Sequence record: NC_031934.1
Reading direction: 5' to 3' (one strand)
Source: Escherichia phage MX01
Length of the DNA: 64,000 nucleotides
Shown here in pieces: positions 1-64,000 of the stretch. Positions within the stretch are counted from its first letter, which is position 1. Every line of letters starts with the position of its first letter. The notes beneath the pieces are model-generated. The model was given only the letters and a program-made list of their open reading frames with translations, was not told where the DNA came from and ran no database searches. A program made the position numbers and the translations under genes.

Positions 1-380
1 AGGTGGCGTTGAGCTTCAGCAACACCGGCACGGTCGAATTCGTCGATAACAATTACCTTACGCTTACCTTCGATAGATTTAGAAGATGCAAAACGAGTAA
101 GTTCATTACGAACGAAATCAATACGGCAGTCAGAACCGTTAACAAACAGCATGTCTGAATTTGTATCAGCACACAATGCTTTAGCTACGGTAGTTTTGCC
201 TGTGCCTGGTGAAGCAGAGACTAGGATAATGTTAGGGATTAGACCCTTATTAACAATGGCTTGGAGGGTTTCTTTATCATGTGCAGGCAGAATACACTCA
301 GATAAAGTACCTGGACGATATTTCTGTTCCCACATGAAGTCATTTTCATTAATAGTTAAACCATTTACCACTTTACTCAT
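1..380 (-). CDS. 44: clamp loader large subunit gp44 (partial; 3' end outside window)
   Basis: Minus-strand translation from ATG at 380 gives MSKVVNGL...ILVSASPGTGKTTVAKAL... with Walker A and VIVIDEFDR Walker B; RBS GAGGA upstream; T4 synteny next to gene 45. Confidence 0.85.
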   Translation of the reverse strand, partial: MSKVVNGLTINENDFMWEQKYRPGTLSECILPAHDKETLQAIVNKGLIPNIILVSASPGTGKTTVAKALCADTNSDMLFVNGSDCRIDFVRNELTRFASSKSIEGKRKVIVIDEFDRAGVAEAQRH

Positions 381-939
381 TATTATTTTCCTCATTAAAA
401 TGTTTAACAATTTTATTCAATTCGTTTGCAGAATAATTATATCCATAATTTTGTAAAAGCGTACTAAATCTACCCTTTTTAGGCATACCAAGTTCTATCC
501 AAATCTTACGGAGCTCTTCATAATTCTGCCATATTTCAGAGCGTTGCCATTTAGAGCAATTAAGCTTATGGCTTTCGGAAAATGTTCTTGATTTTCCGGT
601 CCTGGTGATAGACATCTTACGTTTAGATTCAGCACTGTGGAAATCTACACCACCTGGACCACCGGGAGCTTTATTAACACAACGTGAACCATACTTGGCA
701 ATACCTTCTTTAACAAGGGCCTCTTCAATAAGTTTGGCTTCTTTAAATGTATCCGTTTTGTGGACAACCTCAATACTAAACTCCCAAACACCAGGAGTTA
801 TAGCATTTTCTCGCTTGCATTTCTTAACAAATTTACCAGTACCATAATATTCTTCAGGAGTAACACGGTGCCTACCGAAATAATGGTAGACATCCTTAGT
901 TTTGGTATTTGTTATTGTATTATGATAGCAAATGTACAT
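373..939 (-). CDS. putative GIY-YIG-family homing endonuclease (seg-like), NUMOD3-like DNA-binding motif
   Basis: 188 aa; VYHYFGRH...YYGTG resembles GIY...YIG core; ESKRKMSITRTGKSR NUMOD3-like; paralogous to ORF 60888..61514; inserted between genes 45 and 44; start overlaps gp45 stop (TAATG). Confidence 0.4.
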   Translation of the reverse strand: MYICYHNTITNTKTKDVYHYFGRHRVTPEEYYGTGKFVKKCKRENAITPGVWEFSIEVVHKTDTFKEAKLIEEALVKEGIAKYGSRCVNKAPGGPGGVDFHSAESKRKMSITRTGKSRTFSESHKLNCSKWQRSEIWQNYEELRKIWIELGMPKKGRFSTLLQNYGYNYSANELNKIVKHFNEENNNE

Positions 940-1637
940 TAGAACGAGTGGCTTGAGCCTGCTTCCATAGCTAGTACGTAAGAAGCTTGTGAACCTTCAA
1001 ACTTAGCTGCGAAACGAGCATCTTGACCTTCACCGCGTGCCCATAACAATACATGGTAATCAGCCGGCATCATTTTCATATTAGTTTTGTTAATAATGAA
1101 TTTGAATTCAGGGCCATCATGGTCTGCAACCACTAAGGAATACAACGGTCGAGTCAATTCTTTATCGTCAACTTGTTTATAACCGTTGATAACGATTTTA
1201 CCATTGTCTGTAGTGATTGCAAATGTATCAATACTCAATCCAGAGGATACACGCATCAGTTGCTGGTAGTCTTCAGCTTTAAGGTCAAAAATAACTTCAG
1301 CGACCGGGAATGGAATCTTTTTGCTTGGGAATGCAATTGTGCTTGGGTCGGCAATAGGCCACTTAATAGTTGAACGTTGGTCTTTAATAATTAAAGTGGT
1401 TTGGTCTTCACTTACCGAAACTTCAGCACTTTCAGATACCAAAGACAGAATACTTAAGAAACCGTTCAGGTCATAGATTGCGGCTTCGATATCAAAGGTA
1501 TCGGATACGGTAGCTTCACCATAACTTGCACCTGTTACAGAACGAGTTAGAATAGTGTTACCAGGTTTAAGCATGATACCTGGATTAATACCGGAGAAGT
1601 TTTTCAGAATGTTCAGAGTTTCTTTAGAGAATTTCAT
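939..1637 (-). CDS. 45: sliding clamp gp45
   Basis: 232 aa, collinear similarity to T4 gp45 (…IYDLNGFL…KFEG…); RBS AAGGA. Confidence 0.9.
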   Translation of the reverse strand: MKFSKETLNILKNFSGINPGIMLKPGNTILTRSVTGASYGEATVSDTFDIEAAIYDLNGFLSILSLVSESAEVSVSEDQTTLIIKDQRSTIKWPIADPSTIAFPSKKIPFPVAEVIFDLKAEDYQQLMRVSSGLSIDTFAITTDNGKIVINGYKQVDDKELTRPLYSLVVADHDGPEFKFIINKTNMKMMPADYHVLLWARGEGQDARFAAKFEGSQASYVLAMEAGSSHSF

Positions 1638-1662
1638 AATGTTTCCTTATCAAGTCAAATTA

Positions 1663-2118
1663 TTAAGCAATAACGATCATTTGTTTACGAATGGATTCAG
1701 GCAGAGATTCAATATACTCTGGAATCTGGGAAGCAACAATAGCACCGGCTTCAAGCAGTTGTTCGTCAAAATCTACGCAATAATCATCTTCGAGACGTTC
1801 AGAACCATCACGGTCGATAACCAGTTTAGCACCTGCGGCCAGTGAATCATTATAGTGGCGACGCATAATTTCTACCCACTTATCGGATACGTCGTTATCA
1901 ATGATACCGTAGAGCATGAACTTAGTTTCTTGTGGAAGAGACTGCAGACGACGTGCAGAGTTGGTATCAATATTCAGTACCCATGATTTACGGATACGGT
2001 TTTGATTATGTGGGTTGGAATCAGTACGGATAGTTTTAACTTGGATATCTTTAACAGTAATAGCGTTAGCAAACATAATATTTTCTCTCATTTGGTTGGT
2101 AAATGTATTATAAATCAA
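1663..2118 (-). CDS. hypothetical early protein at the T4 rpbA position
   Basis: 151-aa ORF; assignment by position only; true start may be an internal Met. Confidence 0.35.
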   Translation of the reverse strand: MIYNTFTNQMRENIMFANAITVKDIQVKTIRTDSNPHNQNRIRKSWVLNIDTNSARRLQSLPQETKFMLYGIIDNDVSDKWVEIMRRHYNDSLAAGAKLVIDRDGSERLEDDYCVDFDEQLLEAGAIVASQIPEYIESLPESIRKQMIVIA

Positions 2119-2138
2119 TATTTTAAAGCATTTAACGT

Positions 2139-2333
2139 TTAATCGAAGTATTCATAAACGAACCAGGCAGGGTTCCTGTTCGACATGATTCTATCATACT
2201 CTGACTTAAAAGCATTTCGGAGATAATCTTCAGTAACAAGATGTTCGTCACCAGAGAAGTTGTTGACTAAAACATACCGCTTTAGTTCAGGAACGGCCAA
2301 CAAATGCTGGCCTGTTATAAAATTGGAAGCCAT
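2139..2333 (-). CDS. hypothetical small protein (T4 45.2 position)
   Basis: 64-aa ORF, position between rpbA-like ORF and gene 46. Confidence 0.4.
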   Translation of the reverse strand: MASNFITGQHLLAVPELKRYVLVNNFSGDEHLVTEDYLRNAFKSEYDRIMSNRNPAWFVYEYFD

Positions 2334-2376
2334 ATAAATATCTTTATCGGTCGCTGTATCAAATAAGGATTTGATA

Positions 2377-3093
2377 ATGAATTATAAATCAATATACGAA
2401 AAGCTTATTCAACGAGCAGTTAATAGAAATTTAACTACCTATAAAGAACGTCATCACATTATACCACAATGCATGGGTGGAACGGACGACGCTTTAAACT
2501 TGGTAGACTTAACACCTGAAGAACATTACTTGGCTCATCAGTTGTTAGTTAAAATCCATCCAGATAATGCATCGTTAGTCTATGCGGCAAGAATGATGAC
2601 AGTTAGCTCACCAAAAGCTGATAGGTCTAAAAATAAATTATTTGGATGGCTTCGTCGTAAGAATTCAGAAGCCCAAAAGGATAAAGAATTCTCGGAAGAA
2701 ACCAGAAAGAAAATGTCAATTTCCGCTTTAAAAAAGCCTAGAGTTACCTGTCCACACTGCGGTAAAACTGGATTGGTAGGCAATATGAACAGATGGCATT
2801 TCGATAACTGCCCTAAAGGCCCTAATAAAGTAGACCGCTCTATATCTGAAGAGCAAAAATTAAAAATAAAGAAAGGCCTAGAAAACATGGTCCATAAAAT
2901 TGTGGAATGTGAATTCTGTGGCCTTTCAGGAAAATCCTGTGTTATTGCCTCTCATAAAGTTTTTTGTAAGAAAAATCCTAACGGGCGCAAAAAAACAGAA
3001 AAGAAGGTAGAATGCCCTCATTGTGGTAAACAAGGGAATTCCGGTAATATGAATCGTTGGCATTTCGATAACTGTAAAATGAAGCCTCAATAA
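2377..3093 (+). CDS. HNH homing endonuclease (mob-like) with NUMOD3 motif and two Cys4 zinc-ribbon repeats
   Basis: ERHHIIPQCMGGTDDALNLVDLTPEEHYLAH HNH motif; FSEETRKKMS NUMOD3; duplicated CPHCGK...NMNRWHFDNC; RBS AAGGA 6 nt upstream of ATG 2377; opposite strand to all neighbours. Confidence 0.8.
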   Translation: MNYKSIYEKLIQRAVNRNLTTYKERHHIIPQCMGGTDDALNLVDLTPEEHYLAHQLLVKIHPDNASLVYAARMMTVSSPKADRSKNKLFGWLRRKNSEAQKDKEFSEETRKKMSISALKKPRVTCPHCGKTGLVGNMNRWHFDNCPKGPNKVDRSISEEQKLKIKKGLENMVHKIVECEFCGLSGKSCVIASHKVFCKKNPNGRKKTEKKVECPHCGKQGNSGNMNRWHFDNCKMKPQ

Positions 3094-3098
3094 GAGGC

Positions 3099-4781
3099 TT
3101 ATTCCATAATTGTAAATCGACCAACCTTTTTCATTTGTAAATGCTGACCATATGCTTGAGGGTCATGGTCCCTGTGGCTGATTATAAAAACATTACTGTC
3201 TTCAAGACTATTAAGAATACTTGCAATCGACTTAACAGCCTCAGCGTCAACTGCTCCATCAAAAACTTCATCCAACACTAATGTACTAATGTGGACTCCA
3301 CTGACTTTTTCAGCAATATCACGCCAGGTAAAAAGTAGTGCGATATCAATACGTGCTTTCTCACCCTGTGAAAATGAAGCATAACTAAAGTCTTCACGTC
3401 CACGTGATTTAATCGTCTCATTGAACTCTTCGTCTAGTGTAAAGACGTAGTCGGCTTCCATAATCTTCAAATAAGAATTTATCTGCTTATTAAAGATAGG
3501 AATGTATTTCTTAATAATGGAACCTTTAATACCGGTATCCTTCAACATTTCTGTCAGAATTCCACGATGGTATTTTTCCATTACCAGGGACGATTTGGTA
3601 GAGACGATTTTATCAAGCTCTGCTTGAAGCGTGGCAATCTCTTCGGCATTACTTACGAACTCAGCAGCGGCTTGGTCTATTAATACTTTAACTTTTTTAG
3701 CTTTCTCTACGGCAGTAATGGCTTGTTGCTTATGAGTAGCTATCTGAGATTTAATAGCCAGCGCTTTATTACGTTGTTCGGTTACTTGGTCCTTAATGAG
3801 CTTGAGTTCTTGGTACTGCTCATTAATCTTATCCAAAGATTTTTGAAGTTCAAAGTTCTTGTCCTTAATTTTAGTAAGGATATTTCCATGCTCTTCTAAT
3901 CCTTGCATACACGTAGGACAACTACCACCGGTTTCGTATAATTTCACGACCTTAGTAAAGGTTGCCATATCATTCTTGATTGCAAACCCTTTATTACTCA
4001 GGTCACTCATAGAGTCGCTAGGGTCATCATCGACAATGACATTGAGTAATTCATCAGTTAGTTTTTCTATATTGCCTTTCGCAGTCCTGGCTTCTTTAAC
4101 GAGCTCGTCATACATTACTTGTAGTCGTGCTGCGTTCTCGCCGGATAATTTACGTTGACGTTCTTCGTTGTCATTATAAATTTTAATCTGTTGGGTAATA
4201 GAATCCTGTTTAACGTCGATTACTTGGATTTGGCTATTAGTCTCACGAATCAAAGATTTGTTCAACTTATCCATATCCGCTAATACAGAAACCTCTAAGA
4301 GGTCTTCGACAAGTTTTCTTCTTGCAGGAGTGGATAGGCCCATAAAAGGGGTATATCCAGCTGTCCCGAGTACGACAATCTGTTTGAAGCTTGTGTAGGA
4401 CATTCCGATAAGCTGTTCAAATTCCGCTTGGAAGTCTTTACTGCTGGCAGATTCATCAAGACGTTCACCGTCACAAGAGATTTCAAAAACGTTGGGTTTT
4501 TGCCCGCGTTTGATGTAGTATTCTTTGCCATCATATTCCATCCACAGTTCGACCAAAAGGTCTTTCTTATTACTTGAGTTAATCAACTGCCCTTTCTTAA
4601 CATCGCGAAAAGGCTTACCAAACAGAGCAAATGTTACGGCTTCAAGGAATGTTGATTTCCCTGCACCATTTTTACCAGTGACTAAGGTCTTTTGGACCTT
4701 ATCAAGTTGGATTGTAATAGGTTGCTGGCCTACCGACATAATATTTTTATACGTTACTTTCTTTAACTTAAAAGTCTTCAT
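3099..4781 (-). CDS. 46: recombination endonuclease subunit gp46 (SbcC/Rad50-like ATPase)
   Basis: Start at MKTFKLKK; Walker A GKNGAGKST, signature SQGEKARIDIALLF, Walker B LVLDEVFDG; length ~560 aa. Confidence 0.9.
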   Translation of the reverse strand: MKTFKLKKVTYKNIMSVGQQPITIQLDKVQKTLVTGKNGAGKSTFLEAVTFALFGKPFRDVKKGQLINSSNKKDLLVELWMEYDGKEYYIKRGQKPNVFEISCDGERLDESASSKDFQAEFEQLIGMSYTSFKQIVVLGTAGYTPFMGLSTPARRKLVEDLLEVSVLADMDKLNKSLIRETNSQIQVIDVKQDSITQQIKIYNDNEERQRKLSGENAARLQVMYDELVKEARTAKGNIEKLTDELLNVIVDDDPSDSMSDLSNKGFAIKNDMATFTKVVKLYETGGSCPTCMQGLEEHGNILTKIKDKNFELQKSLDKINEQYQELKLIKDQVTEQRNKALAIKSQIATHKQQAITAVEKAKKVKVLIDQAAAEFVSNAEEIATLQAELDKIVSTKSSLVMEKYHRGILTEMLKDTGIKGSIIKKYIPIFNKQINSYLKIMEADYVFTLDEEFNETIKSRGREDFSYASFSQGEKARIDIALLFTWRDIAEKVSGVHISTLVLDEVFDGAVDAEAVKSIASILNSLEDSNVFIISHRDHDPQAYGQHLQMKKVGRFTIME

Positions 4782-5031
4782 CGTTATAAGCATCCTTGAT
4801 GCATGATTCGGCCATATGAATTAATGTTTCTGGAGTATCATCTACCATTACATTAAAGCTAAATTCCACAGCCCAATCAGTAGCAACATAAACTTTAATA
4901 AGCTCGTTGGTATCACGAGTGCTCACAGCTTCAAACCAGAACTTAATTGTACTAGGTTGTCCATCGTCATCAATAACGATACAGTCGTGTTCTAGTTCAA
5001 GGCCTGATTTTTTAAATTCATCTAAAGTCAT
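4768..5031 (-). CDS. hypothetical protein
   Basis: 87-aa acidic ORF between genes 47 and 46, overlapping gp46 start. Confidence 0.35.
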   Translation of the reverse strand: MTLDEFKKSGLELEHDCIVIDDDGQPSTIKFWFEAVSTRDTNELIKVYVATDWAVEFSFNVMVDDTPETLIHMAESCIKDAYNDEDF

Positions 5032-6050
5032 CGTGTAACCTCATTATAAAGTTGTGCAGCCATAGTCTTAAGGGCTTTAACATCGTCTTCAGTGTGGCCA
5101 TCAGGAAGGGCATCGATATAATCATACATCATATCCAAGAGGGACTTAACTTCATCTTCCTCTTCAGAATCATCGATATCAACACTGTTATCTACCTTAG
5201 ACACGATACGTAAAGAGTGGACAACCTTTTCAAGCTCTGATTCGAACTTAGTAAGACCGTCATCAATTTTATCGACTATAACACGAACTGCGATATTTGT
5301 AAAATCTTTGTAATCGATAGTCGCGTTAGGATAATGAATCTTACGGTGCCAACAGGTTTCATTGATGATGAAATCCATCTTATGAGTTTCTGTATCAAAA
5401 ATCCAGAAGCCTCGAGGGTCGTTCTCATCACCGGCAGTCAAGGTCCATGGTGTACCGATATACTTAACGTTTGCTGCATCAGAAATAGTGTGGAAGTGGC
5501 CTGACCAAACCTGCTTATACTTCTTAAGGAAATCAGGTTCTAAACCATGAGATTTCATTCCTTTATAGAAATAGAAACCATTTAATTCCCAGTGACCAAT
5601 ACAAAAATCTGCTGTGGTATTTTTGATATGCTCCATGATATCAGTCGTGTTTTCTTCACACATCCATGGAATCAAATCAATTTCGGTGCCATCAAAGTTA
5701 ACCGTAGTAGGTTTCTCAATAACCTTGATATGCTCATATTTACCCAGAACTTCAGAAGCAGCGTTCGGAGTCAAGGTATTTTTGTAGTGCATATCATGGT
5801 TACCAACAATGGTATACATGGTAATGCCATTTTCTTTAAGCAAATCTGAAATATGTCTGGCAAATTCCATGCACTTATGAGTAATTGCTTTACGAACATC
5901 AAAAATATCACCATACTGAATCCAGACAGTGATACCGTTTGCTTTAGAATAATTGATGGCGTCTTTAATGCCTGCCAATTGAATATTTTGCACCCAAGGG
6001 TCATCGTTCTTAACTCCAAGGTGCCAGTCACCTGTGTTTAGTATTTTCAT
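5028..6050 (-). CDS. 47: recombination nuclease subunit gp47 (SbcD/Mre11-like phosphoesterase)
   Basis: MKILNTGDWHLG...GNHD...GHWE...GHFH calcineurin-like motifs; start set at internal ATG 6050. Confidence 0.9.
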   Translation of the reverse strand: MKILNTGDWHLGVKNDDPWVQNIQLAGIKDAINYSKANGITVWIQYGDIFDVRKAITHKCMEFARHISDLLKENGITMYTIVGNHDMHYKNTLTPNAASEVLGKYEHIKVIEKPTTVNFDGTEIDLIPWMCEENTTDIMEHIKNTTADFCIGHWELNGFYFYKGMKSHGLEPDFLKKYKQVWSGHFHTISDAANVKYIGTPWTLTAGDENDPRGFWIFDTETHKMDFIINETCWHRKIHYPNATIDYKDFTNIAVRVIVDKIDDGLTKFESELEKVVHSLRIVSKVDNSVDIDDSEEEDEVKSLLDMMYDYIDALPDGHTEDDVKALKTMAAQLYNEVTR

Positions 6051-6232
6051 AAGCCAAGCGCCGTTATCGCAGTGCAAAATAAAATTATTGAAATGAACCC
6101 GTCAGGAGTGGAAAAGAATCCTATCCAACAAGCTCGTGTGAATGTATAGAATGCCATTAATAGCACGACATATCCTAAAAATAATTCCATATGTTCTCCT
6201 CAGTTTAGACTATTGTACTCCGATATACATAA

Positions 6233-6258
6233 AGCAAAAAAGGAGCCTAAGCTCCTTT
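6233..6258 (-). terminator. rho-independent terminator-like hairpin (AAAGGAGC/GCTCCTTT stem, T-run on minus strand)
   Basis: Perfect 8-bp inverted repeat with 4-nt loop followed by TTTTTTG on minus strand. Confidence 0.45.
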
Positions 6259-6420
6259 ACCAACTAATACACCATACAGAGGTTCACGTGAAGATTTGAA
6301 CTTAATAGGCTTATATGTAATAGTACCTTCATTTTCTGATTTAATACGAGCGGCTTCAAATTGAAGAATCATCTCGTTTTTGTCAGATTTAATCTTATCA
6401 AAATCCGTCGAATTCGTCAT
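6247..6420 (-). CDS. hypothetical small protein (below 60-aa track cutoff)
   Basis: Manual minus-strand translation MTNSTDFDKIKSDKNEMILQFEAARIKSENEG..., stop inside the hairpin. Confidence 0.25.
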   Translation of the reverse strand: MTNSTDFDKIKSDKNEMILQFEAARIKSENEGTITYKPIKFKSSREPLYGVLVGKGA

Positions 6421-6478
6421 TCATATAACCTCTTAAACTTTTTCGTATTCGTCATTCATTAGCCTGCAGTCCATGTTA

Positions 6479-6679
6479 TCATCTCTGCCACCACTTCTTA
6501 AGTTGATGAGAATCTACCCAAACCTTGGCTACAGGCTCAATCTGAAAAATTCCATCGGAATACTGGCCGACCATTTTGTATTCGGTTTCGGACTGCTTAA
6601 TACAGATATTACCGTATGAGCGAAGTCTAAAGGCGGCTCCAATAAGAAGCCGTTTAAAGGGTTTATTTACTAGAGCCAT
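6479..6679 (-). CDS. hypothetical protein
   Basis: 66-aa ORF. Confidence 0.3.
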   Translation of the reverse strand: MALVNKPFKRLLIGAAFRLRSYGNICIKQSETEYKMVGQYSDGIFQIEPVAKVWVDSHQLKKWWQR

Positions 6680-6974
6680 TGACGATTTCCCAAATTTGTT
6701 TGCGGGTAGATTCCCACATCAATTGAACAAGTTCATCAGTAACAGGTTGACGGTAAATACCACGTAATTTAATTAAAGCGTACTTATATGCTTCAAAGTT
6801 GTTTTCAAGTACAGCGCCTTGGGCATGGAGATTTAAACGACGGATTTCACGAGCATTCTTCTTAAGAATCTTAGCCGCTTGAGAATTAGCTTCTTTAATA
6901 TTGTGCTCTTCTAAACGTTGCTGGGCTTCTTCAATTTGCTCATCAGTCAATTGAGAAATGTCATGGCTTTGCAT
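6663..6974 (-). CDS. hypothetical protein
   Basis: 103-aa ORF, helical/charged. Confidence 0.4.
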   Translation of the reverse strand: MQSHDISQLTDEQIEEAQQRLEEHNIKEANSQAAKILKKNAREIRRLNLHAQGAVLENNFEAYKYALIKLRGIYRQPVTDELVQLMWESTRKQIWEIVNGSSK

Positions 6975-6975
6975 A

Positions 6976-7206
6976 TTAATCCTTTGGAGTCAATTCAATA
7001 GTGAAGTAGAAATTAGCGTTCTCAACATGATAACGATAATCTACGTTATTGTCAGGAGAAGTGAATTCGATATTCCTGACGTTAAGTGGGTCAATATCAA
7101 TAGGAAGGCCTTTAACATCCCGTAATATCAATTTAATAAAATAAGGGAGTGCTTCGAAGTCTTCCATTCCATCTAAAAGTGGAGTGATATTAATCTGATG
7201 TTCCAT
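6976..7206 (-). CDS. hypothetical protein
   Basis: ORF downstream of gene 55; start set at internal Met (MEHQ...). Confidence 0.3.
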
Positions 7207-7747
7207 ATAAAAAATCCAGTTCACCAACTTTAGGTTCGGCACTCTTATCAGACCCTGGTGCTTTAGTTAAAGAGGTTTCATACTGAGTCATTTTGTCGTA
7301 GATATCTTGGATAAAGGTTTCATCTGCAATACCTACCATGTCGTCATCATTACTGTCATAGACATTATGGACGAAGTAGCTATATTTCTTTGCCATTTCT
7401 TTACGTTCTTTTTTGATACGCTGAACGAAGGCATTAAAACAAGCCATAGTGATATATGCATGTGGGTTGTCGTATTTTGTTTCGTCGAAATTGTGAAGAC
7501 CTTTAATCGAAGCTTCGATTCCATCAGCTATCATTTCCTGCCGCCAAGATTGGGTATATCCTGAGAAGTTGAAACGCTTGCTGAGGCCTTCTGCTATAAG
7601 CATAATAGCCAATCCTATAGTATCATTTTGTCTAATGATTTTATTAGGGTCGGTGTTAGCATATAATTCCTGCTTCCAACTTGTAATAGCTTTAAGAAGC
7701 TCCTTGTTATTTACATAATTATTTTTAGTCAGTTTAATTTTGGTCAT
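7190..7747 (-). CDS. 55: late-transcription sigma factor gp55
   Basis: 185 aa; NYVNNKELL...[28 protein letters not shown]...NPHAYIT...VHNVYDS collinear with T4 gp55. Confidence 0.85.
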
Positions 7748-7813
7748 TGTTACCTCAGATAACTCAAATCATAGGTCTATTATATCATAGTATTTGAAGA
7801 CCCTTTTAAAGCA

Positions 7814-8077
7814 TCAACGGAGTAAGCAATAAGCCTGAAATACTGTTTCAAGGATTTGTGTGAACTCGGAATAAGAAATTGTATCAGTACACCCGTGTTC
7901 AGACATATATCCACAAAATTCTTTAAAAAGACTTGGATATTCACGATGGTTGTATTTGGAAATATGAGACTTCCATACTAAAGAAGTCTCACCACAAACA
8001 AACTCAACATCCATACAGTTATCTATTAAGAAAAATCCGAGACCTTCGTAGGCGAGGGTGGTGGATATGGGTTTCAT
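7814..8077 (-). CDS. hypothetical protein
   Basis: 87-aa ORF. Confidence 0.35.
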   Translation of the reverse strand: MKPISTTLAYEGLGFFLIDNCMDVEFVCGETSLVWKSHISKYNHREYPSLFKEFCGYMSEHGCTDTISYSEFTQILETVFQAYCLLR

Positions 8078-8340
8078 TGTAGGAATCGAGCTCCTTCCAA
8101 GGCATCATCTAGGTTATCGAACTCGTCGACGTAGTCAACACCGCCAACCTCATCTTTTGCATACAGCCAATACTGTTTAAATTCGTATTCAATAATAAAG
8201 TGGTCACCCTCAATCTGGAGAACCCCATCGCCATTAAATTGAATTGCATAACCTGTAAAGCGGACATCATTCAAGAGTTCTTCTTTCATAGCAATCATTT
8301 CCAAGTTTTTATCGTAATTAGAGAGTTTTATTTTAATCAT
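8074..8340 (-). CDS. hypothetical protein
   Basis: 88-aa ORF, stop/start overlap with neighbours. Confidence 0.4.
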   Translation of the reverse strand: MIKIKLSNYDKNLEMIAMKEELLNDVRFTGYAIQFNGDGVLQIEGDHFIIEYEFKQYWLYAKDEVGGVDYVDEFDNLDDALEGARFLQ

Positions 8341-8666
8341 TTCGCCGCCTTAACAATTTTCAGGTCAACGAATTTTTTCTTACGTTGGTTTTTCATACGA
8401 CGGATAGTTTTATCCGTGATTTCACCCGGTTGCCAAGCTTTAGATTCAACACCAAATGCAGCGACATCGAATTCATCAAGGATATATTGAACCAGGATTT
8501 CACGAATACCGTTCTTACCAATTTTCTGGTCTTTAGAGTGCATGATTGGTAACAGTTCAGCAACCCATTGGTCGAGAATTTCAGGAGTCACAAAACCTGT
8601 ATTCATCAGTTCATTTACTTTATCGAAAGCGAAAGAGTTCAGTACGTTTTTAATAGCTTGTGACAT
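8337..8666 (-). CDS. hypothetical protein
   Basis: 109-aa ORF; early promoter and conserved RBS cassette upstream. Confidence 0.45.
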   Translation of the reverse strand: MSQAIKNVLNSFAFDKVNELMNTGFVTPEILDQWVAELLPIMHSKDQKIGKNGIREILVQYILDEFDVAAFGVESKAWQPGEITDKTIRRMKNQRKKKFVDLKIVKAAK

Positions 8667-8704
8667 AATAATTTCCTCAGTTTTAAATTATAATCCGTAG
8701 GACC

Positions 8705-8734
8705 ATTATACTCTGGTCCCAAGAGTTTGTAAAC
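8705..8734 (-). promoter_or_regulatory. T4-type early promoter (GTTTAC, 18-bp spacer, TATAAT) flanked by GGACC/GGTCC inverted repeat
   Basis: Read on minus strand. Confidence 0.5.
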
Positions 8735-8934
8735 TATTTTTGTGCTTTGGCGCCTTTCCAACCTTCATACATCATTGCTGCGGAAATTAACAAAGCACCC
8801 GAGCAACTTGAATATTTGTGATTCCAAAACCAGTTTAGAAAAACTTCGTCATCAATACCTTGGGCTATCATATTTTCAAAGAACTGACGACGAGATTCGG
8901 CAATTCGCTGTGATAATTTAGATTCAGGATTCAT
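8734..8934 (-). CDS. hypothetical protein
   Basis: 66-aa ORF. Confidence 0.35.
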   Translation of the reverse strand: MNPESKLSQRIAESRRQFFENMIAQGIDDEVFLNWFWNHKYSSCSGALLISAAMMYEGWKGAKAQK

Positions 8935-8945
8935 TTAAATTTTCC

Positions 8946-9239
8946 TCAGCTGTAACGATAACACTCGTTTGATTTACGTTTTGCAACTCGATGAGAAGTA
9001 TTGTAATCAGGTTCATCGTCGTTGTAAACATCTTTTTTCAGCTTTCTCACTTCTTTACGAAGCTGGCGGTTCATTTCATTCTTAACTTCGGAATCAACGC
9101 CTCTCATACGTTTCCACTTGTCAGAACGGAAGATATTTTCTTCAACCAGTTCCTGACTTACACCGTCCGGTGCTTTACGGCGACCTGAATAATAAAAATC
9201 TTTTACAGACAATTCTTTACGACGGATAGTTTTACCCAT
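8946..9239 (-). CDS. hypothetical basic protein
   Basis: 97-aa ORF rich in K/R. Confidence 0.4.
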   Translation of the reverse strand: MGKTIRRKELSVKDFYYSGRRKAPDGVSQELVEENIFRSDKWKRMRGVDSEVKNEMNRQLRKEVRKLKKDVYNDDEPDYNTSHRVAKRKSNECYRYS

Positions 9240-9246
9240 AGTTACC

Positions 9247-9495
9247 TCAGCAATTTACATCAATAAGATTTTTAATGTAATTAACGTCTGCAATACTCAG
9301 ATCGAGTTTAATAGCTTTCAGACGTTCATCCAGAGTAAGAAAAGTTACTCGCTTCCAATTCTTAACAGGGCAGCAATACGTTTTAGGGCCGTTAGCGATT
9401 TCAATATTTTTATCTGTGATGGTGATAAAAATCAGACGTACATAGTCAAGATTCAGGGTGATGACATTTCTCTTTGCATGTATTTTCAGGCTCAT
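9247..9495 (-). CDS. hypothetical protein
   Basis: 82-aa ORF. Confidence 0.35.
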   Translation of the reverse strand: MSLKIHAKRNVITLNLDYVRLIFITITDKNIEIANGPKTYCCPVKNWKRVTFLTLDERLKAIKLDLSIADVNYIKNLIDVNC

Positions 9496-9674
9496 AATTT
9501 AATTTCCTTAGCTATCGAACAAAACACACTACGGTCACACACCATCAATGGAATATTTTTATGGTCCAGTACACGATACCATACGTCTGAATCACTAGCA
9601 GCAATTACACGAACCGCACGTCCATTTATCAAATAATACTGGTCGGCTTTAATTTCTTTATCTTGGATAGTCAT
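9492..9674 (-). CDS. hypothetical protein
   Basis: 60-aa ORF. Confidence 0.3.
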   Translation of the reverse strand: MTIQDKEIKADQYYLINGRAVRVIAASDSDVWYRVLDHKNIPLMVCDRSVFCSIAKEIKL

Positions 9675-9703
9675 AATGGTCTCCTCATGTGTTGATAGGA
9701 TAG

Positions 9704-9732
9704 ACTATAACACGCGAGGAGAGGAAGTAAAC
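9704..9732 (-). promoter_or_regulatory. T4-type early promoter-like element (GTTTAC ... TTATAG)
   Basis: Minus-strand motif upstream of ORF 9492..9674. Confidence 0.35.
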
Positions 9733-9733
9733 A

Positions 9734-10051
9734 CTAATCTTCAATTAAATCTCGGTCATAGCCAAGTTCAATCAAAAGTGACTTAAAGGCAGGAATATTT
9801 TCTATTTTCTTATTATCGACAAATATGACAGGGTAGCGTATCGCTAAGCTCTTGAAGCCAGCACGTTTGGCCAATGATACTATAAGAGGCTTGTCATATA
9901 CTGCGCCTGACGGCGTCTGGTTAATCACAGGATAGAAAGTATGCGGGATAGAAAGGGAATTTAGGAGCGATAGAACTGCAATGCACCCTGGACAGCGCAT
10001 GACTGTCTCAGGGATACCGTAAATCTCAATTTTAGTTAACTTTTGGCCCAC
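9734..10051 (-). CDS. glutaredoxin/thioredoxin-fold protein with CPGC motif
   Basis: 105 aa; KIEIYG...CPGC...; distinct from NrdC at 12335..12598. Confidence 0.4.
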   Translation of the reverse strand: MGQKLTKIEIYGIPETVMRCPGCIAVLSLLNSLSIPHTFYPVINQTPSGAVYDKPLIVSLAKRAGFKSLAIRYPVIFVDNKKIENIPAFKSLLIELGYDRDLIED

Positions 10052-10328
10052 AGGAAATCACTCCTTGGTAGTCCCAGGTTTTTAGAACTTCGTCATCAAC
10101 AGTTTCATAAGGAACATAAATCTGAATAAGGAACCCAGTATCATCAAAAGAGAAGTAGACAGTAGGTTTAATACCATGAATCTCTGACAGAGCATAGATG
10201 TCCTTGAGGTCGTCTTCCTTACCTTTAAAGAATTCGGGATTCAGGTCACAGTCATGGAAGTACCAATCATCACCAAACTTGTCCCAAGCACCCCAATCAG
10301 TAGCTACATATTCTTCAAAACGTTTCAT
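10032..10328 (-). CDS. hypothetical protein
   Basis: 98-aa acidic ORF. Confidence 0.4.
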   Translation of the reverse strand: MKRFEEYVATDWGAWDKFGDDWYFHDCDLNPEFFKGKEDDLKDIYALSEIHGIKPTVYFSFDDTGFLIQIYVPYETVDDEVLKTWDYQGVISCGPKVN

Positions 10329-10552
10329 TCTTTCACCTTCATCATTTTAGAAATAACACCGTGGACAGACTGGATTCGTTTTTCGAACTCAGACCCTTCA
10401 AGACCTTTTTCAGTACTCAGGGCACCGATAATAACAAACAGTAATCCAAACGGGATGACCAGGATTAAAAGGCACACGATAAACAGGACAAATGTAATAT
10501 TGGCCAGGATATCAGAAACAGCATTACGAAATTTGTTCATTAAAGAACCCAC
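10325..10552 (-). CDS. hypothetical small membrane protein
   Basis: 75 aa with a long hydrophobic segment. Confidence 0.4.
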   Translation of the reverse strand: MGSLMNKFRNAVSDILANITFVLFIVCLLILVIPFGLLFVIIGALSTEKGLEGSEFEKRIQSVHGVISKMMKVKE

Positions 10553-10661
10553 ATGTTAGTTACAACAAATAACCATTGAGCAGGATACTCAACACCCATA
10601 ATACGAACCGCATCGTTCAGAGATTCGGCTAAAGCATAAAATGTATAGCCATAAAAATTAA

Positions 10662-11135
10662 TCATTTAAGCGATTTCCTCAGTTGTTTTTTGAATGAATC
10701 CACCATTTGTTTCTTAGTGGCAGATTCATTATAAGACATTCCGTGTGAAAGCATTTCAGCAATCATTTCTTCCTTACCCAACCTGCTGAACTCTTTGGTT
10801 TTATCAGGAACGAAATTAGGATGAATATTGTTTTCAGTATAATCAGCTTTCAGATAGACCAGCAAATTCTCTAACCATTCGAGGTAGTCAACGTTTTGAC
10901 CTTTAAGACCAGAACGGTTGAACTTATGCTTCATTTGTCCTTCTGCAGCATTGCACAGGTTACATAGTAAACCACGAACCTTACCGGCTTTTGGCCCGTT
11001 CAATTCATGGTCGTGGTCAAGGTGGTTACTTTGAACATCAGGGTTTAATTCACGTTTACAAATCAAACACTTACCACATTGTGCATCATAAAGTTTTTGT
11101 TTTTCTTCTTTGTATAATTTGCCGGTCAACAACAT
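10662..11135 (-). CDS. 49: endonuclease VII gp49 (Holliday junction resolvase)
   Basis: 157 aa; CGKCLIC...HLDHDHELNGPKAGKVRGLLCNLCN zinc-binding/HNH-like core typical of T4 endo VII. Confidence 0.85.
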   Translation of the reverse strand: MLLTGKLYKEEKQKLYDAQCGKCLICKRELNPDVQSNHLDHDHELNGPKAGKVRGLLCNLCNAAEGQMKHKFNRSGLKGQNVDYLEWLENLLVYLKADYTENNIHPNFVPDKTKEFSRLGKEEMIAEMLSHGMSYNESATKKQMVDSFKKQLRKSLK

Positions 11136-11136
11136 A

Positions 11137-11162
11137 ATAAACCCTTACCATTATTAGATAAG
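11137..11162 (-). promoter_or_regulatory. hairpin sequestering the gene 49 Shine-Dalgarno (ACCCTTA / TAAGGGT), late-promoter-like ATAAATA just upstream
   Basis: 7-bp perfect inverted repeat whose 3' arm is the RBS 7 nt before the ATG. Confidence 0.45.
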
Positions 11163-11254
11163 GGTATTTATTAATATCCTAATAGTTTAGCAGTGCAACT
11201 TAGCACTAACAACAATCCGAATAAAACAACTCCTACCCAAAATACCGTAATAAG

Positions 11255-11431
11255 AGCCTCCATATCAGACCCCATAGAATGAACGATGCAAACGTTTAAA
11301 TTGCCGAATCATCTTTTTAGTAGGACGGGTATATAATCCTATACAGGTGGCCATAAACTGGTCAGTTGGACTTCCTTTGATAAGAAGTTTCCAGACCTTA
11401 CCGCCATTTAATTTTTCGGTATAGACTAATA
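11255..11431 (-). CDS. hypothetical small protein (58 aa, below track cutoff)
   Basis: Manual translation MKTVLVYTEKLNGGKVWKLL...; ATGA start/stop overlap with upstream ORF. Confidence 0.25.
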
Positions 11432-11437
11432 CAGTTT

Positions 11438-11740
11438 TCATGCGACCTCAAATTCATTATCATCGTTAGTCCAAAAACACCAGAATGCAGATTTAGTGCC
11501 TTCATACATTTCTTTGGTGTATTCATATACCTTACCGTTGAACTCAATAGCAGTCACACCAATGATTTCAGGATTACCCCAGGGAGAAATCTCCACCTTC
11601 AAGATTTTAACTTCAGCACCTTCACAGAGCTTACCGGATTCAAAGCCGCGATTGCCGTTTAATTCAGGCCAGTCAACATAATGGTCAACGGTTTCTTCAG
11701 TAATACGAACAGTTTTACCTTCAAATTCAAATAAATTCAT
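11438..11740 (-). CDS. hypothetical protein
   Basis: 100-aa ORF. Confidence 0.4.
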   Translation of the reverse strand: MNLFEFEGKTVRITEETVDHYVDWPELNGNRGFESGKLCEGAEVKILKVEISPWGNPEIIGVTAIEFNGKVYEYTKEMYEGTKSAFWCFWTNDDNEFEVA

Positions 11741-11955
11741 CAGAATACCTCATCAGAAAAGCGAAGTTGAGATTCAAGCCAATGGATATAGTCAGCGGCA
11801 GCTTTAATCAAATCGGATTCTAGGTCAGGTAAAGAACCTGAATCCGACAACTCGTAAAGCGAATGTTCAATCAGACGGCCTTTATGACGGCCAACTTCAA
11901 TTTTGGTACTCATATCCAAACTCCATATCGATGAAATCATTGTTTGAAGGTTCAT
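11740..11955 (-). CDS. hypothetical protein
   Basis: 71-aa ORF. Confidence 0.35.
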   Translation of the reverse strand: MNLQTMISSIWSLDMSTKIEVGRHKGRLIEHSLYELSDSGSLPDLESDLIKAAADYIHWLESQLRFSDEVF

Positions 11956-12029
11956 TATACTCTATTTCGGAATCGTTGTAAACCGGTTCCTCTGGCCCGG
12001 TAGTTTCCCACCGAGCGACATACCATGGC

Positions 12030-12338
12030 TTAACGGTCACACCACCAACTAGATACTTCAAAATCGGGTTCACCATCTTCCCAATACCAAGGACCAATTG
12101 GGTGCCAATCACCGTGTTCATCTTCTTCAAATTCTTCGGATTCAAGCCCAACGTATTGCCATTGGACTTCATAAGCAGTACCACCGATTACAACGGTGTT
12201 CTCACCATATGGGTGAGCTACAGCAAAGTCTATACCTTCTGCTTTAGCCAACCAAACCATATATTCATATAGTTTATATTCCAGGTCATCTTCGGTGCCA
12301 TCACCTAGAAAAATGGTTTGTTCGTTTAATTCAATCAT
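12030..12338 (-). CDS. hypothetical acidic protein
   Basis: 102-aa ORF, overlaps nrdC stop. Confidence 0.4.
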   Translation of the reverse strand: MIELNEQTIFLGDGTEDDLEYKLYEYMVWLAKAEGIDFAVAHPYGENTVVIGGTAYEVQWQYVGLESEEFEEDEHGDWHPIGPWYWEDGEPDFEVSSWWCDR

Positions 12339-12598
12339 TTGAAATACGCTCGCAGCTGGTCAAACCCACCAATATGACTTCCGTCTGGAGCGAATACCTG
12401 AGGCATAGTCAAACCGACCTGAGATTCGCGTCCAAGTGCAGTCAAGAGTTCAGCAATCTTCTCATCATCAAACACGCCTTTTTCCGGCATCACGTTAATG
12501 AATTCGTAAGGTTGTTTCTTAACATCAAGCAGACGTTTGGCATTATCACAGAAAACACAACGGTGAATATTTGAATCGTAACCATAAACTTTAAACAT
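12335..12598 (-). CDS. nrdC: thioredoxin/glutaredoxin NrdC
   Basis: 87 aa; MFKVYGYDSNIHRCVFCDNAKRLL... CxxC active site; collinear with T4 NrdC. Confidence 0.85.
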   Translation of the reverse strand: MFKVYGYDSNIHRCVFCDNAKRLLDVKKQPYEFINVMPEKGVFDDEKIAELLTALGRESQVGLTMPQVFAPDGSHIGGFDQLRAYFK

Positions 12599-12599
12599 T

Positions 12600-12836
12600 T
12601 TAAATTCCTAATATTTGTTTGAATGCTTCAGAACGGTCAAGTTCTGTTCCGTATTTTTCCATGTGCTCATATTTTAAATCATACACATCAGATAGTATAT
12701 TATTATACGAGCGAGTTAAAGCAGATTTCAATACTGAATAACTGTCCGGAAATTTACCGTGCTCTTTATAATAAGCTAGAGTAAGTTCGCGGACTGCCTT
12801 ATCGGCAGCCTCTACATATTCTTTACGCTTTGCCAT
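12600..12836 (-). CDS. hypothetical protein
   Basis: ORF with start set at internal MAKRKEY. Confidence 0.35.
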
Positions 12837-13161
12837 TTTCGTCTCGCTCAAATTTGTGTTTACAATGGCGGCATTTGTAACGAAGATTACTAGTCTGCCA
12901 ATGGACCAATTGGACCTGTTCTGTACCGCACTCAGGACAGTTAGGAACATTCTTAGAAGATTGTTCTCGTCGTGCGACCATAGCCATCACAGCGTCCCAA
13001 TTAACAGGGCTATAATCATCACAGCCATGAATTTTACCAACCAATTCAACTTCAACATCAGCGGCTTTAATAAATTTTAAAAGACCTTTATTAAGCCCCG
13101 CTGCGGGGGTCCATTCTGGAAATGCAGTTTCTGCAATATCTTCAGCTAAACGTTGTTTCAT
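12823..13161 (-). CDS. hypothetical zinc-ribbon protein
   Basis: 112 aa; CPECG...CRHC pair. Confidence 0.4.
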
Positions 13162-14207
13162 TTCAGCAGCTCCAGAGCCTGTTCAAGACGGTCTAAACGA
13201 TTGGTAGACTCTTCCCAAAGTTTCTTGGCAGCGGTATATTGCCCGGTCAGTTTTTTGTTGATATCAAGGGCATCTTTATACGCTTTTTCTAAGGCAACGA
13301 CTTCTGGTAACTTGGATTTAGTAATTGGTGTAGGGGCCATGATAGGGCTGTTCAAGTCGTTAATCAAGTCTTCTAATGTAGCAGGCTCTTTATCAGTATT
13401 CACAATTTCCTCACATTTTTCTTGGTAAATTTCAGCGTCAGTTTTTGGAACGGTACATTTGATTTCACGGACTGTTACTAAGACCTCATATCCTTTCCAG
13501 CCTAAGTGGTGTTTAACTTCTTGGGTCTCATATTTCTCTACGGTATCCATCAGAGCTAAAGCTTGTTCGATAGTATTCAAGGTATCGTAAGCAATATCTT
13601 GATACTTTACAACTTCCGCATCATCTTTAGGTTTCCTATTAGGTGACCAAATAACAGAAATAATAGCTTTTCCTTTATAACTATTTGTTTTAATCATGCA
13701 ATTAGCCATCGGGTGAATAGTACGACAATCACCGGAAACTATAGTTTTAGAGGCCGCTTTGAGAATTAATGCAGAGTTAGCCTTGAATTCGCTAACCCAA
13801 CGTTGCGGAAATAAACTATTAGGGTCCATACCTTTAATTTTGATATAACCTTTTATGGTATCACCAAACCATTTGTAGCTAACAACACGGTTGGAACCTG
13901 GATATTTCTCTTTGCCAAACTCTGAAAGGATGTCCTTATTGACCAGGCGCGAAAGCAGTCGAGAACCTTTAAATGTTTTAATGATATCATGAATGCACAA
14001 ACGGCCTGCAATCTTTTCGATTTCAGCTTTGAAACAGCGCGATAATGCATCATCAATTTGGTCGACCCATTTATTGATATTAGAAACTATTACCTCGTAT
14101 GGGGTTAACGGAGGGGTGTTGGTAGTGATATACGTAGTAAAGGCATTGATGTATTCAGTACGAGTCATGATATTCTCCTCAGTAGATTTAAAAAGATTAT
14201 ACTCCAT
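13158..14207 (-). CDS. hypothetical protein
   Basis: 349-aa ORF, no recognisable motif. Confidence 0.45.
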   Translation of the reverse strand: MEYNLFKSTEENIMTRTEYINAFTTYITTNTPPLTPYEVIVSNINKWVDQIDDALSRCFKAEIEKIAGRLCIHDIIKTFKGSRLLSRLVNKDILSEFGKEKYPGSNRVVSYKWFGDTIKGYIKIKGMDPNSLFPQRWVSEFKANSALILKAASKTIVSGDCRTIHPMANCMIKTNSYKGKAIISVIWSPNRKPKDDAEVVKYQDIAYDTLNTIEQALALMDTVEKYETQEVKHHLGWKGYEVLVTVREIKCTVPKTDAEIYQEKCEEIVNTDKEPATLEDLINDLNSPIMAPTPITKSKLPEVVALEKAYKDALDINKKLTGQYTAAKKLWEESTNRLDRLEQALELLK

Positions 14208-14226
14208 CCGTCCTTGGATGTAAACA

Positions 14227-15126
14227 TTATTTTAGAGCTAATACTGCCGCGCGGAGCTTGTCACGCTGGAGTTCCATGTTCTTGATGCGAATCAATACGT
14301 CTTGGATACTCTTTTTCTCATCTTCGATCTGACCGTTTAAACGGTGGATTGATTCCTGGAGGTGGTCCTCATGATACTTCTCGATAGGTTTCATCGTAGG
14401 GTTAGTAACCACCATAGAATTCTCAGGCTTGATTTTCCACTGATACTGTTTGGAATTGAATGGACTAGGCACAGCCGTGGTTTTGAATTTGTCATAGGCT
14501 GCATATTGGCCTACGCTATCACATGATACCGCAGAGGTAGAGATACGTCGTTCCATTTGTGGGTCCTTTTGTTGGGATTGATAAGGGGCGTAAGACAAAA
14601 GATATTCGCGAGTTAGTTTAATATTAAAATAAACTGCATCGGGCCGTCCGGAACAATCAGCATATTCATCTGTTGTAACCTTATATGATTCTACGGCCTT
14701 AATACGAGTCATTGCTTCTCTGAATAAGGTTTCAAATGCTCCACGAAGGGCCTTATTACCTTTTGAGGTAGGACGGAAACGAACTTGAATACCGTCAGCC
14801 AAAATATTAATGACTAGGTTACGAGCCGTAAAATTAATATTCTTGATATTGATATGAACCGTAGAAATACGTCCTGCGGTAGCCAAGAGGTCTTTGATAT
14901 TAGCTCGCAATGTTGCGCCGAACAGGTGGGCCGGGCAACGGCAATAATCGTTCAAAGAACTAATATAAGTCCCTTTACGTCCTACACCATAAGTATAATT
15001 ACCATTACAAATATGGCCAAAGTCGGCCAGACGGTCAATAGCGATACGACGTGTGGTATCAAAATCATATCGGGAATATTCTTTACGTGTTTTAATGTTC
15101 ATATTAAAGTCCAAATAATTTTTCAT
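14227..15126 (-). CDS. hypothetical protein
   Basis: 299-aa ORF, no recognisable motif. Confidence 0.45.
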   Translation of the reverse strand: MKNYLDFNMNIKTRKEYSRYDFDTTRRIAIDRLADFGHICNGNYTYGVGRKGTYISSLNDYCRCPAHLFGATLRANIKDLLATAGRISTVHINIKNINFTARNLVINILADGIQVRFRPTSKGNKALRGAFETLFREAMTRIKAVESYKVTTDEYADCSGRPDAVYFNIKLTREYLLSYAPYQSQQKDPQMERRISTSAVSCDSVGQYAAYDKFKTTAVPSPFNSKQYQWKIKPENSMVVTNPTMKPIEKYHEDHLQESIHRLNGQIEDEKKSIQDVLIRIKNMELQRDKLRAAVLALK

Positions 15127-15304
15127 AGAATTTAGCGATTGGCCAGGTTATAATAAAAACTATCCCAAATATAGCAAGAACTGGCCAGATAAAGGTGGCA
15201 AACACTGCTTCACCACCTGAGTTAATTTCCATATGATTACGACCAATAAGGACAGTAATGAATCCTAATGCAAGGTACAGAAGAATAAAACCTGCGATTT
15301 CCAT
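15104..15304 (-). CDS. hypothetical small membrane protein
   Basis: 66 aa, two hydrophobic helices. Confidence 0.4.
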   Translation of the reverse strand: MEIAGFILLYLALGFITVLIGRNHMEINSGGEAVFATFIWPVLAIFGIVFIITWPIAKFYEKLFGL

Positions 15305-15306
15305 AA

Positions 15307-16149
15307 TTAATCCTTAAGAAGATTTAAAATATCTGTATATTTTTGACGTTCAGCCTTAGCTTTAGCGTTCAGACCAGAGAGTCGGAAAATCTCATCGTCT
15401 TGTTGCTGAATTGTAACATTCAAGCAAGTAAGCAAATTGCTAAAATACTCGATTTGAGCTTGATGCTTCTCATTGCTGCGCACTGGTACAGGTTCCATTT
15501 TAGGAGCTTCTGAATGATTCTTAACTTCATTACCCGGCTTAACAAGTTTAATACGCCAGCCTGTACTGGTATTAACATTATCGAAGGTAAGAATACCGCT
15601 ACGTTCTAGTTCAGACAAAGCCAATCGAAGATGGAACTCCCAGTTGTCATATTGACAACCACTAAAAGTTGAAGTAAGATACTCGTTTTCGTTACCTGGT
15701 TGGTTGACAATATTAAAGATAATCCAATCACCTGAACCATTAGTCTTAAATGGCATTTGCTTATCTTTACCTAAAGCTAGACGAGCACCCAGTGCTAGTA
15801 AACGACGTTGGTTAGTACGAAGGTCTTTAACAACTTCATCAAATGACATCGCCGGGATTAAACGACCATAGAGGTCATAGCCTTTGTTATAATTTCTAAG
15901 AATAATTCTGGCGTTAGCACGAGTCAACATACCGGCCCTGTGAAGAGATTTCATGACTCGGTCTTCTAACGTAAACAAACCTTTAGTCTTGTCAAAGATT
16001 TTAGTGAATTCATCTACAGAAATACAAACTTCAAACTTTTCCCACATCATGGCCAAAACCTTTTCAACCACTTCTTTATTCAGTGGAATACGACCAAATT
16101 TAATAACTTTTTTAACTTCAGAACGAATTTGATTAATTGCCTGTGACAT
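15307..16149 (-). CDS. hypothetical protein
   Basis: 280 aa; shares exact upstream cassette and MSQAI N-terminus with ORF 8337..8666. Confidence 0.45.
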   Translation of the reverse strand: MSQAINQIRSEVKKVIKFGRIPLNKEVVEKVLAMMWEKFEVCISVDEFTKIFDKTKGLFTLEDRVMKSLHRAGMLTRANARIILRNYNKGYDLYGRLIPAMSFDEVVKDLRTNQRRLLALGARLALGKDKQMPFKTNGSGDWIIFNIVNQPGNENEYLTSTFSGCQYDNWEFHLRLALSELERSGILTFDNVNTSTGWRIKLVKPGNEVKNHSEAPKMEPVPVRSNEKHQAQIEYFSNLLTCLNVTIQQQDDEIFRLSGLNAKAKAERQKYTDILNLLKD

Positions 16150-16212
16150 AATAATTTCCTCAGTAAGTAATTAAGAACCTAGAACCATTATACCATCCTT
16201 GGTATAAAGCGT

Positions 16213-16737
16213 TTATGCGAGAACCGTCTTTAAACGCTCTTCAAATTTCTGAAGCAGAGCTTGGCGTTCAGCTCGTTGTGATTTGTACTGCTCGATACGA
16301 CCTGAAGTGAGGGCGTACTGTTCGTTTACTGATTCCCGCATGAATTCAGGAATCTCTTTACAAGCTTTGATTTCGTCAAACTTATCAATAACAGCTTGTT
16401 GTTCAGCAATCAGATTATCGAAATAAGCGATATCAGATTTAACGTTTGCCAGGTCGGATTCGGTAGGCATTAAACGTTTGTTACGTTCAGCTTGATAAGC
16501 TTGATTGGTTTCACGACTCCAGTGAAGAGTACGTTTTTTGTTGGTGTTTTTATAGAGCTCTACAATACCAACTGAATCGATGATAACAATCCAGTTCCAA
16601 CGGCTTTTGTAAATCTCTCCTCCAGATACGGTAATCTCATTACCGCAAGCAACGTCGTTAAAGAACTTGCTTTGTTTTTCAGATTTGAAATTACCATTAT
16701 TAAAATTAATCAGTGAAAAAATATCTTTAGCGTTCAT
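16213..16737 (-). CDS. hypothetical protein
   Basis: 174-aa ORF with early promoter and GGAGG RBS upstream. Confidence 0.45.
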   Translation of the reverse strand: MNAKDIFSLINFNNGNFKSEKQSKFFNDVACGNEITVSGGEIYKSRWNWIVIIDSVGIVELYKNTNKKRTLHWSRETNQAYQAERNKRLMPTESDLANVKSDIAYFDNLIAEQQAVIDKFDEIKACKEIPEFMRESVNEQYALTSGRIEQYKSQRAERQALLQKFEERLKTVLA

Positions 16738-16763
16738 GATAACCTCCAGTAGTTGATAGGTCT

Positions 16764-16792
16764 ATAGTATCATTTCTACCGGAGATGTAAAC
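16764..16792 (-). promoter_or_regulatory. T4-type early promoter (GTTTAC, 17 bp, TACTAT)
   Basis: Minus-strand motif; conserved AGACCTATCAAC just downstream of -10. Confidence 0.5.
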
Positions 16793-16794
16793 AA

Positions 16795-17136
16795 CTAATA
16801 GAAACTTTTTTCACCGGCTTGACCACTAAACCATGCGGATTGAGTGTTCTCTTTCCGTTGGTGTTCAATACGAATGCGATATTCATTCCTGATGGCGCAG
16901 AGTTCATCTCGGAAGTCGCCTGCCAACTTTACCTGCTTGCGGTCTAGATTTATTAAGGCCTGGGTGTTAACGGCCAAGCGCAGTCTCCTGAAGTCTCCTC
17001 CACTACACGGATTTTTATAGAATTTCTCAGAAAACTTAGTACTACATTCATTAGTATAGTCTTCAACAGACTGTTTCATAGCTTTGGAAAAAGTCTGACC
17101 TGCGTTATAAAGATTGTAAATAAATTGTTCAAACAT
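16795..17136 (-). CDS. hypothetical protein
   Basis: 113-aa ORF. Confidence 0.4.
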   Translation of the reverse strand: MFEQFIYNLYNAGQTFSKAMKQSVEDYTNECSTKFSEKFYKNPCSGGDFRRLRLAVNTQALINLDRKQVKLAGDFRDELCAIRNEYRIRIEHQRKENTQSAWFSGQAGEKSFY

Positions 17137-17145
17137 AATTCACCC

Positions 17146-18165
17146 TTATTTCAGAAGTGTAACTTCAGCGATTTCGCTCCAGTCATTTTTATCGGTGGCA
17201 ATGAAGTCCGCCAGATAAAGAGCTGTACGTAATGATACGTTACGAAGACGAGATACATTAGCCTTCATCCATGCTAAAGCTTGATAAGTCTCAGCATCAG
17301 TCAGACCTCGATTTTGCATCATATCAGTGGACAGGATAACGTCTTCAACACGAACCATAATCTCTTCGTTAGAGTGAACTCCAAGGTCTAAGTAAACTGA
17401 ACGAGATACTAAAGCCTGGAGGTGTGGAGCAAGTTTAGTTCCACGCTCTAATTCACGGTCGATATCAACGTTGGTGATGAACACGATGGTGCCTTCGTAT
17501 TCGAATTCTTTATCGATGTTTTTATCATCGAGGTAAGAACTTGAAGTGCTCCAGCACACCTTACGTTTTTCACCAGTATCCAATGCTGCTTTTAACAGGT
17601 TCAGGATATCCATATCAGAGAATACATCAACATCATCAATAAGAAGAACACTATTAGGGCCGCGGTTATTCCAAAGCTGCTCGTAAAGACCGATTCCACT
17701 AATCTTTCCGTTGATTGATTTATATTCGATAGTTTCATTTTCGTGGGCATTCTGTAATGCTTTATCCAAAGAATACGTTTTACCAATACCTGCGGCACCA
17801 GAGATGATAAGGGAACGAATTTTACCATCGATGATTCCATTAGTCATCATGTTCATTACTTTAAAACGTTTGTTAATGCGATGTTTCATTTCTTCAGCGG
17901 ATTCAGTAACCATTGCAGGAGCTCCAGCACCTTCGGTTTCGATATCACATTTGAACACCCATACACCACGTTCAACACCATCAATCTGTACGAATACCTT
18001 GCCATCACCTAGGTGAGCTTCGGATTCATGAATTTTATTAGGGAACCAGGTTTTACCTGAACTCATGAACGTACCGGAGATTACATTACCGCGATAGATA
18101 CCTTTGTTGATTTTGATAGTTAACATTATATTCTCCATTTCACTCAGTAGATTTGATAGGTCCAT
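17146..18165 (-). CDS. AAA+/P-loop ATPase with N-terminal domain of unknown function
   Basis: 339 aa; Walker A ISGAAGIGKT, Walker B VLLIDDVD, sensor-like TIVFITN. Confidence 0.55.
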   Translation of the reverse strand: MDLSNLLSEMENIMLTIKINKGIYRGNVISGTFMSSGKTWFPNKIHESEAHLGDGKVFVQIDGVERGVWVFKCDIETEGAGAPAMVTESAEEMKHRINKRFKVMNMMTNGIIDGKIRSLIISGAAGIGKTYSLDKALQNAHENETIEYKSINGKISGIGLYEQLWNNRGPNSVLLIDDVDVFSDMDILNLLKAALDTGEKRKVCWSTSSSYLDDKNIDKEFEYEGTIVFITNVDIDRELERGTKLAPHLQALVSRSVYLDLGVHSNEEIMVRVEDVILSTDMMQNRGLTDAETYQALAWMKANVSRLRNVSLRTALYLADFIATDKNDWSEIAEVTLLK

Positions 18166-18192
18166 AATAACATGCTCTACGAGAGTGTAAAC
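18165..18192 (-). promoter_or_regulatory. T4-type early promoter (GTTTAC, 16 bp, TATTAT)
   Basis: Minus-strand motif directly upstream of ATPase gene. Confidence 0.45.
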
Positions 18193-18212
18193 TCTTTTTT
18201 TGCACTAAACCC

Positions 18213-18234
18213 AAAAAAGGCCCGAAGGCCTTTT
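18213..18234 (-). terminator. rho-independent terminator hairpin (GGCC-CGAA-GGCC flanked by A and T runs)
   Basis: Directly after stop of ORF 18236..19246. Confidence 0.5.
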
Positions 18235-18235
18235 A

Positions 18236-19246
18236 TCATTTATAATACGAGTTATGGTTTTCTAGGTATACCTCTTCGACGAACTTGTCCCAGAACTTCA
18301 TGTCTACCTTAGCAGGCATACCGTTCTTAGATGCCTGGATGGCTAGGACTTCAACCAAATCAACAGTATCTTCAAGAAGTTCTTGAACTTCTTTAAATGG
18401 TAATTCACCGGCTTTAATCAGCTTAATGATAGAGGCTTCGCGCAATGGGAACACCAGGTCGCCTGTTTGGTAGATTTCTAACAATTGATACCCTGCGCGA
18501 TAAGCATGGCTCAGAGCTTTCCAGTCAATACCTTCGTTAGCTTCAGCTTTACGGGCCCGTTCACCATATTCCGCATCGAGCTTATTCAGAGATTGCTTGA
18601 GCTCGATTAAAGATAAAGTAGTTTGGTACTTACGTCCGAGAACAGTATAGAACGTTTGAGGACCTGTTTTCTCATGGTTATGGAATACCCATTCACAGAA
18701 CTCGTTTTCAGGGAGTCGATGTTTGATATCTTCTACACGAGTACGACGTTGCTTAGTCGAACCATCTTCTTGATAATCGACCCACTGTTCAGGAATCTGG
18801 TTAACAATAGCCAGTACACCACGCAGTGCAGCTAGTCGAGAACCCTTAACACCATATTTAGAAGCTTGCTTACGGACGTACCCTAAATAGGCTTTCATGT
18901 TAGTCGTATAGAACCGAGAACGATTGTCTTGGATAAATTTCCATACATCAGGTAAATCAGATTTAACCACCATTTCAGGTGGAGTGTGGAGCATATCCAG
19001 AGCAACGGTTTCGCCATCTGCCGCCAGTTTAAAGAAATATTTCAGACTGTAAAGCTCATGGTCAACATCATCTTTAGTGTTTTTGGAAGCAGTGTTATTC
19101 GTGTTCAGGTTGGTATGGTTCATTGCCGTACCCAACAGAATATCACGCGGATGTGGAACAAAGATTTCTTTAAAATCGACATCAGATTCCGGAGTACTTG
19201 TTCCATAAAGGTGGGAGCCAAAATATCCCTTCATAACTGTTCTCAT
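18236..19246 (-). CDS. Pol-beta-superfamily nucleotidyltransferase-fold protein
   Basis: 336 aa; N-terminal GS-x10-DVD (FGSHLYGTSTPESDVDF) NTase signature. Confidence 0.5.
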   Translation of the reverse strand: MRTVMKGYFGSHLYGTSTPESDVDFKEIFVPHPRDILLGTAMNHTNLNTNNTASKNTKDDVDHELYSLKYFFKLAADGETVALDMLHTPPEMVVKSDLPDVWKFIQDNRSRFYTTNMKAYLGYVRKQASKYGVKGSRLAALRGVLAIVNQIPEQWVDYQEDGSTKQRRTRVEDIKHRLPENEFCEWVFHNHEKTGPQTFYTVLGRKYQTTLSLIELKQSLNKLDAEYGERARKAEANEGIDWKALSHAYRAGYQLLEIYQTGDLVFPLREASIIKLIKAGELPFKEVQELLEDTVDLVEVLAIQASKNGMPAKVDMKFWDKFVEEVYLENHNSYYK

Positions 19247-19695
19247 TCTTTGTTCTCGAAGTGGATTACCGGACAGACCTTAGATTTACGAGCTTTGATA
19301 TATTGGATGACAACGTTTTCTTTAGTTTCTCGGCCTTCACGCTCAGCTTGAATACGTTGCCATTCCTTTTCTTCTCTACGGGCATCATACCATGCGTGTA
19401 AATTCATCGCACCGAATGCCAAACCAATGGATAGCGCAATAATAAGAGCTATTGCAACCAATCCTAAAACAAACCCTAGACTCAACAGAACAGGGGTACT
19501 TAATACAAAGAAATGCTCTAATACACCAACACCTGCAACAGTTAATCCAAAAAGCGTACTACCTGCAACAACAGCACAAGCAAAACAAGCCCAAACCATT
19601 TTCCAGAAGTAAGCACACAAAGAGTGTGGACGAGAATGGCGGTCATAAAATTTATCGTGGAAACGAGCATGCCAAGAGTTTGCATTGATAATCAT
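19243..19695 (-). CDS. hypothetical membrane protein
   Basis: 150 aa; two to three hydrophobic helices, charged C-terminal tail; stop overlaps NTase start. Confidence 0.45.
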   Translation of the reverse strand: MIINANSWHARFHDKFYDRHSRPHSLCAYFWKMVWACFACAVVAGSTLFGLTVAGVGVLEHFFVLSTPVLLSLGFVLGLVAIALIIALSIGLAFGAMNLHAWYDARREEKEWQRIQAEREGRETKENVVIQYIKARKSKVCPVIHFENKE

Positions 19696-19705
19696 AATAT
19701 TTTCC

Positions 19706-20266
19706 TTAAGAGTTCATAGTTGGGATAACAGAGTTCAGATAAGAGACTAAAACTTTTAGCTCGTCTTTAGTAAATACAACTTCACTTTCACCGTCATGTC
19801 TTTGGGTCAAGGATAGCAAATCACGGCCCTGGTGTTGATACACGGTTAATTCAGTATCATAATTCAGTTCTTCTTCATCACCTTCAAAGGTTTCACTAGA
19901 GCGAATTACAGCATCTTGACCCGGGACTTTCCATTCAACTTCCGGCTTGCATTCTTCCTGGAACAGTTTAAAAATACATTTAAAGAAATTATCGGGATTG
20001 CTAATGCTTAGGCATTCTGCATCCGTTTCCAAATTAAACCCAGCGCTGTGCTTATAAATGCGGGCGCATACATCATCGTTAATATCAAATACACCGCTAA
20101 AGCTACCACCAAGATAATCCTGTTTGTCCAAAACCTTTAAATCATAAAGCGGTTTAATATCAGCGATAGTCAGTACGATTTTATCGTCTTCTTGTGAAAG
20201 CTCAATTGCGTTATTAACTACTTCAGCGGACAGTTCGCCAAACAATTCAGTTGTTTCAATAATCAT
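19706..20266 (-). CDS. hypothetical acidic protein
   Basis: 186-aa ORF. Confidence 0.4.
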   Translation of the reverse strand: MIIETTELFGELSAEVVNNAIELSQEDDKIVLTIADIKPLYDLKVLDKQDYLGGSFSGVFDINDDVCARIYKHSAGFNLETDAECLSISNPDNFFKCIFKLFQEECKPEVEWKVPGQDAVIRSSETFEGDEEELNYDTELTVYQHQGRDLLSLTQRHDGESEVVFTKDELKVLVSYLNSVIPTMNS

Positions 20267-20276
20267 TTTCTATTCC

Positions 20277-20549
20277 TCAACGGTTATGTTTTAAAATACT
20301 ATAAAGCTCTTCGACTTGGTCTGCATTCAGACAAATCATATCATTTTCTTGTTGGAGCGTAATTCCACCTTTTTCTTCCCAATCTTTAACAAAGACATCA
20401 TCGTCAGATTCTTCAACATCTGCCAAAAGAACAATAATACCATCTTCAGAATTACCACTAGGGTCATATAACATTACAGTTTCCTCGCTAACCGTGAAAA
20501 GAATAAACCAATTAAAACAGGCCCTACAACCATTGTTAACCAAGCCCAA
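20277..20549 (-). CDS. hypothetical protein
   Basis: 90-aa ORF. Confidence 0.35.
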   Translation of the reverse strand: MGLVNNGCRACFNWFILFTVSEETVMLYDPSGNSEDGIIVLLADVEESDDDVFVKDWEEKGGITLQQENDMICLNADQVEELYSILKHNR

Positions 20550-20594
20550 GGTTCAAGATAGTAAATCATCTTCATGCTCCTATGCCACCAGCCA

Positions 20595-20777
20595 TTAGGC
20601 TTTCAATTCTTCTAAATAATCAACCAAAGCCTGTTTTGATTTAGCCAAATCTCGTTTACACCGTTCTATTCCGGAATATGAATAACCTTCACACATCTCA
20701 ACCGCAAGGTCGTTAGAATCTCTTTCAATTTCAATAGCCAATTTAAGAATTTTTGCACACTGTTCAGTAGTTAACAT
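20595..20777 (-). CDS. hypothetical protein
   Basis: 60-aa ORF. Confidence 0.3.
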   Translation of the reverse strand: MLTTEQCAKILKLAIEIERDSNDLAVEMCEGYSYSGIERCKRDLAKSKQALVDYLEELKA

Positions 20778-20781
20778 AATA

Positions 20782-21018
20782 TCACCAGTATTTGTTGATG
20801 GTAGAAATTAATTCTTGGGCCTGGGTGGTTTTCAGTTTACACCCACAGCCCTTTAATGTGTCTTTAAGGAGCCACGGTTCCTTGAGCTCGTCCTTTTCTA
20901 GACGAATTCTGTATCCTCGATAATCAGCGAAGATACTTCGGTCGTCGAATATCTTAATCTCAAGGATACGGTCATTTATTTCATATTCTAATGAAACCGT
21001 AGTACTTGTAAGTTTCAT
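20782..21018 (-). CDS. hypothetical protein
   Basis: 78-aa ORF with early promoter upstream. Confidence 0.4.
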   Translation of the reverse strand: MKLTSTTVSLEYEINDRILEIKIFDDRSIFADYRGYRIRLEKDELKEPWLLKDTLKGCGCKLKTTQAQELISTINKYW

Positions 21019-21046
21019 ACTGTTCTCCTCATTAGTTGATAGGTCT

Positions 21047-21075
21047 ATAGTATCATGTTCCTAGAGGATGTAAAC
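21047..21075 (-). promoter_or_regulatory. T4-type early promoter (GTTTAC, 17 bp, TACTAT)
   Basis: Minus-strand motif. Confidence 0.5.
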
Positions 21076-21084
21076 ACTAAAACG

Positions 21085-21113
21085 AAAAAAGGTCCCACCG
21101 AAGTGAGACCTTT
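21085..21113 (-). terminator. rho-independent terminator-like hairpin
   Basis: AGGTCCCAC-CGAA-GTGAGACCT stem with flanking A/T runs. Confidence 0.4.
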
Positions 21114-21115
21114 GA

Positions 21116-21499
21116 TTATTCTAACGTCAGCAAATACTTAGTCTGGTAAAAGACGCCAGTGATATCGTCCAAAGTCGACTGGATGGCCTTAGGAAGGGTG
21201 TCATAGATTTTATCAGATGCTTTAAGAAGCTCGTCAAGAAAATCTACAGGGTCCTTAGGCAAGTCTGAAGCAGACGGTAATGATGCTTTATATTCTTTGC
21301 CACTGAATCCAAGATATTGCTCACTAAATTGGTCCAGAGGTCCTTGAACTTCTACATAATAGAAGTCATACGCTTTGTGTCTTGCATAGCTTTTGGTTTC
21401 TAAATGGGCTGACTTAAAATAGGCTAAAGAAACCAGTAGCCAACCAATATAAGAATCCACTTCAGACCCTCGACCGGGTACGAAATCATTGAATTTCAT
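21116..21499 (-). CDS. hypothetical protein (T4 rI.-1 position)
   Basis: 127-aa ORF immediately downstream of rI. Confidence 0.35.
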   Translation of the reverse strand: MKFNDFVPGRGSEVDSYIGWLLVSLAYFKSAHLETKSYARHKAYDFYYVEVQGPLDQFSEQYLGFSGKEYKASLPSASDLPKDPVDFLDELLKASDKIYDTLPKAIQSTLDDITGVFYQTKYLLTLE

Positions 21500-21779
21500 C
21501 TTCTACCTTCATTAGTTTTACATAACGCTCTCCGATGGCCCGACCTTCAATTGAGCACGCTTCTATAGTCCGACAACTTGAAATCTTCCAGGAAGCCGTA
21601 ACATAGGCCCAATAGTCTTCGGAGGCCTTTACGCTGGGTCTACTCATTTGCGCATAAACAGGCATCGCACTACTAGCAAATGCATCCATCAATTTATCAT
21701 TGGTGTTATTTGCTAGTGAAACTGTAGGGCTTAAACATCCAGCCATAAGGATACAAGCCGCTGTACGGAAAATATCCAT
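21486..21779 (-). CDS. rI: lysis-inhibition regulator RI (antiholin)-like
   Basis: 97 aa; N-terminal signal-anchor-like segment; C-terminal C-x5-C...G...Y...M pattern resembling T4 RI; position next to tk. Confidence 0.5.
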   Translation of the reverse strand: MDIFRTAACILMAGCLSPTVSLANNTNDKLMDAFASSAMPVYAQMSRPSVKASEDYWAYVTASWKISSCRTIEACSIEGRAIGERYVKLMKVEDEIQ

Positions 21780-21871
21780 ACAAAAGTCCTTTGTTGTTTT
21801 ATACTATTTGCCTTTCGGCCTTAACCGATAGCGATTACCAAAAGCTAAAGCTCTACGGTTAGTATTATTAT

Positions 21872-22150
21872 TTATAGCTTTTTAAGCTTACGACAATAAG
21901 AATAGAACACGTCGTTAAAATTATATTCAACCCAATTCCTCTGTATAGGCGAGGTAATGGAAAGCATATAATGCGCTTTAATTAAATCCATCCCATTTTT
22001 ATTAGGACACTCTTTATTATTAGCATTATACGTCGCTGCTACAACCTCTATCTCTCTTTTGTAAGCCACATCATCCATGATAGGCGAAAGAACAATATAA
22101 GAAATAGCCACAGCGAACGCTAGAATTAAAATCTTTGAATTTAGGTCCAT
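21872..22150 (-). CDS. hypothetical protein with N-terminal signal/anchor
   Basis: 92-aa ORF. Confidence 0.35.
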   Translation of the reverse strand: MDLNSKILILAFAVAISYIVLSPIMDDVAYKREIEVVAATYNANNKECPNKNGMDLIKAHYMLSITSPIQRNWVEYNFNDVFYSYCRKLKKL

Positions 22151-22157
22151 AGCACCC

Positions 22158-22730
22158 TCAACTCGTTATTTCTATCCAGTGCTTCCTGCACAATGATACG
22201 TAAGAATCGTTGCCACCTATAGAAACTTGGGCTCCGTCCTTAATTGCGATACCATCTTGGACCCTAGCGGTCATAGTAGCTTTACGGCCACAATGGCACA
22301 CACCTTTGTACTCAACGAGTTTATCTGCTGTAGCGAGTAATTCAGCAGAGCCAGGAAACAGTTTACCCTGAAAATCAGTTCTTAGCCCATAGCACATAAC
22401 TGGAACATTATAATTGTCTACTATCTTTGCCAGTTGTTTTATCTGTGCAGGTTCTAAGAATTGCGCTTCATCCACAAACACACAGTGGATATCTTTTTGA
22501 GATTCAGCCCAACGATAGAACTCGTATAGGTCCATATCCGGAGTCACTGCATTAGCCTCTTGGCTAATCCCTATACGAGATGAAATGCTATGGCTTGATT
22601 CTCTATTGTCTATCACAGGCTTTAAAAGGAGTACGCCCATACCGCGTTCTTTGTAGTTATGAGCAGCCGTTAGCAATGAAGCAGTCTTCCCGGAATTCAT
22701 TGCCGCATAGTGAAAATAAAGTTGAGCCAT
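22158..22730 (-). CDS. tk: thymidine kinase
   Basis: 190 aa; Walker A AAMNSGKTASLL, VFVDEAQF, CHCGRKA zinc motif. Confidence 0.9.
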   Translation of the reverse strand: MAQLYFHYAAMNSGKTASLLTAAHNYKERGMGVLLLKPVIDNRESSHSISSRIGISQEANAVTPDMDLYEFYRWAESQKDIHCVFVDEAQFLEPAQIKQLAKIVDNYNVPVMCYGLRTDFQGKLFPGSAELLATADKLVEYKGVCHCGRKATMTARVQDGIAIKDGAQVSIGGNDSYVSLCRKHWIEITS

Positions 22731-22738
22731 ATTAAACC

Positions 22739-22924
22739 TTAAGCAATTAAGCTTTCTAAATAGTTATCTAAAGCATTATCAGCCTCAGTTAAGACCTTTA
22801 CCAATTCATAATATGTATCTGCATCGCCATATTCAGAATTAACTTCAAAACTGAGCTCTCTTTCGGCCTCCACAATATCACCGACTAAAGAGATAATTTT
22901 AAATTTCTGGTCATGAGTAATCAT
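22739..22924 (-). CDS. hypothetical small acidic protein
   Basis: 61-aa ORF. Confidence 0.35.
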   Translation of the reverse strand: MITHDQKFKIISLVGDIVEAERELSFEVNSEYGDADTYYELVKVLTEADNALDNYLESLIA

Positions 22925-22930
22925 ACTACC

Positions 22931-23125
22931 TCAGAGTGTATTTACATAAGCAATTAATTCATTTTCTTTTTTAGAAAACTCGTCTTCTTCGTCGCCGAGC
23001 CAGTCCCAGTCTAGAGAGTTATCAAATTCACATTCAGTATTCGCATCCAAAAGCTCATGGATAAGCTCAAACAATTTATCTTTCTGTTCTTTACTCAGAC
23101 TCATAACCATTGTACCTTTAAGCAA
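22931..23125 (-). CDS. hypothetical small acidic protein
   Basis: 64-aa ORF. Confidence 0.35.
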   Translation of the reverse strand: MLKGTMVMSLSKEQKDKLFELIHELLDANTECEFDNSLDWDWLGDEEDEFSKKENELIAYVNTL

Positions 23126-23313
23126 TATTCTTCTACGTGCTGTTTACGTTTATTTTTATCTATAAAAGTATATTCAACATATTCGCCAATATACCATTTA
23201 TCAGTGTTGTGTTGACTTTTTATAGGGCATTTAGTTACTCGGGTTTCGGCCCAGTGTCGAATAATTTCCGCTTTGTTTTTAGGGTCAAACGGATGTGGGT
23301 AATGGGCTTTCAT
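23101..23313 (-). CDS. hypothetical protein
   Basis: 70-aa ORF. Confidence 0.35.
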   Translation of the reverse strand: MKAHYPHPFDPKNKAEIIRHWAETRVTKCPIKSQHNTDKWYIGEYVEYTFIDKNKRKQHVEEYCLKVQWL

Positions 23314-23752
23314 AATCTACCACCACTAAATTAATATCAGGAGTAAACAAATTAATCAATTGGTAAACCTTGTCCCAATCACCACCAGCAATACCACAAC
23401 CGATGCGAGGAATATAAATTCTGGGTTTAAACAAAAGACCCTTTGCGGTACGGTTTAATTCTATCATACAGTTTACTAAAGCACCGTAATCAAGATTAGG
23501 GCCCGGTTCGTATTGGGTGTATAAATTATAGCAAATTTGGCCATTATTACCTGTGGCTTGAGTAAACGTGCCAAGTTTTTCCAAATTGCCTAAATAAGTG
23601 GTTTTATCGATAGCGAGAATAGGCGGATAAGCCTTGGCCAATTGTCCGGCTACACCTGAACCCATTGTGTGGAAACAGTTGCACCCGTGTGCCACATTAT
23701 TACCTTGAAGAAACAGGGCGACAATATCGCCCTTAATATAATCAATAATCAT
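23285..23752 (-). CDS. macro-domain protein (putative ADP-ribose binding/hydrolase)
   Basis: 155 aa; GDIVALFLQGNNVAHGCNCFHTMGSGVAGQLAKAYP and IPRIGCGIAGGDW resemble macro-domain glycine-rich loops. Confidence 0.5.
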   Translation of the reverse strand: MIIDYIKGDIVALFLQGNNVAHGCNCFHTMGSGVAGQLAKAYPPILAIDKTTYLGNLEKLGTFTQATGNNGQICYNLYTQYEPGPNLDYGALVNCMIELNRTAKGLLFKPRIYIPRIGCGIAGGDWDKVYQLINLFTPDINLVVVDYESPLPTSV

Positions 23753-24105
23753 TTAGAGTTTAATCCTCGGTTGTATGAGTCAACGAGTCTGTCTACCATA
23801 GACGCGCACATTTCTTTGTACTTTTTATCAGATGGAATACATTCAGTAACGTTTAGACGTTGCTCGTATCTTTTAGAAAGAGTTTTCTCTTTCATTCGGC
23901 GATGCTCTACGTCATTCTGCCCATCTTTAAAAGCAGCTGTGATTTTTGAACTGAATTCGATAACGCATTCAGTATTACTTGGATGACAATAATCTTTTGC
24001 TGTACGGGTAGCATACTCTACAATTGAATTATTGCTATCATCAACTTGTGACGCTAATACTCCCGGAGCGATCAACATAAGCGCTATAGTCATCTGCTTA
24101 ATCAT
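23749..24105 (-). CDS. hypothetical secreted protein
   Basis: 118 aa with N-terminal signal peptide. Confidence 0.4.
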   Translation of the reverse strand: MIKQMTIALMLIAPGVLASQVDDSNNSIVEYATRTAKDYCHPSNTECVIEFSSKITAAFKDGQNDVEHRRMKEKTLSKRYEQRLNVTECIPSDKKYKEMCASMVDRLVDSYNRGLNSK

Positions 24106-24645
24106 TTAATATACCGCCTCAAACATCTTTTTAGATTTTAGGTAATTGGCCTTTTCTAGAACTTCAGAAGCATATTTACTGCCTGCTTTGACGTTCCAGC
24201 CCGCATTATAAGAAGCAATCGCTTTTCTCAGGTCACCTTTGTGAACATCAATCCAATAAGACAGCTCAATGTAGGCCCAAGAGGCACTGTTCTGTCGTTT
24301 TTGGACCATACGAATTATTTCTTTATCAGACATCTTCCAACCTACCTGTTGAACACGACTTCTTAACGTAGGCAAGTAATTTTGGAACATGCCATAAGCA
24401 TGGTGCTTATCTTTATTTAAACCTTGATTAATTCCGGCGGATGATTCCTGCCATAGTAATCCTGCCATGATATATCCTAATCCTTTTTGATTAGGGTTTT
24501 CTTTGAACTTTCCCGACTTTTGGTATTGTTCACCGAAAGCATATGCATAATGCAAATTGTCGAGTTGCTCACTGTTGAAAGTAGGCTCTACGCTATAGGC
24601 AGACATACTAACTGTCAATAGTAAAGTGGCTAATACTTTTTTCAT
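24106..24645 (-). CDS. secreted lytic transglycosylase-like (SLT domain) protein
   Basis: Signal peptide; WQESS...GMFQ...ASYNAGWN match SLT E-S / GLMQ / AYNAG motifs. Confidence 0.5.
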   Translation of the reverse strand: MKKVLATLLLTVSMSAYSVEPTFNSEQLDNLHYAYAFGEQYQKSGKFKENPNQKGLGYIMAGLLWQESSAGINQGLNKDKHHAYGMFQNYLPTLRSRVQQVGWKMSDKEIIRMVQKRQNSASWAYIELSYWIDVHKGDLRKAIASYNAGWNVKAGSKYASEVLEKANYLKSKKMFEAVY

Positions 24646-24657
24646 GAGACCTCATTA

Positions 24658-25116
24658 TTAAAGATAGATTACTTTCGTGCTGGTTTTACCTTCTAAACGT
24701 TTAGAGTTAACAAATGCCATACGACATTTTAACGAGTATCCTTTATCAGGATGTTTACGGTCTACAGTCATACCTAGCCATAAGGTTTTATCGGTAATTT
24801 CGAGACGCAATGGGCGATACACTTTACCAGGGACAATTTCGGATTCTACATCAGGCAGAGGTTCCTGGATTAAGAACTCATGGATTTCTTTAACATGGTT
24901 ATGGAGTTGCTTGAATAAAGCAAAAACGTATTTTTCGTCGATTTCACGTTGGATAGCACGGTCCAACAAATGATTAGAGTACTTAATAAAGAAGGCTGGG
25001 ACTCCGCTCTTAACGGCGGCTTTTTTGATGGACGTGTTCAGTTCACGGAATTCGGTTTCGAACTGACGACGTAATTTATTGCGGCGGATGAATACTTCTG
25101 AATTAATTTCTGTCAT
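24658..25116 (-). CDS. regB: RegB site-specific endoribonuclease
   Basis: 152 aa; EVFIRRNKLRR...HLLDRAIQREIDE...LWLG collinear with T4 RegB. Confidence 0.8.
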   Translation of the reverse strand: MTEINSEVFIRRNKLRRQFETEFRELNTSIKKAAVKSGVPAFFIKYSNHLLDRAIQREIDEKYVFALFKQLHNHVKEIHEFLIQEPLPDVESEIVPGKVYRPLRLEITDKTLWLGMTVDRKHPDKGYSLKCRMAFVNSKRLEGKTSTKVIYL

Positions 25117-25144
25117 TTTGTAATCTCCTGTAGTTGATAGGTCT

Positions 25145-25173
25145 ATAGTATCACGTCTACAGGAGATGTAAAC
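25145..25173 (-). promoter_or_regulatory. T4-type early promoter (GTTTAC, 17 bp, TACTAT)
   Basis: Minus-strand motif upstream of regB. Confidence 0.5.
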
Positions 25174-25177
25174 TGCT

Positions 25178-25456
25178 TTAGTACTTTTCTTCCGGTTGGA
25201 ACACAGAACGACACGCCCACATGCTTGCTTCTTTCAAGCGTTCGATTGCCGTACGAATCTGGGTGATGCGTTCATGAGCCTGGTCTAGTTCTTGTTCAGA
25301 AACCTCTTCGGTGTCTAAACCCATATAATGGTTGACATGCTCTTCTTCCAGAGCTTTAAACATTAACCCAAGACGAACTTCAGCATCTTTGATAGCATTC
25401 ACTTTACCGATTTTATCGTCGGTATGCGGTTTATAACCCTTGATATCTTCAATCAT
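25178..25456 (-). CDS. hypothetical protein
   Basis: 92-aa ORF. Confidence 0.4.
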   Translation of the reverse strand: MIEDIKGYKPHTDDKIGKVNAIKDAEVRLGLMFKALEEEHVNHYMGLDTEEVSEQELDQAHERITQIRTAIERLKEASMWACRSVFQPEEKY

Positions 25457-25671
25457 TTCACTTCCTCATCAGATGCAATATCATATTCAACTAAATGAAT
25501 CCCATCATATCCACCACGAACAGAGATATATGTGCTAGGATAAACGGTTTCTTTACCATTCCATTGGCCGCCGTCCCAGACTTCCAGAAAGTCTTGTTCG
25601 CCCTGTTCATGGAACCAATCAACAAACATCTTCAGAGCTTCATCAGAACCTTCAATAGTCAATTTAGACAT
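25453..25671 (-). CDS. hypothetical protein
   Basis: 72-aa ORF. Confidence 0.35.
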   Translation of the reverse strand: MSKLTIEGSDEALKMFVDWFHEQGEQDFLEVWDGGQWNGKETVYPSTYISVRGGYDGIHLVEYDIASDEEVK

Positions 25672-26008
25672 ATTTTTTCCAGCCAGAAATCATATGAATC
25701 TCTTGGTTATAAGTTAAGAGACTGCGAGTAATAATACCCTTACAAGGCCCTGAGATGAACTCGAGAGTGAAGTAAGGAACCTGTTTCATTAATCGGATAC
25801 TAGGAGCATGACATCTAAAACGAGAGCCCTTAAAGGGCCCTGTCATGAATACATATTCCAATGGGTAGAAATAAGCATATTCGAAATTTGCAGTAAGGTC
25901 CTCTCTTCGAACCTTACGTGAGAAATAACAGAACTCAAAAAGTTCTTCATCAGTCATCATTGCATTCCTATCACAAAGAACAGAGGCAAAGGCTTGTCGC
26001 CTTGGCAC
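25664..26008 (-). CDS. hypothetical protein
   Basis: 114-aa ORF. Confidence 0.35.
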   Translation of the reverse strand: MPRRQAFASVLCDRNAMMTDEELFEFCYFSRKVRREDLTANFEYAYFYPLEYVFMTGPFKGSRFRCHAPSIRLMKQVPYFTLEFISGPCKGIITRSLLTYNQEIHMISGWKKYV

Positions 26009-26484
26009 ATAAATTTATTAATCATTATCTGGTAAGCTTCGTAGAACTTATCCATCGCTGGAAGGCGCATTGGCTCTTCGATAATAATCAATAATCGAGT
26101 AACAGATAGTCCACGATACTTATGGAAATTGTCTTCATCAAGGAAACTGCGCACAGTATCATAGACAACAAAACCAGGACCTTCGACTTGGAGATGTGGG
26201 TGTGCCTTAGAAACCTGTTTTATTACATTACAAATTTCTCGCGAGCGATGCGAAGAACTCGACATAACAATCACATCATTACCCTTGGAAACCCAATCAG
26301 CGGCGAACTGAGCAAGGGCACTTGTTTTACCTGTTTGGCGTCCGCCATCAAGTCGAAGAGTACCAAACTCTTGCATTCTTGAAGCAGGTTCATACCATGT
26401 GTATTGGTCTGAGTCTAAACGTTCAATGGCGCGTTCAGCGAAGGCGTGCATTAAGGTTAGATAAATGGGAGTTAAAAATTTCAT
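25957..26484 (-). CDS. hypothetical P-loop NTPase-like protein
   Basis: 175 aa; GGRQTGKTS Walker A-like, LLIIIEEP Walker B-like. Confidence 0.4.
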   Translation of the reverse strand: MKFLTPIYLTLMHAFAERAIERLDSDQYTWYEPASRMQEFGTLRLDGGRQTGKTSALAQFAADWVSKGNDVIVMSSSSHRSREICNVIKQVSKAHPHLQVEGPGFVVYDTVRSFLDEDNFHKYRGLSVTRLLIIIEEPMRLPAMDKFYEAYQIMINKFMCQGDKPLPLFFVIGMQ

Positions 26485-26644
26485 AGTAGTCTCTTAGTGG
26501 TGGGGCCGTTCCTTGGCACATAATTCGTCCATGTATCCGTATGTAAACCCTTTACCGCACTTGGGCTCGACCTTATTACAGGTAGGGAAAGGTCCATCAC
26601 TCAGAGGACGCGACGTTCATGAGGAGAGGGCCGGCTTGCCTTTA

Positions 26645-26944
26645 TTAGAAAGAACCAGAACCTCTAATTGTGTTCTGGCGACCTTTATTTTCTAATTCAT
26701 AGTCGTCGATTTCGTAGGCTTGTGCTACACCAAAAGCCTTTTTAACTTTAGCTAAAGAGCCTTTAGACGTAACAATATTAAAAGTATTACCTTTGGTAAA
26801 ATCAACCAAATCCACTTGTACACCCTGTTTACCGAGGCTTGCTACAATAGCATCAACATATTCCTGGTCTAAATTGCCTTGAACTCCAATTTGAAATACT
26901 TTAGGAGCTTTGGCTTCTGTAATAAATTCTTGGTAAGTTTTCAT
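26645..26944 (-). CDS. internal-protein-like capsid protein with N-terminal capsid targeting sequence
   Basis: Starts MKTYQEFITEA; paralog of ORF 39388..39696. Confidence 0.55.
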   Translation of the reverse strand: MKTYQEFITEAKAPKVFQIGVQGNLDQEYVDAIVASLGKQGVQVDLVDFTKGNTFNIVTSKGSLAKVKKAFGVAQAYEIDDYELENKGRQNTIRGSGSF

Positions 26945-26986
26945 ATTATTCCTTAAGTTGATAGAAGTATTCTATCACGGATTTAA

Positions 26987-27403
26987 TTAAGCGTAAATCG
27001 CCTTACCATAATGTTTGTACCAGGTAGGGCGCTGTGCAATTTTTTCGTCCAAACGGGCCTGTGAAATGGCGATAGAAGCTTCGTGAGGAACATAGTCACC
27101 ACGGAATTCCTGAGGAATATCACTAATGTCCCGGACCGTAGTGTCCTTGATATTAAAACCACGTTTTAAACATTCGGCTATAAGCTCGATTTGACGTTTA
27201 CGTAAAAATTCAAGCTTATCGTAAAAGAATGTAACATGACCTGTACCAAGGATAAAAGTAGGACTGATTTTGAAATCACGGACACGTTTACCATTAGCAA
27301 CATGCTTACGAACTGCACCGAAAACACGTGGTAATTCACGGTACTCAGCCATTAAGTGTTGGTCAGCCAATTCAGATACTAAGGTAAGGTTGATACGAGT
27401 CAT
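26987..27403 (-). CDS. denV: endonuclease V (pyrimidine-dimer DNA glycosylase) DenV
   Basis: 138 aa; [29 protein letters not shown]... very close to T4 DenV as recalled. Confidence 0.9.
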
Positions 27404-27432
27404 TTTAGTGTTCTCCGTGTTTGTATGAGAAC

Positions 27433-27461
27433 ACTATATCACAGCTGTTGTAAAAGTAAAC
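27433..27461 (-). promoter_or_regulatory. T4-type early promoter (GTTTAC, 17 bp, TATAGT)
   Basis: Minus-strand motif upstream of denV. Confidence 0.5.
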
Positions 27462-27463
27462 TG

Positions 27464-27766
27464 TTATTTAGCTTTAATTGCTTTAGCTGCTTCGGTAGCC
27501 GCTTGCTGAAGGTCATCCATAGACATACCGAACTTAGAAGCAAAGTTATCAATTTTCTTTTCGACAGAATTCAAAGGCTTGGCCTGTTTACCTTCATTAG
27601 CGCCAGGGAGAGCGAGAATACGCTCTTTGTCAATATAAAGGCTTACAAGTTTCTTACGGTCTTTATCTGGCAAATCATGAAATGAATGGGCCTTTTTATT
27701 TACGGCGGCTTCTAATTTACCCGCACTTACTCGCGCTTCGGTGATAAATTCTTGATAGGTTTTCAT
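27464..27766 (-). CDS. ipII: internal protein II-like (CTS-bearing)
   Basis: 100 aa; MKTYQEFITEA start; position between e and denV. Confidence 0.6.
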   Translation of the reverse strand: MKTYQEFITEARVSAGKLEAAVNKKAHSFHDLPDKDRKKLVSLYIDKERILALPGANEGKQAKPLNSVEKKIDNFASKFGMSMDDLQQAATEAAKAIKAK

Positions 27767-27807
27767 ATGGGTCCTTTAAATGTAAATAAGCCTAAGTATA
27801 GGCTTTA

Positions 27808-28404
27808 TTAATTACCACGGGCTGCATTAGCAACGGCGTAAGCGTACTGAATATTAGCGTCTTTAAACGTACCTTTAGAGGTATCTATTTCTGCCTTAAA
27901 GCCGCCTTTAGCCATAACATCAGCAAATTCTTTACGGAAAGTCATTGCATCAAGACCTTTCCATGTTGATTTGTGCTTGGCAAATTCAAGACCAGCGAAG
28001 TTGACAGCTTTAGCCAATTTATTATCAATAGTCCATTTACCTGCTTTAGGTACAAACACCGGGCCTTTCTGTTTAGAGAACAGTTTTAAATTCCAGCGAC
28101 GAAGGTCACCGTCAGCTTTAACAAAAGCTGCGTCCAAGTTACTAGCAACAACATCTTGGATATGGGCAAATTTAAGTCCATCAGCTTCAATATTTAGGTC
28201 GTTACGCCAGCGAAGTCCTTCCCAGGCGAAAGCTTTAAAGTCGGAAGCTTTTGTAGCCAAGTACCGTTCAATAGGAGCTGTTTTAGCGTCAAAACCGTTT
28301 CCTGGGTTGTCAACGCCGTTTCCTTTGTAAGTCCACTCATCTTTATTAATGCCTTGGACCTTTCCTACAGAAGCTTCGGCGATAAATTCTTTATACGTTT
28401 TCAT
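27808..28404 (-). CDS. ipIII: internal protein III-like (CTS-bearing)
   Basis: 198 aa; MKTYKEFIAEA start. Confidence 0.6.
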   Translation of the reverse strand: MKTYKEFIAEASVGKVQGINKDEWTYKGNGVDNPGNGFDAKTAPIERYLATKASDFKAFAWEGLRWRNDLNIEADGLKFAHIQDVVASNLDAAFVKADGDLRRWNLKLFSKQKGPVFVPKAGKWTIDNKLAKAVNFAGLEFAKHKSTWKGLDAMTFRKEFADVMAKGGFKAEIDTSKGTFKDANIQYAYAVANAARGN

Positions 28405-28457
28405 ATGGGTTCCTTAAAGGTAAATATTTTAATTGGTCTGTTCAAGTAACTGTAGAT

Positions 28458-28486
28458 ATACTATCACAATTCTAGGAGATGTAAAC
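28458..28486 (-). promoter_or_regulatory. T4-type early promoter (GTTTAC, 17 bp, TAGTAT)
   Basis: Minus-strand motif upstream of ipIII-like gene. Confidence 0.5.
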
Positions 28487-28885
28487 TTATTTATAGGTCT
28501 TCATCCAATTCTTGAACAAAGCCGCGACGTCTTTCTCTTTAACGTTCAGTTTAAGGTCTAACATTTTACCACCGGCAGCACGTGTCTGACGAATCTTAGC
28601 AGTACCGGTTTCGCCATTCCACTCAACATAATACTGTCCAGTGTTCATTGCAATACCATCGCCGTAGTCTTCATTTTTAGAAGTTGTGAAGGCCAGCTTC
28701 ATAGTCTTAGATACACGAGCCTGCATGCCAGTCTGAAGGGCATTACGAACGCGAATAACCTGAGGAGTGGCCTGGGTCAGGTTCTCATTCAGTTCTTCAG
28801 TGAACTCTTCAGATTCAAACATCGCCAAAAGTTCTTTAGATGCAGGAATTACATTCTCTGCGATAAATTCATTATAAGTTTTCAT
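28487..28885 (-). CDS. internal-protein-like protein (CTS-bearing)
   Basis: 132 aa; [10 protein letters not shown] start. Confidence 0.5.
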
Positions 28886-29366
28886 ATGCTTTCCAAGTAC
28901 CTGTTTTAAATGTGGAAATCACGCGCTTAGCACGATTAGGAGTTTGTTTATACCAACGGGATTGAGCCAGGTTAACTGCTGCATCATCCCAACGTTTTTG
29001 CTGAAGCATACGCAGAGAGTTAGTGAACCCTGCTACGCCTGCTTCACCCATTTGGAAGACCATGTTAATTAAAGCACAACGACGAACTTCGTCCAGTACA
29101 TCATAAACAGGTTTCAATTTAGGATTACGCAGAATAGCTCTACGAGCATTTTCAACCGATCGGTTAAAGAGTTGCTCAGCTTCAGCCATAGTAATACGAC
29201 CGTTGCAAACTCGGCCCATAAGCTTATCGAGTTCAGCGCGAGCAACATCTTTAGATGGGTTCTTGGTAATCAACTGACCAATGCCAATAGTCCAATAACC
29301 TTCGGTGTCTTTATAAAGATTTAAATCAAGACCTTCGTCTTGACGTAACATATCAAAAATATCCAT
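28872..29366 (-). CDS. e: endolysin (T4 lysozyme e)
   Basis: 164 aa; [13 protein letters not shown]...[13 protein letters not shown]...[25 protein letters not shown]. Confidence 0.9.
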
Positions 29367-29368
29367 AA

Positions 29369-29396
29369 TACCTCCTGAGTATAGGAGGTATTTATA
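29369..29396 (-). promoter_or_regulatory. gene e RBS-sequestering hairpin (ACCTCCT/AGGAGGT) overlapped by late promoter TATAAATA
   Basis: Perfect 7-bp inverted repeat whose 3' arm is the SD; TATAAATA on minus strand at 29389..29396. Confidence 0.6.
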
Positions 29397-29846
29397 TCAA
29401 AAGAGCGAATCTAAAACCTTAAACATCGACGGGCCCATGACATATTCCCATTGCGGACGTTTAATCAAGGCAAAAGCATCAAATTCAGGAATAGTACGAC
29501 CATCAGGGAACGTATGGTAAGCCGTACATTTGCAATCCTTGAACTGCTCGTGTTCCACAGGCACCGTATATAAGAACAGATGTAGATTCTTATTGCTTGA
29601 ATATTTGAACTCACCCAGGTCTTTCAGGAACGCAGGATCGTATGCTGTGAATCCAATCTCTTCTTCGGTTTCGCGCATTGCCGCTTGAATGGGCTCTTCG
29701 CCTGGTTCGACATGACCCTTAGGAATGTCCCATTTATGACGCATATTCTCTGGATTACGAGAGCCTGTTACACGGCCCATGACCAGTTCTTTATCAACGG
29801 TCATGAATAAAATACCGGCAGATAGTTCTTTCACTTTCTTACTCAT
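29397..29846 (-). CDS. nudE: Nudix hydrolase NudE
   Basis: Nudix box GHVEPGEEPIQAAMRETEEEIG; start set at MSKKVKEL. Confidence 0.75.
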   Translation of the reverse strand: MSKKVKELSAGILFMTVDKELVMGRVTGSRNPENMRHKWDIPKGHVEPGEEPIQAAMRETEEEIGFTAYDPAFLKDLGEFKYSSNKNLHLFLYTVPVEHEQFKDCKCTAYHTFPDGRTIPEFDAFALIKRPQWEYVMGPSMFKVLDSLF

Positions 29847-30075
29847 CGTCTCGTTCCCATGATTGTTTAAAAATATCTTGCATAATAATTTGAAGTCTAT
29901 TTTCTGATGATGGACTTTCACTATCAGACACTTGAAGCATATAGTCACCAATAGGACAGAACATATCCATATCGCTTTCTAAGTCTTCTTTAATTTTCTC
30001 TTCTGATGTTCCGGTATCATAGGAATACAGGTAAGAATCACATGACTCAGATTTAATATAAATTGCAATACTCAT
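29839..30075 (-). CDS. hypothetical acidic protein
   Basis: 78-aa ORF. Confidence 0.35.
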   Translation of the reverse strand: MSIAIYIKSESCDSYLYSYDTGTSEEKIKEDLESDMDMFCPIGDYMLQVSDSESPSSENRLQIIMQDIFKQSWERDDE

Positions 30076-30665
30076 TTACGGCATTCCTCAATAAACTCAT
30101 TTAAATTCTGTTTGATTTTACCTTCGTCGTAAAGACGTTGTTGACGACGTAAACGCCATGGCATTTCAATAGCCAAGCACCAAATACTTAAAGCAGCGCC
30201 AGCGGCGGCAAGGTTCATTAATCCAGCGCCAATAATAGTTCGTTCTAGCGCATCATTCCAGTTGGCATCGATTAAAAATGAACTCAGCACTAACATTGGA
30301 AGTAAAGTAATAAAATACGCTACAACATATCGTCCGAACGTAAGCCATTCAGTATCAATGAGCCTGGCCTTTCCATCTTGGAGACAAATATACTTATCGT
30401 CAGTGCGAGTGATTTTCTTTACTGGTTGCCAGCCGTTTACAATATAGCCCATTTTATATTCCTCAATTAAAAGCTGTTTCATTTCGGCAGTACAACCTGA
30501 CCAATCTATTGTACTGGCTGAAATTCCTTCATCACAGTCATCGATATTTCGCCAGGACTTTTTAATAATCATATGTTCACCACTTGGGATAATAATTCCG
30601 GCATTTTCCGACCTACGGATGAAGTTTGTATCAATACCCATACATCCAGGTTCATAAAGGGCCAT
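30072..30665 (-). CDS. hypothetical membrane protein
   Basis: 197 aa with C-terminal hydrophobic helices. Confidence 0.4.
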   Translation of the reverse strand: MALYEPGCMGIDTNFIRRSENAGIIIPSGEHMIIKKSWRNIDDCDEGISASTIDWSGCTAEMKQLLIEEYKMGYIVNGWQPVKKITRTDDKYICLQDGKARLIDTEWLTFGRYVVAYFITLLPMLVLSSFLIDANWNDALERTIIGAGLMNLAAAGAALSIWCLAIEMPWRLRRQQRLYDEGKIKQNLNEFIEECRK

Positions 30666-31354
30666 TACCAGCCCTCCATAGGAAATTCCAGATATACTTG
30701 AGCATTAACACGGATTTCATTAGTAATCTTTTTAACACGGTCTGTATTACGAGACACACGACCAAACCAGCGCCACCCATTACTTACTGCACGAGAACCT
30801 GTATGCCACGTCTGCCAATCAAACTGGAGCAACGTGCGGTCAGGAGCATCCCACTTAGTTAATTCATTAGACTCAATTTTTTCCAGAACTTCTTTATGCC
30901 ACTGGCGATAGATAAGTTCGCCTTCAGGAATCTGACTGAACTGTGCAGTTCCGGTTGCAAAATGAGTAGGACACACATCAGCGTTAACAAGACCAAGAAT
31001 ATGTTCAGAATGGTATCGAGGATTATCATAATCAGGTTGCCCTGCGGTAATAAAGTGTTGACCAACCGGAATATCCGGACGGGGTACATCATCATGGTGG
31101 AAGCCTGGAATTGCAGGGTACCAGCCAGGCATTAACATGTGTACACGGGAATCAAATACAATATCAGGGCCACATTGCCAATCTTCAGGCAGGTTTTCAA
31201 TAAAGCTACGAGTAATAGGACCGCCATGTTTATGAGCAAAATAAGCATCGCAATTAAAGAACATAGGCTCATTTTTAATCATATCATTACTGATATCTTG
31301 AGCAAAACCACCTACTGCACGAGCTTTAGAATTAAAAATTTTTGGACCGTTCAT
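30665..31354 (-). CDS. hypothetical protein
   Basis: 229-aa ORF, His/Asp-rich. Confidence 0.4.
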   Translation of the reverse strand: MNGPKIFNSKARAVGGFAQDISNDMIKNEPMFFNCDAYFAHKHGGPITRSFIENLPEDWQCGPDIVFDSRVHMLMPGWYPAIPGFHHDDVPRPDIPVGQHFITAGQPDYDNPRYHSEHILGLVNADVCPTHFATGTAQFSQIPEGELIYRQWHKEVLEKIESNELTKWDAPDRTLLQFDWQTWHTGSRAVSNGWRWFGRVSRNTDRVKKITNEIRVNAQVYLEFPMEGW

Positions 31355-31368
31355 AATATTTTCCTCAC

Positions 31369-31581
31369 TTACTTTTTGTTGAAAAAGTACATTTTACCTT
31401 TAGGGGATAAAGATACACGAAGTGCGTTACCAATACCAACTGAACATTTAACCAGGTCAGCAGATTTCAATTCACCAAATGCTTGACGAAGGTCACCGTC
31501 ACGAGTGTTAACCATCAGGCATTTAGCACCAGCTGCACGAACTTCGTTTAACATGTTGATTGCTTGGTTAGAAAGTTTCAT
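31369..31581 (-). CDS. hypothetical protein
   Basis: Start set at MKLSNQAI with GGAGAATAAA RBS; early promoter lies inside the longer track ORF. Confidence 0.4.
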   Translation of the reverse strand: MKLSNQAINMLNEVRAAGAKCLMVNTRDGDLRQAFGELKSADLVKCSVGIGNALRVSLSPKGKMYFFNKK

Positions 31582-31618
31582 TTTATTCTCCATTTCACTC
31601 TGTTGTTTTGATAGGTCT

Positions 31619-31647
31619 ATAGTATCATGCCTATAGACCTTGTAAAC
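31619..31647 (-). promoter_or_regulatory. T4-type early promoter inside an inverted repeat (PeSL-like)
   Basis: AGGTCTATAG / CTATAGACCT inverted repeat spanning spacer and post -10 region. Confidence 0.5.
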
Positions 31648-31659
31648 AATTTTATGCAA

Positions 31660-32619
31660 TTATTTTTCGAAAGGACGAATTAAATGTTGGTTACGCTTAA
31701 ACCGTTCAATGTAGTCGTTTTCACCTAAAGTCTTGTACATATTAACCACGGCTTGGTAGTTTTCCCATGCATAAGTGCGGAACCAACCTGAAGTGATTGA
31801 GGTACACACTTTCTCAAGAGCCATATAGAAACTTAATGATGGTGAAATATTGAAGTCATTAGGGACCTGTGAACGTTCTAGTGCCAGGACACAAGTTTCT
31901 TCATATACACCAGCCAGTTTAATAGCTTCAGGCAAGGCCTCGAACTTCTCACGAGAGGTCATGACTTCAGAACCTTCCTTCATATAAAAGGTATATGCAG
32001 GGCGCCCTGCTAATGCCACCGCTTCATGGATAGAGTCATGGTCTAGCGTATAAATGGTATCATTAAAGAATGATGATTTGTTTACATCCAATTTAGGATG
32101 GGAATAGCTCAACGTTTCTTTTTGACGTTGCAGCATAATTTCCTGGAGCTCTTCGTTCAGGGTGATACCTTTATTACGAAGGTATTTGATGTGGGACATA
32201 GTTTTCAGGAAGAAAGGATTATTCTTCAGGAAACGATGAGAGGTTTTGATAGCCAGACAGATATCAGGCGTAGCCCAATAGAAACCTGTAAGACGGTCCT
32301 TTTTAATATGATTTTCAGCATATTTCAGGAGACGATAGCTTGAGGTGTAGTCTTCATCTTGGAGCTCACCGGTAATTTCTCGTACATTAGTCAGGGCACG
32401 GACGATATAAGCTTCGAAATAGGTTTCTTTACCGTTATGCATACATTTGAAAGCCTGAACATCAGGATTGTCAACGTGTACATGAGCACCGAACATACGT
32501 GCTTTAAAGTGGTTCCATGAGCCTTGGTCGGCAATGAAATCCCAATCAGAATTTTCGATATGCTTACTTTCAATCAGACCTGCGTGGTGCAGTGCACGAG
32601 AACCAATAACTAACATCAT
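31660..32619 (-). CDS. hypothetical protein
   Basis: Start set at MMLVIGSRALHH with ACTGAGGAAAATATT RBS cassette. Confidence 0.45.
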   Translation of the reverse strand: MMLVIGSRALHHAGLIESKHIENSDWDFIADQGSWNHFKARMFGAHVHVDNPDVQAFKCMHNGKETYFEAYIVRALTNVREITGELQDEDYTSSYRLLKYAENHIKKDRLTGFYWATPDICLAIKTSHRFLKNNPFFLKTMSHIKYLRNKGITLNEELQEIMLQRQKETLSYSHPKLDVNKSSFFNDTIYTLDHDSIHEAVALAGRPAYTFYMKEGSEVMTSREKFEALPEAIKLAGVYEETCVLALERSQVPNDFNISPSLSFYMALEKVCTSITSGWFRTYAWENYQAVVNMYKTLGENDYIERFKRNQHLIRPFEK

Positions 32620-32638
32620 AATATTTTCCTCAGTAAAC

Positions 32639-32878
32639 TTAAATTTCAGCAACGTAATCGTTATGCAATTCCCACATATCATCAGAATTATTCTTAATGA
32701 TAGGAATTATCTCATTAGAGATTTCTTCTGCATAAGGGTCGTTGATACAGTGGGCATCTTCAAAACGAACACCGTAATCAGACTTCTTATAAGCAAAGCC
32801 ATAAATCTTTTTAAACTTGGCACGGGTAATGCGTACCGGTTCATTAGACTTATCGGACATCGGAGCGTAATACCACAT
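32639..32878 (-). CDS. hypothetical protein
   Basis: 79-aa ORF. Confidence 0.35.
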   Translation of the reverse strand: MWYYAPMSDKSNEPVRITRAKFKKIYGFAYKKSDYGVRFEDAHCINDPYAEEISNEIIPIIKNNSDDMWELHNDYVAEI

Positions 32879-32921
32879 ATGTTCTCCTCATGTTTGTGTA
32901 GGGTAATAGTAACACGTATTT

Positions 32922-33272
32922 TTAGAGTTGTACATCACTTCTGCAATATTCTAAAAATAATTTATCGTTGTCTACCGTATCCCAACGACGCCAAGATGGA
33001 TTCCAGACCAGAGCGTTGTCACCACAATCATTGAGCTTAAAATGGTCGTAGTACATAGCTATACGTCTAGTTTCGTCACCAGAGAATCCCAGTATAGGCT
33101 CACCATGGGTGTGATACATATGATGGTGCATTGAGAGGTCGCATTTGTAAAACATCTCACGTTTACCGCGAACGAACAAGAAAGCTTGCCCATTCATATA
33201 GAATTCTTTATCTGTTTTCAAAAGATATTTGAATACTGAATCTTTATGCATAAGTCCTCCTACCACATCCAT
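32922..33272 (-). CDS. hypothetical protein
   Basis: 116-aa ORF. Confidence 0.35.
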   Translation of the reverse strand: MDVVGGLMHKDSVFKYLLKTDKEFYMNGQAFLFVRGKREMFYKCDLSMHHHMYHTHGEPILGFSGDETRRIAMYYDHFKLNDCGDNALVWNPSWRRWDTVDNDKLFLEYCRSDVQL

Positions 33273-33281
33273 GTGGTTAAA

Positions 33282-33509
33282 TTATTTTCCTAACGAAATA
33301 CGAGTAGGTTTTTTACCGAAATAGTCTTCATAAGAACCATCTAAACGACCTGCTTTAGACCGACAATATGAATCGTACTTTTTGTAATAAGTCATCTCAG
33401 TATTATAACGCGGGTGTCTATCAGCCATAATAATACTTAACGGCCAACCTTTGGCATAATCGCGAAGACCATTTATTTTACGAATGTATCTTTTCTTTAA
33501 TTTTAGCAT
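33282..33509 (-). CDS. hypothetical basic protein
   Basis: 75-aa ORF. Confidence 0.35.
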   Translation of the reverse strand: MLKLKKRYIRKINGLRDYAKGWPLSIIMADRHPRYNTEMTYYKKYDSYCRSKAGRLDGSYEDYFGKKPTRISLGK

Positions 33510-33727
33510 GAGCTCGGATACCAGATTTTACCATCGGCCTGAGCAACGAAGGTGCGTCCAGCTTCTTCGCCATAACACGAGCTATTCAGCCAATCTTCGA
33601 GACGAACTTCACCGTCATAATCGTCGAGCTCAACACCAAAACTTTGAGCAGAAGCCATATCTTTTACTTTCTTATACAGTGCAGCCAGTTCAAGTGCAGC
33701 TTTTTCTAATTCATTAATATCAGACAT
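33503..33727 (-). CDS. small acidic protein, member 1 of tandem W-x-SS-x-C paralog family
   Basis: 74 aa ending ...WYPSSC (also internal WLNSSC). Confidence 0.45.
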   Translation of the reverse strand: MSDINELEKAALELAALYKKVKDMASAQSFGVELDDYDGEVRLEDWLNSSCYGEEAGRTFVAQADGKIWYPSSC

Positions 33728-33738
33728 TTTTTATCACC

Positions 33739-33951
33739 TTAGCAAGACATAGAGGATGTAAACCAGAAACCTTCACCTTCCGGAATACCGTAGTCATCAC
33801 GGACCCATTCGTAATCATCATATTCCGGGTTCTTTGGAGAAATGTATTCTCCACGACCAGAAACACGGAACTCTTCACCCGTTTCGTCAGCCACGGCCTG
33901 GCCTTTACGTACTAATTCGCGGATTTGTTTTTCAATTTCATCAATAGTCAT
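33739..33951 (-). CDS. small acidic protein, member 2 of tandem paralog family
   Basis: 70 aa ending ...WFTSSMSC. Confidence 0.45.
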   Translation of the reverse strand: MTIDEIEKQIRELVRKGQAVADETGEEFRVSGRGEYISPKNPEYDDYEWVRDDYGIPEGEGFWFTSSMSC

Positions 33952-33960
33952 TTTATTTCC

Positions 33961-34242
33961 TTAACATTCAGAAGAAGAGGACACCCATCCACCATTTTCT
34001 AGGCTGGTAGTGTAATCATGTTGGTTTACAATAGCGTACTGAGCTTCACCGTATTCTTCCCAGTGGGCAAGGTCGGCTTTCAAGGCGCCAGGAGAATAAT
34101 AGTCACCGCCCATACCGCGAGCAGGGTATATATTAAAATGAGTCTCATATTTGTTTGCAATTTCCTCAGCACGACGAATAGCTTTATGGATATCATTTAC
34201 TGCTTCAGCCAGCTCTTTATTTTTACGGCAATCATTCATCAT
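33961..34242 (-). CDS. small acidic protein, member 3 of tandem paralog family
   Basis: 93 aa ending ...WVSSSSEC. Confidence 0.45.
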   Translation of the reverse strand: MMNDCRKNKELAEAVNDIHKAIRRAEEIANKYETHFNIYPARGMGGDYYSPGALKADLAHWEEYGEAQYAIVNQHDYTTSLENGGWVSSSSEC

Positions 34243-34251
34243 AGCGTTTCC

Positions 34252-34542
34252 TTAGCACATTGCTGAAGAGGAGACCCAAGCACCAACTGTAACGACGCCG
34301 TTTTCAACTTCACCGCCGTTGTTTTCAATTTCATCTTTAAACCACTGGGAGCATTCATAGCCGATAGGATAATATGTACGTCCTGAACCATAATCACCGG
34401 TACCGAATTGGATACCATACTTATCGGCAATAGCTTCACATTCATGTTCGATGGTATTCGCTTTATTCAGAAGAGCATAGATAGCCTTTTCTGCAGATTT
34501 CTCGTCATTGTGTTCCGGGATTTCGATTTCAATTTTATTCAT
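34252..34542 (-). CDS. small acidic protein, member 4 of tandem paralog family
   Basis: 96 aa ending ...WVSSSAMC. Confidence 0.45.
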   Translation of the reverse strand: MNKIEIEIPEHNDEKSAEKAIYALLNKANTIEHECEAIADKYGIQFGTGDYGSGRTYYPIGYECSQWFKDEIENNGGEVENGVVTVGAWVSSSAMC

Positions 34543-34892
34543 GATTTACATTCCTTAATAAAGGTTTCAAGGTCATTACGTTTAGTTTGTTTTACATACT
34601 CATTATAATTAGCCATAGCTAAAGCATATCTCTTTTTACGTGGCTTGTTTATTTTATTAGTTTGGGCAATATCAAAGACCCATGGGATAAAAAATCCTAT
34701 TAAAGCCGGAACCCAAATCCATGCAAGGCTCATATCTTCAAACGGATGGCGAGGCATACCATTAATAATCCCACCGACAAGAAATCCAATTATCCCTGCA
34801 GTCATACTAGTAGCAATGCCGAGGAATAAGGAAATAGCTATATCATAATCTGCTAATGCGTAACCAGGGTCGGTTTTACTAGGCTTATGCAT
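34539..34892 (-). CDS. hypothetical membrane protein
   Basis: Start set at MHKPSKT; two hydrophobic helices. Confidence 0.4.
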   Translation of the reverse strand: MHKPSKTDPGYALADYDIAISLFLGIATSMTAGIIGFLVGGIINGMPRHPFEDMSLAWIWVPALIGFFIPWVFDIAQTNKINKPRKKRYALAMANYNEYVKQTKRNDLETFIKECKS

Positions 34893-35421
34893 TTTGAACC
34901 TCTTTAGCGTATTCGCGGCATTCAGCAATAAAACGATTAAGCTTCCGTTGTTGTTTTCGAATCTCTGATGTATACTCATTAGCCAAAATAATAAGCTCGT
35001 CTTTATCGTAATTTTTAATATCCGAATAACTCGGGCGGCGGTCGACCATACCAAAGTGGTCACCATTTTCTAACATCAAATAGCATACTAAATGGTAATC
35101 ATCGTCAGCATCAACAAGCTGTTTACAATCACTTGGTTCATTTAAAGCGTATACTGAATAGCATAATCCAGCGAATTCCACTCGTTGAATACCTAGATTT
35201 AAGTCAATAATTTCTAAAGCTTCTGCAAAAGAAAGGTCCTCAGCTAAAGCAAAGATAAAAGGTAATTTGGTAGTATCGCCACGGCTAGATGTTCTGCTTA
35301 AGAAATCGTTTGAATAGCCTAGGTCTTGGCGAATTCTATAAAGAACTGAATTGGTTTCATGGGAAAGACCACTATTTTTAAACCAATCAATATTTGATAT
35401 AAGGTTATCATATAAACTCAT
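34885..35421 (-). CDS. hypothetical protein
   Basis: 178-aa ORF. Confidence 0.4.
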   Translation of the reverse strand: MSLYDNLISNIDWFKNSGLSHETNSVLYRIRQDLGYSNDFLSRTSSRGDTTKLPFIFALAEDLSFAEALEIIDLNLGIQRVEFAGLCYSVYALNEPSDCKQLVDADDDYHLVCYLMLENGDHFGMVDRRPSYSDIKNYDKDELIILANEYTSEIRKQQRKLNRFIAECREYAKEVQNA

Positions 35422-35469
35422 AATATTCTCCTCTCCTCCAAATAGGGAGACCGAAGTCTCCCGGTAACA

Positions 35470-36063
35470 TTACTTAAGTGAATTAATGTAGTCTTCGATA
35501 TCAGCAGAAGTCGTATCCATTCCAACTTGTGGGCCTTTAAACGTTTCTACACGCAGTAGGGTGTCTTCAATATCAATCTTAGTCAGTGCAGCGATTTCAA
35601 CAACATCATCGGCAGTAGCAATACCAAGGGCAGCCATATTACGAGTTTCACGGATGTACTCGAGCTTAACAGCCAGTTCCTGACGAGAGTCATCAAGTTC
35701 CTTAACCTTCAGTTTAATTTCATTACGCATTTCGATATAATCATCGGCTTTCTTACGAAGCTGAGTAGCTGTACGACGATAAAGGAGACCGAGTTTAGCA
35801 TGTACCTGGACATCAGAGCCTTCGGCAATCAGTTTACGAATTTCACGTTCTTTAGAAGCAGCGAGCTGGTCTTTTTCATTAGCCAAAGCACGAATACGTT
35901 TTTCTTCATTCACAGACTTAACATGAGCCGTCTGGAGTTCAGTGATTTTATCAATCAGGGTAGAAGCAGCTTTGGTGTATTGGTCTTCGATTGACAGGTT
36001 CTGAGCCATCGCGGTACCCAGTTTAGAACGGATGAATTCAACGATTTTCTTTAAAGTGTTCAT
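35470..36063 (-). CDS. coiled-coil protein, possibly PspA/IM30-like
   Basis: 197 aa, predicted long helices; weak resemblance only. Confidence 0.3.
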
Positions 36064-36105
36064 AGTATTTCCTTCAGTTGATTAAGATTTATAATCCATG
36101 AGGAC

Positions 36106-36135
36106 ATTATACCCTGTCCTCTGAGGTTTGTAAAC
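36106..36135 (-). promoter_or_regulatory. T4-type early promoter (GTTTAC, 18 bp, TATAAT) within GAGGAC/GTCCTC inverted repeat
   Basis: Minus-strand motif. Confidence 0.5.
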
Positions 36136-36138
36136 ATT

Positions 36139-36537
36139 TTATTTCATTTTTGCGAGGCAAATTTCATTGGCTTCCCATTGAGCTTGCTTAATAATAGCTT
36201 TGGATACAGGAGCCCTTTGGCCATAAGTTTTTGACGTTGAGAGAACAATACATTTGTTTGCCTCATTATGCCATCCCCATGATTTTTCGCCATGAGTACC
36301 TTTAACTACAGCAGACACCTCAACAGAGCAACCACCATCAGAAATCTTGGTTTCGACAACCCATTCATTTCTCTCAGCAGCTTCAATTTCTAATCTAGTT
36401 TTTTCTTCATACATCGCGGCCCAATCAGTTTTTGCCAAGTTGAAAGTAAGAGCTTTCTCTAGTTCTTTGGCATATTTTTGTTGTTCAGGTGTTAATGAAT
36501 TATACAACTCTTGCATTTCTTTATCTTCGATATTCAT
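36139..36537 (-). CDS. hypothetical protein
   Basis: 132-aa ORF. Confidence 0.4.
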   Translation of the reverse strand: MNIEDKEMQELYNSLTPEQQKYAKELEKALTFNLAKTDWAAMYEEKTRLEIEAAERNEWVVETKISDGGCSVEVSAVVKGTHGEKSWGWHNEANKCIVLSTSKTYGQRAPVSKAIIKQAQWEANEICLAKMK

Positions 36538-36562
36538 TATGTTCTCCTCAAATTATGGGCTC

Positions 36563-36592
36563 ATAATATCTTAATCATGAGCCCATGTAAAC
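36563..36592 (-). promoter_or_regulatory. T4-type early promoter within ATGGGCTCAT/ATGAGCCCAT inverted repeat
   Basis: Minus-strand motif. Confidence 0.45.
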
Positions 36593-36595
36593 GTT

Positions 36596-36859
36596 TTATT
36601 TCATATTATTGAAATAATTTTCTGCATCAAAATCATTACCATGGTAAACTTTGGTAGACGATTTGGCGTAACCTTCAGCTGAGAACATATTAATCACAAC
36701 TTTAATTGTATACCACTGTCCATCTTCATTACCCATTACTGCATAGGTTTCATACACCGGGTGTTCAGGACCGATAACTTTAATATCGTTAACAGTAGCA
36801 CCAAATTCTTCAGGGACGCATTTCATAAAGAAATTAAACACTTCACCATAATTATCCAT
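36596..36859 (-). CDS. hypothetical protein
   Basis: Start set at MDNYGEV with AAGGAG RBS. Confidence 0.4.
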   Translation of the reverse strand: MDNYGEVFNFFMKCVPEEFGATVNDIKVIGPEHPVYETYAVMGNEDGQWYTIKVVINMFSAEGYAKSSTKVYHGNDFDAENYFNNMK

Positions 36860-36894
36860 TTTACTCTCCTTCACACTGTTGTTTTGATAGGTCT

Positions 36895-36923
36895 ATAGTA
36901 TCATGTTCTACGAAAGAGTAAAC
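36895..36923 (-). promoter_or_regulatory. T4-type early promoter (GTTTAC, 17 bp, TACTAT)
   Basis: Minus-strand motif. Confidence 0.5.
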
Positions 36924-36947
36924 ATCTTTTTTAAACTTTTTAGAAAC

Positions 36948-36976
36948 AAAAAAAGGCCCAACCTTTCGGAAGGGCC
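36948..36976 (-). terminator. terminator hairpin, copy 1 of an identical ~28-bp element
   Basis: AAAAAAGGCCCAACCTTTCGGAAGGGCC; stem plus T-run on minus strand. Confidence 0.5.
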
Positions 36977-36981
36977 TAGAA

Positions 36982-37536
36982 TCAGTTCCTGTAGAACCGG
37001 AATGGGTTTATGTGGAAGGCTAACATAGCCTTAGGGATTTTACGAGACAAAAGACTCTTAAGTTTCCAACCACAGTATACACGAAGGTAAAAGGTAATCC
37101 CACCTACTTTAAGATACGGAACTGAAGCAAAGACTCCCCATGCTTCGTCATTCCACATCCATAACCATCCATGATGAGCTTTATCAGGAGAACCGGATTC
37201 AACGTCAGGATTACCACGATAATGGAATTCTGAGCTACAATCGCGTCCAAGTTTATGGTAAGCAAAGTTATAAGCTTTATTTCGCCACAGCCAAGCTACT
37301 CTCTGGAGATAAACACCGCCAGGCATTTTCCTGATTTTAGCCCAACGTTTAATATGGCCTTTGTCACCGTCAATTGGATTATCGTATGTCATCATCCAAT
37401 CAAAGCCATAAGGCAATTTACCGGTCTTTTTATTATGAAAAGGGACTACAAAAGGTGCAAGGATAACAGCCAGAACCATAGAGATAAAATCTAGAGGGAC
37501 CAACAGTACCCAACTCAAATATTTTAAAAGTTTCAT
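36982..37536 (-). CDS. hypothetical membrane-anchored protein, possibly late-expressed
   Basis: 184 aa, N-terminal TM; TATAAATA on minus strand at 37563..37570 upstream. Confidence 0.4.
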   Translation of the reverse strand: MKLLKYLSWVLLVPLDFISMVLAVILAPFVVPFHNKKTGKLPYGFDWMMTYDNPIDGDKGHIKRWAKIRKMPGGVYLQRVAWLWRNKAYNFAYHKLGRDCSSEFHYRGNPDVESGSPDKAHHGWLWMWNDEAWGVFASVPYLKVGGITFYLRVYCGWKLKSLLSRKIPKAMLAFHINPFRFYRN

Positions 37537-37571
37537 ATTATTTCCTAAGTTAGTTTACTACATATTTATAC

Positions 37572-37600
37572 AAAAAAGGCCCAACCTTTCGGAAGGGCCT
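37572..37600 (-). terminator. terminator hairpin, copy 2 of the identical element
   Basis: Same sequence as 36948..36976. Confidence 0.5.
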
Positions 37601-37835
37601 TTAACCTAGGGTAACCTTGTCGGGGTTCCACCTGCTAGGCAAGTGTTCGGTGCGCCGTTTCTGCTGTGATATAAGGGGACATTAACGAATCGTAAAGATT
37701 TATTAATGCCGGTCCTTAAACAGGGAACATCAGTCCGACGACTTACCGGTAGCGACCCGGTTTCTTGTTTGTTGCGCCGGTGAATGCTGGTAATCAGTCT
37801 TCATACGACGGCTTGACTATATAATAGTCTTCATT

Positions 37836-37910
37836 TGGTATCCCGCCCTGGGATCGAACCAGGACCGCAAACTTAGAAGGATCGTATGCTATCCATTACA
37901 CCAGCGGGAC
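37836..37910 (-). tRNA. tRNA, anticodon UCU (Arg) by manual folding
   Basis: Minus-strand cloverleaf: acceptor GTCCCGC/GCGGGAT, T-arm CCTGG-TTCGATC-CCAGG, anticodon loop CTTCTAA, encoded CCA. Confidence 0.6.
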
Positions 37911-37915
37911 ATAGT

Positions 37916-37992
37916 TGGTGACCCGGACCAGATTTGAACTGGTAACCTTTCCCTTATGAGGGGACTGCTGCTAACCATTGAGCTACGGGGCC
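37916..37992 (-). tRNA. tRNA, anticodon CAU (Met or Ile) by manual folding
   Basis: T-arm ACCAG-TTCAAAT-CTGGT, D-arm GCTC-AATGGTTA, anticodon loop CTCATAA, encoded CCA; one acceptor-stem mismatch. Confidence 0.5.
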
Positions 37993-37997
37993 TTAAT

Positions 37998-38270
37998 TTA
38001 AATTACAAATCCAGCGGGAGCATTATCATCTTTAGCCATGTGCTGAATTGTATGATAAGTCATTTCTTCAGGAGCAACCAGATAAGCCGCCGCGTTAACT
38101 AGTGGAATTATTTTCGGTTTAGCGAATGTGCTATCGGCAATTGCCATAAAGGGCTCGCCATCAGTCTCAACTTCGCCAAATTGGCATTCATATGAAATAG
38201 AACAACGTTTGGTAGTTGTTGTCTTGGTTTCCGGGTCATAAAAAGCTAATTTTAATACTAACATAAACAC
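37998..38270 (-). CDS. hypothetical protein
   Basis: 90-aa ORF. Confidence 0.35.
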   Translation of the reverse strand: MFMLVLKLAFYDPETKTTTTKRCSISYECQFGEVETDGEPFMAIADSTFAKPKIIPLVNAAAYLVAPEEMTYHTIQHMAKDDNAPAGFVI

Positions 38271-38438
38271 CTCAAATAAAATTAAGTAAAGTAAGTTTGA
38301 TTAATAGACCTTGTCTATTATGAAAGGCTCTTTGAGGGAAGAACCTTTGGTAATAGAGGGTATTAATGATAGAGTAATAATAACACATTACTCTTAAAGC
38401 ATATTACTATTTTTAGGAATAGTCTGGCCAAATTTGAT

Positions 38439-38729
38439 TCATTGTGGCCACATATTAATGTAATCAAGTTTAATAGAAGCAATCTTCAAAGGATTTTTAA
38501 AGATGTCGTATTCGATCAATCCGTTTTCAGTTGCGGTGTAGAAAGTAAAGTTAACAGAATTATAACGGCGACCATTAACTTTTAGTTTAACGTCGCTTGA
38601 ACTACGACCAATATTAACCTGTTGGACATCAAGCACAGCACCTTTGCCAAAGTTGCGAATCAGTAGCTCTGCTGCAACCTGGTCCGAATTATAGCCATTC
38701 TCTGGATTAGTAACCTTAACGTATAGCAT
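38439..38729 (-). CDS. hypothetical protein
   Basis: 96-aa ORF. Confidence 0.4.
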   Translation of the reverse strand: MLYVKVTNPENGYNSDQVAAELLIRNFGKGAVLDVQQVNIGRSSSDVKLKVNGRRYNSVNFTFYTATENGLIEYDIFKNPLKIASIKLDYINMWPQ

Positions 38730-39149
38730 TTAACCCTCGTCTACAATAGTATGGGTATTAGCATTAACAATCTGCCACCAGTCACAGTCAAAACGATTAG
38801 AACCGTAACGAGGCTTTTTCTCATTTTCGTTAATAATATCACGTAGTTCGTCTTCAGAAAATGCTTTAGCGATTAAATCGGTATAGCCGCCACGTGGATA
38901 ATAGTTATCACCTGCGAACAGAAGGAAATTTACTTTACCAGAAGGAACATATGCTTCCTTAGGATACTTGTTTCCTGCTTGGTCTACCACTTCAATATAA
39001 CGGTAAGGAATATCGGTACTTTCAACCCATTGCCAAGCTGCAGCAGGGGATTCAAAAGCATCTACACCTAAACGGTTATCTTCATCTTTAGACGGATTAT
39101 TTTCATAATCCGCATATACATAATATTTCATTTTACTCACCTTTTGCAA
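38730..39149 (-). CDS. hypothetical protein
   Basis: 139-aa ORF. Confidence 0.4.
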   Translation of the reverse strand: MQKVSKMKYYVYADYENNPSKDEDNRLGVDAFESPAAAWQWVESTDIPYRYIEVVDQAGNKYPKEAYVPSGKVNFLLFAGDNYYPRGGYTDLIAKAFSEDELRDIINENEKKPRYGSNRFDCDWWQIVNANTHTIVDEG

Positions 39150-39318
39150 TTTTATCCATAACGATAGCGATTAAACCGATTAGAAATGCTACTACCAATG
39201 AGATAGAATTTTCTGTTGTTGTCAGTAGTCCACAAATGAATCCTACAAACATCGAAAAACTAAAAGCCATTGAAGCAATTACTACAGCAACATTACGAAT
39301 CAGTTCAGCGCGTTTCAT
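39133..39318 (-). CDS. hypothetical small membrane protein
   Basis: 61 aa, hydrophobic. Confidence 0.35.
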   Translation of the reverse strand: MKRAELIRNVAVVIASMAFSFSMFVGFICGLLTTTENSISLVVAFLIGLIAIVMDKIAKGE

Positions 39319-39346
39319 TTTATTCTCCTCAGTAGTTGATAGGGTA

Positions 39347-39376
39347 ATAGTATCACTACCCTATCTAAAAGTAAAC
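39347..39376 (-). promoter_or_regulatory. T4-type early promoter within GATAGGGTA/TACCCTATC inverted repeat
   Basis: Minus-strand motif. Confidence 0.45.
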
Positions 39377-39387
39377 GGTTTTATAAA

Positions 39388-39696
39388 CTATTTTATTCCG
39401 CGTGATGCAATCGTATTCTGCCGTTTAACGCCAGTTTGTTTAAAGTTATGATTGTCGAGTTGATCGGTACGAGCAACTCCGAATGATGATTTAATCTTAG
39501 CTTTAGATCCTTTAGTTATAGAAATATACATCTCGGGAGCCCCTTTCTTAAAGTCCGAAGCAATTACTTCAACACCGTTCTTAGCAAGTGACTTCAGAAT
39601 TGCTTCCGCATACTCATCATCAAGACCCGCTTGAGTATGAATAATGAATGTCTTTGGTGCAGCCGCTTCATTGATAAATTCTTGATATGTTTTCAT
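39388..39696 (-). CDS. internal-protein-like protein (CTS-bearing), IPI-locus type
   Basis: Start MKTYQEFINEA; paralog of 26645..26944. Confidence 0.55.
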   Translation of the reverse strand: MKTYQEFINEAAAPKTFIIHTQAGLDDEYAEAILKSLAKNGVEVIASDFKKGAPEMYISITKGSKAKIKSSFGVARTDQLDNHNFKQTGVKRQNTIASRGIK

Positions 39697-39730
39697 TTTG
39701 ATTTCCATTTAGTTTTGTTTTGATAGGGCT

Positions 39731-39760
39731 ATAGTATCACCACTAAAGCCCGTTGTAAAC
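39731..39760 (-). promoter_or_regulatory. T4-type early promoter (GTTTAC, 18 bp, TACTAT)
   Basis: Minus-strand motif. Confidence 0.5.
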
Positions 39761-39762
39761 AA

Positions 39763-40035
39763 TTATTTTAAATAAATTGCATACTTTTTATAACCAGCTG
39801 TTTCGTGACGTAGCCCTTTTTCATTAGCAAAACGTTCAATATTGTTAATTTGATTCTGGTCAAGTTCTGAAGTATCAAATACAAAAAAGTTTCGCTTATT
39901 GCCTAAAGTTACGTGATTAGTCAAATCGATGTTATAGAGATGATTTATATCATCAATCATAGTCTTAACAGATTTGTTAATTTTTACTTCCTCATTAAGA
40001 ATAGATTCAGCGATAAATTCTTGATAAGTTTTCAT
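39763..40035 (-). CDS. internal-protein-like protein (CTS-bearing)
   Basis: 90 aa; starts MKTYQEFIAE. Confidence 0.5.
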   Translation of the reverse strand: MKTYQEFIAESILNEEVKINKSVKTMIDDINHLYNIDLTNHVTLGNKRNFFVFDTSELDQNQINNIERFANEKGLRHETAGYKKYAIYLK

Positions 40036-40058
40036 TTTGATTTCCGTGCGGTTAGTTT

Positions 40059-40100
40059 GTTTACAAGGTCTATAGTATCATGCCTATAGACCTTGTAAAC
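40059..40100 (-). promoter_or_regulatory. perfectly palindromic early promoter element (PeSL-like)
   Basis: GTTTACAAGGTCTATAG-tatcatgc-CTATAGACCTTGTAAAC, 17-bp perfect inverted repeat. Confidence 0.55.
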
Positions 40101-40111
40101 ACCTTTTTAAA

Positions 40112-40789
<678 letters not shown>

Positions 40790-40797
<8 letters not shown>

Positions 40798-41551
40798 TTT
40801 TATTTCCTAATAATTTATCAATAGTGGTGTATAGTTCAGAAAGAGTGCCGTTATTTTCAACAACAACGTCACCAGGTAAAATTGGTAGACCCGCTTCAGT
40901 GATGTGCGAGTCTTGTACTTGACCGGTTTCAGCGCGAACTACATGAATAATCGTAGCACCCATCGCTCTGAGCGAATCAATTTCGTGTGTTTGACGAACA
41001 TCAGGTACGACATAGTATTTCGCATCAGAGTATATTTTATCAAAATAGTCTAAAGCGAACAACTTAACCCAATACATCTTATCAAATTGGTTAACAATAA
41101 TATCAGTCCCAAGGGTCTGCATGAGACGACGTACTGACCAATTGTTATTTTTATTTATTACTTCAAACAGTTGGTCTTTTGTTTCTTCAGACAGATACTG
41201 GACTGGGGTAAGACCATAATGATATGCGGTACGAACGTCCATTCCTGGAATAGGAAGGATATTATTCAGTTTGACAATAGCATTTTCAAAGATATCAATC
41301 ACATCATATGGTTTTAAAGGAAGGATTTCTTCACGGTCGTAACCGATACCTTCAAAACAGTTGAAATCCAGTTTAGGCATATAACTACGGTCGAATACAG
41401 GGTCATCAGAGATGTATTCATAGGCTTCAGCCAGATACTTTTTAATAGGACCTGCGAGCTGAAATTTTACCGAATCCATATTTTCGATTACATAGTTAGC
41501 AACGGTATCCTTACCGCTACGTTTGATTCCTACAATTGATATTAGTTTCAT
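40790..41551 (-). CDS. 1: deoxynucleoside monophosphate kinase gp1
   Basis: 253 aa; KRSGKDT P-loop, WSVRRLMQTLGTD, MYWVKLFALDY. Confidence 0.85.
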
Positions 41552-42141
41552 TATTTTCTCATAGATGGATGCATAGACATACGAGCCACACGTTGTTCGG
41601 CATACGAATCAATTTGTGGACGACCTGTAACTATTGTACCATCTATTTCTACAGCAAACGATTTGAAGTTGAATGTTGCTGTGGCGATTATCGCTGGGTC
41701 AGAATCCTCTTTATAAGAGTACTGGATTTCCGAGAGGTCGGATGGCCAACCACCGTAGTAATGAATGCTCATTACGATTTTCTGTTTGTTGTTATCAAGG
41801 ATGTGGAGGGTGATAGCTTCAGGTTGACCTTTAGGATGCCAGGCTTCTGAATCATGTGTTACATAGTTGTTTAATGACAACATCCACTTATAAACATCAA
41901 GCCATGATTTCAATTCACGGTCCACAAGAAAGTTCACGATCAGTGGGTCGAATTCTACAGTAGAACCTGGCAGCTTAGCACGATGTATGCCCTGGGTCGA
42001 TCCTGGGACGTCTGAGACCGGAATATGGATACCTGGTAGTGTTACATCTTGTACGTTCAATTTGAATGCCTGCGTCATTCCTGCGTCACTAACCTCTAAG
42101 ATAAAGTTAGTAGTGTTAGTTTGGTTAAATAAGCCGTTCAT
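41551..42141 (-). CDS. 3: tail completion / sheath stabiliser gp3-like
   Basis: 196-aa ORF between genes 1 and 2; assigned mainly by synteny. Confidence 0.55.
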   Translation of the reverse strand: MNGLFNQTNTTNFILEVSDAGMTQAFKLNVQDVTLPGIHIPVSDVPGSTQGIHRAKLPGSTVEFDPLIVNFLVDRELKSWLDVYKWMLSLNNYVTHDSEAWHPKGQPEAITLHILDNNKQKIVMSIHYYGGWPSDLSEIQYSYKEDSDPAIIATATFNFKSFAVEIDGTIVTGRPQIDSYAEQRVARMSMHPSMRK

Positions 42142-42223
42142 AGGGTTCCTATATTGCTTAAGTCCCAGACAGTGTATAATGGTCCTAGGTCTGTTCCATT
42201 CAATAACTGGCTGGGATAATAGA

Positions 42224-43051
42224 TTATGAATTCTTCCATACTTTCTGAGCTGAATAACGCTTGCCTTTAGACATGAACTGTTGGAGCGGCATCATTACGA
42301 CATTAGCCCAATCAGACGGTTTTATCTCTACTAAAGGTCCCTTAATATTTCCAGGGATATAAGCCTTAATCATCACGTCGGCGCCAGCGAATCCTTTTAC
42401 CTTACTCCAATCGATTTTTAATTTAGTCGAGTTCGTAATGGTAGGCGTACTCGCGTATTGCTTCAGCAATTCTTCCAGAAATTGCTGACGTGCTTTAGGT
42501 GGAATATAGTGTAAGTTCAGTCCGTACATTAAATTATGCTTACCTAACCCAAGATAAATTATTAAAGGATATTTGTCCCAGTATGGTAGGGTATCCTTAT
42601 GTTTAGCATCATAGATATAAGCATAAAGCTTACCAGGAGACGGTTTAGATACCTGGTGTCCACGAATTCCTTTCTTTAATGTTTCTGTAAACCATTTAGC
42701 TGATTTATTGTTTACGGCAGCGCCTTCGTTAGCAATCTTATCGCGAATACTCTTTCTAAAACTATTCACCAAAATTAATTGACGTTCGGCTTTGGTTAAT
42801 TTATTGCCAGGTTTCTTCTGAAGTTTTTCAACCTGTACAGCAGTTTTAATTCGACTCGAGTATCGAGACATCGCAGATGTAAAGCTAGAATACTTGATGC
42901 CTTTATCTTCAGCGAATTTCTTAGCCGAGACACCTTTAGCCTTGGCATTGGCATATTCAACGCCTAAAGCTATCCATTGTTGTTCTGAACGAGTAGGCTT
43001 AGAACCTTTTGTAGTTTCAGTAGCCTCGTTTATGTAAGAAAATATACTCAT
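42224..43051 (-). CDS. 2: DNA end protector gp2-like
   Basis: ~275 aa basic protein; ATGA overlap with gp4 stop; synteny. Confidence 0.65.
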
Positions 43052-43497
43052 CCTTTCCATCCTAATTTTTTCAGTGAGTTTTCGGTAATCAATCTGAAAT
43101 TAATTCCCATTTTATCTGCTGTAGCTTTAGCAGCTTTCCATTTATCTTTATTTACACTCCATGTATAATGTTCGTTGATATATCTCTTTTTAGCAGCTGT
43201 AGTCATTTTAGCAGGTGCCGCTGGAGGATGTGTTTCTTTAAAAGGTTTGACTTCGAAAAAGAATTGTTGTCCATTATCGAACTTCACCCAGAAGTCCATA
43301 AAATACCGACGTTTCTTTCCATCAGCGTTACTAAAATATGGAATCACCACCTCTTCCGAGTTCCACTGGACAACATTAGGATGGTTATCAAGCCAACGCA
43401 TAAGCCATGCTTCCCAAGAGGAACGATATTGGATTTTCTTCCAATCACCTTTATATTTTTGTAAGTTTGTAGGTTTAAATTTCCCTGAGTAGGCCAT
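43048..43497 (-). CDS. 4: head completion protein gp4
   Basis: 149 aa; MAYSGKFKP...; late promoter upstream. Confidence 0.8.
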
Positions 43498-43507
43498 AGT
43501 GCCTCCT

Positions 43508-43530
43508 TATAAATATTAATATTATTTATA
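43508..43530. promoter_or_regulatory. divergent pair of late promoters (TATAAATA on each strand) between genes 4 and 53
   Basis: TATAAATA at 43508..43515 (+) and its reverse complement at 43523..43530 (-), within symmetric GCCTCC...GGAGGC. Confidence 0.65.
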
Positions 43531-43542
43531 CTCGGAGGCACT

Positions 43543-44145
43543 ATGCTCTTCTCATTTTTCGACCCTATCAATTATGAATCAAAAACAGTCAAGCCGGATT
43601 CAGGCTCATTAACCAACGCCGATGTACTGAGCGTGCCGATGACTGATATATTTAGAAATTATAAAGAATATTTTGATAAAGTGGCTAAAAATTATACACT
43701 AAAGACTTATTATATCAATGGGGCCCCTCGTCCAGAAGAATTGGCTAATCAACTTTATGGCAACGTCCAATTATATTGGGTTTTATTGATGTGTAATAAT
43801 GTATACGACCCTTATTACGACTGGATTACAGGTCAAGAAGTTGCATATCAAGCTGCAATCCAAAGATATTCTACTGCAGGCGGTAATCAAGTTCTTTATC
43901 ATGTTAATGAAAAGGGTGAGAAATTCTGGAATCTTGTTAATACTCCAGAAAACCCATATACTTGGTATGATAAAGGCGATACCGAAAAACGTTATCCTCA
44001 ATATGAAGGCCCTTTGGCTGCGGTGGATATTTACGAGGATGCCATTCGTAAAAATGAATATAAGCGTGAAATAAAGATTATAGACCCTAATGACATAGAG
44101 TCCTTTGTTTCTGCCCTTATTCGCGAAATGGAGAAAGCCCTCTAA
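43543..44145 (+). CDS. 53: baseplate wedge subunit gp53
   Basis: 200 aa; MLFSFFDPI...; synteny. Confidence 0.8.
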   Translation: MLFSFFDPINYESKTVKPDSGSLTNADVLSVPMTDIFRNYKEYFDKVAKNYTLKTYYINGAPRPEELANQLYGNVQLYWVLLMCNNVYDPYYDWITGQEVAYQAAIQRYSTAGGNQVLYHVNEKGEKFWNLVNTPENPYTWYDKGDTEKRYPQYEGPLAAVDIYEDAIRKNEYKREIKIIDPNDIESFVSALIREMEKAL

Positions 44146-45887
44146 TGATTAACATGTCTGATAATGTAAGTTGGTTCGTCGGTGTAGTTGAAGACCGAAT
44201 GGACCCACTCCAACAAGGCCGAGTACGCGTGCGCGTATGGGGTATGCACCCCTATGAAAAGGTGCAAGGTCCTGTAAAAGGCCTTCGTACAGAAGATTTA
44301 CCATGGATGTCGGTATTAATGCCTACATCTTCAGCCTCCGTTTCTGGTATCCAAACAGCCATGACTGGTATGGTTCCAGGTACACAGGTTTACGGGCACT
44401 TTCTTGATAAGTGGAAATTAAACGGACTTGTTCTTGGTACATACGGTTCCGCTTCAAGACAGAAGGCTAATCCTAATGAAGGTTTTAGCGACCCGACAGG
44501 TCAATATCCGCTTTATTTAGGTAATGATGCTGCAGCACTAAACCGAGGTGGTGAAGTTGGATATGATGCCACTTCTAACGTAATACAAGATGCAAACACT
44601 GATGTAGGTATTAATCCTGACGGTTTAGATTTAAGTCAAGTCAAACCAGACGATAATCCTAATTTCACAATAGAAAACATGCTTCATCGTGATGAAGGGC
44701 TTCGACTGAAGGTATATTGGGACACCGAAGGTTATCCTACTATAGGTATAGGCCACCTTATTACACCACAACCTATTAGAGATATGAATCGAATAAACAA
44801 AATATTATCTAATCAGGTAGGACGAGAAGTTAAAGGTAACCCTGGTACAATATCAATGGACGAGGTTTCTAAATTATTCCAAGACGACCTTAAAAAAGTC
44901 CAAAATGATATAGGCCGGCATAGTGTTGTAGGTCCTGTTTATAATAAAGAAAACCGTTCGAGACAAATGGCTCTTGAAAACATGGCTTTCCAAATGGGAT
45001 TGGGCGGTTTGGCTAAATTCCGTGGAATGCTTAGTGCAATGTTAATAGGTGATTATAAGAAAGCATTTGAGGAAGCTCGTAATTCAGTATGGTTTAACCA
45101 AACTAAAGGCCGTGCATCAAGGGTATCAATGATTATCCTCACAGGTAACATGGAATCATATGGTATTATGGCCCCTAAAGAAAGAGAATTTAAAGGGCGT
45201 TCGTATAGAATGATTCAAACCTTTGCGGCCCCTACAAATTCAGACCCGGCCGATCCGTGGACTCCAGAAGACACAAGGATTCTTTTTAAAGAACCCGATT
45301 CTAGTTATAAAGGCGAATACCCATATGTCCAGACCATGCAAACTGAAGGTGGACACGTCCAAGAATTTGATAACACCCCAGGGCAAGAGCGTTATCGATT
45401 AATCCATCCTACCGGTAGTTATGAAGAAGTTGCTCCTGATGGTCGCAAAACTTCTAAAACAGTAGCCGATGGGTATTATATGACCCAAGGCGATTCTAAT
45501 ACTTATGTTGGTGGTAATAATAAAGTCAACATAGGCGGTGATGAAACATATTATAATATGGCAAACGTGCGCCGTCAAACTGACGGGTCTGAAAGCATCC
45601 ATATTCGTGGTAATGAAACCAAAACAGTAGAAGGTGATGGAACCCTTATTGTTAAAGGAAATGTCACAGTTCTTGTTGAGGGTAATGCTGATATAACTGT
45701 TAAAGGCGATGCCAAAACCTTAGTTGAAGGCAATCATGACTATACAGTAAATGGAAACGTTAAATGGTCTGTAAATGGAAACGTTGATATGACTGTTGCA
45801 GGTAATTGGTCCGAAACTATGTCGACCATGAGTTCAATTGCATCTGGTCAATATACTATTGATGGTTCGAGGATTGACATTGGCTAA
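44145..45887 (+). CDS. 5: baseplate hub subunit and tail lysozyme gp5
   Basis: 580 aa; OB-fold N-terminus, lysozyme domain MLHRDEGLRLKVYWDTEGYPTIGIGHLI, C-terminal beta-helix repeats. Confidence 0.9.
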   Translation: MINMSDNVSWFVGVVEDRMDPLQQGRVRVRVWGMHPYEKVQGPVKGLRTEDLPWMSVLMPTSSASVSGIQTAMTGMVPGTQVYGHFLDKWKLNGLVLGTYGSASRQKANPNEGFSDPTGQYPLYLGNDAAALNRGGEVGYDATSNVIQDANTDVGINPDGLDLSQVKPDDNPNFTIENMLHRDEGLRLKVYWDTEGYPTIGIGHLITPQPIRDMNRINKILSNQVGREVKGNPGTISMDEVSKLFQDDLKKVQNDIGRHSVVGPVYNKENRSRQMALENMAFQMGLGGLAKFRGMLSAMLIGDYKKAFEEARNSVWFNQTKGRASRVSMIILTGNMESYGIMAPKEREFKGRSYRMIQTFAAPTNSDPADPWTPEDTRILFKEPDSSYKGEYPYVQTMQTEGGHVQEFDNTPGQERYRLIHPTGSYEEVAPDGRKTSKTVADGYYMTQGDSNTYVGGNNKVNIGGDETYYNMANVRRQTDGSESIHIRGNETKTVEGDGTLIVKGNVTVLVEGNADITVKGDAKTLVEGNHDYTVNGNVKWSVNGNVDMTVAGNWSETMSTMSSIASGQYTIDGSRIDIG

Positions 45888-45897
45888 TATCCTACCT

Positions 45898-46419
45898 ATG
45901 AGCACAGATTTAGGAGACTCCATGGAAGGAGCCTCAATCGATGTTACGTTTACCGCTCAATTAGAAACAAACGAAACATTAGTTGAAATAAATATAACAG
46001 AATATGAGCCTACAGAAGGCATTATTGTTGATGGAGCTCATTTATATGGAACCTACGAATCTGTATTTGGATTCTCTGAAGATGCCTTGAAATATCGATT
46101 AAACGATGAATTCGAAACTGCAGGTTCATGGAAAGACCTACCGGCCGACAGTAACACTCAATTATACCTCTGGAAAGCCCCTAGTAATCTCCAGAAGACG
46201 TTTTCTTACACAGTCACATTAACCTATGACTTTAAAGAAGAGTCATCAGGAGGTGATACAGGGAACTCAGGCGGTAGTAACTCTAGAGCTGGCGCAGAAA
46301 CCGATCCGCCTCCGGCTCCTGTAAGAAAAACTCTTACTAAGGTTTATACCAAGGTTATAGTGGGTAATTGGAGTCGCTGGGGAGACCAATTAAGAGAATA
46401 TGTATACGCGAGGTCATAA
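45898..46419 (+). CDS. hypothetical protein (T4 5.1 position)
   Basis: ORF between gp5 and gp5.4; start set at internal ATG. Confidence 0.4.
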
Positions 46420-46712
46420 TGTCGGGCTTAAGTTATAACCAATGTGTAACGGCAGGTCATGAAGCATGGCCTCCTACAGTAATAAATGCCACCCAAGGTA
46501 AAGTATTTACAGGTGGCATTCCTGTATTAGTAGATGGCGACCCTATTACAGAGCACACAGAAATTAAAAAACCATATGAAACCCACGGTGGGGTAACCCA
46601 ACCTAGAACATCAAAGGTATATGTTACAGGCAAAAAGGCCGTCCAGATGGCGGACCCTATTTCGTGCGGAGATACAGTCGCACAAGCCTCATCTAAAGTA
46701 TTCATAAAATAG
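46419..46712 (+). CDS. 5.4: PAAR-repeat spike tip protein gp5.4-like
   Basis: 97 aa from ATG 46419; position after gp5. Confidence 0.6.
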
Positions 46713-46720
46713 GAATTAAA

Positions 46721-48679
46721 ATGGCTACTCCTACGAATTACCAATTAACAAGAACCGTTAACGCTATCCCAAAAGTATTTGTGGGAGCTACGTTTGAAGA
46801 GATTAAAAAGAATATTATCGATTGGCTTTCTAGCCAGGATGAATTTAAGGATTATGATTTCGTAGGTTCGCGAATGAATATCCTGATTGACATGTTAGCT
46901 TACAATACCCTTTATATTCAACAGTTCGCTAACACAGCAGTATATGAATCTTTTATCGGTACTGCTAACTTGCGTTCCTCCGTCGTCCAGGCTGCACAGG
47001 ATAACGGTTATTTGCCAAGTTCTAAATCAGCAGCAAAAACGAGTATTATGTTGACTTGTACTCAGGCCCTGAATGAAAAGAATATTCGTATCCCACGTGG
47101 TACTAAATTCTTGGCCTATGCCCGTGATACTTCAGCAGACCCGTATGCTTTTGTTACTACGGAAAACGTTATTGCCGTACGTGATGTCAATAACCAATAT
47201 CTTCCTATTGTATCTTTAGCACAAGGCCGTATTATTCGTACCGAACTTAAGTATGATCCTAAAACCCCTATTCTTATTCGTGACCCGGATATCGATAGAC
47301 AAGAAGTTAAACTTTATGTCGATGGCGCAGAATGGACTAACTGGACTAATAAATCCATGGTTCATGCTGGTAGTACATCAACAATTTACTATATGCGTGA
47401 AACCGTAGATGGTAATACTGAATTCTTCTTTGGTGAAGGTGTTGCTGAAAAATCAGTTGCAGGTGGGGTATTAGAAGCTAATTATATTGGTGGTTTAAAA
47501 CCTGTTAAAGATGCCACCATTGTTATAGAATACCTTCGTACAGACGGTGAAGTTGCTAACGGGGCGGTGGACTTTAGTTATGCGGATTCTTTGGCGTATA
47601 TTACAGTTGAAAAAATTACAGAAAACTATGATGAAAACCCGGATTATGTAGGTGCTGATGGTGGTGGTGACCCTGAAGATATTGAACGTATTCGTGAACT
47701 TGCCGTAGTTAAACGTGAAGCTCAGATGCGTGCTGTAACTGGTACAGATTATGATACATTCGTTTCAGAGCGATTTGGTTCTATTGTACAAGCAGTACAA
47801 ACCTTTACAGACCCAAATAAACCAGGTTACGCCTTTGTTACCATTAAACCTAAATCAGGATTGTATTTGACTGCGGTTCAACGCGAAGATATCCAAAATT
47901 ATCTTTCAGAATTTAACTTGGCACCTATTACCCCTTCGGTTATTTCTCCTGACTACTTGTTCTTGAAGCATAAAATTAAGGTTTCATATGCACTGAACAA
48001 ATTACAGGAATCCGAACAATGGTTAACGGCTCAAATCCTTTCCCAAATAGACCGTTATTATATTAACGAAGTTGAAATATTCAACCACGGATTTGCCAAG
48101 TCTAAAATGCTGACTTATATTGATAATGCAGACCACAGTATCCTTGGCTCTTCGGCTACGGTAACAATGGTTCGCGAGGTATTAAACTTCTTCAAAACAC
48201 CTGAAGCAGGTATTAAATACTATAATCAATACACCAACCGTTCTGTAACTTCTAGTGAATTTGAGTTCGTCCCAACAAACGTATCTGATGTTGTTAAATC
48301 TTACAACGTACGTATTGTTGCCACAGATAAAGACGAACGAGGCGATGGTAAAATGGTTATAGGTCCTTTCCGACCTGGCGATGTAATTGAAAACCAATAC
48401 ATCCAACCTTACACCGGAGATGACTTCGATAAAATGGCAGCGCCTGCAGACCAATCGGTCTACTATGTTATTGGCGAAATTGATTATTACTCGGACTTTA
48501 TTTTCTGGGATATCGCCGCAATAGGCCTTACTTCCGACCGTTTTGAAGTCCAGTCTATTGAACTTTATGCAGGGCCAGACCAAGACAACATCTTTACCAA
48601 AGACGGTTCTTTAATCGTATTTGAAGATGACCTTCGTCCTCAGTACACAACTATAGAGTTGGAACCAATTACAATATAA
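46721..48679 (+). CDS. 6: baseplate wedge subunit gp6
   Basis: 652 aa; NYQLTRT...SRMNILIDMLAYNTLYIQQF...ADGGGDPEDIERIREL. Confidence 0.9.
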   Translation: MATPTNYQLTRTVNAIPKVFVGATFEEIKKNIIDWLSSQDEFKDYDFVGSRMNILIDMLAYNTLYIQQFANTAVYESFIGTANLRSSVVQAAQDNGYLPSSKSAAKTSIMLTCTQALNEKNIRIPRGTKFLAYARDTSADPYAFVTTENVIAVRDVNNQYLPIVSLAQGRIIRTELKYDPKTPILIRDPDIDRQEVKLYVDGAEWTNWTNKSMVHAGSTSTIYYMRETVDGNTEFFFGEGVAEKSVAGGVLEANYIGGLKPVKDATIVIEYLRTDGEVANGAVDFSYADSLAYITVEKITENYDENPDYVGADGGGDPEDIERIRELAVVKREAQMRAVTGTDYDTFVSERFGSIVQAVQTFTDPNKPGYAFVTIKPKSGLYLTAVQREDIQNYLSEFNLAPITPSVISPDYLFLKHKIKVSYALNKLQESEQWLTAQILSQIDRYYINEVEIFNHGFAKSKMLTYIDNADHSILGSSATVTMVREVLNFFKTPEAGIKYYNQYTNRSVTSSEFEFVPTNVSDVVKSYNVRIVATDKDERGDGKMVIGPFRPGDVIENQYIQPYTGDDFDKMAAPADQSVYYVIGEIDYYSDFIFWDIAAIGLTSDRFEVQSIELYAGPDQDNIFTKDGSLIVFEDDLRPQYTTIELEPITI

Positions 48680-48706
48680 ACCTCTTCGGAGGTTTAAGGA
48701 GATTTA

Positions 48707-51700
48707 ATGTCTGTACAAGCGCCTTATGTTACTAGTCTGAGAATTGATAAACTCTCGGCTAACCATGTGAGCATTCTTTGGGATGACGTAGGCGCCAACT
48801 TCTATTATTTCGTAGAACTGGCCCAAACGAAGGATGCGGGTGTAGAAATTCCCGACGATAGATTATTTTGGAGAAATTTAGGTTACACCCCTAATAACGA
48901 ATGGTTTGAAGAGGCATTCATTTCTCCTAATTCATTTTATAAAATGCGAGTTGCGGTGGCCGCCCAGGGGTTTGAGCAGTCTGAATGGGTTTACACTGAA
49001 GAATTTGAAACTTTCTCTACCAACGCATATACATTTGAGCATATGCGTGAATTCACTTTGTCTAATAAATTTATTGAAGAAAAATTCACAAAAAATAATC
49101 AGAATTATGTGAACTTTAATACCGATGCCATTATGGCTTCCTTAATGACGGAAGATTTTAACTTTACGCCAGCGTATTCGCATTTGTCATCTATATCAAA
49201 TTATGTTTTAAAAGCAGACCGATTCCATGAAATCCAAGGAAGCATCCAAGCGGTTTGTAAAGACCCTAAACGTTCTATTTTAATGGAACTTGGTGGTGTA
49301 CTTTACCTTTTAGAAAGGTTCCAAAGTACTGCTAAGGTTTCTAATGATAAAGGGCAGAACTGGCATTATATCCGTTTGTTTAATGACCGAGTAGGTAACC
49401 CTGTTTCACGTACGGCACATTACCAAACCAACTCGACCACTTATGTTCTAGGTTATGACCAAATATTTTACGGGCGTAAATCAAGTGACATTCGTTGGTC
49501 TGCTGATGATGTTAGATTTAGTTCCCAGGATGTAACATTTGCTAAAATAGGTAGCGATATCGACCTTCCATTTGAAATTGAGATATTTGGTTCATACGCA
49601 AAGCTTCCTTTGCCTATTTCCACTATTGCCGAGGCCGTGTGCGCATCTGATGAATTCATTTATGTTGCCGGTAGAGACAGAGTTTATAAAGCAAAAACAT
49701 CCGAGGCCCCTATAGACACCGACCCTAGTTCTCCGACTTATGGAGAGAAGATATTTGAAAGCGGATATTCGACTATCACAGGGAACCCTAAAGCTGTTTG
49801 TTATAAATTAGATTCTATCCAAGGCCATACATTTGCTTTAATTACAGGTGAAGTTAAAGAAGAAAAAATGGACCCTACGGTTGAATCTAATGTGGTCGAT
49901 TCTGAATCCAAAGGTGTTTATTGGTTAGACACTTCAACCGATACATGGACCCGTGTGTTCGGAAACACTGAAGAAGAACGTCGTCGTATAGAGCATGGAT
50001 ATACCAGCATGTCTACCGACGGAGAGGAATTATTTTTCAGTTCAAGCAACTTTAGATATGAAGTAGAGGTTGATTCTGAACTTCCTTTGGAATATCCTGA
50101 AATTGTTACCTCAGCCGTTAAATATGTTAAAGACGAACAATGGATTCATGATAAGCATTATTTGATGATGAGTTTTAGGTCCAACTCTAAATCAGATTTT
50201 AAAGAATTTAAACCGGGGCGTATGGCTTATTATGCCGAACCGTTCTTTAGTTGGTCTCGACGTGATGGAACCCGTTCATGGATTACTACTAGCGACCACG
50301 CGATGGTTGTTTATAACGATGCTTTATACCAGAAAATTATCGACCTGAACAGTGGTTCTTCACCTGAACGTATTGTTCATGAGATTTGGAATAAAGGTTT
50401 TTGTAAAGTCACGTCTCCTAATATAGAATTTAACGGCTTTAAGAAATATTCTTCCGGAATGATGATTCACAAATCTACAGGTGAATTGGTTGGATATTTT
50501 GAATTTGACTATCGCGTGCGTGATGAAGTCCGTGTTATTTGGAAGCCTAAAGAAGTTATGTTTACGGCAGAATTACAAAACCAAGAACATGAAATACCGT
50601 GGAAGCCCAAAGAAGAAGTTGGTGAGCAAGACCCGGACCTCCAACCTTTACTGGTTAAAATGGTTCCAGATAGTTATTTGCTTCAAGATTCTAACTTTGA
50701 AAAATTCTGTGAATACTATCTCCAATTTATTAGTGATGGCTCAGGTACACACTATAATAATTTGTTGAATCTTATTCGTAACCAATACCCACGTGAAGAA
50801 GATTCATGGGAATATTTGTGGTCGGAAATCTATAAGCGTAATATCTATTTGTCGAAGGAAAAACGCGATGAAGTTGTTCGTTTTTTCCAGGCGCGCCAAA
50901 GCGATTTTTGGTCTACTAAAGGTACCGAAGCTTCTTATAAGTTCCTGTTTAAATTGCTTTACAACGAAGATGTCGAAATTGATATCGAGTCCAAGAACTC
51001 TATCGAATATGATATCATCGTAGAATCCGACAATATTAGTGAAGATATCGTAGGCCAAACGATTTATACTCCTACGGGTCGTAGTAATGTTACTTATATT
51101 GAACGTAACTATAAACAAGGTAAACTGCAATGGCGTTTAACCATTCATAACCTTTTAGGTCGTTTTATAGTCGGTCAGGAAATTAAATCTGAACGTACTT
51201 CGTTCAAGGGTATGATTGTACGTGGTGTACGTGGTAAAGAACTTTTAAGTAACAATATCGACTATATCAACCGTAACCGCTCTTATTACGTGATGACTAT
51301 TAAATCTAATCTCCCTACCTCTCGTTATCGCAACGATGTTTTGAGATTTGTCCATCCAGTAGGTTTCGGCTTTGTAGGTATAACTTTGCTTTCTATGTTT
51401 GTTAACGTAGGTTTAACGCTAAAACATACAGAAACTATTATTAATATCCTTAAGAACTACAAATGGGACTCAGGTTTGCCATCTGAATGGTATGATAGAG
51501 TTGCTGTAATAGGTTTTGATGGTAATATAGAACGAGACCCTCGTACAGGTGCTCCAACGTACAACGTAGGACCTAAAGCAGGAGAACCGTTTGATATTCC
51601 TGCTGATTATGATGCAGAAAATGATTTCTCTGTATTCCAAGGTCAATTACCACACGAACGTATTAAAAAGCATAGTCCATTGTTTGACCAAAGTGCTGTG

Positions 51701-51802
51701 ACCTTTGCCAATTGGCGTGCACTGGTTGATAAGCGTCTTAAAGACGATATTGGAAATCCTAGAGACCCTAAAGTTCCAACTCAGGTAAAAATTAATGATT
51801 AA
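48707..51802 (+). CDS. 7: baseplate wedge initiator gp7
   Basis: 1031-aa ORF in the gp6-gp8 interval. Confidence 0.85.
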   Translation: MSVQAPYVTSLRIDKLSANHVSILWDDVGANFYYFVELAQTKDAGVEIPDDRLFWRNLGYTPNNEWFEEAFISPNSFYKMRVAVAAQGFEQSEWVYTEEFETFSTNAYTFEHMREFTLSNKFIEEKFTKNNQNYVNFNTDAIMASLMTEDFNFTPAYSHLSSISNYVLKADRFHEIQGSIQAVCKDPKRSILMELGGVLYLLERFQSTAKVSNDKGQNWHYIRLFNDRVGNPVSRTAHYQTNSTTYVLGYDQIFYGRKSSDIRWSADDVRFSSQDVTFAKIGSDIDLPFEIEIFGSYAKLPLPISTIAEAVCASDEFIYVAGRDRVYKAKTSEAPIDTDPSSPTYGEKIFESGYSTITGNPKAVCYKLDSIQGHTFALITGEVKEEKMDPTVESNVVDSESKGVYWLDTSTDTWTRVFGNTEEERRRIEHGYTSMSTDGEELFFSSSNFRYEVEVDSELPLEYPEIVTSAVKYVKDEQWIHDKHYLMMSFRSNSKSDFKEFKPGRMAYYAEPFFSWSRRDGTRSWITTSDHAMVVYNDALYQKIIDLNSGSSPERIVHEIWNKGFCKVTSPNIEFNGFKKYSSGMMIHKSTGELVGYFEFDYRVRDEVRVIWKPKEVMFTAELQNQEHEIPWKPKEEVGEQDPDLQPLLVKMVPDSYLLQDSNFEKFCEYYLQFISDGSGTHYNNLLNLIRNQYPREEDSWEYLWSEIYKRNIYLSKEKRDEVVRFFQARQSDFWSTKGTEASYKFLFKLLYNEDVEIDIESKNSIEYDIIVESDNISEDIVGQTIYTPTGRSNVTYIERNYKQGKLQWRLTIHNLLGRFIVGQEIKSERTSFKGMIVRGVRGKELLSNNIDYINRNRSYYVMTIKSNLPTSRYRNDVLRFVHPVGFGFVGITLLSMFVNVGLTLKHTETIINILKNYKWDSGLPSEWYDRVAVIGFDGNIERDPRTGAPTYNVGPKAGEPFDIPADYDAENDFSVFQGQLPHERIKKHSPLFDQSAVTFANWRALVDKRLKDDIGNPRDPKVPTQVKIND

Positions 51803-52799
51803 TTCTACAGTAGTTTATCGTTCTATTGTTACTTCAAAATTTAGAACGGAAAAAATGTACAACTTTTACAGAACAATAGGTGATGGTGAAGACCAGAACA
51901 CTATGTATGTATCTTTCGGAAGGGCCCGACCATGGGCCGATAACGAAAATGACCCGGGTTTTGCACCACCATATCCTGTAGATGATTCTGAAGGCGTAGA
52001 AGACGTCTGGACCAACATGATGGGTTGTGTTAAGGTTTATAAGAGTATGCTGGATTGTGTTGTCCCTCGCAAAGACTGGGGCGATACCTCTTATCCTAAT
52101 CCGTTTACTTTCCAGATTGGTGAAATTGTAGTAGCGAACAGCCAGCCGCAAAACCGTACTGATGTCGGTGCAGGCTGGATGGTTTATCGTTGTGTAGATA
52201 TTCCTGAATCAGGTACATGTTCTATTTTATCCCTTGATAATAAAACCGAGTGTATTAAACTTGGTGGTAAATGGACTTCAAACGTGCAATCGGTTAAAGC
52301 CCCTGCAGGACAAGGTGATACCGAAGGCATGGTTGATACAGGTGATGGATATCTCTGGGAATATTTGTATGAGATTCCACCTGATGTAAGTATCAACCGT
52401 TGCACTAATGAATATATTGTGGTTCCGTGGCCAGAAGAAATTGCCGAAGACCCGGAACGTTGGGGATACGAGAATAACCTTACTTGGCAGCAAGACGATT
52501 ATGGATTGATTTATCGTATTAAAGGCAATACCATTCGTTTTAAAGCATTCTTAGATTCAGTTTACTTCCCTGAATTTAGTCTTCCCGGTAACAAAGGATT
52601 TAGACAGCTTTCGATAATCTCTAATCCATTAGAAGCTAAAGCTCACCCATCCGATCCGATCATTAAAGCCGAAAAAGAGTACTATGATGTTATAGACCTC
52701 TCCCGCCATTCAGGTGAAATGATTTATATGGAAAACCGTCCTCCGGTTATTCGTTCTATGGACCAAACAGAAGAAATTAACATTATCTTCGAATTCTAA
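51795..52799 (+). CDS. 8: baseplate wedge subunit gp8
   Basis: 334 aa; VYRSIVTSKFRTEKM...EYIVVPWPEE...MIYMENRPP. Confidence 0.9.
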   Translation: MINSTVVYRSIVTSKFRTEKMYNFYRTIGDGEDQNTMYVSFGRARPWADNENDPGFAPPYPVDDSEGVEDVWTNMMGCVKVYKSMLDCVVPRKDWGDTSYPNPFTFQIGEIVVANSQPQNRTDVGAGWMVYRCVDIPESGTCSILSLDNKTECIKLGGKWTSNVQSVKAPAGQGDTEGMVDTGDGYLWEYLYEIPPDVSINRCTNEYIVVPWPEEIAEDPERWGYENNLTWQQDDYGLIYRIKGNTIRFKAFLDSVYFPEFSLPGNKGFRQLSIISNPLEAKAHPSDPIIKAEKEYYDVIDLSRHSGEMIYMENRPPVIRSMDQTEEINIIFEF

Positions 52800-52800
52800 T

Positions 52801-52822
52801 AAGGGCCGCAAGGCCCTTTCGG
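52801..52822 (+). terminator. terminator-like hairpin after gene 8
   Basis: AAGGGCC-gca-GGCCCTT followed by TCGGGTTT. Confidence 0.4.
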
Positions 52823-52860
52823 GTTTAATAAATACAGTATATCAATAATGAGGCATACCT

Positions 52861-53721
52861 ATGATTAAGCAAACTGGTAAAGAACTAATTGACGTCGGTG
52901 AAATTGGTAATGCCAGCACCGGCGACATTCTTTATGATGGCGGTGTTAAACTGAACACTGACTTAAACAACATCTATAACACTTTCGGCGACCAACGCAA
53001 AACTGCTTTAACTGGCGAATTAACCGGTCAGAAATTACATGCTACAGGCTACTATCAAAAATTTGGTGATACTGACCAAGCAAGTTCAGTTGATTTAGGC
53101 TCCTTGGTAGATATCGATGCTTCTACCGGTTCTATCGTATTAACCACTGTAAAAGGTGCAGTTGGTGAAGGAATCGAGATTATCAACTCTAACGGAAGTA
53201 TTTCAGCTACTAACTATCTTGAAATCCGTATATTGGATACTTTTGCAAGCCATTCAACTTCGACTTTGCGCATCGTAACACCTTATACACGAGTTCTTTT
53301 ATGGTGTGTATCGGATACAAACGGCGTTGCGGTATGGGATTATTCAATTGAAAGTATGTTTGGTGATAAACGAGTTCCATTAAATAAGACATATAATATA
53401 TCTTCTGTCGCTCGTGATATCCCAGTGGTTTATTCCGGCCAGTACTCATTGCTCAAACTTTTAGTTACGGCAGTGAATGCCAACGAAACCATTTACAAAG
53501 CTTCAGAATATCTTGTGTTTATCGACAACCAAGCTAAAAAGATTTATTCCACTGAATACGGTGTTATTAAACGTGGACAAACTTCAGATGATGACGAAAT
53601 TTATTCTCTAGATTTTAAATTCGATACATCAAACTATATTATCGCGACCGCTTCTTCTGTCAACCCTATGAAGCTTGCAATTAAGGTCGTAGAAACCCAA
53701 ACTATTGGAGTTCCAGTATAA
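52861..53721 (+). CDS. 9: baseplate wedge tail-fiber connector gp9
   Basis: 286 aa; LIDVGEIGNASTGDILYDGG...NYSIESMFG. Confidence 0.85.
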   Translation: MIKQTGKELIDVGEIGNASTGDILYDGGVKLNTDLNNIYNTFGDQRKTALTGELTGQKLHATGYYQKFGDTDQASSVDLGSLVDIDASTGSIVLTTVKGAVGEGIEIINSNGSISATNYLEIRILDTFASHSTSTLRIVTPYTRVLLWCVSDTNGVAVWDYSIESMFGDKRVPLNKTYNISSVARDIPVVYSGQYSLLKLLVTAVNANETIYKASEYLVFIDNQAKKIYSTEYGVIKRGQTSDDDEIYSLDFKFDTSNYIIATASSVNPMKLAIKVVETQTIGVPV

Positions 53722-55532
53722 TGAAACAAGACTTAAAAGTAGGTTCCGCTGTTGATGACGGGTCCGGTGATTACCTGCGTGCAGGTGGTCTTAAAATTAA
53801 TAACAACTTCAATGAGCTTTATTACCAATTAGGTGATGGCAACAACCCGCATGCAGCAGGCGCTTGGAAACAGCATTCTACTGCAGATGGTGCTTTGTTG
53901 AACGCTGTAATGGGTCATAGCTATACCCTGAATACTCAAGGTGGGCGTATTAACGTTCAGCTTCCTAAAGGCTCTCCTGAAGAATATAACTTTGTTATCC
54001 GTGTACGTGACGTGTATTCCTCATGGCAAGCTAACCCTGTAACCCTAATCCCTGCCACAGGTGATACCATTAAGGGTTCAGCTACTCAAGTAGAAATTGC
54101 TCGCAACTTCTCTGACCTTGAATTAGTTTATTGTGCCCCGGGACGTTGGGAATATGTTGAAAATAAGCAAGTAAACCGTATTCCAAATAACGACCTTGCC
54201 ACTGTAGCAACCAAGCAGTTTATTGCCACCGAAGGCCAAACGGATTTTCTAGATGTTTTCCCGGGCCTTTCTTATAACGTAGCAAGTTTAAGCGTTTCAC
54301 AACGTGGTAACAATTTGTTCTACGGTATTGATGATATTTTTGATGCGGCTACCGCAGAATTCGGTTCTCCAGGTGCTCAACCAGGTGAATTGGTTGCCTT
54401 GAATGGTAAAGACATCCGTTTAAAATATCCTTGTGAAGCAGGTGATACTGTTATTATCAAATCGTATAATGATGGGCTTGCTCAATGGCGCAGTTCTTAT
54501 AACCGTCGTGATATAACAATCCAAAGTTCAGAATTGACTAAAAACGTTTCTGTTCCTGGTTCTTCTTTCGTCGGAGATTTGAATACTTCGCATGTTATAT
54601 CGGCCGCAGATTTGAATATTTCTGTTAACAGCCCTATCAACCCAAATGCTTGTCAAGTCATGCTTAATAGCACATTACTTCATCAAGCAGGTACAGCAGG
54701 ACTTCCTTCGTTTTATTGTGAAGGTGCTGATGGTCGTACTGCTACCGAGTGTTTTAATGCTGGTGGCCAATGGACCCAATCTAAATCAGACTATATTTTT
54801 AATTTGACTCCTGAAGACAAGATTGAATCCATCGAATTTGGACGTAACTTTGAACATGGCGATATTCTTACAGTAATTTGGTACAATAATGATATCGGTA
54901 CTACCATGGAAATTGATGAGATTTTGGATTATACCAACAACATCTATATTTCTAAAGGTCCATCTATTGATATAACAGGCCAGGTTCGTATTACTGATGT
55001 AGATAATCCTTTTGCACCTAACGTTGAGCCGGTTGCCTCGTCTAATATTACAATAGACACAGCAGCAACATTTTTTGATTTAATTTACCCTATAGGAACT
55101 ATCTATGAGAACACGGTGAACCCTAATAACCCTAAAACTTATATGGGCTTTGGTTCATGGAAGCGTTTATCTGATGTGTTCTTGGTAGGTTGGTCTCCTG
55201 ACGCGGCTTCTTTGTTTAATGCAAATAATAACGATCTGGATTCTGCTGGTATTCCACAGTCAACTGCAGGTGGTACTGGTGGTGCTCATGTGGCTAATTT
55301 GAAATATGAGAATATCCCTGAACTTAATACTGATGATAAAGTCCTTATTGCTGATAACGATGGCCCTATTTTTGTAGGTGGATGTTTAGTTGACCCTGAT
55401 TCACAAGGACCGGCTTATACAAAATATCGTGAAGATAAAGCCAGTATTAATAAGGCTCAAGGAACCACTCCTATCCCGGTTAATACTCTACCACCATACT
55501 TAACTGTTCATCGCTGGATGAGGATTGCATAA
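53721..55532 (+). CDS. 10: baseplate wedge subunit and tail pin gp10
   Basis: 603 aa; VDDGSGDYLRAGGLKINNNFNELYYQLGDG. Confidence 0.85.
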   Translation: MKQDLKVGSAVDDGSGDYLRAGGLKINNNFNELYYQLGDGNNPHAAGAWKQHSTADGALLNAVMGHSYTLNTQGGRINVQLPKGSPEEYNFVIRVRDVYSSWQANPVTLIPATGDTIKGSATQVEIARNFSDLELVYCAPGRWEYVENKQVNRIPNNDLATVATKQFIATEGQTDFLDVFPGLSYNVASLSVSQRGNNLFYGIDDIFDAATAEFGSPGAQPGELVALNGKDIRLKYPCEAGDTVIIKSYNDGLAQWRSSYNRRDITIQSSELTKNVSVPGSSFVGDLNTSHVISAADLNISVNSPINPNACQVMLNSTLLHQAGTAGLPSFYCEGADGRTATECFNAGGQWTQSKSDYIFNLTPEDKIESIEFGRNFEHGDILTVIWYNNDIGTTMEIDEILDYTNNIYISKGPSIDITGQVRITDVDNPFAPNVEPVASSNITIDTAATFFDLIYPIGTIYENTVNPNNPKTYMGFGSWKRLSDVFLVGWSPDAASLFNANNNDLDSAGIPQSTAGGTGGAHVANLKYENIPELNTDDKVLIADNDGPIFVGGCLVDPDSQGPAYTKYREDKASINKAQGTTPIPVNTLPPYLTVHRWMRIA

Positions 55533-56197
55533 TGACTTTAACTGAAATGAAAAGCGGGTTAAAATCCCGCTTAGCTGATTATTTGGAATTATCTTATACC
55601 AGTGACAAGCCTACTGCTGTCGCTGACCAACGACCTATCGGTGGCCCTTCTGCAAACCAAACCCAGAAGGGTGTTTATTTTCCTACGGTCCAAAGTGCAA
55701 TAGATGATATTGCATTTAGAGCAGAGCTTCCTGTGAACTCTGTTATTGTTACTACGGAAAATAGAGCCCCCGGATTTATTCAGCAATCTGATAAAATTAC
55801 ATTTACTGGTTCTATTTCTTCGGGTGGTGAACTTGGCGACCCGGTTATTATTAAAGTGTTTGGACTTCCTGTAGAGGTCTTAGTTGGTGATTCATCCGTA
55901 TTGGTTGCATCTAAAGTAAATGATGTGTTTTTAGACGCTATTGCTAATAGCTATATTTTGGCCGAAACTGCTATTGATGCCTTAGACCAATCTACCTTGA
56001 ATATTAAATACAATGACTATCAGAATCATATTTTTTCACCATATAAACAATCGGGTTGTACAATTTCCCATACCATAGTCCAACAGCCGAGGGCTGGATA
56101 CGGTAAGTGGGAATACTTAGGTAACTCTACCCAATCGTTAGCAGGTGGTACAGTTAACGGCACGATTCCTTTATATTACTATAAGAGATTATATTAA
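55532..56197 (+). CDS. 11: baseplate wedge subunit and tail pin gp11
   Basis: 221 aa; synteny and size. Confidence 0.75.
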   Translation: MTLTEMKSGLKSRLADYLELSYTSDKPTAVADQRPIGGPSANQTQKGVYFPTVQSAIDDIAFRAELPVNSVIVTTENRAPGFIQQSDKITFTGSISSGGELGDPVIIKVFGLPVEVLVGDSSVLVASKVNDVFLDAIANSYILAETAIDALDQSTLNIKYNDYQNHIFSPYKQSGCTISHTIVQQPRAGYGKWEYLGNSTQSLAGGTVNGTIPLYYYKRLY

Positions 56198-57723
56198 TGT
56201 CAACAAACACACTAAAACACATTAGTGATAAATCGGAATTCAAATCATTCGACCCTACTGGGTCGAATTTCCCGCCTGATATTACTAATGTTCAAGAAGC
56301 ATTGGCCACTATTTCATTAATCGGCGTCACAGGTAATGTTCCTTCAGCCACAGAAACATCCCAAGGTATTATTCGTCTGGCCACAACACAAGAAGTAATG
56401 GATGGATTGGATGCTTATAGTGCAGTGACCCCAGCAACTTTAAAAGCCCGTTTAGATATTCCTACTCAGGCAACAGAAACTTATGTAGGTATCACCCGTT
56501 ACGCTACTAACGCTGAAGCCATTGCAGGCACAGAGCCCCAGGCTGCAATCGTAGCAACCTCTTTGAAAGCGGTAATGGATTATACATTTGAGAACCGTTT
56601 ATCAACAGAGAACGCCACAGGCGTTATCAAGATTTCAACTACACCTGCTGCATTAGCTGGTACCGATGATACCACAGCGATGACCCCACTTAAAGTATCG
56701 CAAGCAATTGGTGCAGCGACAGCGGCATTACCGGTTTATTCTACGGCAACGACTACAAATGAAGGTCTAGTTCGTTTAGCGACTAATGCCGAAGTTGGTA
56801 ATGGAAATCTTTCTGTAGGTATCGCTATTTCTCCAGCAGGATTGGCCACATTAACTTCCACCGAAGAACGAAGCGGTATTATTAAACTCGCCGGTTGGGA
56901 TATGGTATCTAATGGCACCGACCACACCGCCGCTGTTACACCTGCTTCTTTGTTAGCTCGTACAGGTAATACCGGACGTATTGGGTTGGTTCGATTATCT
57001 ACTACAGTAGGTCAAGGTGATGGTAATACGGCACTGGCTTATAATGCCAACGTTATTTCTACTTCAGGTGGTGAAATATGGGGTACTTTAAACGTTAATG
57101 GCGCATTACGTCGTAATGGTGTTGATGTTGTTACCCACGACCAATTATCAGATAGTGTTCCGGTCGGTACTATTTGTATGTGGGGCGGCAATGAAGGTAA
57201 TATCCCTGGCAAATGGCGTGCTTGTGTAGGTGGGACTTACACTGGTGGTGCATATTTAAATGCTGTTGGTGGACGTTGGGGATGGTGGGGTGCTATTCCA
57301 GATTTCCGTGGATTATATCCTCGTGGCGCTAATATGGTTGGTGGATATTCTGAAGGTGAAGTTAACCCACATATTGCTGGTAACCGAGGACAAGACGGTA
57401 AAGGTAAGGCCCGTTTAGGCAACGGTGTTGGTTCGTTCCCACAATCTTCTGTTCAAGCCCAAGCGTTACGTTACCATAAACACGCCGGCGGTTTTGGTGA
57501 ACATGATAACTATGGCGCTTTTGGCAACACAGCTAACTCCGGATATGTTGGCACTCGTAAAGGCCTTGACTGGGATAACCGTAGTTATTATACCAACGAA
57601 GGTTTTGAGACCACCGATCCTTGGAACCGTGATGGACATACCACATTGAATAGTGAAGGTCTTATTGCCAACGAAACACGTCCATGGACAATGTCCGTTC
57701 TTTTTATTATTAAAGTAGAATAA
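56197..57723 (+). CDS. 12: short tail fibre gp12
   Basis: 508 aa; FDPTGSNFPPDIT..., repeated GVIKIST/GIIRLAT motifs, C-terminal YHKHAGGFGEHDNYGAFGN. Confidence 0.85.
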   Translation: MSTNTLKHISDKSEFKSFDPTGSNFPPDITNVQEALATISLIGVTGNVPSATETSQGIIRLATTQEVMDGLDAYSAVTPATLKARLDIPTQATETYVGITRYATNAEAIAGTEPQAAIVATSLKAVMDYTFENRLSTENATGVIKISTTPAALAGTDDTTAMTPLKVSQAIGAATAALPVYSTATTTNEGLVRLATNAEVGNGNLSVGIAISPAGLATLTSTEERSGIIKLAGWDMVSNGTDHTAAVTPASLLARTGNTGRIGLVRLSTTVGQGDGNTALAYNANVISTSGGEIWGTLNVNGALRRNGVDVVTHDQLSDSVPVGTICMWGGNEGNIPGKWRACVGGTYTGGAYLNAVGGRWGWWGAIPDFRGLYPRGANMVGGYSEGEVNPHIAGNRGQDGKGKARLGNGVGSFPQSSVQAQALRYHKHAGGFGEHDNYGAFGNTANSGYVGTRKGLDWDNRSYYTNEGFETTDPWNRDGHTTLNSEGLIANETRPWTMSVLFIIKVE

Positions 57724-57732
57724 GGGTAAAAA

Positions 57733-59895
57733 ATGATTAACAAATTGGAACTTAGTGAGTTACCATTTGTTGACGGCGTACCTGATGCTCCTCAAAAGCG
57801 TATCCAATGGATACGCGAGGGTGATTGTATGTCTGCAGCAAAAACAAAATACGGCAATGAAGGTAATTTGAACGCTGCTGCTTTAGGAGTTCAGAAAAAC
57901 GTTGAAGCTCTTGATGCGAATGATTTGAAAACCGCAGATAAAGTTAACGAACTGGTAGAAAACGTTAATAATATCAATGATGCCTTAGAAATGGCTACGG
58001 ATATTTCCGTCATCCAACAAATTGAGAAAAACCGTGTTGATATCGTAGAGCTTAAGAGAGTAGAAGGCGAAACCACTACTGGGCTAAACAATTTAACCAT
58101 AAATTTAGACCACCTAAAAGAAGACGTTGGTTACCATGACCCTTTACAAGACGGCCCATATTTAACTTTACGTGAAAATATTGTTCTTCTTAAAACCGAA
58201 ATAGGTCATTATGAAAACCAGGATATAAATGGCAATCCATTGCCTCCTGGTGAAACCAGCGAAGCCACTGGTATGAAACGTCGCATCATTGATAATACCA
58301 CTCAATTGGTCGACCATCGTCTTCGCATTGATACCCTTGAAAGGAATTATGAAGATTCTGACGTCGGGCAACTAGGTATTAAATTAAATGAAATTCGTGC
58401 TGAATTAGGTCCTCATTCCGATACGGTAGGTAAACAACAGGCTTATACCCGAATTTCTGTATTAGAAACGGCTGCAATTAATTTTAATACATCTATCGAC
58501 GAAATTAAGGCTGATATTGATTTCTCCGGTATGCCTATAAAGGACCGAGTAACTACTTTAGAAAGCAAAACTCTTACCCTAGAAAATTCAGTCAACGTTG
58601 ATTTAAAACCTCGTGTAACATCAATTGAAACCCAAATAGGTTCTGAATCAACTCCTACTTCTATTAATGGACGTTTAAGCGGTCTTCGTACTGATGTAAA
58701 TGACCTTAAAACCATAGTAGGTGTTAGTTCAAGTGATGGCTTACGTTTCCAAGTTACTGATATCAACCGCCGTTTAGGTAGTGAAGTATCTCCGGCAGCC
58801 GGGACCATTAATAAGCGTTTAAATGACGTTATTATCCAAGCAAACCAATCTACTTCATCTATCCAGGATATTCAAGTAGAAATTGGAAATAACCAATCTG
58901 GTATTAAGGGTACTTTACTTAAACTCACCAATAAGGTTGATGGGACAAACCCTAACGGTGCTACTGTAGAAGAACGTGGTCTTATTAATGCGGTTACTTC
59001 TTTAGAAACCCAGATGTTAGGTAAGTTGAATGAGGCCCCTTCCGATGGTAAGCTTTATGCTCGTCGTAATGCTACATGGACCGAAGTTATTAATAACTCT
59101 ACTGAGATAGAATCTGTTAAAGCCGATTTGGTTGTTACCGACGGTAAAGTAACGGCCCTGACTTCTAGAGTTGACACTAACGATACCTCAATTTCTTCTC
59201 TTGATACACGTACCGGAGCTTTAAACACTTCGGTTGGTGAGATTAAAGCAGATATCGTTACTATAAAGGCTAAAGACCTTGAACAGGACGGTCGTTTAAC
59301 AGCACTTGAATCTAGTGATGTTACTGTTAATGGAAAAATATCGGCACTTGAATCTAAAACCGATACCACCGATTCTGATGTTACCGCTTTGGCCTTAGAT
59401 GTGAGTTCTATAGAATCACAATTAATTCCTATTAAAGCTGATATAACTAAGAACAAAGGCGATATAGTTACTTTAACCGGACGAGTAGCTGCTAATGAAG
59501 GTGAAATTGCCGATATTAAATTAGACACCGCTAAAATAGCTCCTTTGGCTACTCGAGTCACTACTGCTGAAGGTAAAATTACCACCTTAGAAACAGGTTT
59601 AGCTGCTGTTAAAGTTGAATCCGATAAAGTTGCAGGAATCAATACCCGTTTAGGTACGGTAGAAGGTAAAGTTGGTACTCTTGAAACAGGTTTAGCAGCG
59701 GTTAAAGTTGAATCTGATAAAGTTGCTGATTTAGGAACCCGTTTAACTGCGGCTGAAGGTAAAATCACTGCACTAGAAACTGAGTTGGCCAAACGCCCTC
59801 CTGTTGCTCCTGTAGCTGATGGGCTTCCGTATGTTCTTGTTGATAATGCATGGGTATTATTGTCCGATTTTGTGACTTTAAACTCAGCGCCATAA
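57733..59895 (+). CDS. wac: fibritin (neck whiskers), extended 720-aa form
   Basis: Long coiled-coil repeats and C-terminal foldon-like GLPYVLVDNAWVLLSDFV. Confidence 0.8.
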   Translation: MINKLELSELPFVDGVPDAPQKRIQWIREGDCMSAAKTKYGNEGNLNAAALGVQKNVEALDANDLKTADKVNELVENVNNINDALEMATDISVIQQIEKNRVDIVELKRVEGETTTGLNNLTINLDHLKEDVGYHDPLQDGPYLTLRENIVLLKTEIGHYENQDINGNPLPPGETSEATGMKRRIIDNTTQLVDHRLRIDTLERNYEDSDVGQLGIKLNEIRAELGPHSDTVGKQQAYTRISVLETAAINFNTSIDEIKADIDFSGMPIKDRVTTLESKTLTLENSVNVDLKPRVTSIETQIGSESTPTSINGRLSGLRTDVNDLKTIVGVSSSDGLRFQVTDINRRLGSEVSPAAGTINKRLNDVIIQANQSTSSIQDIQVEIGNNQSGIKGTLLKLTNKVDGTNPNGATVEERGLINAVTSLETQMLGKLNEAPSDGKLYARRNATWTEVINNSTEIESVKADLVVTDGKVTALTSRVDTNDTSISSLDTRTGALNTSVGEIKADIVTIKAKDLEQDGRLTALESSDVTVNGKISALESKTDTTDSDVTALALDVSSIESQLIPIKADITKNKGDIVTLTGRVAANEGEIADIKLDTAKIAPLATRVTTAEGKITTLETGLAAVKVESDKVAGINTRLGTVEGKVGTLETGLAAVKVESDKVADLGTRLTAAEGKITALETELAKRPPVAPVADGLPYVLVDNAWVLLSDFVTLNSAP
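59569..59790 (+). repeat. 93-bp tandem repeat (about 2.4 copies) inside fibritin coiled coil
   Basis: Near-identical units starting gaaggtaaaattaccacc / gaaggtaaagttggtact, encoding KI(V)TTLETGLAAVKVESDKVA... Confidence 0.7.
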
Positions 59896-59896
59896 T

Positions 59897-59928
59897 AAAA
59901 GGGCTTCGGCCCTTTTTTGCTATAAATA
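59897..59928 (+). promoter_or_regulatory. terminator hairpin (AAAAGGGCTTCGGCCCTTTTTT) followed by late promoter TATAAATA
   Basis: Hairpin 59897..59918, TATAAATA 59921..59928, gp13 ATG at 59950. Confidence 0.6.
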
Positions 59929-59949
59929 CGGTTATTAGAGGAATAAACC

Positions 59950-60885
59950 ATGGCAAGTGAATCATATAACCCTAAGCAACTCAAGGACGCAATCCTGCGC
60001 CGCCTGGGTGCACCGATTACAAATATTGAAGTAACTACAGACCAAGTATACGATTGCATCCAGCGCGCCCTGGAGCTCTACGGTGAATATCATTATAACG
60101 GCTATAACAAAGGTTATCAGGCTTTTTATATAGGCCATGATGACGAAGAAAAATTCCGTAACGGCGTATTTGACCTTAAAGGCCGTAATATATTTGCGGT
60201 AACACAAATTTTGAGAACCAACGTAGGTTCTTTAACATCTATGGATGGCCAAGCGACTTATCCGTGGTTTACTGATTTTGTATTAGGCTTGGCCGGTATT
60301 AATGGTGGTCTTGGAACTTCTTGTAACAGCTTTGGGCCTAATGCCTTTGGTGCTGACCTTGGGTATTTTACACAATTAATGCAATATCGTTCTATGATGC
60401 AGGACCTTTTGGTTCCATTGCCTGATTATTGGTATAACGATGCTACTGAACAGTTGAAGGTAATGGGTAACTTTGTTAAAGGCGATTTTATTGTAATTGA
60501 AGTTTATACTCGCTCTTTTAATGGGGTCGATTCTATGGTAGGAAATACCGCAGGATATGGATACGCCTCTGGTGGGTGCGACGAAAATGAATGGAGCCCC
60601 GGAGCTATTTGGGATAACCCGGCTCGTCGTATTTCAGGTATGAGGGCAGGTGAAGACCTTGGTTTGCAAGATGGTTCATATAATAACCGTTGGGTCAAAG
60701 ATTATGCGACGGCATTGGTTAAAGAAGTCAATGGTAATATTTTGGCCAAACACCAAGGCATGCAACTTGCGGGTGGAACCACTGTAGATGGTATTCGATT
60801 GATTGAAGAAGCTCGTTTAGAAAAAGAACGCCTTCGCGAAGAATTAGATTTACTCGACCCACCAACACCTATTTTAATTGGATAA
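59950..60885 (+). CDS. 13: neck protein gp13
   Basis: 311 aa; [13 protein letters not shown]...[17 protein letters not shown]. Confidence 0.85.
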
Positions 60886-60887
60886 TT

Positions 60888-61514
60888 ATGTTTTATAGAT
60901 TATACGTGACTGAGTTTGAAACGTCGGACGGATTAAAAATTTATGGCGGTAAAAGACATTCGGATAAATCTAATCCAAAGCTGGATTCATACGTTGGCTC
61001 AGGAACGTATATTTCGAATGCTAAGAAAAAATATGGACGAAACTGTATAAAACAGGTATTATGGTCGAAAGATTTCGGTAATCCGGAATTATTAAAGGAA
61101 GCCGAAGAACTTTTAGTCGATATTCTTAAAGAAGATTTTGCTCAGTGTGTTAATTTGGTAAAAGGAGGACAAGGTGGTCCTTCTTATTACAATCCTAAAG
61201 ATAACCCTAATATAGGTAAAACCCGTTCTATAGAATCAAGAAAAAGAATGTCAGAGGCGGCAAAATCAAGAGAATGGACTGAAGAAGGGCTAAAGCGTAG
61301 AAAAGAATCTACCGCATTAATGTGGACGCGTGTGAAACACCCAGATTTTACCGGTAGTAAAAATCCTGCGGCCAGAGCAGTTAGAGTCGGAGAAATGGTA
61401 TTCTCGACAGGTAAAGAATGCGCCGAGTATTTTGGTATAGTCAAAAGCGCAGTTATTAATAGAATAAAGAATGATAAACCTAAATGGAAGGAGTGGAGTT
61501 ATGTCGACATTTGA
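60888..61514 (+). CDS. GIY-YIG-family homing endonuclease (seg-like) with NUMOD3 and C-terminal HTH-like motif
   Basis: KIYGGKRH...YVGSG core; [19 protein letters not shown]3; paralog of 373..939; inserted between genes 13 and 14. Confidence 0.6.
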
Positions 61515-62274
61515 TTCTAGTCTTTTCGCCAAACTAGAAAATAATACAGGTTACGCTAATACGAACGAAGCCGAAATTCTCAATCCCTTTGTCAACTTCT
61601 ACAAGCATGAGAATACCCAAACATTGGCTGATGCTTTAGTTGCTGAGTCTATTCAAATGCGTGGTATTGAGCTTTATTATATACCACGTGAATACGTTAA
61701 TCCAGACCAGCTATTTGGCGAAGACCTTCAGAACAAATTTACTAAAGCCTGGAAATTTGCAGGTTATTTGGATTCCTTTGAAGGTTATTCCGGTGACAAT
61801 ACTTATTTCAGTAAGTTCGGTATGATGGTTAATGATGAAGTAACAATCACAATTAACCCTAACCTTTTTAAACATCAATGCAATGGCACTGAACCTGTTT
61901 CAGGTGATTTGATTTATTTCCCAATGGACAACAGCCTATTCGAAATTAACTGGGTACAACCTTACGACCCGTTCTATCAAGTGGGTGCTAACGTCCAGCG
62001 TCGAATCACTGCTACCAAGTTCATTTACAATGGTGAAGAACTTCGTCCTGAATTACAGAGAAATGAAGGTATTAATATTCCTGAGTTTAGTGAGCTTGAT
62101 TTAATGCCTGTTAAGAATATCGACGGATTGGCTGATATCTCCGACATTCAATACGAAGAGGTCAATGAGATTAACGCCGAAGCGGCTGAATTCGTACATC
62201 CTTATGTTGTAATTAATGGACGAGGAGAGGATGCTCCTCCTACAGCATTTGATGATGCTTTTTTAGATGATTAA
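61501..62274 (+). CDS. 14: neck protein gp14
   Basis: Start set at MSTFDSS (ATG 61501); synteny. Confidence 0.8.
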
Positions 62275-62281
62275 ATAATAC

Positions 62282-62304
62282 ATGGCGCATGGTGCGCCAT
62301 TTTG
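62282..62304 (+). terminator. terminator hairpin after gene 14
   Basis: ATGGCGCA-tgg-TGCGCCAT followed by TTTT. Confidence 0.5.
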
Positions 62305-62363
62305 AGAGGTGATTTATTTTTGGCCACTGGTACAATTCATCGCTGCGTCGCTATATTGTTTTG

Positions 62364-63178
62364 ATGGGTGATTTATTTTCCCATGTCCAAGTAGCGCGTC
62401 AAAGAGAAGATACAGGACTTAAATTTATTAAGGTCCCTATTACGTATGCTTCTAAAGAAAGATTTATGGCAAATTTGGGTAAATGGACGGCCGTTCAAAA
62501 TATTCCAAATCCTAATATGTCTCCTAAAGAACGAGCTGAACAAAAGGCTAAAGTGGAAACAGTTCTTCCACGTATGAACCTTCAAATGGTTGATATGCTT
62601 TATAACTCACAATACAAAACAGCTCTTCAGAACAGAACACAAATTCAATTTGAGAATGGTGACCCGAGAAAACGAGTCAGCCAATATTCTCCTACTCCGG
62701 TTAAAATGATTTTCGAACTGGGTATTTACACTAGAACCCAAGATGATATGTTCCAAATTGTGGAACAGATTATGCCTTATTTCCAACCTCACTTTAATAC
62801 AACAATCACCGAACTCTATACAAACGAGATTAAATTTGACCGTGATATTCGTATTGTGTTCCAGTCTATTGCAATGGACGAACAATTGGAAGGTGATACC
62901 ACTTCTCGTCGTCGCTTAGAATGGTCTATGATGTTTGAGGTTAACGGATGGTTATATCCTCCTGTGAAGGAAATGGAAGGCGAAATTAAAACCATTTATC
63001 TTGATTTCTTTGCTAATTCAAAGGAACTCGCTCCTGAAGGTAATTTCGAATCGGTTGATAGCGAAGTGGTTCCGAGAGGTGTAGAACAAACAGAATGGGA
63101 TGGAAGTTCCGTTCAAACATATTCACAAGATATTCCAGTGCCTGTCGAGCCAGCGCCTCCAGCACCAAGGAGAAACCC

Positions 63179-63182
<4 letters not shown>
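62364..63182 (+). CDS. 15: tail sheath stabiliser / completion protein gp15
   Basis: MGDLFSHVQ...[15 protein letters not shown]...; in-frame upstream codons also look gp15-like but lack an ATG. Confidence 0.8.

Positions 63183-64000
<818 letters not shown>

Follow-up and report, generated by a model that had tools for sequence, protein, structure and literature searches.

The neck genes 13 and 14 of Escherichia phage MX01 are separated by an open reading frame (ORF) coding for 208 amino acids. What this ORF encodes, how it came to lie there and how the essential gene behind it is still expressed are the questions raised by the locus. The window analysed here, 64,000 nt of MX01 DNA (record NC_031934.1), belongs to a T-even phage of the genus Dhakavirus, and the flanks of the ORF are 97% identical to phages LHE83 and Bp7. 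The initial annotation, made from the sequence alone, had located the ORF at 60888-61514 with its 3' end overlapping the start of gp14; it was found exactly there, on the plus strand and with an ATG start. As the gp14 ATG is at 61501 and the stop codon of the ORF at 61512-61514, the two genes share 14 nt. We consider it highly probable that the ORF, hereafter seg, encodes a free-standing Seg-type GIY-YIG homing endonuclease, carried as a cassette at the start of gene 14 and moving by intronless homing into seg-less relatives. The features concerned are listed below.

59921..59928, plus strand: T4-type late-promoter motif TATAAATA, about 22 nt 5' of gene 13
59950..60885, plus strand: gene 13, neck / head-tail adaptor Ad2 (phrog_211, E 7e-41)
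60888..61514, plus strand: seg-type homing endonuclease gene, 208 aa, ATG start (PHROG 314 and comparisons)
60888..61172, plus strand: GIY-YIG nuclease domain, aa 1-95 (topology and conserved residues)
61173..61331, plus strand: flexible linker, aa 96-112 (pLDDT ~61-63), then two helices including NUMOD3, aa 104-122
61353..61502, plus strand: I-TevI-type helix-turn-helix DNA-binding domain, aa 156-205
61488..61498, plus strand: putative replacement Shine-Dalgarno of gene 14, AAGGAGTGGAG, as read from the sequence
61501..62274, plus strand: gene 14, neck / head closure Hc2 (Pfam T4_neck-protein, E 8e-107)
61501..61590, plus strand: recoded 5' tract of gene 14 (comparison with the empty-site allele)
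373..939, minus strand: second Seg-like GIY-YIG ORF, 188 aa, at the gp45/gp44 junction

The gene wac lies further 5' of gene 13, and gene 15, 3' of gene 14, starts at 62361.

The 208-aa protein matches the 'homing endonuclease' family PHROG 314 (E 9e-33), and the three domains originally proposed for it were all recovered. NUMOD3 (PF07460) covers aa 104-122 with 20.8 bits against a cutoff of 20.4. The C-terminal helix-turn-helix-like region corresponds to the I-TevI-type DNA-binding region at aa 156-205 (E 3e-5, just under the Pfam cutoff); the score of I-TevI_DNA-bd, like that of TIGR01453, stays below the curated cutoff. The GIY-YIG-like core is recognized by PHROG 314, by profile and structure comparison and by similarity to T4 SegF, without a direct Pfam match: neither PF01541 nor PF19835 matched the ORF at E<=1. 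Among 62 aligned relatives, 17 match Pfam SegE_GIY-YIG and 10 match GIY-YIG, a transitive link only. Since the fold result is positive, the absent Pfam match reflects a limit of sensitivity and not absence of the domain.

An AlphaFold2 model built on the family alignment (mean pLDDT 91) comprises a strand-strand-helix-strand-helix arrangement at aa 1-95, the linker at aa 96-112, two helices and a strand-strand-HTH-strand module. Its N-terminal part is a three-stranded antiparallel sheet flanked by helices, the fold of the I-TevI catalytic domain, and its C-terminal helix-turn-helix is of the I-TevI type; the best Foldseek match of the model is the I-TevI DNA-binding domain. When the family profile was compared with the whole PDB at E<=1, only I-TevI chains were returned; a search of PDB sequences with the single sequence gave no match, the profile being required. 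A zinc finger between the linker and the minor-groove helix is absent, as C178 is the sole cysteine in aa 96-208. A word-indexed search of 5.8 billion proteins yielded 15 relatives only, and an exhaustive profile search 7,370 at E<=1e-3 and merely 3 at E<=1e-30. The homologues thus appear as a small clade within a large modular superfamily.

In I-TevI, E75 is the metal-binding glutamate, N90 the structural asparagine and R27 the catalytic arginine. The conserved set is complete in the MX01 protein (Y6, Y19, G21, R23/H24, Y35-G37-S38-G39, E73, N89 and G93-G94), with Y19, G21, E73 and N89 invariant in 62 of 62 sequences and Y6 in the 14 close homologues. The profile alignment places R4-L5-Y6 opposite I-TevI G4-I5-Y6 and I18-Y19-G20-G21 opposite Y17-V18-G19, so that Y6, Y19, G21, E73 and N89 face I-TevI Y6, Y17, G19, E75 and N90. 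The I-TevI catalytic R27 falls opposite N29; R23 and H24, nearly invariant right after Y-G-G, may substitute for it. All six T4 Seg proteins are also devoid of an arginine aligned to R27 and carry Y-x-G-x-H, and five of these six are listed as active in a review table (PMC2988022). The suspicion that catalytic residues could be missing from such an alignment is not borne out, because the five residues named above pair with their I-TevI counterparts; the core looks as intact as that of the active-listed T4 Segs.

From T4, free-standing Seg endonucleases are textbook knowledge, as are intronless homing and co-conversion. To judge from its alignments, the MX01 ORF is a Seg-type GIY-YIG protein and represents a familiar kind of element, not a new one. 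It is 40% identical to T4 SegF over aa 2-97 (E 2e-16), 33% to SegD (8e-10), 33% to SegC (3e-8), 31% to SegB (7e-8), 40% to SegA over 65 aa (1e-6) and 33% to SegE (5e-6), the SegA-E alignments being partial. Seg-specific motifs (Y-x-G-S-G, K-Y-G, G-G-x-G-G) align between the MX01 ORF and the T4 Segs. Compared with all six, SegF has the closest nuclease domain among characterised enzymes, with F-Y-R-x-Y, Y-x-G-K-H-x-S, Y-x-G-S-G, K-Y-G, E, C-x-N and P/K-G-G-Q-G-G in common. Its gene lies between 56 and soc, targets gene 56, is promoter-less and overlaps the upstream gene; its inheritance brings co-conversion of flanking markers (PMC2988022). SegF differs in its C-terminal half, which is unrelated to that of the MX01 protein (similarity ends at ~aa 100), and in insertion site and target gene; in the review it is drawn as a GIY-YIG/HNH hybrid (PMC2988022). 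For MX01, unlike SegF, the recombination boundaries point to a cut no more than ~90 nt from the site of insertion.

In the PDB, the MX01 enzyme finds its best counterparts, by structure and by profile, in both domains of I-TevI. I-TevI is encoded by the group I intron of T4 td, and its structures comprise the catalytic domain (PDB 1ln0/1mk0) and the DNA-binding domain (1i3j/1t2t). The two enzymes have a common plan: GIY-YIG N-terminus, flexible linker, NUMOD3-type helix and C-terminal helix-turn-helix. I-TevI is intron-encoded whereas the MX01 enzyme is free-standing, and identity amounts to ~16-18% only; the MX01 enzyme lacks the zinc finger and an arginine at R27 and is shorter (208 aa).

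The 13/14 junction was said to be normally tight, and it is: the spacer measures 2 nt in the seg-less Dhakaviruses Bp7 and KIT01 and 1 nt in T4. The comparison with insert-less relatives that had been suggested to define a target site revealed the empty 13/14 site in Bp7 and KIT01, where the junction reads ...ATTGGATAATT-ATG-GCTACTTTC..., that is gp13 stop, 2 nt and gp14 ATG. The empty site is GGATAATTATG-gp14, and the seg ATG takes the place of the gp14 ATG; in MX01 it stands 2 nt past the gp13 stop, with gp14 pushed 613 nt downstream. The closest relatives align to the flanks only (76% query coverage), and Bp7 and LHE83, 97% identical, carry no seg; seg-free junctions are present in Bp7, KIT01, LHE83 and about 45 other Dhakavirus records. 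As gp13 and gp14 are separate and intact genes, no intron is involved and seg is free-standing. This arrangement shows the insertion of a 613-nt promoter-less cassette exactly at the start codon of gene 14. In Mosigvirus, where mogra (L005 1492-1506) was compared with a20 (L015 893-907), seg opens with M-A-T-Y-Y-R and gp14 with M-A-T-Y-D-K. The Mosigvirus seg copies the first four codons of gp14, whereas MX01 seg and gp14 have only the ATG in common; the left recombination junction of mogra therefore lies inside the first ~12 nt of gp14.

The insertion is accompanied by a sharply bounded change in gene 14. Aligned with seg-less Bp7, MX01 shows no mismatch over the final ~300 nt of gene 13, 21 mismatches over nt 1-90 of gene 14 and again none over the following 245 nt; with 1.7% as the background rate, such a density has P = 3e-18. 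Compared with the empty-site allele, which is common to dozens of seg-less Dhakaviruses in its unrecoded form, 14 codons are changed synonymously and 3 non-synonymously. Nucleotides 1-14 of this tract are the 3' codons of seg itself; without this overlap, 17 substitutions in 76 nt are left (P = 9e-15). The rest is best described as a co-conversion tract and is a probable region of target-site immunity. In MX01, the left crossover falls within ~25 nt 5' of the ATG and the right one between nt 90 and 123 of gene 14.

The same combination was found in other backbones. A metagenomic Dhakavirus-like contig, L010, is identical to MX01 at 618 of 627 nt of seg and 89 of 90 nt of the tract, in a backbone diverged by 5-13% (gp13 3' end 87% identical, downstream gp14 91-95%); even here, divergence from Bp7 is 2-4 times higher in the tract than in the remainder of gene 14. 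Phage vB_EcoM_005, the only database phage with an identical seg, is 100% identical to MX01 in both seg and tract. In three genomes the tract accompanies seg, and seg plus the 90-nt tract are 98.6-100% alike between backbones differing by 5-13%; hence one cassette was transplanted between backbones. These comparisons clearly indicate that seg moved between phages together with the recoded start of gene 14, and the transfer with flanking co-conversion expected of homing is seen here as a comparative footprint only. As donors of the tract, the seg-carrying mogra, SP18, Phi1, KpCCP1 and L009 were rejected, their identity to it (46-66%) being lower than that of the empty-site Bp7 allele (76%); no sequenced seg-carrying phage of another genus matched the tract as donor.

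A search with the tract alone brought up PSD2002 (L014, OK335775; 1501-1590), a Dhakavirus which is seg-less and has an empty junction. Its gene 14 carries the unrecoded allele in nt 1-32 and all 13 tract substitutions of nt 33-90. Such an allele would be the expected product of a break in the 5' part of gene 14 repaired without copying of seg, or else of a crossover that took place in the tract afterwards, and PSD2002 is a candidate for a stage of the homing cycle with an empty, partly immune site. A corresponding tract exists in a second genus: seg-carrying mogra and seg-less a20 differ by 16 substitutions in gene 14 nt 4-48 (P = 1e-16) and are essentially alike over the 100 nt that follow; seg is inserted at the same ATG here as well.

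Orthologues of seg at 13/14 (at least 54% aa identity) occur in about 40 phage records of Dhakavirus, Mosigvirus, Gaprivervirus, Krischvirus and Slopekvirus. Those at 54-62% include mogra_108 (Mosigvirus), SP18 gp176 (Gaprivervirus, 'segC'), KpCCP1 (Slopekvirus), F2, VR26 and others; phi1p149.1 of the Krischvirus Phi1, also labelled 'segC' and located at 13/14, is only 32% identical to the MX01 ORF. Apart from Phi1, they have the same domain plan, and most overlap the gp14 start with their 3' end. Their distribution is sporadic, most relatives of the carriers being without the gene, as one would expect of a homing endonuclease gene. The GenBank labels 'segC' and 'homing endonuclease' were given by similarity only, and 'segC' is a misnomer, because the true T4 segC sits between 5.1 and 5.3; the published table of T4 homing endonucleases has no entry at 13/14 (PMC2988022). 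The exact MX01 protein is annotated merely as 'hypothetical protein' in NC_055783 (vB_EcoM_005), and literature searches for a described or characterised 13/14 endonuclease returned nothing specific. The clade is uncharacterised but already annotated, and the MX01 ORF is a new member of it.

The Dhakavirus vB_EcoM_FB (L004, MT682711) has an HNH (mob-like) nuclease gene at the same 13/14 site (1489-2133). It starts at the gp14-type ATG and overlaps gp14 as MX01 seg does. Its NUMOD3 and I-TevI-type DNA-binding half is homologous to that of MX01 (30% over 106 aa, E 2e-12), whereas its nuclease domain is HNH (phrog_655, E 1e-48) and that of MX01 GIY-YIG. This looks like a swap of nuclease domains on a related recognition module, and suggests that two nuclease chemistries use related modules at one site. 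Another mob-like HNH gene, absent from MX01, lies between 14 and 15 in KIT01 (L003, 2272-2859) and vB_EcoM_005 (L001, 4335-4922). With several homing endonuclease genes, the neck-gene cluster is a hotspot for such elements.

With seg in place, gene 14 has lost its original start. The seg ATG occupies the original position of the gp14 ATG, and seg therefore inherits the translation-initiation region of gp14. The sequence AAGGAGTGGAG lies 7 nt ahead of the displaced gp14 ATG, inside the seg codons for the conserved C-terminal motif K-W-K-E-W (K-W-K-E-W-S-Y); a Shine-Dalgarno within the 3' end of the endonuclease gene is likewise present in FB, mogra and L009. The 3' end of seg probably supplies a new Shine-Dalgarno and start context for gene 14, by which, we propose, this essential gene would still be expressed. 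The recurrent Ala2Ser change in gp14 of seg carriers stems from the overlapping coding, seg Y-V-D-I-stop being M-S-T in the gp14 frame. The T4-type late-promoter motif has 8 matches in the whole window and none in 59929-64000; as no other lies near the locus, TATAAATA at 59921-59928 presumably drives a late 13-seg-14 transcript. Scans for sigma-70-like sites and terminators in and around seg did not rise above chance. A hairpin sequestering the ribosome-binding site, as known for I-TevI and mobE, was not found at the seg start (MFE -8.3 kcal/mol, z +1.4). MX01 seg resembles T4 segC, segF and segG, which are promoter-less cassettes overlapping their neighbours (PMC2988022).

The homing endonuclease reading of the initial annotation is upheld by the PHROG 314 match, the fold, the SegF similarity, the precise insertion and the transfer of seg with the tract, from which we infer nuclease activity. 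The element would work as follows. Seg would be transcribed, probably late, from the promoter 5' of gene 13 within the 13-14 transcript, and translated from the original ribosome-binding context of gene 14, with coupling to the gene 13 terminus. When a seg-less relative infects the same cell, its empty 13/14 junction would be bound by the C-terminal NUMOD3/HTH module, and the GIY-YIG domain tethered to this module would cleave the DNA a short distance away; the first ~30-90 nt of gene 14 are the most likely place. The cut is placed there by recombination boundaries only, since gene 13 has no donor markers and gene 14 is co-converted for 90 nt. Recombination-dependent repair off the seg-carrying genome would then copy seg and adjacent donor sequence into the recipient. 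We propose that the recoding of the first 90 nt, which is mostly synonymous, shields the gene 14 of the carrier; the tract could also be pure co-conversion from a distant donor, without a role in immunity.

It is unlikely that seg is a decaying or domesticated gene that no longer cuts and is kept mainly as the carrier of the ribosome-binding site of gene 14. Such a gene would account for a 3' end that holds the Shine-Dalgarno and overlaps the start of an essential gene, and embedded expression signals are known to favour retention of seg genes (PMC2988022); the ORF also has neither a direct Pfam GIY-YIG match nor an arginine opposite I-TevI R27. However, active-listed T4 Segs (PMC2988022) are likewise without the aligned arginine, and the MX01 ORF is full length with all family-invariant residues kept. 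Across the clade, dN/dS is 0.13-0.23 (dS saturated for distant pairs) over the whole ORF and not its 3' end alone, which by this measure shows the protein to be under purifying selection. Near-identical copies in backbones 5-13% apart mean recent transfer, and the precise empty site in most relatives means that the gene is not fixed by necessity.

A slightly less probable alternative grants an active nuclease, selected for the benefit of the phage: it would exclude or degrade competitors, or promote recombination or amplification near neck and packaging genes. Marker exclusion mediated by Seg proteins is established for T4 against T2 (PMC2988022), the abstract of a 2026 paper reports that SegB aids immune evasion via segmental amplification (PMC13096335), and the element is kept in five genera. 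Its biochemistry would be that of the homing endonuclease, the difference lying only in what is selected; yet no cargo or defence target is indicated at the locus, and the sporadic presence of seg, in 1-2 of about 45 Dhakavirus and 13 of about 197 Mosigvirus-type records, is more in keeping with a selfish element than with a gene of wide benefit. That the tract has nothing to do with homing, and reflects either a local hotspot of mutation or recombination or a side effect of overlapping coding, is very improbable: overlap with the C-terminal codons of seg explains its first 14 nt, but not the substitutions beyond them (17 in 76 nt), nor the linkage to seg in three genomes, its recurrence at the same place in a second genus and the unrecoded allele in dozens of seg-less Dhakaviruses.

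The preferred reading, a selfish homing endonuclease, may be carried one step further, tentatively and with the balance tipping slightly against the proposal. This Seg clade might be more like an intron-encoded enzyme than like SegF/SegG: it would recognise and cut the first ~30-90 nt of gene 14 beside its insertion point and gain immunity through dense synonymous recoding and the overlap of seg and gene 14 codons, and at 13/14 GIY-YIG and HNH chemistries (the latter in FB) would compete through a shared recognition module. If so, sequenced phages would display all stages, as a natural allelic series of sensitive empty sites, occupied sites and seg-less sites that are partly recoded and partly immune. 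The target prediction is precise and can be tested: it covers Bp7-type DNA between the gp13 stop and approximately nt 90 of gene 14. The conceptual gain is small, the 13/14 orthologues already being labelled homing endonucleases in GenBank; the element is ordinary in kind and unusually well documented by natural variants. The comparisons account for a mosaic stretch in an essential neck gene, which might otherwise lead phylogenies or recombination analyses of therapeutic Dhakavirus and Mosigvirus phages astray, and the apparent natural GIY-YIG/HNH swap of FB on a related DNA-binding scaffold could interest engineers of modular nucleases.

Seg had further been called a paralog of an ORF between genes 45 and 44. 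At its left end the window encodes, on the minus strand, gp45 (939..1637; 58.5% identity with T4 gp45) and the N-terminal part of gp44 (ATG at ~380; 69% identity with T4 gp44). The 188-aa ORF at 373..939 (minus strand) is constructed like the 13/14 element: it overlaps the gp45 stop by 1 nt and the gp44 ATG by 8 nt, and the GAGG Shine-Dalgarno of gp44 lies within its last codons. The corresponding T4 junction consists of a 50-nt spacer only. The ORF matches PHROG 314 (E 9e-16) and the family HMM (E 5e-16), and is 22-24% identical to the 13/14 enzyme (pairwise E 3e-7), with a different C-terminal half. A tblastn search of the 13/14 ORF against the whole window (E<1) found no paralog, the 45/44 ORF being seen only by pairwise BLAST and the family HMM. 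Thus the same broad Seg-like family is present at 45/44, and the statement that one family occupies two conserved junctions holds at that level; with only 22-24% identity, the pair is not a recent duplication. Scanning all ORFs of the window with the family HMM returned exactly two Seg-like genes and, besides these, an HNH ORF whose similarity is limited to the NUMOD-like region. The plus-strand gene at 2371-3093, which lies between gene 46 and the ORFs on the gene 45 side and runs opposite to these neighbours, codes for a 240-aa HNH mob-like homing endonuclease with repeated zinc-ribbon motifs (phrog_655, E 5e-69). The late-promoter motif TATAAATA occurs just 5' of this gene, at 2333-2340.

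Two minor observations concern the flanks of seg. In vB_EcoM_005 (L001, NC_055783), a net 14-nt insertion at ~3715-3735, just past the recoded tract, frameshifts gene 14; in the annotation gp13 and gp14 appear as fragments, and genome length is 155 kb as against about 170 kb in relatives, all of which are probably assembly or sequencing errors, not biology. The fibritin gene wac of MX01 (57733-59895, plus strand) codes for 720 aa, compared with 487 aa in T4 (1,464-nt gene, stop included), with extra coiled-coil repeats toward the C-terminus; wac is also long in L010 and vB_EcoM_005.
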